A stretch of 64,000 nucleotides of DNA from NCBI GenBank assembly GCA_951406725.2, contig OX597817.1, positions 134,168,001 through 134,232,000 of the forward strand. The letters run 5' to 3'. The translations under genes were made by a program, and so were the position numbers. Positions within the stretch are counted from its first letter, which is position 1. The number at the start of each line of letters is the position of its first letter. Of the stretch, positions 1 through 64,000 are shown in pieces. The notes under the pieces are model-generated. The model was not told the DNA's origin and ran no database searches. It saw only the letters and a program-made list of their open reading frames with translations. The stretch comes from Octopus vulgaris (lineage: Eukaryota).

Positions 1-103
1 TTACCACTAGTTTTTTGAGGGAACGTCAATCGGCTATGGAGGTCCACCAGAGTAAAATTAATCAAAAGGGTCCATTGATAAAAAAAAAATTTGAGAATCA
101 CTG
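1..103. mobile_element. Right end of hAT/Charlie-type MITE, truncated by window start
   Basis: Ends in AAAAATTTGAGAATCACTG, resembling the AAAAAGGTTGAGAACCACTG terminus of hAT-Charlie MITEs; other end not in window. Confidence 0.45.
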
Positions 104-560
104 GTGTACATTATTGAAAGTATTAAGTAATCTGTTAGTTTAATGTTAAATTGTTTATATAAATACAACTTCATGTCAAACACAAGAGTGTGTTCATCAA
201 ATGATATGTACGTACGAATATATTAATGAGCACGATGCCTTCCTTCGCCTAAGAATCATAGAAATTTTCTCAATATGTTCTTACACTATTTTGATAAGTA
301 CGCTCATTATAATTTGTCTGTCAAATATTTCTTCCGCTGTCAGAAAATTCAAACATGGTAACCGCACAAATAAGGCCGCAGTCTAATGATTGAAACAGGC
401 AAGAGAATAAGAAAAAAATCAGAGATCAAAAAGTAAATATTCATCATTGAAATTTTAAGGCATCGAAAAATATTTTCGATTTAAAATACTGAAATCTATC
501 TTTTCTAAGTTAAAATTCTTTGTTGTTGTCATAGACTCAACATTTTTTCTGCTTTTCATC

Positions 561-939
561 GTGGCACTTCGTCGGTTGCGACGACGAGGGTAACAGTTGA
601 TCCGATCAACTTAACAGCCTGCTCGTAAAATTAACGTGCAAATGGCTGAGTACTCTTTAGACACGTGTACCTTTAACGTAGTTCTCAGAGATTCAGCGTG
701 AAACAAAGAGTGACAAGGCCGGCTCTTTGAAATACAGGTACAAGAGGAACAGGAAGAAAGGGCGAGAGAAAGTTGTGGTGAAAGAACACAGCAGGGTTTG
801 CCACCCCCCGCTACCGATACCTAGCGGAATTTCAGGTGTTTACGCTCAATAAACACTCACAACGCACGGTCTGGCAATCGAAACCGTGGTCTAACGACCG
901 CGAGTCCGCTGCGCTAACCACTGCGCCATTGCGCCTTCA
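561..939 (-). mobile_element. tRNA-derived SINE, family A (OR-like octopus SINE)
   Basis: Minus strand begins GGCGCAATGGCGCAGTGGTTAG (A box) with a GTTTCGATTGCC B-box-like motif; colinear with copies at 9799 and 34930. Confidence 0.85.
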
Positions 940-1168
940 TGCTGCTTTTCATAAATGTTAAGAAGCACCAGTGTAACAGGATAGCCACATGCAAAACAAT
1001 ATATAAATATACAAACGGCCAAATGAAAAGAAAGAAAGCACAGTTTACATTTTCTATAAATACTACTTAAATATGATATTCGTCGACAATGTTCTCGGTT
1101 AAGAGTGCTTGCTTCATTTTAAGTATTGGACCATATGTTTACAGCTGCGTGTGTGTGATATCTGTAAT

Positions 1169-1489
1169 GAAGGCTCGTAGCTTAGTGGTAACGGTATTCG
1201 GCTCCTGGATGAATGTCGTGAGTTCGATCCCAGGCGGCGGTTTGTGTCCTTCTACACGACGCCTTATTTCACCTTGCTCCTGTCCATTCAGCTGACAAAT
1301 ATGAGTGGTACCTGTAATTCAAAGGGGCCGACATTGTCACATTCTTCATCAAGCTGAATCGCCGGGAACTACGTTGAGAGAAAACGTGTCTGCGGAGTCC
1401 TCAGCCACATACACATTAATTTCATAAGCAGCTTGTTCCGTTGATCGGATCAAATGAAACCCTGAACGTCGTATCCGACGGAGTGCCAG
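1169..1489 (+). mobile_element. tRNA-derived SINE, family D (different head/body, family-A 3' tail)
   Basis: A box TAGCTTAGTGG, B box GTTCGATCC; the part from GTACCTGTAATTCAAAGGGGCC to CCGACGGAGTGCC matches the family A tail. Confidence 0.8.
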
Positions 1490-2480
1490 ATTTTATATAT
1501 ATCTATTAGCTTTTCTTATATATTTGAATTTTTCCGATGAAGGTAGGGCTGATTTCAAAAATATATTGTGTTCTTGCTCTAAAATTATTAAAAACCTTCT
1601 CATGAGCTTGGAGTATAGCATTTTAGCCCCTTATTTAAATTCAGTTAGTGTTTTGCGGACTTAGTGTTATTGCTTGAAGGGAACTCCAGAGCATCTGATA
1701 CGGCGGTGTAGGTTCATGAGTGTCCTTTTAGATTTTCCACCCGATTTCCTTGTTTGATAGTTCACGATTACCTCCCCTTCAGTGATCTTTTACGTTTAAT
1801 GTTACTGTTTATGTAGCTCAGCATAAATGGCGTTGCATTCCCTCGTTTTGGAAATACTAGATGCATTACTTTTAGACTGAAACTTGAAATTTATTTTAAG
1901 CTTTTCACTTTTCTAGTCGCCTTACACGAATTCGTCTCATACGGATATACATTAAACACGATATAAATGAGCTACCATTAGTTTCATTTTCGGACAGTCT
2001 CGTGATCGGACGAGATTGTACAGCGTGCATTGTACCAGCTCATCCCATAACAATACATGAAACTTATCACAGTATCGACCACATTATCAGATGCTGTTAT
2101 ACGCCGCTCGTCACGACGCGCTTCCGGTTCTGTTTTGATTGCGTCATTCTTGACCGAAATTGCTTAAATAAATCACCTTCCCATAGTCGTGGTCTTTTCG
2201 ATCTCTTGGGTATCACTCGGCACCTGCACGGCTCCAGCTGTTGACTGAGAACCTTGTGACATGTCTGACCCAACAGAACTCGTGCGTTCGATACTCTACA
2301 CTAATATCATTCACTCCGCTCCGTTCTCGAATTATCTTATCGAAATTAGACATGAAACTTATAGCAGCTCATATTTAGATCCTCTGTTTATTAATATGTA
2401 TTCTTCGCTGGATGGAGTAATTCTTTTAACGATCCTAACAACAAGGGAATAATGTGTGTGTGTGTGCGTGTATTTATATA

Positions 2481-2838
2481 CAGTAATACCACGCAGTATG
2501 AGTTTAATTCATTCCATGACCGAGCTCATCTTACGATTTACTCGTTTTACAAATAAATTTTTACTCCATTGAAATTTACTAAAATATAATTAATCCGTTC
2601 CAGCCCCCCGAAACCACTCATCAATAATTTTTATGAGTTTTCAAACCGAAAATTCGTAGTTACAAGTAAAATGACATTTGCCAAAAAGAATGCAAAAGAA
2701 ATATGTAAACTGGTTTTATTAACTGAATTACCTTAAAGATGGGACAAGTTGTGTGCTCGTACTTCAAGACAAAAATTTGCACGAGTCGCGGCTAGTAATG
2801 CAAATAGCTCGTATAATGGGGCACTCGTACTGCGAAGT

Positions 2839-2845
<7 letters not shown>
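2481..2845. mobile_element. pogo/Tigger-like non-autonomous DNA transposon (MITE)
   Basis: Imperfect TIRs CAGTAATACCACGCAGTATGAGT / ACTCGTACTGCGAAGTACTACAG (18/23 match), TA on both sides. Confidence 0.75.
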
Positions 2846-2927
<82 letters not shown>

Positions 2928-2934
2928 CACACAC
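2846..2934. repeat. (TA)n/(CA)n compound microsatellite
   Basis: Seen directly; source of the spurious YIYIYI ORFs. Confidence 0.95.
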
Positions 2935-3744
2935 AGGTGTGTGTGGTTGTTGTGACGTGTGAGGTCTTGACGTCAGTAGTCAATTTATATCAGCTCTCTC
3001 TCTCTCTCTGTCTCTCTCTCTCTTTCTGATTTTTGGACGTCCGTTTTAACTTGACTAATACGACAGGAGCTGTAATATAAACGTCTCTGTGTGAGTCACG
3101 TTCTGGACAACGAGAGATGTCTTTCGCTGTTTAACTGTGAAACGGATTATATTTTGGCAGATTTTGTCTCAGCCATTCTGTAAATGCTTCATAAAGCTGC
3201 TAATAAGACTTTCCACGGATATTTCCATAATGTCCGATATCGATACCGTTTTACATATCAGGACAAGTGAAAGGAGGCAAACACTCTGAGTGCCATAGCA
3301 CACAGATTGGCGACACCAGTGTCTTCAGAGTGATGATGGCGTTCACCATTGTTAGTGATGATGATGATGATGATGATAGGACTGTTCATAGAGAAGTATT
3401 TTACATAATAGTCTAAACAAGGCTAGCTGGTTGGTGAGCATTTATATACACAGACGTGTATGTATGTGTGTGTGTATGCATGTGTTTTTTGCTTTCACAT
3501 GTTTGCGATTGGAATTCAAAGAAAAAAAAAGCCGTCAAATTTTACATCTACCATGTTGGTTGTGGTTGACTTTGTGGGATTTATTTCGTTTCCAATATTT
3601 GGACATGGTGGATCGCTCTGAGACGTCTTTATTCTTTAAGATATGGAACAATTGTAGTTCTGTTTCACTATCAATGCCATTAATTCCAAAAGGGTGAGAA
3701 CCTGCGAATTTCAACGCCACGGCTGCACATCCTAACTCCAACAC

Positions 3745-3895
3745 ATTTTAGGTAATCTATAATATCGATCCCAGTACTGATTATTTTATTTGTATTTTGC
3801 TTACATTATCAACACCAGAAAGATGAAAGGCAAAATAGCGTCTGACGGATTTGAACTGGGATCATAACATATTAGGGCACCGTAACGCTTCTGCC
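3745..3895 (-). mobile_element. Degenerate SINE family C fragment
   Basis: ATCGATCCCAGTACT...GATGAAAGGCAAA...GGATTTGAACT motifs shared with family C. Confidence 0.6.
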
Positions 3896-4302
3896 GTATG
3901 CTGTGCCTGATTTACATATAGGCTTGTCAGGCAGAAGCCTCAAGGCCTCGAAATCTAGTGTACCTCCTTCTAAAGGATACCTTTTTAACGTTGTCATGTG
4001 TTTTCAGCGTGGATCCTCAAAAGTGAGGTAGCCTAGGGGCTCTCATGAACCAAATCGAACTATATGTTATGCTATGTATATATTTTATTCGTGTTAGTTA
4101 TTAATATGTTTCATAATATTTCTGTGAACCAAAACCCCAAGCTCAATGACAAATATTACTCTGTTTATTCCGGATATTAAATGAGACATATCTGGCGAAG
4201 TTTCGATTTTATTGTGTCCTCACTAGTGAAACAAACACCACAGCACTTTTCGAAATAACGTTGATTTAATGGAGGTGTGACAATTAGCAAAACTAATATG
4301 AG

Positions 4303-4450
4303 TTTATTAAAAATATTTCAAGATGATAAACCATTAACTGTTATAGTATTCTTTTGGGGGAAAAGGGGGAAAATAAAAAAGTAATGTTTATTAAAAATAT
4401 TTCAAGAGCTGTTATAGCAATCTTTTGGGGGAAAATAAAAAAGTAATGTT
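4303..4450. repeat. Local tandem duplication (two imperfect units of ~65-85 bp)
   Basis: TTATTAAAAATATTTCAAGA...CTGTTATAG...CTTTTGGGGGAAAA...TAAAAAAGTAATGTT occurs twice. Confidence 0.85.
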
Positions 4451-4624
4451 GGTAGAAACACATAAGTAACTGAATAGTGAAGCGATGTTATTGTAAAGAA
4501 TGTGTAATTAATTTTAAGGAGCCCACGCGTAGAACAGCCCTCACACACACGCACACACACGCGCATGTAAGCGGACGCTCACGTACCCACAATTATGTCC
4601 ACGCTAATCTTGATCCATCCTTTA

Positions 4625-4950
4625 AAACCGGCACTGTAGGTTATGACGGCGAGGGCTCCAATTTATCCGATTAACAGAATAGCCTACTCATGAAATTAGC
4701 GTGCAAGTGGCTGAGCTCTCCGCAGACACGCGTACCCCTCATGTAATACTTGGAGTGATTGAACGAGGTACACAGTGTCACAGAGTTGGCTTCTTTGAAT
4801 TGCAAATACAACTCATATTTGTCAGCCGAATGAACTGGAGTAATGAGAAATAAAGTGTTTGGCCCAAGAACACGATGCGGCGCCTGGATTTGAACTCGCG
4901 GTATAACGCTCTTGAAACAAATGTCTTAATCACTAAGTCGCACGCTTTCG
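4625..4950 (-). mobile_element. SINE family D, degenerate
   Basis: Family A/D tail (GAAATTAGCGTGCAAGTGGCTGAG) and head (GGATTTGAACTC...AATCACTAAGTC) in reverse orientation. Confidence 0.7.
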
Positions 4951-4981
4951 CTGATCCATCCTCAACTTCCACACACCATAC

Positions 4982-5049
4982 ATGTTTGCAGCAGTTAGCG
5001 TGATGAGTCTAAGAACAAACCCAGACACGTCACGCTAACTGCTGAACAT
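4982..5049. other. Isolated ~68-nt hairpin, pre-miRNA-sized
   Basis: Perfect 15-bp inverted repeat CAGCAGTTAGCGTGA (4989-5003) / TCACGCTAACTGCTG (5030-5044), extendable to ~26 bp around a 12-nt loop. Confidence 0.6.
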
Positions 5050-5495
5050 TGATGTTCACAGAGTCGATCTAAAAGGTCTCGCGGGGCTTGGAAAGAACAT
5101 GAAATCCGCTCCGTTCAATAAGAACTCACACACACACACACACACACACACATTTACTAACCATCGTACACCCGCTCATACATATTCCATTGCAATCACA
5201 GACAGCCAGACACTCCCACACACATATACTCAACTGCAGACAGAATTCAATTAATATTTGCGTTAATGAACAAAACATTAGTTTGAGTTTATTATTTGAC
5301 GAGTCAAAGCGATAAATTAATATGCGTTTTAATTAACCACGATCTACTGAATATATTATTATTATATTTTTGAACTGGTATCCGTCATTAGTCTGTACCA
5401 ATATCCGTAGAGAGTCTCACTGCGAAGTAAACAAAAAAAAAACCAAAAAAACTTCTAGTGACCACAAAGCGAGTAAAAAATATATATGTATTATA

Positions 5496-6022
5496 CAGGC
5501 GTGGGCAAAAGTAGGGATGCAATTGCTTAATAGGAGTGAAATGTCTAAGTGATTCATAAGTCGACTAAGAGATCAGCTGGAGATGCCTAGTTCGTTGGAA
5601 GCCCTCTTTTTATATTTTGGGGGACTTTAAGTATTTAATTTTCCTCAGTGGTAACACTGACCGGTAACACTGTGGTAACACTGACCTGTGCATTGCAGAT
5701 GAAACCAGTCTGCTCAAATTTGTCACGTATTCTATAAACTGTTAATCGTGATGGAGCTGGTCTTTGAAATTCTTCAGTCCATTTCTATCCAACCTTTTCA
5801 ACATTCTCTGTTTTCCGCAACTCTCTGATGATACACTTTCATTCATTGTTGAACAAATTTCCAGCCATTTGATAAATATATGAAATTAGGAATAATTTTC
5901 TTATTATGGGAAGAATTAGTTAAAAAGAACATAGGATCGTCGAATTCTAAAAAGAAGTAGAAAAATAAAAAGCACATTCCATTCATATTAAGCAGTTGTA
6001 CTCCTACTTTTGCCCCACCACA
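5496..6022 (-). mobile_element. Internally deleted Tc1/mariner-superfamily element
   Basis: TIRs CAGGCGTGGGCAAAAGTAGGGATGCAATTGCTTAAT / ATTAAGCAGTTGTACTCCTACTTTTGCCCCACCACA with TA flanks; minus-strand remnant EEFQRPAPSRLTVYRIRDKFEQTG resembles an N-terminal HTH. Confidence 0.75.
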
Positions 6023-6699
6023 TACTCATTAATATATAGTGTCACACACATTCACACATAGCTGAATGCTTAAATCTACAATCAAGGAGCTCTTGCGAAG
6101 AACATACTTAATTCCATCTTGAGCAAGTGTATTTTCTCTTTCTCTCCCTTACCGCATCCTGATAGAAACCTAAGCTTTGAGGATCTAAAGGGTCACACTG
6201 TATCATGTTTATGTTCCCTGTTTTTGTTGTAGTGAACCACGTATCTGAGGAATTATTCAGTGACTTATGCGATATTAAAAAAAGAGAAGAACTGGAACTC
6301 ACATTGTCCGAGAGATTGGAATTCTTTCTCTTTCTAGTACGCATGCGCGCATATATTAAGGAAACAAATTAACAATTATATCGGTATAGAATATATCCAA
6401 TATATGTGTTGTTATGAAATATTACCCGATAAAAGCATTCTTTACAGCTGTTTCGACGCATCCCGTGAATTACGGTTACTGTCATGCCGTTATTTGTGTA
6501 GACGAAATAAGGTAATTTTGCTGAGAAGCACATAAACGAACGTAATTTGTTTGAAAATCTGTACCGCTGACCAATTCCTATGTTTGTGAAGTAATTAATT
6601 CAGCTTAAATCATTGGATTTCTAAGAATTTGAACTTCCTCCAGCATACTAACCTTGTGCTAACTTATCTCCTGCGTAAGAAGCCCCACACCCATCTGTG

Positions 6700-7160
6700 C
6701 TCACACACACAATACCTCCACAGGTACAATCCCCCATCGAACAACTCTTCCACACTTGACACTCACTGAGCACACAAGCGCTCACACACACACACACACA
6801 CACACAGAGCCTCCTCACGTCACAAATGCTTACACACCACCTACACACATTCTCGCAAGAACGCACATACACACACCCAGGCAAGCACACTCTCACATAC
6901 ACAATAACCGAAATGACCCTCACATCGCACAACGCAACACTCACAACACAGCATCACACAATACACACAACCGAAACCTATATACTCAAACATGCAACAC
7001 ACACACAAGACCGTACTCAGACTCAAACGAGTTCACAAATGTACGCTTCACCTCTCCTTTTTCATTCCCCACCCTTTCTTCTAACTCTTTTCCCTCACTG
7101 TCGCTCACGTATCCTTCTTTCTCCATCACTACCCCTCCTTATTCTCTCCTCCACACACTC
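6700..7160. repeat. Degenerate CA-rich then CT-rich low-complexity tract
   Basis: Seen directly; explains the overlapping 98-153 aa ORFs. Confidence 0.8.
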
Positions 7161-8089
7161 TTTCCTATACATAAACGAGACCGAATAAGAGATGCTGCTC
7201 ATCAAGATGTGTATTAAACAACACAAAATAATACATTCTCTTGGTTTATTGAAATTTTGTTCATCTGAAGTAAGATGACGACCGCTGTAAACAAAACGGT
7301 GTGTCCACAGTTCCTCTTTCCAGTCAATCAGTGCGTTTTCCTTCATGGCATTTCAGTTTCTAAGAAAATTCTTTATTCCCCATGTTATCTCCTCTTCTCA
7401 TTTACAGTTGATTGCAATTAATATAAGGCGCGAAAATACTTTTGATAACCAAGAAATTAACTTGAATATTATTAGATATACTTTTATAATATTATTGGAT
7501 ATGTATATACTTGAAAGCAAACTAATATAAATTAAGAAACAACCCGTAAAAGGGAATAAAAATCTATGTTAGAGAACATATTTTAACAAGAATTATTTTA
7601 ATATGAAGACACATTAGAGTGAGTGCTCAATAACAATGAAAAAATACCAAGCTTGGAGCTATCAATTAGCTGTAATAGAGAGAGAGGGGGGAAAACCACA
7701 TTTAATGGAAAAGGAATGAAATATCTACCGTCCTTTTACTCAATTTTGTAAATTCGTTGCTGATTGTTTTCCCGCTTCTACTAATTAACAGCTGCAAGCT
7801 TTAGATTTTTCCATTTGTGCTGAGCATCCTCACTAATTTGTTTTGCTTAATAAAATAATTCTTTGTATAACTGCGAACGATGTGTACTTAGATTTTATGT
7901 AATATATACACAGCGTCAATATATACCAGACAATCAAATACATACACCTACACGTGGACTGTGAATGCTCACACAATAAGAGGACGGTGGTAAAATCACT
8001 TCTCAGAAAAACGTTTCTATTCTCGTCCACAATCACAATCGGTGCATTAGGAGAAAGAAAAAGTAATCCTTAATCGAGGTTTAATTTTT

Positions 8090-8445
8090 ATTCTTTCACT
8101 TGTCTCAGTTATTAAACTGCAGCCATTCCGGGTCATCGCTTTGAAGAATTCTTAGGCGAATGAATCGACCCCCGTACCGATGTGTTTTAAAGCCTGGTAC
8201 TTATTATATCAGTCTCTTTTGCTAAAACCGCTAAGTTACAGGGTCGTAAACACACCAGCACCACTTGTCAAGTGGGTATGGGGGTACAAACACAGAGACA
8301 GATATATACGACGGGCTTCTTTCATTTTCCATCTACCAAACACATTCATGGGACTTTGGTCGGACCGAGGTTATAGTAGAAGACACTTGGCCAGATGCGA
8401 TGCAGTGAACCCGGAACCATGTACTATACAACCACGCCTGCGTCT
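8090..8445 (-). mobile_element. tRNA-derived SINE family B (OK-like, internal microsatellite)
   Basis: Reverse complement of the near-intact copy at 47437. Confidence 0.85.
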
Positions 8446-8559
8446 ATTGGTTGCTTTATTCCAACAGTCGAGTAGACTGAGCTTTAGCAGAAAACAGTTG
8501 AAAATACAACGAATATATGAGAAAATACATTCGATAAAACGCACGAATCCAATGCAGCA

Positions 8560-8730
8560 AAATCTTACGAACTGTTAATCATAACCCGATAATATATTAC
8601 GAATACACCAAAACCTTTTTATCAGCAACGTAACTCCTCAAACATGTCAACCCAGGAACAAACGAAGACCAATGTAATCTATGAATTTAACTGCAAACTT
8701 TAAAAGTTGCAAACTTCAGGACTCTAACTT
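8560..8730 (+). mobile_element. Penelope-like element remnant (start of GIY-YIG region)
   Basis: Translates QTKTNVIYEFNCK, similar to the PLE NVIYxxxC motif; stops present. Confidence 0.4.
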
Positions 8731-8734
8731 CTAC

Positions 8735-9137
8735 ATTATCTTTTACTTGCTTTAGTCATTAGACTGCAGTCATGCAGGCGCACCACCTTGAAGCATTTTT
8801 AGTCGAACGAATCGATTCTGTGTACGTTTTGTGTTTTAAGCCTGGTATTTATTCCATCGGCCTCTTTTGCCGAACGACTTTGTTATGGGGACTGGTTGTC
8901 AACGTTAAAACATATTTCAAAGGCTTTAAAAGTTTAGAAGTGCACTAGTGGAAGGGGGCATACACTGACGCAAAGATACACACACATATAAAGGCCTTCT
9001 TTCAGTTTACGGCTTCCAAATCCACTGACAAGGGTTTGGTCGGCCCGGGGTTATAGTAGAAGGTGCCACGCAGTCGGACTTAGCTCGAAGTAATGTGGTT
9101 GAGAAGCAAATTTCTTACCACAAAGCCACGCCTACAC
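8735..9137 (-). mobile_element. SINE family B
   Basis: Tail (TTTTACTTGCTTTAGTCATTAGACTGCAGTCATG) through head (TTCTTACCACAAAGCCACGCC). Confidence 0.85.
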
Positions 9138-9798
9138 CAACATTTGATACACTTGCAAAGCCTTGACGGATTAACTGTTTTGCCGGACCACATGGTCAGG
9201 CAATAATAGTTCACCAACAGACCCCTAACCTACTAATTATGGACCTGCCATGCGTCTAAAGTACTGTGAACTGTTCGAAACTTAACAGAAAATTGGATCT
9301 GTGATTACACTTGACAGTATCACTTAGCGTAGTAGCCATAGCTAAGGGCAACTTTGAACGAAATAAGCAGAGTCCCACATGATTTTAGTATCACCACTAA
9401 CAAGCTCGGGGTAAATGATGCATATAAATACAGCGTCACCCGTGGTCGCTCATTCAACTACACTGGCAGTCAATGGAATTTCAAATTTCTGTAAACTTTA
9501 CAGATTAAGGGGTATGCAGGCCGGTGTGCCGGAAATAGGTTGCTATGTATACTATATGTGATCAAGATAACTCACTCTTAGAATCAGCTTTTGTGTGGCT
9601 TCAGGGACGTTTAGCTCTGAGGTTCTGCTGTGGTTCTGGAAGATAGTATAATGGGCTTAACTTCTGACGCCTATGACATCCATAAACAAAGAGTTTAGCA
9701 GCGAATACAGAAGATTTAGTCTCCGAATAAAACAAGTCAGTTAAAACTCAAATGAGACAGGGGGATGTGTGGGACTCGGAGAAGTTACTCTGCGAAGT

Positions 9799-10185
9799 GG
9801 GAAGTACTCCGTCGGTTACGACGACGAGGGTTCCGGTTGATCCGAATCAACGGAACAGCCTGCTCGTGAAATTAACGTGTAAGTGGCTGAGCACTCTACA
9901 GTCACGTGTACCCTTAACGTAGTTCTCGAGGATATTCAGCGTGACACAGAGAGTGACAAGGCCGGCCCTTTGAAATACAGGTACAACAGAAACAGGAAGT
10001 AAGAGTGAGAGAAAGTTGTGGTGAAAGAGTACAGCAGGGATCACCACCATCCCCTGCCGGAGCCTCGTGGAACTTTTAGGTGTTTTCGCTCAATAAACAC
10101 TCACAACGCCCGGTCTGGGAATCGAAACCGCGAACCTATGACCGCGAGTCCGCTGCCCTAACCACTGGGCCATTGCGCCTCCACC
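9799..10185 (-). mobile_element. SINE family A, young full-length copy with 11-bp TSD
   Basis: A box TGGCCCAGTGG, B box GTTTCGATTCC; CTCTGCGAAGT duplicated at 9788-9798 and 10186-10196. Confidence 0.92.
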
Positions 10186-11006
10186 CTCTGCGAAGTAACA
10201 CTACAAGGATCAGGTTATAGTAGCATCTGCGTTTGTATAAAGCGGTATCAAACGAGACACGATTTCGTAACGAAACGACACGAGTTTTAATCAATAACGT
10301 GATATTTTGAGTTTCACTTTAATTTTTATATTAAGCGTATAAATCACGTATTTTTGATCAGTTGTTCAAGTAAATTGCATTCCTGTAGAGAAACGGCGCT
10401 AATTTCCTGTCAACCTCTCCTTGACACATAATCCATGTTTTCTACGGCAAAATGATTTTACTTGCCAGAATTTGGTGACTGAGAAAAGAATGCTACAAGC
10501 CTCCTGGTTTTAATATGACTCAGAGGCATCCGGTTCAGCGGTGAGCATCATCTGTTCGTCTATTTTAGCCTTGAAATAAGTCGCCTTTAAGTCAGTGATT
10601 GCCGTTGGTGTCGCTTCTACCAACAGAAACTTGATTAAATATCGGAAGCTTACATTGAAACGAAGACACCAACAGCAATAATAAGCAAACAGACCTGTCA
10701 GTTGAGATTTAAAAAAAGATGCCTGTACCAGCAGATAAACAATCTTGAAATGGAATTATTAAATGTGAAAGGTCAAGCTGCAATTTCTTATTGTTAATTT
10801 CATAACTTAGCCATTTGGATTTAGTTATTTTGTTGATAACATTCACAAATAAATCGTTACTGTATTCCTCTTCATTATTACCACATATTTAGATTTCTTC
10901 CTCTAAATAAGTGGTATGGACATCGATCGAATTCTTGAGGCATGAGCCGCATATATATTCTTTTATGCACTTCAGCCCAAAGACTGAGGCCATGCTGGAT
11001 CACCAT

Positions 11007-11041
<35 letters not shown>

Positions 11042-11331
11042 CTATTTATATTAAGTACTGTTAGTTCACTACACACACACACACACGTATTTATGTATGT
11101 ATATAAACAAAAAGAAAAAAATCTTGGGAAATTTATCATGGACAAAAGAAAGAAAATATATTTTTATGATAATATGATCTGCACAAGCGTGCGTGTGTAT
11201 ATAAATTTTCAAAACGGAGTACAATAGGAAAGGAGATAATATCTAATTAGTGTATAGATAGATAAACACATAGACATCCACACACATATGCACACTTTAT
11301 TTATACACGCACCTGCACGAGTGTGTCAGCG

Positions 11332-11395
<64 letters not shown>

Positions 11396-11949
11396 TATTC
11401 AGCATTTGAGTAAGCAAACGGAGACACCTATGTAGATGTGTCAATGTGTGCACAGGTTTATCTGGCCACAATATATCGATATTTTGTCAATTATTGATTT
11501 GTATTTCGAGTTGATGTTTCAGGAGAACCGTCTTATTTCCGAAGAAAAAAAAAGAGAAACTCGGTGATTGATCGATTGATGACACAAATATTAGAAGACT
11601 TGCTTGAAGGATTGGTAATTCTTGTTTGGCTGCAATTCTTTATAATATACTGTCTGAGAACGCCCACACACTGGACGGATTTGCTCTACGCAGCAGAAAT
11701 CTTCCAAAGCTTTGGTAATTGCATGCTTGAAAATAAAAATAAACAACCAACCAACCAAATCCAGATCGATGAATACGATCATAGTTTCCACAAGCAACTA
11801 GAAGATAAAGAATGTGTCGTTGGTAGGAATATCCACGGCTAACCTTAACGTAGAGGTACCTTCAGAAAGGTACCTTTACACTGTGATTTAAATCGGAAGA
11901 AACAGCAGCTAAATTTCCTGACAATCACACCCTGACGACTTATATAATT

Positions 11950-12145
11950 TCCTTCACTTATTTCAGTCACTGGAGTGCAACCATTCTGGAACACTACATT
12001 GAAGGGATATCGTCAAACAGATACGCTCCATTACTTATCTTTAAACTCTGGACATAATTCTATTTGGTCTTTTGCCGAACCACTATGTTACAGGAACGGA
12101 GACAAATTTTGGATATTAAACTGAGGGACAAACGCAGAAACGAAG

Positions 12146-12204
<59 letters not shown>

Positions 12205-12350
12205 GGGCTTTCACGCAGTTTCCTCTTTACCACAAAGCATTGATCGGCCCGTGGCTACTGTAGGAGACACTTGCTCAAGATGCTACGCAGAGGAGCTGAA
12301 CCCGAAACCACATGGTTGTCAAATGAACCTCTTAACCAAACCGCCATAAC
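11950..12350 (-). mobile_element. SINE family B with expanded (CA)n
   Basis: Family B motifs either side of the (CA)n at ~12147-12203. Confidence 0.8.
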
Positions 12351-13659
12351 TTCCCCTACTCACTCACATAAAGCAGAATATATTGGAGGACATAGCCCCT
12401 GCTATAGAAAAGGTAGTGGATTGTCATGCCCGGATAAGCTTTGTTCATCAATATGCTGGCGTTTATCTGGGAGTAAACAAAAGTACTTTCATCCACTCCC
12501 TAGCACAACATTACCATCACTTATTTCCTCGATACCTTTAAGGAAATATTCCGTAGAGTTGTCTGGTTTGGGATAGCCTTCTCCCTCCTGAACCCCTTCT
12601 ATTGTAAGGAAAATCTAAAAATGGCCATAATCGGAGACGGGAGGTAGTTGATGACTAGGCAGACGACAAAAAAGCAGTTCAGCCCTGGGCTAAATATATT
12701 TTGTTTAATATTTGGAATGTAAAGATTTTGAAGTCCAGTGAGATCATCTTCATCGTTATCTTGTATCATTCTCATGTCAATAAAATAAAAGCTGACCTTC
12801 TACTAGGCTCCAGTTAACTGATTTGATCTTCCTGCGCACAGATAATTACTGGTATCTATGTATAATTAAATATATCTTAAAGTTATTGCAGCTTTACGTA
12901 TTGTCAATCTGTGCCCTCTTGCAAATATAGTTTTCTAGCAATTTTCCTGTTTCAACATTCTTTTCAGACATTTTTATTGTCCTACTGTTACATGACGACG
13001 TGTCCATCTTGCTTTTCCGTTTCATATTAAACTAATCCATCTCCATTAGTAAATTTATCTCTTTGTGTAACTAACCTCCTTAGTTAGATGTGTTGTAGGA
13101 TGTCATATCTGAATCAGTTTGAGAATTTAGGCGTTTTCCGATGACGGAGAACAACAGCGATTAGCACGTTCACGTTTGAACCTGCCAGGGCATTAAGAAA
13201 GAGTTGACATGTTACCGTTTGGATACTTCATGTTATGCATGCACCTCATAATTTTTCTTTTTCTCAATCCGGCAGATATCAGTAAACATCAGTAAATAAT
13301 TTGTTTTGTTGATTCCAACAAGCAAAGCACGTGCTCTCAAGAAATTCATCGGTTTGGTGGTTTAGCTTTGATTCAAGAGACACACATGAAGATCGAAACA
13401 CCACGGTGTCTCAAAGTTCCCCAATGCCGGTGAATCGACGAAAAACAAAAGTGATTGGACGTTCATATTTGAACCTACCAGAACAGATGAAGAATGACTA
13501 GATTTGTTATGATTTGGATCATCGCTGTTCTGTGTGCTCAGTAAGAATTATTTAGACACGGCTCAATCCTCATAATTTCCAACAGAGGTTCTTCATTCTA
13601 CTTAATCTCCATTTCATAACTCTAAAACTCATTAACGGGGGAACTAATTAAGTACAACA

Positions 13660-13835
13660 TGCTTAGCGGCATTTATTTCGACTTTACATTCGGTGTTCAA
13701 ATGCTGCCGGGTTTGAATTTGTCTTTCATTCTTTCGGAGTCTTTAAAATAAGTATCAGTTGAGCCCTGGAATCAATCTGATTGACTTGTCCCTCTCCTGA
13801 AATTGCTGGCCTTGTGCCAAAATTTGAAATCAATA
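13660..13835 (+). mobile_element. SINE family C, 5'-degenerate
   Basis: GCTTAGCGGCATTT...GTTCAAAT...CTTTCATTCTTTCGGAGTC...GCTGGCCTTGTGCCAAAATTTGAAATC. Confidence 0.75.
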
Positions 13836-14199
13836 AAAAATAAATTGTAATATTTACAATCTTACTTTTTTCTTTATTTTGTTCTTTTTTAAATTCAGCT
13901 TTTTGTTGGACACCTCTATAATACACTATTTTTTATAATTATCTCCTTAGTATGGTCATGTATCTTACCTGCTTCGTCTACTGTTAAATACATGTATGGG
14001 TGATACTACTTTTTTTTTTCTTAAATTTAGCGCCTAAATCAATCTTCATTTTCTACGCGTTAAGTCATTTACTTCTTTTTCCATAGGTGTTACACATTTT
14101 CATATTTTTCTTCTCTCATATTTTTATATCGTTACTGAATCTACCAAACAGCTTTTAGTAGCTGCCCAACTGGTTATTATCTTCTACTGAGAATTATAA

Positions 14200-14800
14200 A
14201 TTATTTAGAGGAGATGATTCATTGTCTTGTCCATAGCATATTTATAACTACTAGCAGTTTGATGGAATGTATGCTTTGGCAGAATTAAAAATGAAGAGAG
14301 ACGACTGTAAGAGGACATGTAATCTCCAGAGAAGATTTTTCTGGTAACACGTACACACTAGGGAAGATTTTTGTGGTTAAATATTAAGTTACTGTACTTT
14401 TCTGATGCGATTAAAAACTCGTAAAATATATCTAGATATGTGTTCTGTTATTTCTGAGATCATACTTAAAAAATAATAATCTACACCGTTATGATATATT
14501 CTCATGTTTGCACAAGCTATCTTGCGTAGGGAGGCCTTGTCAACATTTTGTATACGAAGGGTTTCCTTTAACTCGTTATTTACAGCGTTCAAGTACTTCG
14601 CGTCTGTCGAAGTCTGTAAATTCCTACGACGGCAACAGTATTATTTGCAATTTTTATAATTACAATATGATCGCAGTAACTAAACGGTCATCTTTTGTAC
14701 GATTTTCATCCCAAGCTTGGCGATCACTGTGAAGGCTATGCTTATCTGAGGATATATACCAGTACCGAAATATCTCTGGAGTTGTCGTCCTTACATGCCA
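14200..14800 (-). mobile_element. Very decayed integrase-like remnant (possibly Ginger/KRBA2-type)
   Basis: Minus-strand NLQTSTDAKYLNAVNNELKE weakly resembles ILQSDNGREFVNxVIxELK; many stops. Confidence 0.3.
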
Positions 14801-15387
14801 AACTCCCATTAAATTTATATCAATAATTGAGCAAATGTTTTACTCATTGTATATGTAGAACTAATCATACTCCCTCATCTCTACATTACACACAACAGAA
14901 CTGACAAAACGCTTTCACGTTATCCATGTTGGCTACTATTTATTGGTCATAAACAAATTATGTGTTTATAATTTTGTGGGTAGCTGGTATTTTTGTTTCT
15001 TGGAATAAATATCGTTTTCCCTTCAGTAACACGTGAAGTATTGATTCTGGCCTCTCTGCAGTAATTTCATTAATAGTTTATCAATTGTGGGAGACTTCCA
15101 GTTGCTAACAGTCTTGCTTTTCTCGGTAAATTACCCATTAGTTATTCTTCCTTGTCGTGCCATTGTGTTTTCTAGCATCTCTCATTAATTATCTTCCAAT
15201 TTATATCCACATATTCGCTTGTCTATCTGTCCGCCTGCTTGCCTATCCATCTGACTAACAGGCATACGCAGGCACCATACCCTCTCCCTATCTCATTTAT
15301 ATATATATATATATATATATACACATGTACACACATACATATGCACTATATATATATATATATATATATAGTGTGTGTGTGTATTTT

Positions 15388-15587
15388 TTGTTTCTGTCAG
15401 TTGACTGCGGCCATACTGGAGCACCGCCTTGAACGGTTTTAGTCAAACAAATCGATCCCAGGATTGATTTTAAGCCTAGTACTTTTAGTGAAGCCTGGTA
15501 CTTATATTGGACCCTTTTAGCCGAACCGCTAGGTTACGGAGACTTAAATCCTCCAACACAGGTTGTCAAGCGGTGATGGGGGTACAA

Positions 15588-15630
<43 letters not shown>
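15388..15630 (-). mobile_element. SINE family B, 3' half
   Basis: GACTGCGGCCATACTGGAGCACCGCCTTGAA...GAACCGCTAGGTTACGG...GTTGTCAAGCGGTG. Confidence 0.85.
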
Positions 15631-15632
<2 letters not shown>

Positions 15633-16361
15633 GCTACATCGTGTGTAGGGTTAGATGCACGAGTGCTACTGTTTAATTTAGAGCATCACTTGGCGTATCA
15701 TCCTCTAGTCTTCTTCCTGTATAACGGTGTCGTTACCACTGTCCTTAGTATTATTAGCGGTTGTACAGAGTAAATGTAAGAAAAATTATGACAAATACAA
15801 GCTGCAGCTTATATTGTATGTTCCTTACGGAGGTATCGCCATTGTGATCGTTTGCTTCTTCGTAGTGCAACTGGATGGTGAACCCCAGCAGTTCGTCATA
15901 GGAACCTTCTACAGGATTCATTAGAATATAGACATGACACGTAGGAGGATAGAAATGGTCAGGCACGATAAAATAGGGTTCGCAATGAGATAAAGCAACA
16001 ATGAAGGGGCCATGTGTTGGTAGGATACTTCAGATGTGTAAGTATCAAATGTATTTTAAAATCCTACGTATGTGCATCAGCCTCCCGATGCCCAACCCAG
16101 TGGTGATGGAGAACTTGTATAAAGTACGAATAGAATTGGTTGAAAGTGTTGTCCAAGCATCACACCACTAACTAGGTCTATGGCACAAAACGTAAAGCAA
16201 CTCGTCTCTGTCGCGTGTCTTCACTTTTGATAGGACAATCAATCCAAACGCATTGGCTTAATAGCACCAACGTCGATATTGTGCAAACCATAATTTATGT
16301 ATTTCATACCTCATTTGAATAAGATACAAATATGTCACTAACCACACATACACACAAACAC

Positions 16362-16429
<68 letters not shown>

Positions 16430-16453
16430 TGCACAAAACGAACGCAAACTTTA

Positions 16454-16885
16454 ATGTCCGGTCACTCAAGAGTTTATCTGGATGGTCGTTTAAATGCTGC
16501 ACGATACATCGATATGTTGGGCGGGGTTCACATTGTCGAAGAAAAAAGAAGGCTCAGTGGCGATAACTTCATATATCAACAGATCGAATGTCCCATTCAT
16601 AAAACGAAGGCAGTTTTGGATTTCCTCCATGCAAATGGGATTGAAGTTATGCCATAGCCAGCAAGAAGTCCCGACCTTAATCGTTTAGAGAATGCCTGAG
16701 GATATCGCCCGAATGTTGTGCACAGCGAAGACAAGCGGTATTCACCTGTTGATGAACAATATCAAACGGCAATAAAGAACGCCTGGGGAAGCGATTCCAC
16801 TTGATCTGCCGCAGAAGTTAACTGGAAGCACGAAATGGCGTGTCTTTAAAGTAATTCAGAAAGGAGGGGGTCAGACACACTACTG
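16454..16885 (+). pseudogene. Tc1-like DDE transposase, C-terminal fragment
   Basis: LNAARYIDML...FIYQQIECPIHK...EVMP*PARSPDLNRLENA* (WPxxSPDLNPIENxW motif), ending FKVIQKGGGQTHY; stops and frameshifts. Confidence 0.85.
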
Positions 16886-18546
16886 TTGACGTCTTTGTAT
16901 GAGGAGTGCAAACACCTTGGTATCCCTGCTTGCTTGAAGACATCTTTGTTGGTGACACGATTCTGCCATTTGCTGCCAAGGATTTTCCGGAGACAGCGCA
17001 GGTAAAAGATATTTAGGTGACGCTCTTGGCGTGTGCATGGTGTCCAGGTCTCACTGCCATACAGTAGAGTGCTAAGTACACATGCCTGGTAAATCTTCAT
17101 TTTTGTGGTTTTGGTCAGCTTATTGTTGTCCCATGCCCGTTTGGAGAATTAGGCCATCGCAGCACCTGACTTGCCAATGCGTATATTGAGCTCGGCATCA
17201 AGGGATAGGTTGTAGGTGACGGTAGAGCCAAGATAAGTAAACCTCTCCACCTCCTGTAGTCTGTGGTCTCCAATATGTATGTTTGGGTTGTCCGATATAG
17301 TCTGACCCATGATGTTGGTCTTCTTGAGGCTGATAACTAAGTTAAAGTCACGACATGCTTGCTCAAAGCAGTTGATGAGCCTTTTCAGGGCTTCTTCTGT
17401 GTGTGATACCAGAGCAGCAGCAGCAGCAAATAGCATCTCCTTGATCAGGACGCTTCTGATTTTAGTACTGACACGCAGACGCGAGAGATTGAACAGTTTC
17501 CCATCACTTCTACTGTGCAGAAACACTCCATCATCTGATGTCTCAAAGGCATGTGACAGCAGCAGCGAGAAGATGCCAAATTATGTAGGAGCAAGGACAC
17601 AACCTTGCTTTACCCCATTTTTTTATTTGGAAGGCGGCTGATGTTGAACCATTGTGCTGTATGGTGCCTTGCATATCATCATGGAAAGATTTGATGATCC
17701 TCAGCAGCTTTGGTGGACCTCCGATTTTTTGGAGCAGGATGAAGTGGCCTTTTCTACTAACCAACACAAAGGCCTTTGTCAGATCAATGAAGGCCATATA
17801 TAATGGCATTTCCTGCTCCCTGGACTTCTCCTGAAGTTGACGTATAGAGAATATCATGTCAATAGTTGATCTGCTTCTTCTACAGCCACACTGCGATTCT
17901 GGATAAATTCGAGAAGCAAGCAGTTGTAGCCTGGACAAGATAACGCGAGCAAAGGTCTTTCCAACGGTGCATTGAAGAGATATTCCACGGCAATTGTTAC
18001 AATCACCACGGTCACTTTTGTTTTTGTAAAGGGTAATGATGTTAGCATCCTGCATATCCTGAGTGACTGTACCCTTTTCCCAGCTCTGACACAGAAGCTC
18101 ATGAAGGTGCTGAAGCAGAGCGGTGTTTTTGCCGGCTTTGATGATCTGTGAGGGGATGCTGATTTTTCTCGGAGCCTTGTTACTTGCTAGGGAGTCAATA
18201 GCCTTGGTGAGCTCTGGCATGGACGACAGACTGTCAAGTTTGCACATGGCTGACAAGACCTCGACACCCTTCGATTGCAGCTTCAGCAACCATGGTCTCC
18301 CGTGAGTAGAGATCCTGGTAGTACTCCATCCATCTATCCATTTGCTTGCTTTGGTCTTTGATGAGATCTTCAGTAGTTGATTTCAGAGGGGCTAACTTGG
18401 TTGCGGATGGACCGAAGGCTATTCTTCAAACCTGTTGTCGCCACTGTCAGCAGCTGACTGGATACTCTGACAAATTTCCTGCCAATACATATTTGCACAG
18501 CATCTGGCAGTCAGTTGGGTTTTATTACTTGCCTTTCTGAGTTCTT
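16886..18546 (-). mobile_element. RTE-clade (BovB-like) LINE, RT region, frameshifted and 3'-truncated
   Basis: ORF pieces with IITLYKNKSDRGDCNNCRGISL, PESQCG, STIDMIF, AFIDLTKAF, decayed LFADD (LFAAAA), FTYLGS, IYQACVLSTLLYGSETW; starts in linker LRKASNKTQLTARCCAN. Confidence 0.95.
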
Positions 18547-18560
18547 AGAGTAACTTTGTA

Positions 18561-19076
18561 GGAGACAACCTTCAAAGAAATCCGGAGTGGAGCCCCGTTG
18601 GCGGTTTACTGTTCGACTCGACACTCTTCCGGCAGCTCCTGCAACCAAGCTGGTACCAAATGTAATGCTCTACACTCCTTTGGACGTCAGCAAGGTCGAG
18701 AGAGGAATCCTGCCGATTGGACTACCCAGGATTTTCTTACATCTATTTCAGGCCTGCACAAAACTGGGGAGGACACTTCTGTGCTGCTGTAAAAAGTGGT
18801 AGAAAAATCATTGAGGTAGTAGTCACGAGTGGTAAATCCATTCTTATTGGCGTAGGATACAGGCGCTACGGGTTACCTCTGGAAATGGGAGGGACCCTCG
18901 TGTTCCACTGGTTAGTTACTGCCCACCTCAAGCTGGGCAGCCCCCGGTAACTAAGTGCTGGGCTCTCAGAATTGGAACCAGTTATCGAAGCAAAGCGCGC
19001 AGCTTTGATGCGATACAAAAGGGATTCTTCTAGGAAGTCATTCGAAGAACTCAGAAAGGCAAGAAATAAAACCCAA
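18561..19076 (+). mobile_element. Inverted 5' segment of the same RTE (5'UTR fused to linker, endonuclease absent)
   Basis: 18957-19076 translates on + as AGLSELEPVIEAKRAALMRYKRDSSRKSFEELRKARNKTQ; 19045-19076 is an inverted copy (31/32) of 18515-18546; 18561-18960 resembles recalled RTE 5'UTRs. Confidence 0.85.
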
Positions 19077-19239
19077 TATATCCGTGTACATTGCAACTTT
19101 TTATCAACTTTTCTACCTCTTTAGCTATTTGTTCCACTATTAACTAACCTATTTATGTATACCTACACAGGTAATACGTCTTCTATATCTGAAATGATAT
19201 ATGCTCTTTATAAATCTGTATCTAAAAAGAAGTCATACT

Positions 19240-19560
19240 TATATTGGGTTTGAGTTCGCTGATGAGGCTGTTGCCATATTCTTGACGTTGACAAACAATC
19301 ATTGATTTGTCACTTTTGATTTTACATTGATTGAACACTCAACTTATTGCCTCACTAATTACAGTATTTAAGAAATTTCTAGAACATCTGACGCCTTTAA
19401 TGTTTAAACGACGTGTTTCTCCCTTTAATCGTAGGAAGGTAATCTGTTTGCAATTTCTTTGACTATTTTGTTTTAGATAAAGTTTTCAACTAAATTTCTT
19501 GATTGAAAAGTCTGTTTTGAGAGAAGATGGAACACTCGAACGCTGGTAGCATCATATTTG
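19240..19560 (-). mobile_element. Penelope-like GIY-YIG C-terminal remnant
   Basis: Minus-strand GETRRL and RQRQEYGNSLISELKPNI, like PLE GET...FIxxxKPxLN. Confidence 0.4.
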
Positions 19561-19639
19561 TTCAACTTGTATTTAATCGTTTGGCCAAAATCTCTCCATC
19601 TGCCTTAAATGTGCTTCTGTTAATATCACTTCATGGTTG

Positions 19640-19835
19640 TGTGTTATATGTGTCTTCCAACTGCTTGGCAACTGGCGTTGGTTTATTTACTTCCAGTGGC
19701 CTAGTGTTTCGATAAAAGAGACTGGCAGTACCAGGCTCAAATGAGTACTGGGACTGCTTTCTTCGAATAAAACCCCTTCAAGTCGGTGCTCCTGCATGGC
19801 CTGCAGTTCCATGATGGAAACAAATAGCAGTAGAG
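19640..19835 (+). mobile_element. SINE family B, 3' half
   Basis: CAACTGGCGTTGGTTTATTTAC...GGTGCTCCTGCATGGCCTGCAG. Confidence 0.7.
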
Positions 19836-20179
19836 AATACAATTATCTATACCACTTCGCCTGAGTCAATAGAAGGTTATCAGATGATCAATCGTGACCG
19901 TAGTCATCGATCTATTGGTGATCTGTTCACTTCTCTTTAAGAGGTTTCACAACAACTGTGACAGCGTTCATGCCTTATCCAAAGAGGTTGGCGATGTAAA
20001 ACGGTTTGGTGCCAGGAACTGATCCCACTTCGGTGGGTGTTGATACTTTAGCATAAAGTGCACACCAATTTTGCGAGTCGTGAAAGTTAGATTTTCATAT
20101 TTCGTACTTAAGATTGAGAAATGGCTGACAGTTTGATTGGAGACTAGATAATATAATATCAATATATCGATATCATATA

Positions 20180-20232
<53 letters not shown>

Positions 20233-20238
20233 GTAATA
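20180..20238. repeat. (TAA)n microsatellite
   Basis: Seen directly. Confidence 0.95.
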
Positions 20239-20367
20239 AGATATCAGTAAATCATTTCAAGAATTCCAATTTATTGCTATGTTGGATGAAGTGTAAGATA
20301 TATAACCTACATCTGTATACGCAGCAGATCATTGTCTCCGCGGTAGTATTCGGAGTAAATGATATTA

Positions 20368-20522
20368 GTGGCTGTGTGGTAAGTAGCTTGATTACCAACC
20401 ACATGGTTCCGGGTTCAGTCCCAGTGCGTGGCACCTTGGGCAAGTGTCTTCTACTATATCCTCGGGCCGACCAAAGCCTTGTGAGTGAATATGGTAGACG
20501 GAAACTGGAAGAAACCCGTCGT

Positions 20523-20569
<47 letters not shown>

Positions 20570-20827
20570 GTGTGTGTGTGTGTATGTATGTGTGTGTATA
20601 TGTGCGTGTGTATATGTGCGTGTGTATATGTATATTTTTCTGTCTGTCTCCCCACCATTGCTTGACAACTAATGTTGTTGTGTTTACATCCCTGTAACTT
20701 AGCGGTTCGGCATAGGTGACCAATAGAATAAGTACTAGGCTTACAAAGAATAAGTCCTGGAATCGATTTGCTCTGCTGAAGGCGGTGCTCCAGCATGACC
20801 GCAGTCAAATGACTGAAAAAATTAAAA

Positions 20828-20829
<2 letters not shown>
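20368..20829 (+). mobile_element. SINE family B, near full length
   Basis: GTGGCTGTGTGGTAAG (A box), GGTTCAGTCCC (B-box-like), internal (TA)/(TG)n, tail GCAGTCAAATGACTGAAA. Confidence 0.92.
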
Positions 20830-20890
<61 letters not shown>

Positions 20891-20987
20891 CACTCACGAC
20901 ATCCCTTCTAACTAATATAGCCTATAATAACTTTATAATGTGAATGATAAGGATTGATAATGATAACAAAAATAACAATGATAATAC

Positions 20988-21667
20988 TGGTTTCAAATTT
21001 TGGCACAAGGCCAGCAACTTTGGCAGAGGGATTAAACCGATTCCATCGACCCCCAGTAAACAACTGGTACTTATCTTATCGACCGGAAAAGGATAGAAGG
21101 TAAAGGTGACCCCTCAGAGGAATTTGGACTTGGAACGTAAAGACAGATGAAATGCCACTAAGTAAAGGCATTCTGCCAGTTCACCATCTTAATAATAATA
21201 ATAATATTAATAATAATCCATTCTGCTATAGGCACAAAGCCTGGAATTTGGTGGGAGAGGGGCTACTCGATTACATCGTCGCCTAGTACTTAATTTTTGA
21301 ACCCCGAAAGGATGAAAGGCAAAGTTGACCTCGGTGGAATTTGAACTCAGAACGCAGCGATGGGCGAAATTTCACTTGGCATTTTGCCCAGTATGCTAAT
21401 GATTCTGCCAACGCGCCGCTTTAACAACAGCAACAATAATAATAATAATCCTTTCTACTATTAAAACAAGGCCTGAAATTTGTGGGGAAGGAGCCAGTCT
21501 ATTAGATCGATCCCAGTACTCAACTGGTACTTAATTTATCGATCCCCAAAGGATGAAAGACAAAGTCAACCTCGCTCGGTGGAATTTGAACTCAGATCTG
21601 AGCGACGGGTGAAATATCGCTAAGCATTTCGTTCAGCGTGCTAACGATTCTGCCAGCTCGTCGCCTT
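20988..21667 (-). mobile_element. Three tandem SINE family C copies separated by (TAA)n
   Basis: Units ~20988-21190, 21218-21421, 21450-21667; minus-strand head AAGGCGRCGAGCTGGCAGAATCGTTAGC, B box GAGTTCAAATTCC, central TTTCATCCTTT.GGGG.TCGATAAA. Confidence 0.9.
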
Positions 21668-22730
21668 GGGCTGATTAGCATACGAGAGTGGATCAACAGT
21701 GAAAGAAGAAACCTGGCAGACTATTTGTTAAACAGCAAACAAGACTAGCAAAAGCATGCTGCTAGTGTAGGAGTTAACAGATATAGACTTGAGAGTTCTC
21801 ATGAATTCCAATCGAGAACAGTCTACAAGCGAGAAGAAACCCTACTCTGTATGGAATTACATGGTCAGTTCAACTGTGAAACCAACAAATTAAAAGACCA
21901 GGAAGCATCATGGCGGTGGTTCAACAAGGGTGGCCTAAAAAGGAATATTGAAAGCCTAACCGTCGCTGCTCAGAACCAGGCATTGAATACCAATTCGGTG
22001 AAGAAGAATATATACCACACGAGTGCATCGGACCTCTGCAGAATATGTGGGAAGAGAGTCAAAAGTGTGACTCACATTGTTAGTGCTTGCGCAGAAAGAG
22101 TACAAGCGTAGACACGATACCGTAGCCCCAAAACCTCTACTAGCTACTATGCCGTAAGTATGCTTATGTGGTTACGGGTACTTGGTACCAACATACCCCA
22201 GAAAATGTAATGGACGAAAAGGAGAAGGCAAAAATTGTCTGGGACTTTGATTTCCAGACAGACAAAGTGTTAGAGCACCGAAGGCCGGGTATAGCAACCT
22301 TTAGGAGGGACAAACAAGAGTGCTTAATAATAGTCGTGGCAGTGCCAGGAGATCAACATATCATCATGAAAGAAAGAGAAATGGTTGATAAATATGGAGA
22401 CCTGAGAATTAAGATTGCTAAGATGTGGCAGCTACGAGAGTCAAACATAAAGGTTATCCCTATTGTCATCGGAGCATTGAGTTCAATATGACCCAATCTG
22501 AAAAAAGAAACAAACTTCTGAAAACCTTAGAAATACCCTACAATCTAGGTGTATTACTAAAGTCGGCATTACTTGGAATTGCACGTATATGGCGTAAAGT
22601 ACTGTCTGTCTGAAGTCCTTGTTGTGGATTGACAAACCCCCAGTAGATACAATATCTTCAACCAACAACCTCACGATATTTTATACTGTGCGACATCTAT
22701 AATAATAACAATAATAATAATAATAATAAT
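21668..22730 (+). mobile_element. R4/Dong-like non-LTR retrotransposon, 5'-truncated, with CCHC finger and RLE
   Basis: LHGQF, SWRW, AAQNQAL, CRICG..VTHIVSAC, IVWDFDFQTDK..HRRPG (decayed RPD), IIVVAVPGD, KYGDL, IPIVIGAL; ends in (TAA)n. Confidence 0.92.
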
Positions 22731-22947
22731 CTTTTCTACAAAAGGCACGAAACTTGAAATTTGGGGAGAGGGGGTGCCTAGTCGATTACATCGACCCCAG
22801 TGTTTCACTGGTACTTAATCTACCAACCCTGAAAGGATGAAAAGGAAAGTTGGCCTCGGCGGAATTTGAACTCAGAACGTAGCGACAGGCGAAATACCGG
22901 TAAGCATTTCGCCTGGCGTGCTAACGATTCTACCAGCACGCCGCCTT
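22731..22947 (-). mobile_element. SINE family C
   Basis: Full unit flanked by (TAA)n and (TAC)n/(TAA)n. Confidence 0.9.
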
Positions 22948-22975
22948 ACTACTACTACTACTATTACTAATGATG

Positions 22976-23040
<65 letters not shown>
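22948..23040. repeat. (TAC)n/(TAA)n microsatellite
   Basis: Seen directly. Confidence 0.95.
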
Positions 23041-23042
<2 letters not shown>

Positions 23043-23331
23043 GATGTAAACTATATAATGACTACACGACAATTGGTCACATGACTGGTTACACACTTTA
23101 TGCTGGAATTATCTCTTTCATCTCCATGTGACGATATAAGTAGTGATATAAACATGTGGCTACAGTAATCCAGGTCATGAATATGGCGACACTGACGAAA
23201 ATGTCTTCGGCAATCATTCCTACATTATCATCATGACTTGCAGTCAAATGTCTACTACATCGATCACTTGTGACGAAAACATTGGAATTAGGGGAAACAT
23301 CTATTGAGATGAAAGGCTCTTGAAATACTGG

Positions 23332-23705
23332 CCTGGCTGTGTGGTAAGAAACTTGCTTCCCAATAGCATGTTTCCTGGTTCAGTCCCACTGCGTAGCACC
23401 TTGGGCAAGAACCTTCTACTATAGAGTTTGGCTGACCGAAGCCTTGTGAGTGAATTTGGTAGGCAGAAAGTGAAATAAATCCATCGTATATAAGCTAAGT
23501 GCGTGTATGTCCGTGTGTCTCCCATCATCTCTTGACAACTGCGTTGATGTGTTTACGTTCCCGTAACATTAGCGATTCGGCAACTAGAGGCGGATAGATT
23601 AAGCTACCAGTCCCGAATGAACACAAGTACTGGGATCAGTTCATCCAACTAAAGATTCTCAAAGGAGAGGCAACAGTTTAAGAGCTGAAACCAGGAAAAG
23701 ATAAA
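23332..23705 (+). mobile_element. SINE family B
   Basis: TGGCTGTGTGGTAAGAAACTTGCTTCCC...GGTTCAGTCCCACTGCG...CCTTGGGCAAG. Confidence 0.85.
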
Positions 23706-24254
23706 ATATACCATGTTTAATGGCATATAACATGCAACATTGTTTCAAAGGTCAACCCGGGTCCTATATGCGAAGTTGAGTCACAATAACAACAAAATTA
23801 TCCTTTAATGCTCTAGAAAGGATTTCTTGACCATGTGCTGCTGAACGTGGAGTACATCTAATATATCCGGCAAGTAGAAAGAGGAGAATCAAAATGAAAC
23901 TACTAATTATAATTGTAATAGTGGGCATGGATGGACTGCCATTTGTAACATTGCCTTGACACAAGAAGGTGTCTCATTTTGACACAGTTCAACAATTGCC
24001 CTACTTTTACATTTTAAAACCAATATCACAACTGTTTCAGTTGATGCTCTCTACATTACACACAACAAACGTTCCTCTACAATTGGCAATCAATGTGTAT
24101 CACAAAAGACGTTACTTGGTGAACAATACAATATATAAAATCCCACAAAATAAATACCCCGCCCAAAAAAATATGATCTTAAAGATCAACACCCCAACTT
24201 ATAACACGTGACAAAAATCACAAACTACGTTGTCCTTATAATTAATAGTATTAA

Positions 24255-24460
24255 GTCAGCGAGCAGGCAGAAACGTTAGCACACTTGACAAAAGGCCTAA
24301 CAGCCTTTCATCCACCTTCACGTTCTGAATTCATATTCCGCCAATGACGACATTGCTTTTCGTCCTTTCGGGGGCCACTCAAGCACAAGAGCCGACGTTA
24401 CTAACTTATACCTTCCCCCAAAATGTCAGGACTTGCGCCTATATCAGAAAGGATTATTAT
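24255..24460 (+). mobile_element. SINE family C
   Basis: GCGAGCAGGCAGAAACGTTAGC head to GCCTATATCAGAAAGGATTATTATT tail. Confidence 0.8.
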
Positions 24461-25132
24461 TTGACACCTTACAGTATTGAAACTATTTAGAAGCTCAGTG
24501 GAGGTAACCCATCATTCAGTCACCCCTGGGCCTTTAATGGCTTTAGTAAAATCTGTTTATTTTCAAGCAATGGCGCCAAAAATTACCTCCCTATCTTTCC
24601 CCCGCCCAAAAGAAAACTGAGCGATCTCCCTCAGACGGTTGGTTAAAAAAAAACCGAAAAAAACACCACTCACATTGGTACGAAAAAGTGGTGGGGAGAC
24701 AAAACACTTCTGTAACAGAAAAAAAAAGCACAACTACACCAAAAAGTAAGCCATATAGGACTGAAATTTTCTGTTACACTCGAAAACACATTACTTCCTA
24801 CACGTCAAGAGCAGAGAACATCTCAAGAGCAGCGAGATTAATATGGTGGTGCAGTAGGGAAACAGGATGTTATTGAAATCAAGATGGCGGTACTAATAGG
24901 TAGGTAATATCTTACAAATTCAGACAGTTTCCCCTCAGCAACAATCACATACAGAAACAATTTTACTTTAGCATATTTATCACCGATTGCAATAGATTTT
25001 CGAGAGATTTACTTTAGTGCTTTGACATTATCGATTCCTGTCAAACATAAGATTTATATTGAATCCATTCATAAATTTCTATTTCCAGTACATAGATTCC
25101 AATAATATCCTAATTTATACTCAGAGCTGATG

Positions 25133-25186
<54 letters not shown>

Positions 25187-25442
25187 ATGTGTGTATGTGT
25201 GTGTACTAGACAGACTAAAAGATAGGTAGCTAGATGGCCGAGTTAGATTGCTAGAGAAGGAAAGCAAGCAGTACAGATAGATATAGATAGGCAGAAATGC
25301 AAAGCTGGTTAGCTAAACAGAGATCTAAACAGAGCTAGCTTGACACAAAGAAAGATCGATGGATATAATATAGGGAAAGCGAAACATGGAAAGAGTGATA
25401 GAGGAACTATATAGAGATGTTGTCATAGAAATAGAGATATTG

Positions 25443-25653
25443 ATTTCAAATGTTGCCACGAGGCCAGGAAGTTCGGGGCAGGGAGCAATGGGATTACATC
25501 AACCCTAGCACTTGACTGGTACTCTTGCTATCGACCCTGGAAAGATGAAAGGCAAAGTCGATTTCGGCAGAGTTTGAACTCAAAACATAATGACGGAAAA
25601 ATGCCGCTAAGCATTTTATCAGCGTGCTAATGTTTCTGTCAACTCGCTGCCTT
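25443..25653 (-). mobile_element. SINE family C
   Basis: Family C motifs (GATGAAAGGCAAAGTCG, TTTGAACTC, GCTAAGCATTT). Confidence 0.85.
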
Positions 25654-25669
25654 ATATAGAAGAGAAATT

Positions 25670-26418
25670 GTCAACAGACCTGATATAATGATTTGGGATA
25701 GAAAAGAGAAACTATGCACAGTTGTGGAAATTAGCTGCCCAGTGGATTTTAACATAAAATTGACGATCAGTGGAAAAGAGAACATCTATGCCGGACTATT
25801 GAGAAATCTGCAGTTACTCTATCCAGATTACAAGTTCAGGTTTATACCTGTAATTATTGGGGCCCTGGGATATGTAACACACTGCCTAAATACCAATCTA
25901 GAGAAATTAGCATTCTCCTTTCTAGTTTTGAGAAACCTAATTCGAAGACTACAGATCCAATTTATATCTGGAACTGTAAAAATCTGTAAAACTTTCCAGA
26001 AGTTTACCATTTAAATATACATGAGCATGTCTAGATATGCAAATTTATGCATTAGAATACATACATAAAACAAAATATACAAATCTGCACATATATATAT
26101 ATACACACATAAATACATACGTATGGATAAAGCTAATTCGAAGACTGCAGATCCAATCCATCACTAGAATTGCAAAAATCTGTAAAACTTTCTAGAGGTT
26201 TATCATTTAAATATATATGAGATGTCTAGATACGCAACTATATGCATGCGAATACTTGCATAGAGCAAAACATACAAATCTGCATGCATACATACATAGA
26301 AAAATACTGTTGCTGATGTTGAAATTCCAATGAAGGAGCCTTGGATCTTAGTTAGAAACCGGCTCTTTCTCTATTGGCAAGAAATCTTGAAATAAAAATG
26401 AACAATGACATACATACC
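25670..26418 (+). mobile_element. Second RLE-type (R4/Dong-like) LINE 3' end, with duplicated 3' segment
   Basis: NRPDIMIWDRKEKLCTVVEISCP...KENIY..L...FIPVIIGALG; 25937-26120 repeated at 26133-26300; ends in CATACATAC. Confidence 0.85.
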
Positions 26419-26469
26419 TATTTTTGCTGATATAAGATAACTAAATTTCTTTCTGTACCAATATAAGTG

Positions 26470-27010
26470 TCCTCGGCGGAATTTGAACTCAGAACGTGAA
26501 AAAGGACGAAATGCCGCTGAACATTTTCCCCGGCGTCTTAACGATTCAGCCAGGTCACTATCTTAATATTACTACTACTATTAACAACAACAACGGTTTC
26601 AAATTTTGCAACAGGGGCAGCCATTTTTGGTGGGAGAGGATGAGTCAATTACATCAATCGCCGAAAGGATGAAAGGCAAAGTCGACTGCTGCGGAGTTTG
26701 AACTCCGAACGTAAAGAGAGACGAAATGCCACTAAGCATTTTGCCTTGCTCGCAAACGATTCTCCCAGCTTTCCAGTAATAATAACAATAATAATAATAG
26801 TAATGATAATTTGAAATTTTGATGCAAAGTCAACCAGTTCGGGAGATGTGGAAGTCGAATACACCAATCCCGCCTCCCGAACTCGAAACATACTTATCTT
26901 ATCGACCTCGAAAAATATGAAAGGCAAAGTTGGCCATGGCGGAATTGAAACTCAGAACGTAAAGATGGACGTTAGATCGGTGTACTAACCATTCTGCCAG
27001 CACGCTTCCT
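26470..27010 (-). mobile_element. Cluster of three SINE family C copies (one partial)
   Basis: Units ~26470-26565, 26595-26775, 26812-27010 with TAC/TAA/CAA spacers. Confidence 0.82.
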
Positions 27011-27601
27011 TAATAGTAATATCAATATTACCGTTCATAAGAAAGAATCAATGAATGGGGAAAAGATCAGAAAAAAAAAGAGTTAAAGAAGAGAAAGAAA
27101 AGTGAGGAAGAGAGAAAGTAGCAAGCTGAAGTGTATGTGATGAATATTTTGAAAGACTGTTCTGCGGTTACCTGAGATACGGGTGTGTCGATCGGGATTA
27201 AGAATCATTATTCAATATTGAGACATATCATCGCATTTCAACCAGGAACTGTAATATATCACAGGGTGGTCTATACGCGTTCAAAATCATGCTAGAAATA
27301 CAGCCATAAAGTAAAGCCACACTTTGACTCCTTAAGTACATTAAGATATATTGGACGGTACAGATGTTGATGGAAAACAAGAGTCATGGAGAGTCAATGA
27401 TGAAATACTATCGATGAGTCGTTTGATCGGAGATTGATGTGGCTCTAAACAAAAGCAGCAATAATTGAATTCGTTTTATTCTCCGCCATATTACATTTCA
27501 TCCAAGGGAAACTTTTCTAACGAAAATTAATAATTAACATGAATGATCAAAATTTAATAATTAATGATCAATTCCAACATTGGCAGCTAACCTGGAATCA
27601 A

Positions 27602-27604
<3 letters not shown>

Positions 27605-27658
<54 letters not shown>
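27605..27658. repeat. (CT)n microsatellite
   Basis: Seen directly. Confidence 0.95.
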
Positions 27659-27659
<1 letters not shown>

Positions 27660-28129
27660 ATCAAATTAATAAACCCTATCTAGGTTTACACCAAATTGCG
27701 ACCCTGCTCCTGCGGTCTCTGAAAATCTTCATGAATCCAAAAAATCTACTTAAATGTTACAGCTCTAACATTAACACACATTATATATTCTGTGTTGGTG
27801 ATAGATTAACATCCGTAACCACTGCTCCGCTTATTCGATCAACGTACTTACATTTTATGTGCTTCGGTCGATTGTGTTGCCCTCCATCTAGGAAACAGCA
27901 GCAGTAAATGATTTACGATATGGAGAGATCAATAACAATAGTTTCGATGACAAACTATATGTTAGAGCCGAAATCCTCTTTTACTTCCTAACTGTTACAA
28001 TGTAACCTTTTCCTTGAAATAGAGATCAAAGAAAATCACACAGAGTTTTACACATGTGTGTAAATATATTACTGTCTAGGCTTGGCACGAAAAAACCCTG
28101 GGTACATTTCATGTACCCCCAGATAAATA

Positions 28130-29190
28130 TGTCCACTTTTTCCTGTAATATTGCATTTACAGTTCCCTTGCATGTGGCAACCGTAACAAAATGTTAAAAG
28201 AAGGTATAATATGCCCCTATCCATAAAGGAGAAACAAGATCAGACGCTTAAAAATTACAGACTGATCCATATGACTTCACATGTAAACGAAACGAAGAAA
28301 CGCACTGTCAGAAGGAAGCAGGTTTCTAGAAGAAAATGGCTAATTCACTAACAGGTTGCATGGCTTCCACCCAGGAAGTAACTGCCTAACACAGCTACAT
28401 AACTGAATAGAAACGATATCCCGATCATTCAAAAGCAGATGTGATGTATTTCGACTTTACCAATGATTTCGACAAAGCTAATCACAGGAAGATTATCCCA
28501 AACTGCAGGGACTTGGTGTGGTTGGAAAAATAGGGTAATGGCTAGCAGAGGTTTAAAAACGAGATATTTGCAGCCAATGGTTCTGTCTCTCTGGAGAACC
28601 ATGAACAGTAAGTGCAAGCCATTAGGGAACTGTACTGGGACCCTACTGTTCACGGTGGTTCTCTCAGACATCAGTTATACAGTCAACCAATCTCATCATC
28701 TACGCTGATGATACTAAAGCATCACAAGCCATGAAGAACCTTGACCGTAACTGAAAGCTTAAAAAAGATTTAAAGGCAATATTAAATGGGCTGAAGAAAA
28801 TACGCAGTTCAATACTCAGAAATGTCTAGCACTCTGTAACAGGCTCACGAAGAGATTTCAGTCAGAAAGCCCAGGACCAGAGGTTATAGCAATCCCGGGA
28901 TCAGAGTTTGTGCGTAACTTGGGAATTTACATAAATGGTAAAGCATCGTGTGCGTATTACGAAGCTGGCAACGATGTGCAGACGACTGACTTGCGGGATT
29001 CGGAGATCATTCAGAACACGGAAAGAAGGAAACGCTGTTAGCCCCATCGAGGACATTCGCACTCTGTCACCTCGATACTGCTCCCAATTATGGGCGCCAT
29101 CAAGCGTCAAACAAACAGCGAGACTCGAGTCAATCTAAAGCCATTACAGTAAGAAGATTATGTCTATGCTGTAGATGAGATACCAGGAGA
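28130..29190 (+). mobile_element. CR1-like LINE reverse transcriptase, decayed
   Basis: IICPIHKG, NYR..MTSH, HGFHPGSNCLTQL, DVMYFDF..FDK, GTVLGPLLF-like stretch, YADDTK (28701), RNLGI, YCSQLWAP; frameshifted. Confidence 0.85.
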
Positions 29191-29502
29191 AACTTTAAAA
29201 ACACCGATGCCCTCCTCCCAAGAGAGAAGTTGCCGTAACAACTTTTCCTGACTTTGCCAAAAATACTTAGAGATCTACGAGGTGTAGGTGTAGATTTGTT
29301 GACAATATTTACATAAGTCTTTAGTTGAGATAACAAATTAACCAACACACATGATTCCTAGAAACGCGAAGAGTGGCAGCTCAGGCAAACTCACTCTTTC
29401 ATCAGGACAAACTCGGAAATGAGTTTGAAATAAACAAGAATTTAAGCTAATGACGGTGCCCCAACATGTCCACAGTCTACTGCTGAAACCTGTAATACAC
29501 AG

Positions 29503-29566
<64 letters not shown>

Positions 29567-29812
29567 CTGCGCATTAGAGTTCCTTGTTACCAGAACACTG
29601 GCCACATGAAACTCCGAGTAAATATGCTCATTGACTAGGCTATATTTGTAATTTAAAAGCTCAACATATAGTTACAATTATTGTAGAGGATGACTGTGTG
29701 AATGGGTGCTGTGACTATTAAATACTCAGCATCTTAGACATTAATTGAGAAAAAAGCTGTTATTGTAGTTGATCGAATGATTGAATCTTTGCCGTGCACA
29801 TGTTAATACGTA

Positions 29813-30150
29813 TAGGCTCAGACGTGGTTGTGCCGTAAGAAGCCGGCTTCCCAACCATATGATTCAGTGCCACTGTATGGCACTTTGGACAAATGTCTTC
29901 TATAGACTCGGACCGCCGACTAAAGACTTGTGAGTGGATTTGGTAGACGGAAACTGCTTGAAGTCAATCGTGTATGTGTGCTTTACAACTGGGGTTGGTG
30001 TATGTCCCCGTAACTTAGCCGCTCGGCAAAGAAGACCAATAGAATAAGTATTAGGCTTAGAAAAAATTACTGAAGTCGTGTCATTCGATTAAAGATTTTT
30101 TTTCAAGGCGGTTCCCCAGCATGGCCGCAGATTAAGTGGAAGATAAGAGA
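29813..30150 (+). mobile_element. SINE family B
   Basis: Head to tail CAAGGCGGTTCCCCAGCATGGCCGCAG. Confidence 0.82.
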
Positions 30151-31687
30151 TATATATTCGCGTGCGCACACACGCACATGCACAGAGGAGGAGACAGATG
30201 AGAAGTTGTTTAGTTTGTGAAGTAGATTTACCAGCAAACAAGTCTGCTATCAGTAGAACTAATCGGTGTTGAATTTAAGCTGCAGAGAGGAATGACGTGT
30301 TAACACTTATTCACACTGCTAGAAAACAAATTAGATAGGCTTTTGATTGTAACTCTACAAAGTATGTTAACTGTCATGTAGACATGATCTCTTGCCGTCC
30401 TAACATATAAGCTGTATTATTTCACATTTTGAACCTCACACAGCTAACCATTATTGACAATTAGTACATTCCATCCAGTTCCGAATATGTCTGAGTGATA
30501 TTCAAATACTTAACGGCAAGAATCTGTGCGGTAATTGGTTATAAGCCAGGCTATAAGGTTGTAGCGTTTCGGTTTGAACTAAGTCTGATCAAACATACAG
30601 CTGCTCCTCTTAAACAGGAACTGACTGTAACAACTAACAACAAAAACATTTCCATGTAACTAATAACAACATCAACAACAAGAACAAAGATGACGACACA
30701 AACAACAAACAAAACAAAACAAGTATTTGTTAATGTTTCCGATACAAGACGAGATTTTATCTGCTTCGAAGTAAATAACGTAAAGGGAACAACACAGTAA
30801 TAATAAATAATAATGGAGTTTGGGAATAAATTGCTGCCTTTGTGATGGAGAAACGAAACGTAAACGTGAACCTGCTCTGAACTCACCGACTCGAGCCCTT
30901 TGGTCGCAATATTTGCTAGAAATAGCAATCAAATCTCCGTCTAACCATTTCTTATTCTCTTTAATGGGAACATGTTTGGTTGTTTTGTTAATTTCTCTTT
31001 GTAGTGATGTCGTTAAGTGTTCGATTCCAAAATTTGACACTTTGGTAAAATGCTACCTATGGAAGTGAAATGTTCAAAGTGAAATGTAGGATTAGGAAAC
31101 TGTACGGAACCTCACAGTAGGTATCGTTCGGGATCTACTTATGATGATGGAGACTAGGTGAAGATCGGAGAGGGTCTGCAGAAAATGGAAAACATTTGCA
31201 AAAAGCCCTAAGAACGTGAGGAGAGGGTGCATTTCTCGTTGAGGTAACGTTTTTCGTTGAAGTGGTCAGCCTGTTTCTTGGGAAGAGAAACTTCTCCGGT
31301 GAGAAGATATCCAATTCCAACGCATATGTAATAACCTCTTCAACCATTTGAAATCCGACAACGATGCCGAAGAACTCTAAGAGGAAAACATAAGATGAAC
31401 CGAGACAGGGTTCTGAAAGGACGGAATATGGATACAAAATACAAAGAACAAAAAAAAAAATCAAAAAAAATAACCAAAGTCTACTGGAATAGTTTCACCA
31501 TTTGACACATCGAAATTCTGCAAACTCCGTGGACTCTAATCATTTGTTTTGTTGTAGGAGCTGTTCATGGAGAATTCCGGAAATGGCTAGCATCAAACGC
31601 TAGAATGTGGAAATGGAGAGACATCTAAGCAAGAATCCACATCTGCCTCACTCTCTGTGCGTGTGCGCGCACGCAAATATATACCTC

Positions 31688-31885
31688 TTATCTTCTACTT
31701 GTTTTGGTCATTAGTCTGCGGTCATGCTGGGGCACCGCCTTGAAAAAATCTTCAATCAAATGACTCGACTCCAGTAATTTTTTTTAAGCCTAATACTTAT
31801 TCTATTGGTCTTCTTGACCGAACAGCTAAGTTACGGGGGCATACACCAGCGCCGGTCGTAAAGCGGTAGTGCGAAACACACACAG
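31688..31885 (-). mobile_element. SINE family B, 3' half
   Basis: CTGCGGTCATGCTGGGGCACCGCCTTGAA...GCTAAGTTACGGG. Confidence 0.82.
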
Positions 31886-33279
31886 TTACCCTTTAGTACT
31901 TGTCATGATCCTTATGCCAACAATATGAGACAAATTCAGTCTTCCTGTTTAATTGTAGGGAATCATTTGATAAGCTACTAAATTTCTCTTGAGGGCAGTT
32001 GGGATTTTTGTAACAGTTAAAATATGGTACGTCATTTTCACGAACTAAGCATTTTTTCTTAATACTTTCATGTGTTTGTACCCACGTCATCGCGTGTGTA
32101 TCAGAGTATACTTAAACGACGAGGTTATTTTGAATGTGTCATAAACCAGCATGAAAATAGATGATGTGTGTCCTGCTTTTAAATGTGTTTGCTCTAAGAC
32201 CGAGATTGTTTCTGTCTACAATTCTATAATATCAAATAAAAATATTTCCTTATATGAATTATTTATCGAGAAATAAGTGACTGAGGATGAAGCCGTTGAG
32301 ACACAAGAAGTGGGGATGTATAACAGGGAAAAGGCAGAGGTACAAATCTCCTTAAATTGCGTTGACGTTTGCATCATTCTTTGTTGATATTTGAGGCTGG
32401 AATAACGATATTTGTCTGTACAACTATAGTTCACCTCCAGCATTGTGTGCGTGTGCGCGTACAAAGAGGTGCTTGGTGTCATAAATCTTAAGAGCTTGGA
32501 AAGTTGGGTGTGCACGCCTAAGTACGTATATAAATACATGAATGCCTGTGCTTATCAAAACAAGATGACAGTAAATATAATCCAAGAAGTAGAATTATTT
32601 TCTGTCACAGAACAACACACTGCCATATGTCTACTATACTAAAAGTATACACAGCCTTAGAAAATATAAAGCTTTTGAATTGTCTGAGATAAAATCTCTT
32701 CACACACTTCTACTAAAACAATAAATTTGGAATCAAGCAGAGCGCAGCCGCTGCAGTGAGGCAAGAAAATGACAAGCGCGTTTCGCCTTTGTCATTGTGG
32801 CGCACTTGATTACTACTTACTTAGATCTGTGCTTCGATATACATTGATTTTTAACACAACAACCTACGAAGCAATATTATCTCAGACATTTCCACAGGTT
32901 CGGCGATTTTGATTTCATGTTGCTTCAGCTGCATATACCGAGTTTTTCTACAGCTCGGCAAGCTTCTGCAATATCAGTGAATGGTTTATTCAGTGTTTCC
33001 TATATATCGAAGCATGACTTTCGTGTAAGCGGGTAACATTTGAATGTACGACATTGACAATTCCAACAAAAGGCAACATGCGTCTGTTGTTTTCAGGAGT
33101 AACTGCAGCAAAGATGTTCTTCTCGTACCGAAATATGCCGTGTTTTCTTTTTTATACAAGACTATGAAGAGATTTTACCTCACACACTCTACGGTATCAT
33201 GCCTTGTAATGGTCTATCGATATTTAGTATAATACAACGATGATGATTTTATTTTAGTACTGTTTCAATTGCTGATTCT

Positions 33280-33483
33280 TTTATTCTTTTAATTGTTTCA
33301 GTCATTTGATTGCGGCTATGCTGGAGCACCGCCTTTAGTCGAGCAAATCGGCCCCAGAGCTTATTCTTTGTAAGCCTAGTACTTATTGCCGAACTGTTAA
33401 GTTACGGAGACGTAAACAGACCAGCATCGGTTGTCAAGCGATGTTGGTGTGACAAACACAGACACACAAACATACACACACGC

Positions 33484-33515
<32 letters not shown>

Positions 33516-33672
33516 TACGGGCTTCTTCCAGTTTCCGTGTACCAAATCCACTCACAAGGCTTTGGTCGGCCCAAGGCTATAGTCGAAGACTCTTGCCGAA
33601 GTTGCCACGTTATGGTACTGAACCCAGGACCATGTGGTTGGTATGCAAGCTACATACCGCACAGCCACTCCT
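33280..33672 (-). mobile_element. SINE family B, full length
   Basis: Colinear reverse complement of the 47437 copy. Confidence 0.9.
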
Positions 33673-33989
33673 GTTTATACCAAGAACGAGAAGAAAGATT
33701 TGATACAATGATAGAACGCTAGCAATATATTCAGTATTTGAATGTCATTGTATGACTACCTTAATAACCACCAATAGCAAACAGCATTTGGTTTCCACAC
33801 ACACACACGTGATTGTATGTTGTCGCTGCGATTATAAACACTGAACACATTGTATTATATATGTATGTATGTGTGTGTGTATATGTATTTATGTATGGAC
33901 TTCGTCACTATTAACATTTATACCAGCGAATACATGAAAGAAATTACATTGCTTTGTACCTGCGTGTTGTAAATCTGTTTTGTCACAAC

Positions 33990-34170
33990 TAACAGTTATA
34001 TACAACTAACATACGATAGGAATTGTATTGTTATGCATCTGTATCTGTATGATTGTAATATATCACCAGTAACTGTTATAACCACCAATATACGACAGAA
34101 ATTGTATTGTTCTGTACCTATGTATGTGAATACATTTTTACTACTAACCACTGTAATTACAAACGTCTGA
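33990..34170. repeat. Degenerate ~80-bp tandem repeat
   Basis: TACGA.AG.AATTGTATTGTT.TG..C repeated at ~34012 and ~34091. Confidence 0.55.
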
Positions 34171-34304
34171 CAGAGCCTGTGTCTCAAAGTATGTATTATG
34201 TATATATAAATACTAGCAGTAATCGCGCAAATTCTACGAATATTTAGAAACCTGTAAGATGCTGGAAGTTAATAAGAAGACCATTAAATCGCTATTGTTT
34301 ACCT

Positions 34305-34750
34305 TTTCTCTTCCGCGCCTTCCAGTCATTGACCTGCAGCCTTGCTATGGCCACCACCTTCAACGCTTTTAGTCGAACAGACAGACAAGAAGGCAATGTT
34401 CGTTCCTAGGTTTTGTTTTGTTTTTATGAAGCATCTTACGTATTCTGTTGGTGCCATTTGCTGAACTGCTCAGTTATGTAAGCAAATCAACACCGGTTGG
34501 TCAAGCGGTGGAGGTGTGATACACAGAAAGACATACATGGTAGGATCACTCTTTCATATATATATATATATATGTATATGTATATGTATGTATGTATGTA
34601 TGTGTGTGTGGGTGTGTAGTGAGACAGATGTAATGACGGCCTTCCACAAAGTTTCCATCTACCAAATTCGCTCGTAAGATATAGTAGAAAGCCCAAAGAC
34701 AAGACTTGCCTAAGGTGCCGCGTAGTGAGCCCGAAATCACTTGGTTGATG
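34305..34750 (-). mobile_element. SINE family B, degenerate
   Basis: TTTCCATCTACCAAATTC...ACTTGCCTAAGGTGCCGCGTAGTG. Confidence 0.75.
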
Positions 34751-34929
34751 TCTCGAGAGAAATTTGGTGGAGAGAGAATATATGGAAGCCCATCATTGTG
34801 TGTGTGTGAGCAGGTGATGCGAGTGTCAGCCACTTGCAACTGCAGTTACTAGGATTCGAATGCTTTACTTAACCCTTGAAGGCTCCAGCATGGCCACCTT
34901 CCTGTAAGAAGTAAATACAATTATCGTGG

Positions 34930-35233
34930 CACAGCCTGCTCGTGAAATTAACGTGCAAGTGGCTGAGCACTCCACAGGCACGTGCACCCTTAACTTAGTT
35001 CTCGGGAAGATTCAGCATGACAAGGCTGGCCCCTTTGAAATACAGGTACAACAGAAACAGGAAGAAAGAGTGAGAGAAAGTTGTTATGAAAGAGTACAGC
35101 AGGGATCACCACCACCCCCTGCTGCAGATTCGTGGAGCTTCAGGTGTTTTCGCTCAATAAACACTCACAACGCCCGGTCTGGGAATCGAAACCGCGATCC
35201 TACGACCTAACCAGTGGGCCATTGAGCCTCCAC
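34930..35233 (-). mobile_element. SINE family A, 3'-clipped with small deletions
   Basis: Nearly identical to 9855-10183. Confidence 0.9.
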
Positions 35234-35715
35234 AAATACAATTATATATTATTACAACTACAAGTATTACCTTATATCTACACACTACCATACATGTAGT
35301 GTTTATATTTGTATTTAACACAGGCGCGCTTACATAAATATATCCATACAGGTATTCAGAAGAAATTAGCACGGTCTCGTTCATATTGTGAAATAATTAT
35401 TTTAAATTCTAAGATAACATTTTGAAACTCTTCAATTCAACAGAGAGAGGAGAGGTTAGAATCAGAAAACGAGATAAACAAAATTCACTGACGTCACACA
35501 CTTTGCTATGTTGTCATATTTTTATTTGTTCCTTTCCTCCTCCTATTTAAATCCCCCCTCTCTCTGTTTTCTCTCTCTCTCTCACACACTCCTAAATCTT
35601 TTTCCATTCAGTAACACCAAACTCACCACCAGCACTTCCATTCCCATTACTGCTTACTTACTTCTATCTGACTGACTTCCATTAGCGTTACGCAAAATGT
35701 AGGTAGGAAAGAACG

Positions 35716-35760
<45 letters not shown>

Positions 35761-36244
35761 TTAGCTACCAATATCTGCAAGTAATTGTTTGGGACGTATT
35801 GCTATAGCATTACCTGCTTTCTCTAATTATAGTTGCACGCCGTATGACATGGGAAATTGAGATATATTTCTACTCAACACTCATACGGTATGACGAAACA
35901 ATAGCAAAATCTTGGAAATAAAAATGTCTTTACTTCTTCATTTCTTATATATTTCGTTTATTTCGAGAGAGAGAGAGAAAAAAAAAACATTGTGTTTCCT
36001 TGTGAATCTTACCTTGAGTGGTTTCTGAATTACTAAAGCAGGCACTCAGTCGATCAATCATGGAAAGAAAACCAATGAAACTCTGTTTTAGTGGCAGATA
36101 ATATTTTGACAGTGGGACTTGTTAGATTGGACAATGAAAATAATGGATAAAAACCAGCATCGGAACAGAGATTACCGATTAACGTAGCAGTGGTGGTAAA
36201 TGTATTTTTAAATCTATTTTAAAGATATTTTACTTAATGTTTTA

Positions 36245-36575
36245 TTTAGGTTTGGACTGTAGCCATGGCGGGGAAGCACCTTGAAGGATTCTAGTCGAAC
36301 AAATCGACCCTGGAGACGTAAACAAAGCAACACCGATTGCCAAGCGGTAGGCATGAGATAAACACACACAAGGAAATGCAGACATTTTACACACACACAC
36401 ACACACACGTATACCATACACACGTTTTCGCAGTTTCCCGCTACGATCTTCATTCACGGTGCATTGGTCGGTCCAAGGTTATAGTGAAAGACATTTGCGA
36501 AAAGTGCCGTGAAGTGGGACTGAACTCGATACCACGTGTTTGCAAAATCAACTTCTTAACCACACAGTCATGCCT
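36245..36575 (-). mobile_element. SINE family B with internal deletion
   Basis: Family B tail and head motifs. Confidence 0.8.
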
Positions 36576-37239
36576 TCACCAGTGTTTTTCATCTTCTGAT
36601 AGATTCTGATTCTGCAATTAACACGTTTTTAATATATCTTCTAGTCAAGAGCCGATACATTTACATATAAAGAATTTAGTTTCTATCCAAGTTGTGATGA
36701 TGATTAATTAACCTCTGAGCTTTTTCTCCCACTAATTGCACATTCTTTACCAATTAGACTTCTCAGATCAACTGTGTTAAGTCTAAATTGCATATCTCAG
36801 ACTGCTGGAGAAATTAACTGAGTATATTTTTATTGTGTAGCAGGATTATTATACCAATAAAAAGGCATGGACTGGTTGTAATTAATTAATTAATTAATTA
36901 TTGATTGATTCGTCTGTCTTTCGCGAAACAACTTAGAGAGAGAAAGAGACAGGACAGGAAACAGTTGGATGGCGAATGACTTTGCCAGTTCAATCTACTC
37001 GTGGATTTTATTGCCGGAGATGGCCTCGCTAAGTACGAAGATGTCTGCATCAATACATGGCATCCGATGAAGAATATTGACAAACAAATACAATAACAAA
37101 AATTACATGGAATCGGTGATAGAAATAATGGATAACTTACACATAAAAATCAATCGTCAATGTTGTGAAATATAAAAGGAGACACGGAGTGGTGTGTAAT
37201 AAATGGACCAAGTTAAATGCAGTATTACAAAAGACAACG

Positions 37240-37430
37240 GCAGGGTAACACATTTGCTAGAAATAGGAGCCAAATCTCTCTTAAGTCACACTGACGTGTC
37301 TTATAAAACTAACTCCATTCGATAAAGAAATTTACTGTATGTATAATAGAAGGAATGGTCGTGACTGGAATGCATTTGAACTTAGGGCTGTTGCATTAGG
37401 ACTGACCTAGGGCTAAAGAGAAACGAGAAC
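37240..37430 (+). mobile_element. Old interspersed repeat family E (SINE-like)
   Basis: TGCTAGAAATAG.AGCCAAATCT...GGACTGACCTAGGGCTAAA; related pieces near 27290-27460, 30910, 38955-39030, 53780-53830, 57155-57210, 57630, 58435. Confidence 0.55.
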
Positions 37431-37989
37431 AGCCCAGGATTACCGGATTTGGCAAGCATTACATTTTATATCTAAATTTAAATACATTACAGAAAATTCC
37501 TCAAAGGCGTACAGACTAAAACTCAACCATTAATATTTCTTTCGGATATTTATTTTCAACAACTGGTGAATGAAATTAACCATTGATGAGATTTGGGACT
37601 AAAGCTGTAAACGTCACCCAAAGAAATCGGTCACATCGTGAAGAGACATTATATTGTTTACCATGAATCAGAAAGCTCTTGCTAAATATTCATGAGAACA
37701 AATCTTATTATATAGTGTCAGGTTGAAATTAAGTCTTACTTTGTTGATAATTAGGCTTGGAGTGTAAACAATAATAAATTTCCGATACATACGTCTGAAT
37801 ATCTTGATCCGGTCTTCAACGTTGAATTCTCACTCGCCCAGAAGCCAATCCTGCGATGTTCATGTTTCCCAATCATTAAATTTCCAAAGGTTCAATTTTC
37901 TCCGTATTTCCACGTGCATGTGTCCGAGGAAGACGACTTTGCTAGCCTTCGCAATGTTGGCTCCGATTAAGTCCAGTTGTACATATGGT

Positions 37990-38200
37990 AATGGTCTCAA
38001 ACTATTCGCACAAAGCCAGCAATTTCTGGGCAGAGGTCAAGCCACTTACATCGACACTAGTGCTCAACTGGTAATTAATTTATTGGCCTCGAAAGGGAAA
38101 AATGCGAAATCGAGAGCAGCAAAATTTGAACTCAAAACGTAAGACAGGAGGAAATTCCGCGAAAACCTTTGTCCGTCGTTCTAACGATTCTTGCAGATCA
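37990..38200 (-). mobile_element. SINE family C, degenerate
   Basis: GCTCAACTGGTA...AATTTGAACTCAAAACGTAAGAC...CTAACGATTCT. Confidence 0.75.
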
Positions 38201-38538
38201 TTACTTTGGACCTGATTATAATATTCACCTTGTTTCATTAATGTCTGGAGTGCATGTGCTGTTGGCAGCTGTATACTAGTTTGTTTTTGTTTTGTTGGTG
38301 AAGGCGCAAAGTAATGAACCATCGCAACGACGGTGAAGTCGGGAGATCCGGAAAAAGATGAGGAATGTACTCCATGGCAAAAGACCTATTCTCTCATTTA
38401 TTTTCGACAACTGATGAGGAAAGAAATTAACCATTAATGTCTGTAAGAGATATTTAGGTATGAGCTTTAATCTGTACGTCTGAGTATGTTCCTCTCATTT
38501 ATATATACATTTATATATTGTATTATTTATATATAATA

Positions 38539-38923
38539 CTAGCAGTATCGCCGGGCGTTGCTCGGGTTTGTAAGGGAAATAACTATATAAGCATTTTTAG
38601 AGATGTAAAGTATAATAGCCATCTCAATATGTCTAACCACAAAGTGGGGTGTTACTGTAGCTTTTTACGTTCTGAGATTTAATAATACATATTTAGAGAG
38701 TTACTTCCCTCATATAATAGCATTAAAAACGGGAAAAAATTATGGTAAATTTTTTTTTTAATCGTAGACTCATCGTAGACGCGCGCTAATACCCAGAAGG
38801 GCTCGATATGAATCACGACTATAAGATACCCGCTTTTGGTTACACTGCACCGCAAAATGTGGGAGTAGTTAGGAATCTAAATCGTAGGAGACAGACACAA
38901 AACTTCACTTTTATATATAAAGA
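38539..38923 (-). mobile_element. Non-autonomous Helitron
   Basis: Minus strand A|TC...subterminal GC hairpin CCCGAGCAACGCCCGG...CTAG|T, inserted in AT with no TSD; second copy at ~41860. Confidence 0.85.
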
Positions 38924-39239
38924 TGTAATGTTTGCCACATCCGGCAATCCTATGCTGTTGTTGCTTCTGTTTAACCCTAGGTCAGTCCTGATCCAGTAGT
39001 CTTATGTTCAAAAGCATTCTAATCATCATCATCCTTTCTGTAATACAGACTATGGTTTCGTCATTTCATGATTCTTTACAGGCAACTTTTTCTAGAAGGA
39101 AATGTAGTTTCCTCTTTCATTCTTCCGCTAAACTTTACTCTCTGAGAACAACGACATCGAGTATAAATGGCGCGCCTCCTCTGTGAATCAGAGGCGTCCT
39201 CTCTCCAGTTTGTTTTACTTATTCCTTTGCATCAACGCC

Positions 39240-40100
39240 AGCATATTCCAGGTTCCCATGGCTTTGTCTATGTCTTGATTTCAAGGCAAGCGAGTCCCTC
39301 TAAATGCAGTTATCCAAAACATGGGGTGAATTCGACTATGTTCAGAGCTCCTACTCTAGCCTGCATTCCAACACAGATTAAATAGATTGGATTCGAAGGC
39401 ATTTCTCATTTGTGGATGCTATGGTCAAAACTTTCTCCTTCCAAGAATTCCAAAATTGAACCGAATATCTACTATTTGCATGTTATGTCCGAATCAACAG
39501 CCCCACTATCACCAACCACATCACCACCACCTGTTCCTTGTAGCCAATCCCCGCAGGACTTAAGAAAAATTTCCCAGAATACTTTGGATATTGAGAGAGG
39601 CTTATAGAAGACTTGGTTTGACCTGTGTATGGGTCATCAGGTCATCATGTACACTAGTCTTGACACATTTAACTTGTATCCAATGGCAACATAATCCAAA
39701 TAGATTGAAATACACGGATCTACAGGGGCCCACTTTTGTGTTCCTAGTCCTTGAATGTCTTAATTTCAAATCTTCCTGGTTTTCTACATTTCGGAATATA
39801 GGAGATGGAGTACAATTAAGCAGGGACTTCACTTTGCTGTCGCAGGTGACCTTACTGGGAACACGAGGCTCTCGACTGCATCGACCTCAGGAAAGAAGGT
39901 TTTTCACCCCATCAAGGTATGGGTTTACGGACTTACGTTGTTCATGTGTCTTTTCCCAATTTCTGTTCCTAGGGTGTGATTTGAGCGAAATTTAGCATCT
40001 AATTTTAGCATGTGGGTCAAATGCGTTGTGGTCTTCCTTCGTTAGCTTGAAATAAGCCTGATTGGGCCTGATCTGATTGTTCTGTGACAAAAGACGAGCT
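39240..40100 (-). mobile_element. Very decayed LINE 5' region (APE endonuclease-like)
   Basis: Weak minus-strand similarity to APE motifs (NARVG); many stops. Confidence 0.3.
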
Positions 40101-41831
40101 AGCCGTGACTACCCCAAAGCTTTCTATGTCAAGAATAGCATTGTCCAATATTTCCTTTATGAAGACTTATTTTCAGCAAGTTTATCGATCCTGTAAAAGC
40201 ATCCTTACATCAGGCGTGGTGCAGATAGACAACCACACTAGTCTGTCAGAATTCTCTCTCTTTCTCCCCCCTCTCTCTCTCACACTTATTTTCGTCGGAG
40301 AGAGAAAGAGTAAGAAATAGTGTGAGATATGAGGCGGTTGTGATAGGTAATGAAGAGAAAGCTTGGCAGTTTCAGTTGTCTATATCGATATACTTACTTA
40401 AGCTCTTTTATAAAGAGCTATGTAAATAAATATAACGAAATGACAAAATTCGAGCAGCCGTATTTTCTATACAAATGGCTGAAAAGAAAGCTTTTCCCAT
40501 TCGTACGTGTGTGTGTGTGTGTGTAAACGAAGGTCATAAGATGTTGTACTCGTTTGTCAGCGAAATAACTATAATCATAATAATTACAAGAAACAAACAC
40601 AATGGCAAAAGGAAAAACAAACAAAATAATAATTGTGTATAAAAAGAGTAAAAAAAAAATGTAATCATCAGAACGATATTTCAGTCCCACATTTCACTGC
40701 AGTGATTGATCAACATCGATAGGAAGGCAATAAACTAGTCTGTATGTCTTTGTCAGCATCTTCTTGTTATTGTTGTTCAGTTATTACTGTGCCAGAATTT
40801 TAATTCTTTTGTGTAGGTGTGTGTGTATGAGTAGGTGTGTAGCATCATTTGTTTAAATTGCCGGATTTAAAAAAAAATGTAAAAGAAGAGCTTCAGTTTC
40901 TTTAGTTCGCGGTTAATGTTTTTGGAGTTTTACGAATCGAGGACAGCATTTCGATCCCACTTGAAACCTATTGACGACAACGACCCGGATGGTGGCAATG
41001 GAGAATATAAATCCATCACGTAAAAATCAAGGATTTTATTAGTAGAGAGTCAAAAAGAAGGAGGACACAGATCCTTTACCTTAAAAAAAAAAACAGCTTA
41101 CATCTTCACATCTCTCAACTCCCAGCATGGAGTAAAACCCCCACAAAATCTCACACATTTAACCATCTTGCCTGTAGTAAATTCCATCATGAATGAAATC
41201 TGCATTGGGTTACTTTCACTTTTATTATTTTCTTTCTGTATTTGCAAAAAGTTAAAAAGAAAAAGGAACAAAATAACATAACAAAAACGAAGCATAATTG
41301 AGTGTAAAAAGTCAAACTGAATAAAATCTTAACTGTTAATTTGTTGATTATTGTGAAAGGCAAGTTGGGTGGCCGGACATTGTTAAATGTGGTACTTCAC
41401 GTCGTCAGTTGCTTGAAGAGCTGATAATAACTGCCTTAAGGCAACAAATGTAGCGGATTTTAGTTCCATTTATACTAAATATAAGTCTTTAGATTTTTCT
41501 AAATGGTAATGACATGAACTTGTCAAATACAGACTTGTATGGTTGAAAAGAATCTCAACTGTTGGCTTGAAATTGTTTTTGATTTGTTTCATTTTGGTTT
41601 AGTGCACTTATTCATGTATTTGTGGAGTTTAAAATGGAGGCGGCTGCGTGATGGTGGTGGAACCGTAATATATTGGGTCAGTAGAACACCAGGCAGGAAA
41701 TGTTTAATTCATTGAGAGATCAACGTGAGTGTATGTTGGACAAATTTCTCAACCATTAATAGGATCTGAAGTTTGCACAGCTCTGCTAATGTACAACTCG
41801 CTATCTCCTTGCAGTTAATACACAAACACGA

Positions 41832-41859
<28 letters not shown>

Positions 41860-41873
<14 letters not shown>

Positions 41874-42355
41874 CTCTAGTTGTGTGAGTGTCTGTCCCCT
41901 TCGATTTAGATTCCTAACTCCTCCCACATTTTGCGGTGCAGTTTAACCAAATTCGGGTATCTTATAGTCGTGATTCATATCGAGCCCGTCTGACTATTAG
42001 CGCGCGTCAACGATGAGTCTACGATTTTAAAAATAATTTAACATCATTTTTTATTCCATTTTAATGCATCGTATGTCGATGGCGGCGGAGTTGGCGTCCA
42101 CACTCACAGCTGCACCTGTTTGCTTCTCCCCCTTCCCTCCCTCGTGAAGCTGTGGGGAAGGGAGTGTAAAGAAATCAACGTCGTAATGCGTTGTGAAGGA
42201 AACCAGCGTTCTTTTAGAACAACGACTTCATGGCTTGAAGACACCAAAACAAAAATGGCTAAGAAAGCCCGAATTTATAAGGGAAGTAACTCTCTAAAAA
42301 TGCTTATATAGTTATTTCCCTTACAAACCCGAGCAACGCAGGGCGATACTGCTAG
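41860..42355 (+). mobile_element. Non-autonomous Helitron, same family as 38539 with different internal module
   Basis: Shares GATTTAGATTCCTAACT...GAGTCTACGATTT and the 3' end CCCGAGCAACGCAGGGCGATACTGCTAG|T. Confidence 0.85.
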
Positions 42356-42779
42356 TATATATATATATGGATATAGATATAGATATAGATAGATAGATAG
42401 ATATTCTGGCGACAAATCTGCTTCTTCATAAGAAAATTAGCAATAAAACAGTATGTCAATCAACAATACTTTGTGGCGTTTCTTACGCCCGAATTGTACA
42501 GACACGCATATTGTCGCTCACCATTGCAAATGCTGTTTCCTAGCGCTTGGTCCTTTGAAAATCTACGACTGACTCTTCCACATTTGATAGCATATCACCA
42601 TCATCGCTCTAACGTCTATGCTTGCATTGGTCGGACAGGGTTTGGAGACAGATTTTCTACGGTTGGACAACTTTCGTGTCACCAACACTTAACTGTTTCC
42701 AAGAAATCTTTTATCATTAGTTCCATGCGTTGGACTGATGCCAAGCTGCAGCAATGCCGTAAACGCGATAGTCTAACAT

Positions 42780-43030
42780 ATCGACTCCAGTTATTTTCAA
42801 GTCTGGTGCTAATTCTATCGTGTTTTGTGCCGAAACATTAGCTTAGGAGGATGGAAACAAACTAAAGCTAGTTATCAAGAATTGCTAGAAACGACAAACG
42901 CATACACGCATGACTAACGTCCACATAGCTTCCGTCAACGCGGGGCTATAGTAGTCCAAGGTGCTGCAAATGGTGACCGAGCTCAAAGCTACGTGGTTGT
43001 AAAGCGAGCTTCTTAATTATATAACCATTC
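42780..43030 (-). mobile_element. SINE family B, degenerate
   Basis: GGGCTATAGTAG..CCAAGGTGCTGC...GAGCTTCTTAA motifs. Confidence 0.55.
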
Positions 43031-43237
43031 CTCTGTCTGACACACAGCCTGTCAGCGTCAACTACAGACTTCGCCGTGGCCAGACATGTGTTCGCACAAT
43101 ATTAGACAAGAATTACCCCGCTTCTGAGACAGCGACATTCGTTTACAACTATCACGCGATGGCAAGATAACAGCACAAACACACAGTCATACAAGTTCAC
43201 ATTCACACACGCATATATATATATATATATATATATT

Positions 43238-43492
43238 GCAGACGAAGGCCTACTTTTCATCGACAACTCGTGATTGTTACACACTGATGAAGGGTCAATA
43301 TCCAGAAACTCGAGTCTGTGTGTATCATAGCTTGATGACCGGAAGGATGGCTTCCCTTTGTAAATACTGATTGGGCACAGAAAGTGTGTCAATAGCCAGC
43401 TGGAAGAGGTATCCTCCTGGGGCTACAAGCTACAGTAGCATCAACTCTTAGGGGTTAGCCACATTTAAGTGGCAAAAATACTTCACGATGTG
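43238..43492 (+). mobile_element. ~250-bp non-coding repeat with hammerhead ribozyme (PLE-terminal/retrozyme-like), copy 1
   Basis: Colinear with the reverse complement of 61149-61405; next to (TA)n. Confidence 0.75.
43278..43322 (+). ncRNA. Minimal type-I hammerhead ribozyme motif
   Basis: Stem I TACACA, CTGATGA (43284-43290), short stem II, GAAA, palindromic ACTCGAGT, GTC triplet (43314-43316), TGTGTG closing stem I. Confidence 0.75.
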
Positions 43493-43533
43493 TTGCAGCT
43501 ACTGTTTATACCTCGCTCAGAGATTTATTATTG

Positions 43534-43581
<48 letters not shown>

Positions 43582-43604
43582 AGCATATATACTAAAAACC
43601 ACAC

Positions 43605-43745
43605 AGGCGGCGGGCTTCTTTCATTTTCCGTCTACAAATTCCAGTCACACGTCTTTGGTCGATCCGAGGATATAGTATAAAGAATTTGTCCCAATTTCAG
43701 CGGAACTGAACCGGAAAGAATATGGTTAGGAAGCAAACTTCTTAA
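43605..43745 (-). mobile_element. SINE family B, 5' half
   Basis: CGGGCTTCTTTCATTTTCCGTCTAC...GGAAGCAAACTTCTTAA. Confidence 0.75.
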
Positions 43746-45939
43746 AGAAATAATATGCAGATTTTGATTCACTGTTTCACGCTACGAACTGGACCCTTGA
43801 GGGTGAAATATTTAGCAACAGACACAATAATACTGCAGTGATAATACACGAACCTTCGACACTTCGCCTTAGAAGGCCAGCACCTTATTGATTCGGCTGT
43901 GCTGAAGTTATTTTTATTTCTATGTATTTGTTCATAAAGCAAACGCCAGCATTTCTCCGTCTTAATAATCATTAAGCTGTAGCACTTCTTATTATAATAT
44001 GATGTTACTATGCTGACAGCTCAAAATTAATTATCATTTCCCCTCTGTCTGACCCTTAAAAAATCCACCCTTATTTGAAGATATGTTTAGATTGTGATCT
44101 CAGAACTGACCTCCAAGAAAATTATTTTTCTTTTATCATTTTATTGGCATTGAAAATCGAATAATGTTCTAAATCTTCATCACATTTGCAGAATCGATCT
44201 GATATAGTTCAGGAAGTGTTAATCATCAGAGAAATATACCAACGTCACATTTCTATAAAATCTTCAATCTACTTCGATATTGGTAAACATAGAGAACACC
44301 TTACGCACGCCTGCACACACACACGATTGCACAATAAAACATAAATGGACCAATGGTTTAAATTTAGATACATATGTTCAATTTTGAATAGAATACACAC
44401 ACAAAAAAAATAGTAAATTTAATTAAAGTTCACGGTTAGTTAGAGGAAGATATAATCCAAGCGGCAACGTTTAGAGGCAGGGAAAGAATCATAAAAAATT
44501 AATATCTCGAATTTAATTTACATTCCTAGGGAAATGTCAGATGCGTTTATATATGTATGAAGCGAGCAGAAAATTTTGAACATGTTTCTGTCTATTAAAC
44601 CTCATCAATATCATCCAGTTGCCTGCCTGATAGGTTCACAAAGATTTTCACCTTTTGAAAAGTAATTGCAAATGATTTTGACCAGTAAACCTTTTTAATT
44701 GTGCAAATTAGGGCAAATATCCCTAACTGTTTTTCTATATATAAAATTAGATAAATTAAGACGTGACATGTGAGGTATATATATGCGTTTAGTTCCCATA
44801 TTAATATAGTGTTTTGTCAGTAAAGTATTTTAAGGCTCCACAGTGATTTCCGAGTAGGGCAATCTGGAATCACTTTCTGTATTTTGATATAAAATAGATT
44901 TTTTTCCATGGAATTTACTTTATTTTCTGTCCTTTGTAACCGACTGTTGGCGATAGCAAAGTTTCACCAGGAGAGCAGTGTTCATTTACACCAGCTGAAG
45001 AAGCTCGTTGCTGTCCAGTTATGCCTATATCATGGAAGATTACCATAAGGTGAACATTGCCTCAAAAACTGAGTGGATATATGTCAAAGACTGTCTGGAA
45101 AATACAGATATCATTGTGTGCTGAGTGGATGGTGGAATGCAAATACAAATTTGTATCTAAGTGTATGTATGTGTCCGCTAGATTACGGCCATGCTAGCGC
45201 ACCATCTAGAAAAATTTAATGGCAGTTATTTCAGAGATAAACGAGTGATACTTCAACAGTTTTAAGTGCATGTGAGTTTGTGTATAAATGTGTGTAAAAT
45301 CGCTTGGTTTGTGTTTATTTTGACAGATTTCCTTGTTTACAAACATTCATCAATCGATCGATAAAACTACTACTACAACTACTGCTTACATTTAATTACA
45401 ATTAATCTAGCTCATAAACATATGTGTATTGTATAGATATATATATATTTGTGTAGATAGATAAATAGCTAGATATGCATACACACATATGCATATGTGT
45501 ATGAGTGTTGACGTTTATGTGTGCACAGTTTGGCACGTATGTGTATACCAATGAATACAAATATATATTTGTATATACACACGCATGTTTAGTAAGCTTA
45601 TGCATTTAAGTATATATATAGAAATTTGGATATGTATGTGTGCACGCATTATTTATAAATAGAATTGGTAAAGATAGAGACAAATGAGAATTGAGATAAA
45701 TATTATATATATATATACATATATATATATGTCTGTATGAGAGAGAGACAGACAGAAAGGGAGATAGAGAGCTGGGATTGAATGAAGAAGTAGATGATGT
45801 TAGTCTTCTGGGATTGATTTATTTTCCATTGATGTCCATTATTCAAATGTTAATGTGAAATCTGGCAATATTATTGTTGTTAGCGTTAAATCTATTTCTG
45901 TTGTTGAAGTTATCAACAATATATTTCGATCTTGTCAGA

Positions 45940-46260
45940 ATATTTCGTTAAAGAGTTCTGGTGAAGAACCTGCAGAAACAATTTGTTCTGCTAGAATCTC
46001 GGGTAGAATTTTAGCGAGTCCATTCTTGAAAATACATAAATAGATCTGGTTTCCTGGTTTTAGAGCTTCGTTTTTATTTAGAAGTTTTGACATATCTCCA
46101 ATTTAATCGATTTTCAAATTTGTTTGATGTTTAAAATTAATATATCCTCTGTAGTCGTTTCCCTTTCAGAGTAAGTTCCAGCTGCGGAAATTAAGTTTTC
46201 CATATCAGAATAGTCAGTTCTGGAGGTTGGCCTGTATTTCATGGATACTTGTTTTACAGG
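45940..46260 (-). mobile_element. Penelope-like GIY-YIG remnant
   Basis: Minus-strand ENLISA...ETTT...KQI...LAEQIVSAGSSPEL, decayed versions of PLE endonuclease motifs. Confidence 0.4.
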
Positions 46261-46399
46261 GTTTCTGACCTTTACCAGTGAGACATCTTGCGGTTTTTCT
46301 GCAGCCTCGGCTGAGAAGGGGTTGAGCAGATCCATGACACATATGCAAGTCGATGAACGATTAAATATGACCCACAAATTTCTTAATCCGGGTATACAC

Positions 46400-46650
46400 G
46401 AAGGCGAGTAGCTTAGTGGTCAGGGTGTTGCAGTCACAATTACAAGAACGTGGTTTCAAATCCAGGACGCGGCAGTTCATTGTGTTCTTGAGTAAAACCC
46501 TTCATTTCACGTTGCTCTTGTCCACTCACTTCTAAATGAGTGACCCTGCGGTGGACTAGCATCTCATCCAGGGAGAGTATTGTGTTTTCCGTCACTTATA
46601 CGTCATGGAAACTGAGCAACTATCCTTATGAATTCTAGGACTCAAGACAT
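46400..46650 (+). mobile_element. tRNA-derived SINE with family D head and a different tail
   Basis: TAGCTTAGTGG, GTTTCAAATCC, TTGTGTTCTTGAGTAAAACCCTTCATTTCACGTTGCTC, then ACCCTGCGGTGGACTAGCATCTCATCCAGGG. Confidence 0.75.
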
Positions 46651-47099
46651 TAAGGTCAAAGGGTTGATGATGATGATTATGTACAATTATGTCAGCGTTA
46701 TTGAATAAGTCTTACGACTTTTCATGACGGTTGAAGCTGAAGGAAGTTTAAAGGTGGAAAACCTGGCTACAATCTTCTGAAGTATGCATAAACAAACTGA
46801 AGAAGAGATGAAAGAAACCGTCCAGACATCATAATCAAGGACTTAAAAAGAAAATTATCTGCACAGTGATAGATATAACCATCCATTCTGAGTAACAATC
46901 ATAGACGGGAGCAACTTGCAAAAAAGACAAGCAACTCTGTAATTTGGTTGTTTTACCTTATTTAATTGTAGGATTTCGAAATTGTAATAAACAGATTAGA
47001 CATGAAGGCAAAAACAATACCAGTAATAACCTGGCATCAAGCTCAGCAACTCAGTTTAGTTGTAACAGCGTGAATTAATAGGTTTACATCAATTTATCA

Positions 47100-49720
47100 G
47101 AGAGCTTATGAAGAGGAAGATTCTGTATTTATGGTCGATTTATCAAATCCAACAACAACAAAAAAGTATTTTGTAGGAAAACCCAATAGAGTGTGCGAAA
47201 CCAACGAAGTATATTCGAGTGTCATTCGGTGCGCCTCGATTAACCTTGAACAACTGTGCAAAAATGGAAAGCACTGGAAGGTAGGCTGGTCAACTTGCTT
47301 GAAGAATGAAATTTTGGGAATTCTTTAAAATCTACCGAGTCATACAAAAATATTCAGTGCCATGCAAAAGTATATCAGACATGAAATGTGTTGTGCGATT
47401 CTCGCACATTATTTTCACGGAAAAAAATGTATTATAGGCGCAGGAGTGGCTGTGTGGTAAGTAGCTTGCTAACCAACCACATGGTTGCGGGTTCAGTCCC
47501 ACTGCGTGGCATCTTGGGCAAGTGTCTTCTGCTATAGCCTCGGGCCGACCAATGCCTTGTGAGTGGATTTGGTAGACGGAAACTGAAAGAAGCCCGTCGT
47601 ATATATGTATATTTATATATATATATGTGTGTGTGTTTGTGTGTCTGTGTTTGTCCCCCTAGCATTGCTTGACAACCGATGCTGGTGCATTTACGTCCCC
47701 GTCACTTAGCGGTTCGGCAAAAGAGACCGATAGAATAAGTACTGGGCTTACAAAGAATAAGTCCCGGGGTCGATTTGCTCGACTAAAGGCGGTGCTCCAG
47801 CATGGCCGCAGTCAAATGACTGAGACAAGTAAAAGAGAGAGAAAGAGTATTTCTCTGATCCTAGCATTTGATGGAATATATTGTCTGTCCTACGCGCCTA
47901 CGAGACTTTAAATAATGTGGAACTGAGTCAAACTTATTAAGAATACATATAAATCATTTCAATGTGTTGGAAGCTACTTTCTTTCTGTTCATTTTCTCGC
48001 ATTTCTGTTAATAACAGTTTCACTTTACTCCTTTGCCTTATGGCAGAGTGGACAAACAGAGCCATGAAATTCACTAAACCAAGAATTGGTTGAAAACGCA
48101 CCGATCACTCAAGAAATCGCTGCTTCCTGACGTCGAAGTGGTAAATATGCATTTGCTCTGATCAACTCGAACCTTCTATCATTGACCGTACTTGTGCAAC
48201 ACTGCCTGAATCCCATCCACACTCGGCCAGGGAGAGAGCGAGAGAGAGAGATGTAGGCAACAAGGCGGAACAAATGAAATCTATTGTAGGTACAAATTGT
48301 AATTTCAGAAGTAGAACAAAATAATAGAAAGCCAAATCCCACCAAGCAAAAACAACGCAACGGTTTAATCAGAGATCTCTCAAAGACCCAGTGCAAAACT
48401 TCGGAATCTAAGATCAAGCGATGGAACTGGTTACATGAAAATGTACAAACCACAAATCAGAGGAAGAGCAAGTTGATGTTTCTGCGAAAATATGGTTAGT
48501 ATCTTGCAAGGAATTGGAATTGATTGTAACTCAAACGAGTGGCACATTTTAGCATCCAGGACTCTCAAAGACACGCTGATCATTAAGGGGAAGAGAATCC
48601 GTCTCCTACTCTAGTATTCAACAGCACCAAGATCTTGCTGTATTCCTTAAGGTATGATGAGTATTCCTTAAGGTATGATGAGTATGACTAGGAATTTGTA
48701 GGAAATTTCAAAATTATTGTTGACGGGTCTCCGAGGCAGTTGTGCCAAGTTAGCCTTCTAGTTTTGCATTTCTGCCAGTATGATCTGTGCAATGCACTCT
48801 TACAGACAGCACAGGACGTAAAGGGATGAGCTGTTCGTGGGGAAGGAACAGCGGCAATTGGAAATCATTGGTGGACGCTTGGCTGCTCATAAAGATGGAT
48901 CGCGTAAGAAATAATTTATCACGGATCAGTATAAGTAGTCTACAGCTTTTAAGTAACCTCGAGATATCTTCTCTCTAGCATATATTTATAGTGCTAGAGG
49001 TAAAGTTCCTCGAGGGTATGGTATTCTCTTAAGAATTCACTCAGAAGAAGAATCCAATTTGCGAGAAACTTGTTACCGTGGTTCAAGGATACTTTGATAA
49101 TCACAAGGGGCAGCGCAATTATGGAAAGCTGAGTAAGAAACAACGGAAGAATTCCTACAATATGGGCTGAAGAATTTCCTTGGAATTTCACATCTTTGAC
49201 GTATATCTTGATAGAACTGAGAATATAGGATCGTACTATGACCGAAATAGCGATCAAGGAACATGATCCAGCAGGATAGAAGAGACTTGACGCGACTGCC
49301 CGGAAGCGTGGAACGAAAACCTGGCGGTAGACATGTTTGGCTGCCGATACGTTAAACCGATTTTACATTACAATCACATATTTTGGAAAAGTTACTCCGT
49401 TCATTACGTCTGCGTTCACTTCATATAGCTTCAGTATAAATATTTGTTCAATTTGACTCCTACTTTGTTTATATTTTCGCTGACCTTTTTTGATTGAAAA
49501 TATGCAAATTCCAGTGTTTTCTCACAGGAAATAGGTAAATTTAAAAATACCGGTTCGAAGAAAAAATAACCAATTTCTATACATTCTCAATACAAGTAAT
49601 TAGCAAATAACACGTACACTATGTAACACTATAGTGTAATTGCTGGTAGTAATTAAATTATTTATTCATTACTAAGGTAACGAGGAAATCCAAATTCAGC
49701 TTGGTTTTATTCATGTTTCC
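47100..49720 (+). mobile_element. Chapaev-like (CMC superfamily) DNA transposon, decayed transposase
   Basis: Ordered remnants FCIYGRFIK, AMKFTKPRI..TDH, NGLIRDL...KIKRWNWL, GIDCNSNEW, VVQGYFDNHK..NY, YNMG*RISLEFHIFDVYLD..ENIGSY...DQG, AWNEN, matching the recalled Chapaev3 motif order; termini not resolved. Confidence 0.75.
47437..47846 (+). mobile_element. SINE family B, near-consensus full-length copy inside the Chapaev-like element
   Basis: GGCGCAGGAGTGGCTGTGTGGTAAG...GGTTCAGTCCC...tail GACAAGTAAAAGAGAGAG; CpGs retained. Confidence 0.93.
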
Positions 49721-49749
49721 AGTTTTGTTTTATTATTCACTATTCTCAA

Positions 49750-50012
49750 CATGCTTAGTCTTGCACTGGGAAAGATACTCGATAGATATGCCATTTGCTG
49801 TCGTCGAGCCTTAGGTACTCGAGAGGTCTTCTCTTTAGCATATATTTATCGTGCTAAAGGTAAAGTTTCTGAAGGGCATGGTATTCTCTTCGGAATTCAA
49901 TCAGAAGGAGAAACCAATTTGAGAGAGGTTTGTTGCCATGGTTCAAGGATTCCTTGGTTATCATAAGGGGTGTCGCAATTATAGAGAGCTGAGTAGGAAC
50001 AACCGAAGAACT
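49750..50012 (+). mobile_element. Second Chapaev-like transposase fragment
   Basis: 49819-50010 is a diverged copy of 48958-49150 (AMVQGFLGYHKGCRNYREL). Confidence 0.75.
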
Positions 50013-50159
50013 GAGTGCGCGTGTGCCCCAAACATATCTTTATACAGACACTTATTGTGTGTGTGTGTGTGTATGTGTGTGTATTTGGAGGAAGTATTAA
50101 AATGACTCGAGTGTCGAGAGTTGCGCGAAGGTCTCGGTCCTAGAGTCACTTCTGTTAAG

Positions 50160-50588
50160 TTTTGGTTTCACAAGGTCAGCAATGTCGATGGAGGGAGTAA
50201 GTCGATGACAGTGACCCCTCTGTGATCAACAGGTACTTATTCCATCGATCCCGAAAGGTTGAAAGGCAAAGTCAACGGCGGTAGAATTTAAATTCAAAAG
50301 GTAAAAACAGACTTTTGTCTGTTTCGCCCAGTGGGCTAACGATTCTGCCAGCTCGCCACCTTCGTTCTGCTAAATAATAATAATCATAATAATAATAATT
50401 ATTATTATTATTTCTACTACAGGTACAAGGCCTGAAATTTTGGGAGGGGGAACAGTTGACTAGATCGACTTCAAAGGAGAAAAGGCAAAGTCGACCTCGG
50501 CGGAATTTTAACTCAGAGCGTAAAAACAGACGAAATACCGCTAAGCATTCCGCCCGGCGTGCTAACGTTTCTATCAGCTCACCGCTTT
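50160..50588 (-). mobile_element. Two tandem SINE family C copies with (TAA)n spacer
   Basis: Units ~50160-50362 and 50410-50588. Confidence 0.87.
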
Positions 50589-51651
50589 AATAATAATAAT
50601 AATAATATATATATATATATATATTTAATGGGGATCTTTTGCTTGCGTCTGAGATCATGGGGCTCCGACATCCCTGAACTTGCGACACACATTGGCACTG
50701 GATATCTTGTCCTGGCTTGTCTCGATCATATTAGTAGGGTGGAGAGGGTCTGTAAAGTGGTGTTCAAGCCTTTTTAGACCTAAAATTTTAGGTCATGAAA
50801 TCGCCGGCGTGGCGACTATCCGACGCCTGCTCGAGTAGGAGGTCACCGAAGCGAGCATGGAAGTCGCGGATGCTGCTGAAACAATTTCATGCACGGACAC
50901 GGCTGTCATTTTGCATCAGTAATGGTCAGTGACCATCTCCTTCGATCGTGATTAGCCGGCCAACATCACCAAACAAGCGATCAGTAATACAACCAACCTT
51001 AAGCCACAATTTGATTTGTTAGGAGTTACAGAAGAACTGAAATTGTAATGGAAGGCTACTGTCAAAAATAAAGGACTATTAAAAGGGGAGGATTTTAATA
51101 GAATTATGAAATAAAGGAGGAAGAGTTTTTCAGAACAAAGATGTTTGAGGAACGAAACTATTAGAGTAGAAATATTTGTTATAAGAGGAGACAACAGCAG
51201 TAAAATGTTTGGGAGCAGCAGAAAGACGAGCGATTGGATTACTGACCCTCAGAACACGAAATGCCGGTGCACCGGCACTACGCCAGGGCCGTATATCCCC
51301 ATAATGCCGGTCTACTGGTATTCCACATATCTTTAATTTTCACCATTTTGCACGCTTGTGTTGTGAAAGAAGCATGTCTTTCAGCATACATTCTAAAATT
51401 AAAAGTTTTCAGTGAAACCCGCGGGGAGCTTAGGATGATGCATTCAATTCCTGTGGGTGGTTAGGGTTCAAAGGGTTAAAGGAGGAGGAGGAAGAATATA
51501 CAGTAGAGTAACGACTATTATGGAACAGACATGAAGTATGTTCCATGTAACAAGGGTTCGAGAATTAGCTGCCAAAAACACAACCGACATTGCTAGAAAC
51601 GCACTTGTGCACTAGATCAACAAAAGAAAGAATGGTGAGTTTTAAAACTCA

Positions 51652-52009
51652 GTAGCACTATGACCCGGCGTTGCCGGTTCATAGTGCTAGTGCATGCATA
51701 TACAGCTGCGTGCATACACACGAGTACTGTCCAAATCTCCGACCAATCACATACAGCTAGCTGGCATTCAATTGGTGTATCAGGTTTCGGGGGCTTTGAT
51801 TGGGTTTTGGATAGAAAATTCACAAAAAAGTAACTTCTATTGATATTTTAATGGCTTTGCGGACTGACTGGGTAAATGTAAAGATGTGCACGACCACTCT
51901 TGGACGGTTTTGAATGACCATAGAAAGTGCGAGCCTTCTAACTGAAAAATTGTGGATTTGTATAAAGGATACACACACAGACAGACATTTTGCCGTTTAT
52001 ATATAAAAA
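51652..52009 (-). mobile_element. Non-autonomous Helitron-like element (different family)
   Basis: AGTAGCACTATGACCCGGCGTTGCCGG (decayed CTAG end with hairpin) and ACAGACAGAC...TTTATATATA end, same layout as 38539. Confidence 0.65.
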
Positions 52010-52677
52010 TTTTCTTGCTGAACAACCTGCACAAATGACTTGTTTATTGTGATTAAATGGTTGTGCTGTACATTAGCTCACTCCTTCCATCAAATCGACA
52101 TCGCCACATGTCAAAGTGAGCACAGAGCAACGTAAAAATGAAGTGTTTTTGCTCAAGAACATAACGAACCACCCGGACAGAGAATCGAAACCACGATATT
52201 CCCATCGCTCGTACAACAGTCTAATCACTAAGAATTCCAGTAGGAACACAGAGCAAAGTGTATGAACAATACACCATAAACAGGAACGTATAAGAGATCT
52301 ATAAAAAATGAAGAATACAGTCAGTATTGAATAGATAACGAGGAGATTAATATAGAAGACGAACATTCACAGAGGCTGGTTTAGCAATAAATCTAATAAT
52401 TCCATGTAAGATCATTAGAAACAGTTAAACTTCAAAGACGATGACTAGAAGATCCTGGAAGAACAATTATCAGGCATGGAAATAGGAACACCATCATCAG
52501 TTTTCCTGCAACATTGGATGGAAAGGCATTATTTAAAAGTAACCAACCTCTGAACCTCCTCCCTCATAAGTCACCGAACGCAGATCAAGTTGAAGTGAAA
52601 CAACCGTTTCCCACCCGATGAAACCTTCCAGGTTTCTCATTCAGATAAGAATTTGTATCCACACAGGATTATCTGAG

Positions 52678-52975
52678 GAGGCACGTGGTTTAGTGTGTTC
52701 GGCTCACAAGTGTCAGGGTGTGAGTTCCGTTTCCGGCAGTGCATTGGTTTCTTAAACAAGACACTTTATTTCATTATGCCCCAGTCTACTCGCCTGGCAA
52801 AAGTAAGTTGAACCTGTGTTTCAAAAGGCCAGCTTTGTCACACTGTATCTCGCTGAACTACATTAAGGGAACGGTGTCTATGGAGTACTCAACCTCTTTC
52901 ATATCGATTTCACGAGTAGCGTTGTTCCGTTGACCGAACCAACAGGAACCCTGTTCATCATAACCGGCAGTGTGC
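52678..52975 (+). mobile_element. SINE family D
   Basis: GAGGCACGTGGTTTAGTG head, CAAGACACTTTATTTCA body, family A-type tail. Confidence 0.78.
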
Positions 52976-54351
52976 AAATTGTATGTATTGAAATCTAACA
53001 GTCTATGCGTTTTTACTCTCTCCACTGTCCAGTATATTTCAGCGGTCAGTATATCGGAGACGAGAGATTACGTCGAATAATGTGATCAGCGTGTACACGT
53101 CATTGACAAATCTCAAAGAACAAGAAACGTGTCTGGTGTTCTCACGGGTCAAGGATGGGGCGATTTTTGCCTCGCTTAGCTATACAGTGTTTTTAACATA
53201 GCTTGACTAGGAAGAGATTATCTCTCAAACAAAACCTACATTATGCTCGTGATCGAAGCATATGCTTTAAGTATGATACATAGATGGCTATTTCAATTCG
53301 TTTCAGTAACGTACATCGAGTTGAGAGAGAAAGTATGTGTTTGTATATGTGTGCGGGGGCTGGGAGCATTTGCGTTTCTAGAAACTGAACTTTACGTAAG
53401 GTAAATTAATTGTCTTCGCTGTCAGAGGTTTTCCTATCAAAACGAACCAGTAGCAAATATTTATCCTGAAAATCCTGAGGAAATATTTCTCTCTGTCGGC
53501 GATAAATGTTAACTGAATTGTCTTTTGGACTAAGTAAAACCACAGCATGAGATGATATCAATCTTACCATGAGATTCATTCCCAAACAAGTTATACACTA
53601 GTCGTTGCCAAAATCTATTTTAAGCATTCTCGCTGTTATAGACCATCTGATAAAATAAAAAAGGGAAAATACCTATGATTTATATTGCATAGAAACCCTG
53701 CTTTCAAACAAAACTACATTTATCTCCCGGGATATCTAAATGTAATCTAAATAAAGCTTAGATCAGGTCTGACATGTATAACCCCAGGTCAGATCTGATC
53801 AAGCAGACAATCAAGTACGTTCCATCCTTGACCAGCTCGCTTTTCGGATTCGACAGTTATATACTGGACATAACATGTATACGCCCACAGTAACATACCA
53901 GACATTAACTCAAATACGCCCATAGCAACATATCAGACAGAACACACACAGACTTATATATTAGATTTAACAGTCATACACGCTGTTATACACACACAAA
54001 ACAAGAAACACGCACTTTTAAAATACAGACTCTTATACACATATATAAATACACATACACGCATACACACAAATAAACAAACACATAGATTTCTGTTTGT
54101 TGGTCACGAACTCAGAATAAAAGGTAATTACATCTTGCATTATTTAAACCTGTTCGTTTTATAGAAAACGTGTAAAATTCGGAATAAACGCGAATATATT
54201 AGCGGTGTTTATGACATTAATCTTGTTAAAATTGTATTTTTCAAGAATCGTAAAATTTGAGTAAATCATTGAATGATAAAAGTTGACAGTCTCGATCATT
54301 GGTTGTTCCTGTGTGAGTGTCAGTTCTGGAAGCTTGTTGTTCTTCACTTGA

Positions 54352-54410
54352 TTTTTGCACGTCATCACCACACCATAAACCTGGTTTTGCACGTCATCAC
54401 TACACCATAA
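54352..54410. repeat. ~32-bp tandem duplication
   Basis: TTTTGCACGTCATCAC.ACACCATAA twice. Confidence 0.85.
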
Positions 54411-55513
54411 TGATTAATAGAAGCAGCGATACAGAGAACACCACGGCGATAAATAGGAGACGATCATTATGGATATGGCCACGACGGTAGTAGTAGTAGT
54501 AGTTAATCTCCATGTACGTTGACTGCGGGTGGAGAGATTGTACAAGTAGGGTGTATCATATTCATCAGAGAGGGGAACGATTAAGAGAAAATGTAAATAA
54601 GACACAGAAAATAACGAAACAAACCATTCGAGTAAAAATAACAACAAGGGTTGTTTGGCAAAACTTCTATCATGGCCGATGCTCATCAAAATACTTTAAA
54701 CTAAGCATTGCAATATAATAAAACACACGTCATTTAATTAGAGTGATATATTGCTCCCTCTGCCTACAACCCTGGAGCATTTTGCTGTGTTCTATATACG
54801 TATAACTAAGTGCAGCAGATCGTTGTGTGATGTCTTGAGTACGGATGAAGTGCCTGAAGATGTTGCAGCTTAAAAATCACCGATTTGTTCACTGGAAACT
54901 CTTCCGTCCCATCAGTGCTATTCATTGTTCTTGCGTAAGAAAAATGCAAGGTTTTTTTTCCACTCAGAAATCGAAAGCCAGTTCACATATAATCCCCAGG
55001 AGACTATTCGAGTCTAATCTTTTCTCCAAAAATAAATGACGTACAAAGTTATTTCAAACCCGACAAAAGACCAACTATTTTAGCTTTGGACAAGTATAAT
55101 CAATCGGAAATCGATTTCATTAATTACCAATTACTAGTCTTATCGATCTCATTAGAAAAAAACTAAGACATTTTCTTCTACATTAGAGAAAAGCGCTCCA
55201 TATTTCAGGGAAGACTTAGATGAGACGAAAGTTTCATTTTTGTTTTGAATACATTTGGGAAGGGATGAATGACTCAAATTGTACCAAGTGAACGTCGGTT
55301 TCACGCTGTAGGTTCGTCTTCCTCGTATTTAGCTCAGGATAAACCCAAGAATTAATTCATTATAACCTAATGTATGGCTATAAGAACACGAATCGTTAAA
55401 GAAAATGTATAACGAATTGAGCTAATATTGGGGTACTAGATTTTATATCCAACAGGATATATTTGAATAAATAAATGCTACTGTTCTATATCTGAAAGAT
55501 GTGGAATTATGTA

Positions 55514-55978
55514 CATTATTTACATTTAACGGATATTTGTCCTCATCTTGTTTGTTGTTTGTCACAACGTTTCGCCTGATATATCCTCCAACCTTAATCA
55601 GATGTCTTGGGGAAATTTCGAACATGGGTTCTCATTCCTAAGGTATTTTTCGATGTTATTATTATTATTCAGATCACTGCCTAGAATCGAACTTGGAATC
55701 TTGGGGTTACTAGCCCGCGCTCTTAACCACTATGCCCACGGGTATATGGCGTAGTGGTTAAGAGCGCGGGCTACTAATTCCAAGATTCCGAGGTCGATTC
55801 TAGATAGTGACCTGAATAATAATAATATTAATAACAACATCGAAAAATACCTTAGGAATGAGAACCCAGGTTCGAAATTTCCCCGAGACACCTGATGAAG
55901 GCTGGAGAATATATCAGCCGAAACGTTGTGATAACAACAAACAAGATGAAGACAACTATCCATCAAATGCAAATAATG
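55514..55978. mobile_element. Head-to-head palindromic element; each arm is a tRNA-like Pol III head plus hammerhead motif
   Basis: Arms 55514-55736 (-) and 55748-55978 (+) are inverted copies with an 11-bp spacer; A box GGCRTAGTGG, B box GKTCGATTC; candidate 9-bp TSD AATGCTACT at 55474-55482 and 55975-55983. Confidence 0.88.
55887..55932 (+). ncRNA. Minimal hammerhead ribozyme motif (dimer-dependent type)
   Basis: GACAC, CTGATGA (55892-55898), A, stem II GGCTG/CAGCC, GAAAC-GTT (palindromic AACGTT), GTG. The left-arm copy (~55561-55606, minus) has a mutated core CTGATTA. Confidence 0.7.
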
Positions 55979-56769
55979 CTACTATGGTTTATTTGAGCTA
56001 ATCACGGTAGCATTTATTCCATTCCACTGCCTCAATATAGAATCCAATATTCTGAAGTATTGAATCGGTGACTTTAGACATTGAAATTTGGAATTATCAT
56101 AGCTCTTTGATATTACAGTATGTCTGTTGCGTTTATCAATTCGCTTTGAAAGATTCCTGATGTGAAGTCGTGTGTTGAAACAGATATTGTTGTATTTTGG
56201 GAAGGTAAATTTATTTATCTGTATTTTTGGTTTTGTTCTTTTGTCAAATAAACTAACGCACTATATATTTTTCTTCACTCGTGTATTACTAGTCTTATTT
56301 ATTTTATGTCCATTGTCCTGAAGGACCAAATGGAGTAAGTGGAGCAAGAACACAGACGGAAACGAAAAGTGTTGCTGAAGAGGTCACAGATGTGTGACGA
56401 ATGATGTCCGGGCAATGGACATAAAATAAAGAAGACCAGTAATAAACGAGTGAAGAAAAATATACAGTGCGTGTGTTTATTTAGCAAAAAAAAAAATAAA
56501 ATGACCATCCCGAAATAAAAATAATACAGTATATTTGATTTATCGTGACATACAGTAGCTGATGTTTCTTACCAACAGGTAACTGCTAGCCAAGTACGGA
56601 TCAGTAATAAAAGATACTCCAGCCGTGACCATTCGCTATATTTTGCAAAGATTTGTGATTGAAATATTCCTTTATTTTCAAAACAGCAAAATTTGCTGGA
56701 GAGAGATTTTGATAGAAATTCTAGCGATTGAATGACGGGGTGGAATCGTCTTTGGTTCCAAATAGATTG

Positions 56770-57060
56770 TAACAGTGTATAAGTGCAGGAAAGGCAGTAC
56801 AGTCTAAGTGTAGTCAAGAGAAGTGTATATGAGTTTAGTGAATGCAGTGGGGATTAAGTGCAATGATTGCAGTAGTGAGAAGAGCCGATGCAGTAATGTC
56901 TAAGTGTAGAAGTGGTCAATGCAGCAGTGTAGAAGTGGAGTCCCTGTAGAATGCGAAAGTTAATGTTGTAGTGTAGAGTGCAGTAGCGTAAAATGCAGTC
57001 AGTGTTGTTGTGTATAGACGTAGTTAATGTGGTAGTGTGTAGCTCTATAGTATACGCTCT
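56770..57060. repeat. Degenerate GTGTAG/GCAGTA-type minisatellite
   Basis: Periodic AATGCAG/AGTGTAG motifs. Confidence 0.6.
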
Positions 57061-57254
57061 AGATTTACATTCTATAGAATGGTTCCTGTTTTTGAGGAAT
57101 AAAGGAACCTGGCTAAAACCTACTACTCTTAATTTATATTGGTTTTATTTATGATGCTGCTGTTTAGCTCCAGATAGAAAAACCCTATAATCAAGCCCAT
57201 TCCAGCCGCGACCAACCCAACTGCTTCGATGGCTATAGCATTATGTTGTCATTT

Positions 57255-57600
57255 TTCTTTTGCTTATTTTAGTAATTGGACTCTGGCCATGCTAGAGCAT
57301 CGCTTGAGGGGTGTAATTGAATAAATCGAATCGACCCCGATACTTATTCTCAGTGTGACACTTACTCTATCACTCCCTTTTGCCAAACCGTCAGTTTACG
57401 GGAACGCAACAAACCAACACCGGCGTCGAGCGGCGTAGTGGTGACAAACTCAGACACAAATACGTATAAGATGGGCTTCCACACAGTTTCCATCTGCCAA
57501 ATTCTCTCATAAGGCATAAGTCTGCCCGGAGCTATAGTAGAAGACAATTGTGTAAGGTGCTACGCAGTGGGACTGAACCTGAAACCACATGGTTGCAAGT
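57255..57600 (-). mobile_element. SINE family B
   Basis: Family B tail and head (CGCAGTGGGACTGAACC...CCACATGG). Confidence 0.85.
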
Positions 57601-57898
57601 GTGGATTATGATCTTTCGGAATGTGAATTATGGCTTGTTATTTCTAGCAGGTCAAGTGTCCACATAGAAGCTCCTTTTCTTTTCAAATACTGATTACCAT
57701 TCCATTATTAAACGGATGTGGTGTAGATTTGGGGGTTGGGATTGTTTGCTTAAGATGGATCAATAATGACAGAATGATCCGTGCGAACTTTTGTTTAGGT
57801 CAACAATCCTGTAAAACGAAAATAAAGGATTAAAAATGGTTGGAGAATAACGGAGATTGTGCTCTCCCCGTCAGAGACAGCTGTGAGCAGAGAAGTAA

Positions 57899-57929
<31 letters not shown>

Positions 57930-58575
57930 ACGAAAAACAGGAGAAAATTAACATGACACTCATTGAGATGAAGGACTGAAAGCTTAATACTTAACGCTCC
58001 TCAGCTCGGCTTTTCAAGACATAATGAACAAATATGTTGAGACAGTTTGACGGTTTAAGAATAAAGGCTTGAGGTTAATCAGTACAGAATTATTGATCTT
58101 TGATGTCGTTGTTTACAGTTGTGTTGCTCTCAAATGTGAATCAATTCACCAATTTGAATTAATTAGAATCTAAGAAAAAAATTTTTTTTATCTGAATGTT
58201 CACACCAAAATAACTCTTACATTTTAACTAGGTGTTTATTGGAAGATATGATCAATTCCCTTAACGAATGGCCAGCTGGAGCTTTTACATTGACACGTTC
58301 AGAAACCAACACATTTTTTTTTTACTTTCATAGTTAAAAGTCGTTTTGAGAACGCTTAAAAGTGGTTGGATTCAAACCTTTTCGCCCGGAAAGACGCAAC
58401 AAACAAAGAAGGCAATATATGTGGTTACTTGACCCGCTAGAAATAGTTGCCAATGCCCAACAGAACACAACAGTGACTAAAGAACATAATTAGAAACATT
58501 GGTACAACAAAAGATCGTAAAAAGCAACAGCCGTTATATAGGACAGGACGTTTATTTCAGACATAAAATATCTAG

Positions 58576-58577
<2 letters not shown>

Positions 58578-58634
<57 letters not shown>
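58578..58634. repeat. (TA)n microsatellite
   Basis: Seen directly. Confidence 0.95.
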
Positions 58635-58638
<4 letters not shown>

Positions 58639-60109
58639 AACTGCAGACTTAAAAAAAATTCAAGGCAATGTCAAAGCAATTATAGATATCAGAGTTAAAC
58701 GGTAGACTTTAGATATATCTTTAAGCAATGTTAAACCAAAGTGACATATCATCCGTTTTCAGATCTCATGACAAGGGGTGGGGGGTGAGGTGCTGCATCA
58801 GTAGCAAGTAACCTCTTGTCTGGATTACCAAGTAAAAGGACGGAAATACACGTTGTTCAAGGTGATAGCAGAAACAGAGATTGAACACGAAGAAGAAAAA
58901 GAAATAATCCGAAAGAAAAAAAATAATCAAAAAATTGCGTAATAGTGCTTCCATTTCTTTTCTTTAAAAGTGATAAAGTAAATTTAGACAAAAAACAAAA
59001 AGCATTGGAATATTTTTAAAAATACACATTGTAAAACTAAGTAAAAAAAGAAAAATTGGAAAATAAATTTCTATAAAGCTGAGAATTAAAGCCAAAGATT
59101 CTGTAGGCATTATTAGTCAATTTATTACTTGGACGTTGGTAGACGTTTTTATTGAGAGAGAGAGAAATAGGCCTTAATGATTAATGTGAAGAGCTGACAT
59201 TAATCTTCTTCTCCTGATAAATAAACCATTATTGTTTGTTTTTCTATCTATTTGTTGGTTGGTTGGTTTGTATTCTTTACTCATAGACTGATTGATTATT
59301 TGTGTTAGCAGCTAGACAGTAGCTCCTCTACGATGGGCAAGAAAGAAGAGCATGCAAGCATTATAAGGACGGCGGGGGTAGGTAAAACACGGTGGAGTGA
59401 CGGGTAGCATTACTGTGGTTGATAAATGAACATTTCTAAGAATTCGTTTGTATTTCTGTGTGTGTGAGAGGAAGAGAGAATGCGTGTGCGCGCTTCGAGA
59501 AATATTTAGACATCTTATTACGTCATGCAAGATCTTCATCGAAATATATATCTAGCTAGAATCAATATCTGTATACCTGCCTATTTGTACGTTTATACAC
59601 CCACACACACACATGTACGAATGCGTAAATACCAACGTATTCATAAAAACAAGCGCTCATTCAAACCCATGGGGACACCCATAGAAGTATATATCAAGTG
59701 AGACTTGACATTGGTTAAAAAATGAGCGTGAAACAGTGACAGAGAGACAATGAGAGAAAGAAATAAAGAAAAGAGAACAATCATATGAGCAACAATATCA
59801 ATAGTCACAGCGTCGGTCACGTGACCAATCGAATGACGAATCAGATAACAAATTTTCTCATCAATCCAAAACCACATTTAAATATCTCCAGCATCGTTCT
59901 ATCTTCGCTGTTTTAGTCGCTAAGCTTAATATGGAGAATGAAGGACGACAGCACAAAATCTTGAGGTATACGAAATCGCCTCCGTTGACCAATACAAAAT
60001 GTCTGTACTTCTCCGATGAAAGATGTTGCTGGTCTGGCCTCACGAAGAGCACAAGTACGGTAAGGCAATCGGTTCCAGGAAGTGATCTAAAATGCATGAA
60101 TATAGAATT

Positions 60110-60695
60110 CTTTAACTTTTAATTAGTTCAGTCTCATTAAACTGCAGCCAAATTGTGGCACTGCCCTGAAAGGGTTTGTCGGATCGCTACCAATTCCTAT
60201 TTTAAGTATGGTACTCATTCTATCGGTTACTTTAGCCGAACCGCTAAGTTACGGAACGTAAACAAACCAACACCGATTGAGGAGTAGTGGGAGACAAATT
60301 AAGAAAAAAAAACATTCGACGGCCTTCTTTCAGTTTCTGTCCATTAAATTCACTCGTCCCGTGGCTATGATAAACGACAGTTGCCAGCGATGTATCGTAT
60401 AACACACACACAGTCTCTTTCTTTCTCTCTCTCTCACACACACAATATATGCATTTTGTTGACGGAACTGAAAGAAGCCCGTTTTGTGTGTGTGTGTGAG
60501 AGAGGGAGACTACCGCGTGACAACTGGCGCTGGTGTGTTTACATTCCCATTACTTAGCTATTATGACACAAAGAGACCAACAGAATAAGTACCAGGATTA
60601 ATAAAAATAAGTATGAGCGTAGATTCGCTTGCCTAAAAGTCAGGTTGGTGATCCAGCATGGCTGTGACCTTATGACTGAAGCAGATGTAAAAGAA
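60110..60695. mobile_element. Two partial SINE family B copies in inverted orientation
   Basis: ~60110-60390 on minus, ~60455-60695 on plus. Confidence 0.78.
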
Positions 60696-61148
60696 AAATG
60701 TAGTTTTATCGAGATTTATATTCTGTATTAAATTTTTATTGTAATTACGTTTGCGTTCCTTGCAGATTATTTAGAAAAGTTTCCTAAAATCTATCAAATT
60801 TCTAGACATTCGTGGCCTCATCTTCAGGGATCAGTGATTTTGGTGTTTGTTGCTGATTTCCTGTAAAAGTCAGCACAAAACCAATAGTATTTGAGTAGAT
60901 ATTACAGAATTTGCAGATTATATATATATTATATTATAGCCATGAAACGTACGTGGTGTTTTTACATATCATATTATATATTTATCATTCATTTTATACT
61001 TTTTGAGATCTAGTTATAAGTTATATATTTTAAAAAAATAATATATATATTGGTTATTTATGTATTGGTTTGTGTCTATCACTGTTTGAGTTGCATAATA
61101 GTGATTTTATCGCTAATTTATATATATATATATATTTATTTATATTTA

Positions 61149-61405
61149 CATATCGTGAAGTATATTTGCCACTTAAATATGGCTAACCCTTAAGGGTGGA
61201 TGCTACTGTAGTTTGTAGCCCCAGGAAGACACCTCCTCCAGCTGGCTATTAACACTTTCTGTGCCCTATCATTATTTGCAAAGGGAATCCATCCTTCCCA
61301 TCTCCAACCCGACGTGATACACACGAACCCGAGTTTCTAGGTATTGACCCGTCATCAGCGTGTGACAATCACTGGTTATCGATGCAAAGTAGTTCCCAAT
61401 TTAAA
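61149..61405 (-). mobile_element. Hammerhead-bearing ~250-bp repeat, copy 2
   Basis: Reverse-complement homolog of 43238-43492. Confidence 0.75.
61320..61364 (-). ncRNA. Minimal type-I hammerhead ribozyme motif
   Basis: Minus strand CACACG-CTGATGA-C-GGGT-CAAT-ACCT-A-GAAA-CTCGGG-TT-CGTGTG, with a 6-bp perfect stem I. Confidence 0.72.
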
Positions 61406-61469
61406 TATATATATATCCTTTTTCCAGTAACGAAAGGTCACTGAACTCGAAAATGTATGTGTGTATATA

Positions 61470-61510
<41 letters not shown>

Positions 61511-62506
61511 GCACATAAGTTTTAAAGGTATGTATATTGTTTTCAATGATTCTGTTTTGTCTTTAGCAAGTGTATATTATACGCGTGTTTATTCTCGCAT
61601 ATATTGTGTGTGTTAATATGACGAACAAAGTAATTTTCCTTTACAATTAATGTGCTGTTATTTCCGGTTTTATGATGAAGAAATAGAAAATAATACCCCA
61701 TTCACTATAAATTCGTTTTTGGTGTACCTATAACTTATTCTCCACTCAGCTGGTTAATTATCATGAGTGTACAATACAAATGACCTTCTCTAAGAATCGG
61801 CTGGAGTGGATATAAACTTAAAATGCTTGAGTTTATAATTCAAATACCGCGCGCGCATTTTACGTCCGTCGATATGCTTCTGGTTCGATGAAGCATCTAA
61901 TGGCGTTATGGAATGGATTTAGGGCGATCTAGTTTGGTAAAATTCGTTTTTTTTATGTTAAGAATAATTTATGAGAGAAATTAACTCAGTATGCAAGTTG
62001 AAGAAACACTCAACAATTCTCAGTTATTCTTATAGCTAACCACTAAAAATGATTTATCTACAAGTAACTGCATTGAGTCATATGAGAATTTTGATGTCCT
62101 TGAGAACAGAATTGCAGATATCGTTACGATAAAATGCATGGAGATTTCAAAACACTGTCAGTAGATTATTCGGTGAAATACCAAGTCCTCCACAGCTGAT
62201 ATGTAGGATACGACAGGAACCACCCCTTTTTTACACAGTTATAGGTTTGGTACACGTAAAGTTAATGGCAATTGTGTATTCATATCGTTAATTCTGGACA
62301 TTTACTGGCCTCGTAAGTGACTTGATCTGGGAGGGTGTTGAAGGTAATCTCTATATAGCGTGCAAGACACAATTAGCCAATCAAAAATGCACAAAATAGT
62401 TCAATGCCACAGCGTGACAATTCGGGCAGTTGTCTTCTACCAAATCTTCTCATGACGCTTTGGTCGGATTGAGACTATAGTAAAAGGAAATTAAAAGAAG
62501 ATCATC

Positions 62507-62549
<43 letters not shown>

Positions 62550-62552
<3 letters not shown>

Positions 62553-62660
62553 ACGACGTGCGTCTTTCAGTTTCCGTCTACCAAATTTACTCACAGGGCT
62601 TTGGCCGGAACCATGTAGTTGGGAAGTAAGTTTCTTACCACACAGCCACGCCTGCGCCTC
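62550..62660 (-). mobile_element. SINE family B 5' part with internal deletion
   Basis: CTTTCAGTTTCCGTCTACCAAAT...CTTACCACACAGCCACGCCTGCGCC. Confidence 0.8.
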
Positions 62661-62672
62661 TCTGTATGTATG

Positions 62673-62722
<50 letters not shown>

Positions 62723-62799
62723 ACCATAGTGGATCTTCGTCTAGCAGAAGGGTTTCCACATAGTGGTTAAAAAGAAAATTCCCTCTTATATTTATGTAT

Positions 62800-63020
62800 A
62801 TGTATATATATATATATTTATATGTGTATTTGTATTTGTGTATGTCCCCTATAACCGCTGGACAACCGTTGTTGGTGTGCTTACGTCCACCTAACGTAGC
62901 GGTTCGACAAAAGGAACGGATAAAACAAGTATCAGACTAAATAAAATAAGTTCTGGGTTCGATTTGGTTGCGGTGCACCCGCATGGCCACGGTCTATTAA
63001 CTGAAACAAATAAAGGATAA
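62800..63020 (+). mobile_element. SINE family B, 3' half
   Basis: GACAACCGTTGTTGGTGTG...GCATGGCCACGGTCT...CTGAAACAA. Confidence 0.8.
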
Positions 63021-63164
63021 TTAACTTCTCACTCTATACAAACATTATTTGTGTTCGAAATTTTCGTTGCACTAATTGTGACCTGGTTACTAATAGTTAC
63101 AGTGCAATCTTTAGTGACTAGGTCACAGTTGGAGAGACGAAAACTTTCATACCAAATAATGTAT

Positions 63165-63510
63165 CAACCACACTGTTCCGTGTTCAGTCCCCCTGACTGG
63201 CACCTTGGGCAAGTGTTTTCTACTATAACCTTGGGCCGACTAAAGCCTGAGTGAATTTGGTAGACGGAAACTGAAAGAAACCCATTGTATATATATGTGT
63301 GTATGTGTTTATCTGTCTGTATTTGTCCCCCAACATCGCTTGACAACCGATGCTGGTGTGTTTACGTCTCCGTAACTTAGCGGCTCAGCAAAAGATACCG
63401 ACAGAATAAGCACCAGGCTTGCAAAAAATAAATCCTGGGGTCGATTTGATCGACGAAAGGTGGTGCTCCAGCATGGTCGCATTCAGGCGACTGAAATAAG
63501 TAAAAGACTA
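63165..63510 (+). mobile_element. SINE family B, slightly 5'-clipped
   Basis: GTTCAGTCCC...CACCTTGGGCAAGTG...GACTGAAATAAGTAAAAGA. Confidence 0.9.
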
Positions 63511-63730
63511 CAAGAATATGAAGTTATTAGACTTTGTCTTTTTGACAGGCCTGTCTACGTCTTCCATGCTGTAATTGCTTTCAATGTTTCGTCGTTATTT
63601 TTCAGTTGCCACCATGTCCTGACCGGTTGCACACCGTGTGTTTGCTGTTGCAACCTTTTTCAATCTAAAACGTGAGTTTTTTTACCGCCCCCTGTAAAAT
63701 GTTGCATACTAATTAAACCACATCTGAAGA

Positions 63731-64000
63731 TTAACCCATTGCCTGCCATGAGCCCCATTCGGGGATCTGCTAAAAACAGTCTCACTGCTGGTTGTTCGTT
63801 GTATTTAAAGTGAATTGCTTATGTACATCGTTGCATTTGTAGAAGTGTGTTTAACAATATTTAGTTGTTAAAGTTTGTCAATATTAGCTCTGGCTAATTC
63901 TAGAGGACACTGCATGTCATAAATCGCAATTTTTTAACTACAAAAATATTGACTGTTTTGAAACTATTTTTTCCCCATTTCCATCATTCATTGATATTTC
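63731..64000. mobile_element. Possible piggyBac-type MITE left end
   Basis: TTAA followed by CCCATTGCCTGCC; partner end not in window. Confidence 0.3.

Follow-up and report, generated by a model that had tools for sequence, protein, structure and literature searches.

The window, a 64,000-nucleotide stretch of Octopus vulgaris DNA, carries a single insertion in which two pseudo-LTRs are joined head to head. They come from a Penelope/Poseidon retrotransposon that is abundant and by now decayed; we regard this structural part of our reading as practically certain. As sequence comparison shows, the repeat of this insertion begins with a tRNA-derived head. We consider it likely, at a probability of about 0.6, that this head was an RNA polymerase III (Pol III) promoter in the source element, with transcription starting at the head. 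The palindrome, the ribozyme, and the tail are textbook Penelope features, and the tRNA-type promoter sequence is the unusual part. The insertion consists of the following features (window positions; TSD, target-site duplication; RT, reverse transcriptase):

55474..55482, plus strand: left TSD copy, AATGCTACT, 9 bp; the left arm's outer end takes in its final 4 nt
55479..55737, minus strand: left pseudo-LTR, long form, extending to family position 274, with a 7-nt deletion in the A-box region of the head
55479..55513, minus strand: one-sided Penelope tail of the left arm, ~35 nt; in full-length copies it is coding and continues into the RT ORF
55561..55606, minus strand: left minimal hammerhead, decayed, with a CTGATTA core, a broken stem II, and an intact GTT cleavage triplet
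55684..55692, minus strand: left B box, GTTCGATTC, consensus and identical to the family majority
55730..55747, no strand: central palindrome TGCCC-AC-GGG.., where the two heads meet
55740..55815, plus strand: right tRNA-Arg-like head, with the A box TGGCGTAGTGG at 55747-55757, the loop CTACTAA at 55771-55777, and the B box at 55792-55800
55740..55978, plus strand: right pseudo-LTR, short form, ending at family position ~239
55816..55837, plus strand: (AAT)n linker, whose length differs from copy to copy and into which nested insertions have occurred
55858..55977, plus strand: start of the RT-endonuclease ORF (40 codons, MRTQVRNF...), which overlaps the hammerhead
55887..55932, plus strand: right minimal type I hammerhead, core intact, with an additional A following A9; cleavage is predicted 3' of 55927, and stem I has lost one pair at 55931
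55975..55983, plus strand: right TSD copy, AATGCTACT, 9 bp; the end of the right arm takes in its initial 4 nt

The inverted arms, tRNA-like heads, hammerhead cores, and 9-bp flanking repeat of the original prediction are all found where it placed them. The two heads, however, are separated by 2 nt (AC, 55738-55739) and not by the 11 bp initially given, since the family head starts at 55740. The arms are inverted, as described, but they are not of equal extent: the left one runs to 55479 and has the tail, which is absent from the right arm. Complementarity between the arms is 89-91% in ungapped blocks, and their identity is 84.5% over 478 columns; they differ from the family majority at 14 and 13 of 200 sites (6-7% each). 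The A and B boxes recognized earlier are present, but in the window copy the right B box has one mismatch (55793, a position that also differs in cDNA reads) and the left A box lacks 7 nt. The right hammerhead core is intact and is assembled from GACAC (55887-55891), CTGATGA (55892-55898) followed by the extra A, stem II GGCTG/CAGCC (55900-55904/55915-55919), and GAAACGTT (55920-55927). The left core reads CTGATTA (55601-55595), also as first reported, and its stem II is broken too. The motif TGCCC-AC-GGGCA is native to the autonomous element, where it lies just 3' of the ORF. The genome searched comprised 2.8 Gb in 227 contigs, and no empty site was seen, the window flanks having no match among the retrieved loci.

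Two other inverted repeats were observed near the insertion. A 15-nt inverted repeat in the flanks (55470-55484 / 56004-56018), which includes the TSD and has no match among the retrieved loci, looks as if the target had been in a small hairpin or the flank had been copied during repair. A second, unrelated inverted repeat lies 250 bp downstream (56232-56496; 90-nt arms, 87%); it has a decayed hammerhead at 56375 (CTGAAGA, 6-bp stem II), matches L059, L256, L007, and other loci, and is probably another Penelope-type end repeat.

By similarity and architecture, which also provide its clade assignment, the arm is the pseudo-LTR of a ~2.6-kb Penelope/Poseidon retroelement. When loci were collected by the endonuclease-coding stretch, 28 of 30 continued into the arm, and the other two contain the opening bases of the head and then break off in an (AAT)n tract. 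Endonuclease-like coding sequence lies immediately 5' of the head in L112 and L123. The original prediction had proposed aligning the tail to autonomous Penelope-like elements (PLEs), and in three near-complete units (L186, L200, and L210) the hammerhead and tail do run in frame into the RT N-terminus. This in-frame overlap argues against the ORF-linked copies being independent SINE insertions at one site. The order of the unit is head, (AAT)n, ATG, hammerhead in the N-terminal frame, tail, RT, C-terminal endonuclease-like domain, stop, ~30 nt, and the next head; in the window, the start codon is at 55858 and the head is ~120 nt upstream of it. An intact relative of 847 aa, P0019, has the same hammerhead-coded peptide at its N-terminus. 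Copy L272 aligns to P0019 over residues 41-844 and also to the full-length Anolis protein P0065, and all 30 best own-genome matches to P0065 are members of the window's family. The Pfam RVT_1 model matches the RT of L155 (E 1.8e-8). The C-terminal domain contains the motif VY..PC.CG..YKGET and is homologous to the C-termini of P0019 and P0065; based on this motif and homology, we refer to it as a putative GIY-YIG-type endonuclease. The Pfam model PF01541 (GIY-YIG) had no match to this domain here or in P0019 and P0065, and some homologues carry it. The CX2-5CxxC linker between RT and endonuclease, which according to PMC8557442 marks Neptune/Nematis PLEs, is absent from the translations of family copies. 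The ORF copies listed are all partial or broken by stops or frameshifts, and no relative of the family was found in the viral contigs searched.

An abundant family with 781-aa ORFs that match the Pfam GIY-YIG model was considered as a partner and rejected because the tail is not common to it; it was used as a control afterwards. It is a young PLE family with an intact RT/GIY-YIG ORF and a cysteine linker (Neptune-like; L131 606-4287, L132 1044-4306), an upstream ORF of 330-360 aa, and repeats that are direct in L131 (456 bp, 99%) and inverted in L134 (766 bp, 100%).

Head-to-head arms were found in 16 of the 30 best matches, 18 of the 30 position-ordered hammerhead matches, 3 of 6 random insertions, and 1 of 2 incidental ones. 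The palindrome, initially taken to be the element, is thus a common insertion product. In 33 of 38 head-to-head pairs one arm ends at 262-274 and the other at 232-253, and no pair has two long arms. An exact TSD of 8-15 bp (80% A+T) flanks 21 of the 38 pairs, and the same search gave a repeat of at least 8 nt at none of 300 random boundaries, so the 9-bp TSD claimed for the window holds up. Among 30 other insertions a TSD was scored in only one, with a narrow search window that misses short fold-back ends. Most insertions are end repeats alone; roughly half take the form of inverted pairs in which one arm has the long 3' end and the other the short one, with a TSD of 8-15 bp. The one-sided tail, the head-to-head pairs, the short TSDs, and the ORF linkage all agree with the proposed use of Penelope machinery. 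The single TSD around both arms bears out insertion as one unit.

Two insertions that met by chance, or one copy that was afterwards duplicated in inverted orientation, would fit two arms that differ at ~15% of columns and a 15-nt flank inversion nearby, and the former had been put forward in case other copies proved to be single-arm. About half of the unselected insertions are head-to-head, however, one TSD encloses both window arms, and the long/short pattern recurs from pair to pair; each arm is also 6-7% away from the majority, so the difference between the arms fits their age. We consider this explanation extremely improbable.

Returning to two pseudo-LTRs inserted together, rare variants (CpG and polymorphic columns left out) are common to both arms of a pair at 0.53 per 100 sites in 37 pairs versus 0.13 in random arms. 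This excess of ~3-4x fits a shared template, but it does not distinguish double priming from fold-back copying or from gene conversion at a later time. The window's long arm comes after a reversed spacer, and therefore simple fold-back of the short arm cannot give it. Among the first 100 of 673 junction matches, counted by eye, 58 were native and 42 fold-back. An AC versus GT spacer was rejected as proof of short-copy replication because the opening of a hairpin intermediate yields both. Microhomology between target and primer was rejected as a rule: the overlap of TSD and arm end is 4+4 nt in the window and variable elsewhere.

Two reports describe the inverted pseudo-LTR, the optional tail, and the junction palindrome for PLEs (PMC3846280, PMC8557442), and a third describes for Anolis PAc the cutting and extension of both strands, reverse transcription from two internal sites, and insertion for which ribozyme cleavage is unnecessary (PMC11167929). 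By analogy, we infer the same double-strand priming in this family. The element's protein would cut both target strands, as Penelope biochemistry suggests, and each cut strand would prime reverse transcription of an RNA that had not been cleaved, from two sites within this template (~241-247 and ~272-274); the self-complementary 5' end is where the two cDNA products would then join. If transcription began near -7, the 3' end of the resulting cDNA would be self-complementary, and this would explain the junction palindromes.

The family fold is that of a minimal type I hammerhead, the form set out in PMC4209133, with core, stems I and II, and a palindromic stem III in the right arm and the family majority; both fit the minimal hammerhead with an AACGTT palindrome that had been described. 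The core is complete at every base in 117 of the 191 arms scored, which had been enriched by motif search. The mobile RNA, however, is not defined by self-cleavage, as had been thought: copies run 50-85 nt beyond the cut, only 2 of 289 arms start there (no excess over neighbouring positions), and none ends at 186-191. We rejected ribozyme-defined unit ends on these counts. As hardly any arm starts and none ends at the cut, the inserted copies came from uncleaved RNA. In the predicted dimer, the active fold is at -20.7 kcal/mol versus -29.2 for the best fold, and this gap of 8.5 kcal/mol makes the active dimer fold unfavoured without help. Read-through RNA of the window copy is predicted to form a 220-pair hairpin, and the right core could in principle cut the left transcript in trans. 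Rfam reported no hammerhead or tRNA in the window insertion. The hammerhead is the ordinary Penelope one and probably not needed for insertion.

A first look at the genome yielded 2522 candidate arms; exact strings of the 44-nt hammerhead and the 33-nt head occur 925 and 618 times, respectively, and the reversed controls 0 times. Insertions were present in 6 of 40 arbitrary 10-kb tiles, which corresponds to ~42,000 genome-wide (Poisson range ~15,000-90,000). The arms are 5-7% diverged from the family majority, and the burst is therefore old. The stretch is also present in sequencing runs with five different organism labels, and no RNA run is listed among them.

ORF sequence is carried by only 3 of 30 hammerhead-selected insertions and by none of 6 random ones. 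This would be expected of an independent, non-autonomous Pol III SINE or retrozyme that has its own master genes, is processed by a dimeric hammerhead, and is mobilized by Penelope, close to what was originally proposed. The many intact cores (in the partly motif-selected set given above) point the same way, as does the reversed 2-nt spacer before a full arm in L012 and L025, since short copies could be templates. However, a comparison of 46 ORF-linked with 51 solo arms revealed six columns that differ at P<0.01, mostly deletions in ORF-linked copies, and none was fixed; a separate short subfamily was rejected for want of a fixed diagnostic difference. The head, the linker, and the hammerhead are all within the autonomous unit, and no ends fall at the cut site. 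Of 68 insertions listed, most are single or head-to-head arms, and head-to-tail arrays of the short unit did not stand out, a few loci having an extra direct fragment (L105, L110, L393). The tail lies within 900 nt of the head in 112 of 122 heads, several of the other 10 running into microsatellites or other repeats, and no free SINE with this head was seen among the 122. Thus, we find a separate SINE improbable and take the arm to be the end repeat of an ORF-bearing Penelope/Poseidon element.

Several other features were recorded in these searches. Other repeats, several of which end in (AAT)n themselves, frequently break up the (AAT)n linker, so that the head is split from the tail (L114, L120, L121, L124, L129). 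Twenty arms, many of them ORF-linked, start at family position 227, at a variable 9-nt repeat near the short 3' end; these starts, seen near 1461 in L216, L224, L225, L228, L230, and L235, may be due to insertions of the element into its own repeat, or to the alignment. Opposed hammerhead-like motifs of other families occur in random tiles (L071 3805-3815, L085 3732-3757, L093 9769-9786, L132 5332-5754), which means that several hammerhead-bearing families coexist in the genome. A different tRNA-like head, ~70% similar to that of this family (L137 4894-4947), possibly belongs to a related SINE.

Of 30 tRNA loci, which sample part of the isotypes, a genomic tRNA-Arg(TCG) gave the best alignment to the head (z 9.2 versus shuffles), with identity at 17 of 21 positions in the boxes and 29 of 52 outside them. 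ARAGORN reported no tRNA at the window heads. The family-majority A box TGGCGTAGTGG and B box GTTCGATTC fit the Pol III consensus. On the other hand, conserved boxes are expected of any tRNA-derived piece, which counts against the promoter reading. When 30 copies were taken in position order with the head as the only criterion, 25 ceased to match the native upstream sequence within -9 to +7, one at -14, and four at -34 or beyond; this measure is ungapped, and gaps can shorten it, as in L409. The 5' boundary of sharing sits at the Pol III start distance from the A box, which counts against a passive head. Two ORF-linked copies (L212, L220) start at the head and have an unrelated flank upstream, and most of the 30 ORF-start loci are truncated inside the repeat. 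A head with A and B boxes beside a hammerhead was found in none of 80 homologous loci, many of them on short contigs; the one A+B match (L305) is in the flank.

Pol III termination bears on the same question. On the sense strand, every T4 site is limited to at most 9% of the 315 fragments compared (183 kb, with a median cover of 58 and a minimum of 13), and the natural copy L272 has zero T4 in 2634 nt. By synonymous-codon shuffling, an ORF is expected to have 3.5 T4 runs under the codon use of the family and 3.9 under that of the control family; P is ~0.03 for a T4-free master, in a post hoc test on one lineage. Of the 80 homologous loci retrieved, a set exclusive of the nearest relatives (60-73% protein identity), 64 have 1200 coding nt or more; in these 64, 453 T4 were observed versus 427 expected, and the two with zero T4 are both shorter, with fewer than 2 expected. 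Neptune-type ORFs of the same genome have 8-9 T4 runs. We regard the depletion as moderate evidence that would support Pol III transcription.

Three cDNA runs, all unstranded, contained 7158-9456 family reads per 11.5-12.9 million records, and 80% of these reads continue into unrelated sequence. Transcripts ending at the cut, as suggested previously, were not apparent: no pile-up of read starts or ends was seen on the window element in these runs. Loose read ends are at 55479/55483 and 55512/55513, the tail borders of the left arm, and L272 has two small pile-ups, neither at the head. Read depth falls off along the unit, which is the pattern that truncated copies lying within host transcripts should give. 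Because the reads are unstranded and embedded in other sequence, they speak neither for nor against Pol III use.

The same pseudo-LTR pair could also be explained with the tRNA head as a passive captured fragment, Pol II transcription from the pseudo-LTR, and a boundary that is a start site or a short hairpin. D. virilis Penelope has a LINE-like internal promoter (PMC2377424), and Adineta pseudo-LTRs have 5' palindromes with no tRNA reported (PMC3846280). The Adineta palindromes are found with TATA/Inr, and thus the 5' boundary marks a start or stop site, not which polymerase is used. The frequent fold-back junctions at the palindrome (the 42 counted by eye) are in line with a passive head, as is the lack of a visible Pol III transcript in the unstranded cDNA reads. 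Yet both boxes are at consensus, whereas the head has otherwise drifted and yields no cloverleaf call, and the whole unit has no shared T4 runs, unlike 62 of the 64 homologues. We therefore treat a passive head as a serious alternative, but an unlikely one.

If Pol III does start at the head, RNAs would begin ~7 nt upstream of it. The upstream repeat would give a full-length RNA, as the sense strand has no T4 terminator, and every downstream repeat would give a short RNA, copied in trans. We put forward only tentatively, and at less than even odds, the full scenario in which the entire ~2.6-kb coding RNA was made by Pol III from a captured tRNA promoter, the ORF was kept T4-free, and the end repeat doubled as a built-in SINE that outnumbers ORF copies several-fold. 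Pol III promoters are a mark of non-coding SINEs, and to our knowledge autonomous retroelements use Pol II promoters or Pol I co-transcription. We found no description of a tRNA-headed Penelope element in the literature covered, which lay outside most subscription papers, Repbase, and Dfam; the available text of the octopus repeat annotation (PMC13282606; its Zenodo library lies outside this scope) makes no mention of this element.

Like Penelope/Poseidon PLEs (Anolis PAc, PMC11167929; Adineta Pen2a, PMC3846280; D. virilis Penelope, PMC2377424), the window's family has a single ORF of ~800 aa with RT and a C-terminal endonuclease-like domain, a pseudo-LTR whose minimal hammerhead overlaps the first codons, inverted pseudo-LTR pairs with a junction palindrome, a one-sided tail of ~30 nt, a short TSD, and an uncleaved RNA template. 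Unlike in those elements, its pseudo-LTR opens with a tRNA-derived A/B-box head and (AAT)n, and there are no shared T4 runs. Its putative ribozyme resembles the minimal type I hammerheads of metazoan PLEs (PMC4209133; PMC6765202) in having no loop III, a palindromic ACGT, a short stem I, and predicted dimer-only activity, but differs in the extra A after A9 and the GUU triplet. A Pol III-type promoter followed by a hammerhead is also seen in Schistosoma Sm-alpha/Sj-alpha (PMC6765202); those, however, are non-coding tandem repeats cut into monomers, whereas here promoter and ribozyme are in a coding retrotransposon whose ends ignore the cut. Animal non-LTR retrozymes (PMC7229834; bioRxiv 10.64898/2026.07.22.740005) are likewise short hammerhead-bearing sequences related to PLE pseudo-LTRs, but they form head-to-tail arrays and circular monomers, while the arms described here are single or head-to-head and contiguous with their own ORF.

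Like tRNA-derived SINEs, the family has a tRNA head containing an A box and a B box, numerous short copies that begin at this head, and TSDs. It differs from them in that no separate short lineage was detected, the tail is where the ORF of the partner itself begins, and the mode of insertion is that of Penelope. Tens of thousands of SINE-looking insertions in this genome belong to a Penelope family. If the Pol III reading is true, its coding sequence would be constrained by Pol III termination, and translation would pose a puzzle, the RNA being uncapped and carrying a ribozyme 70 nt after the start codon. It would also offer a direct route for the origin of a SINE from the end repeat of its partner element.
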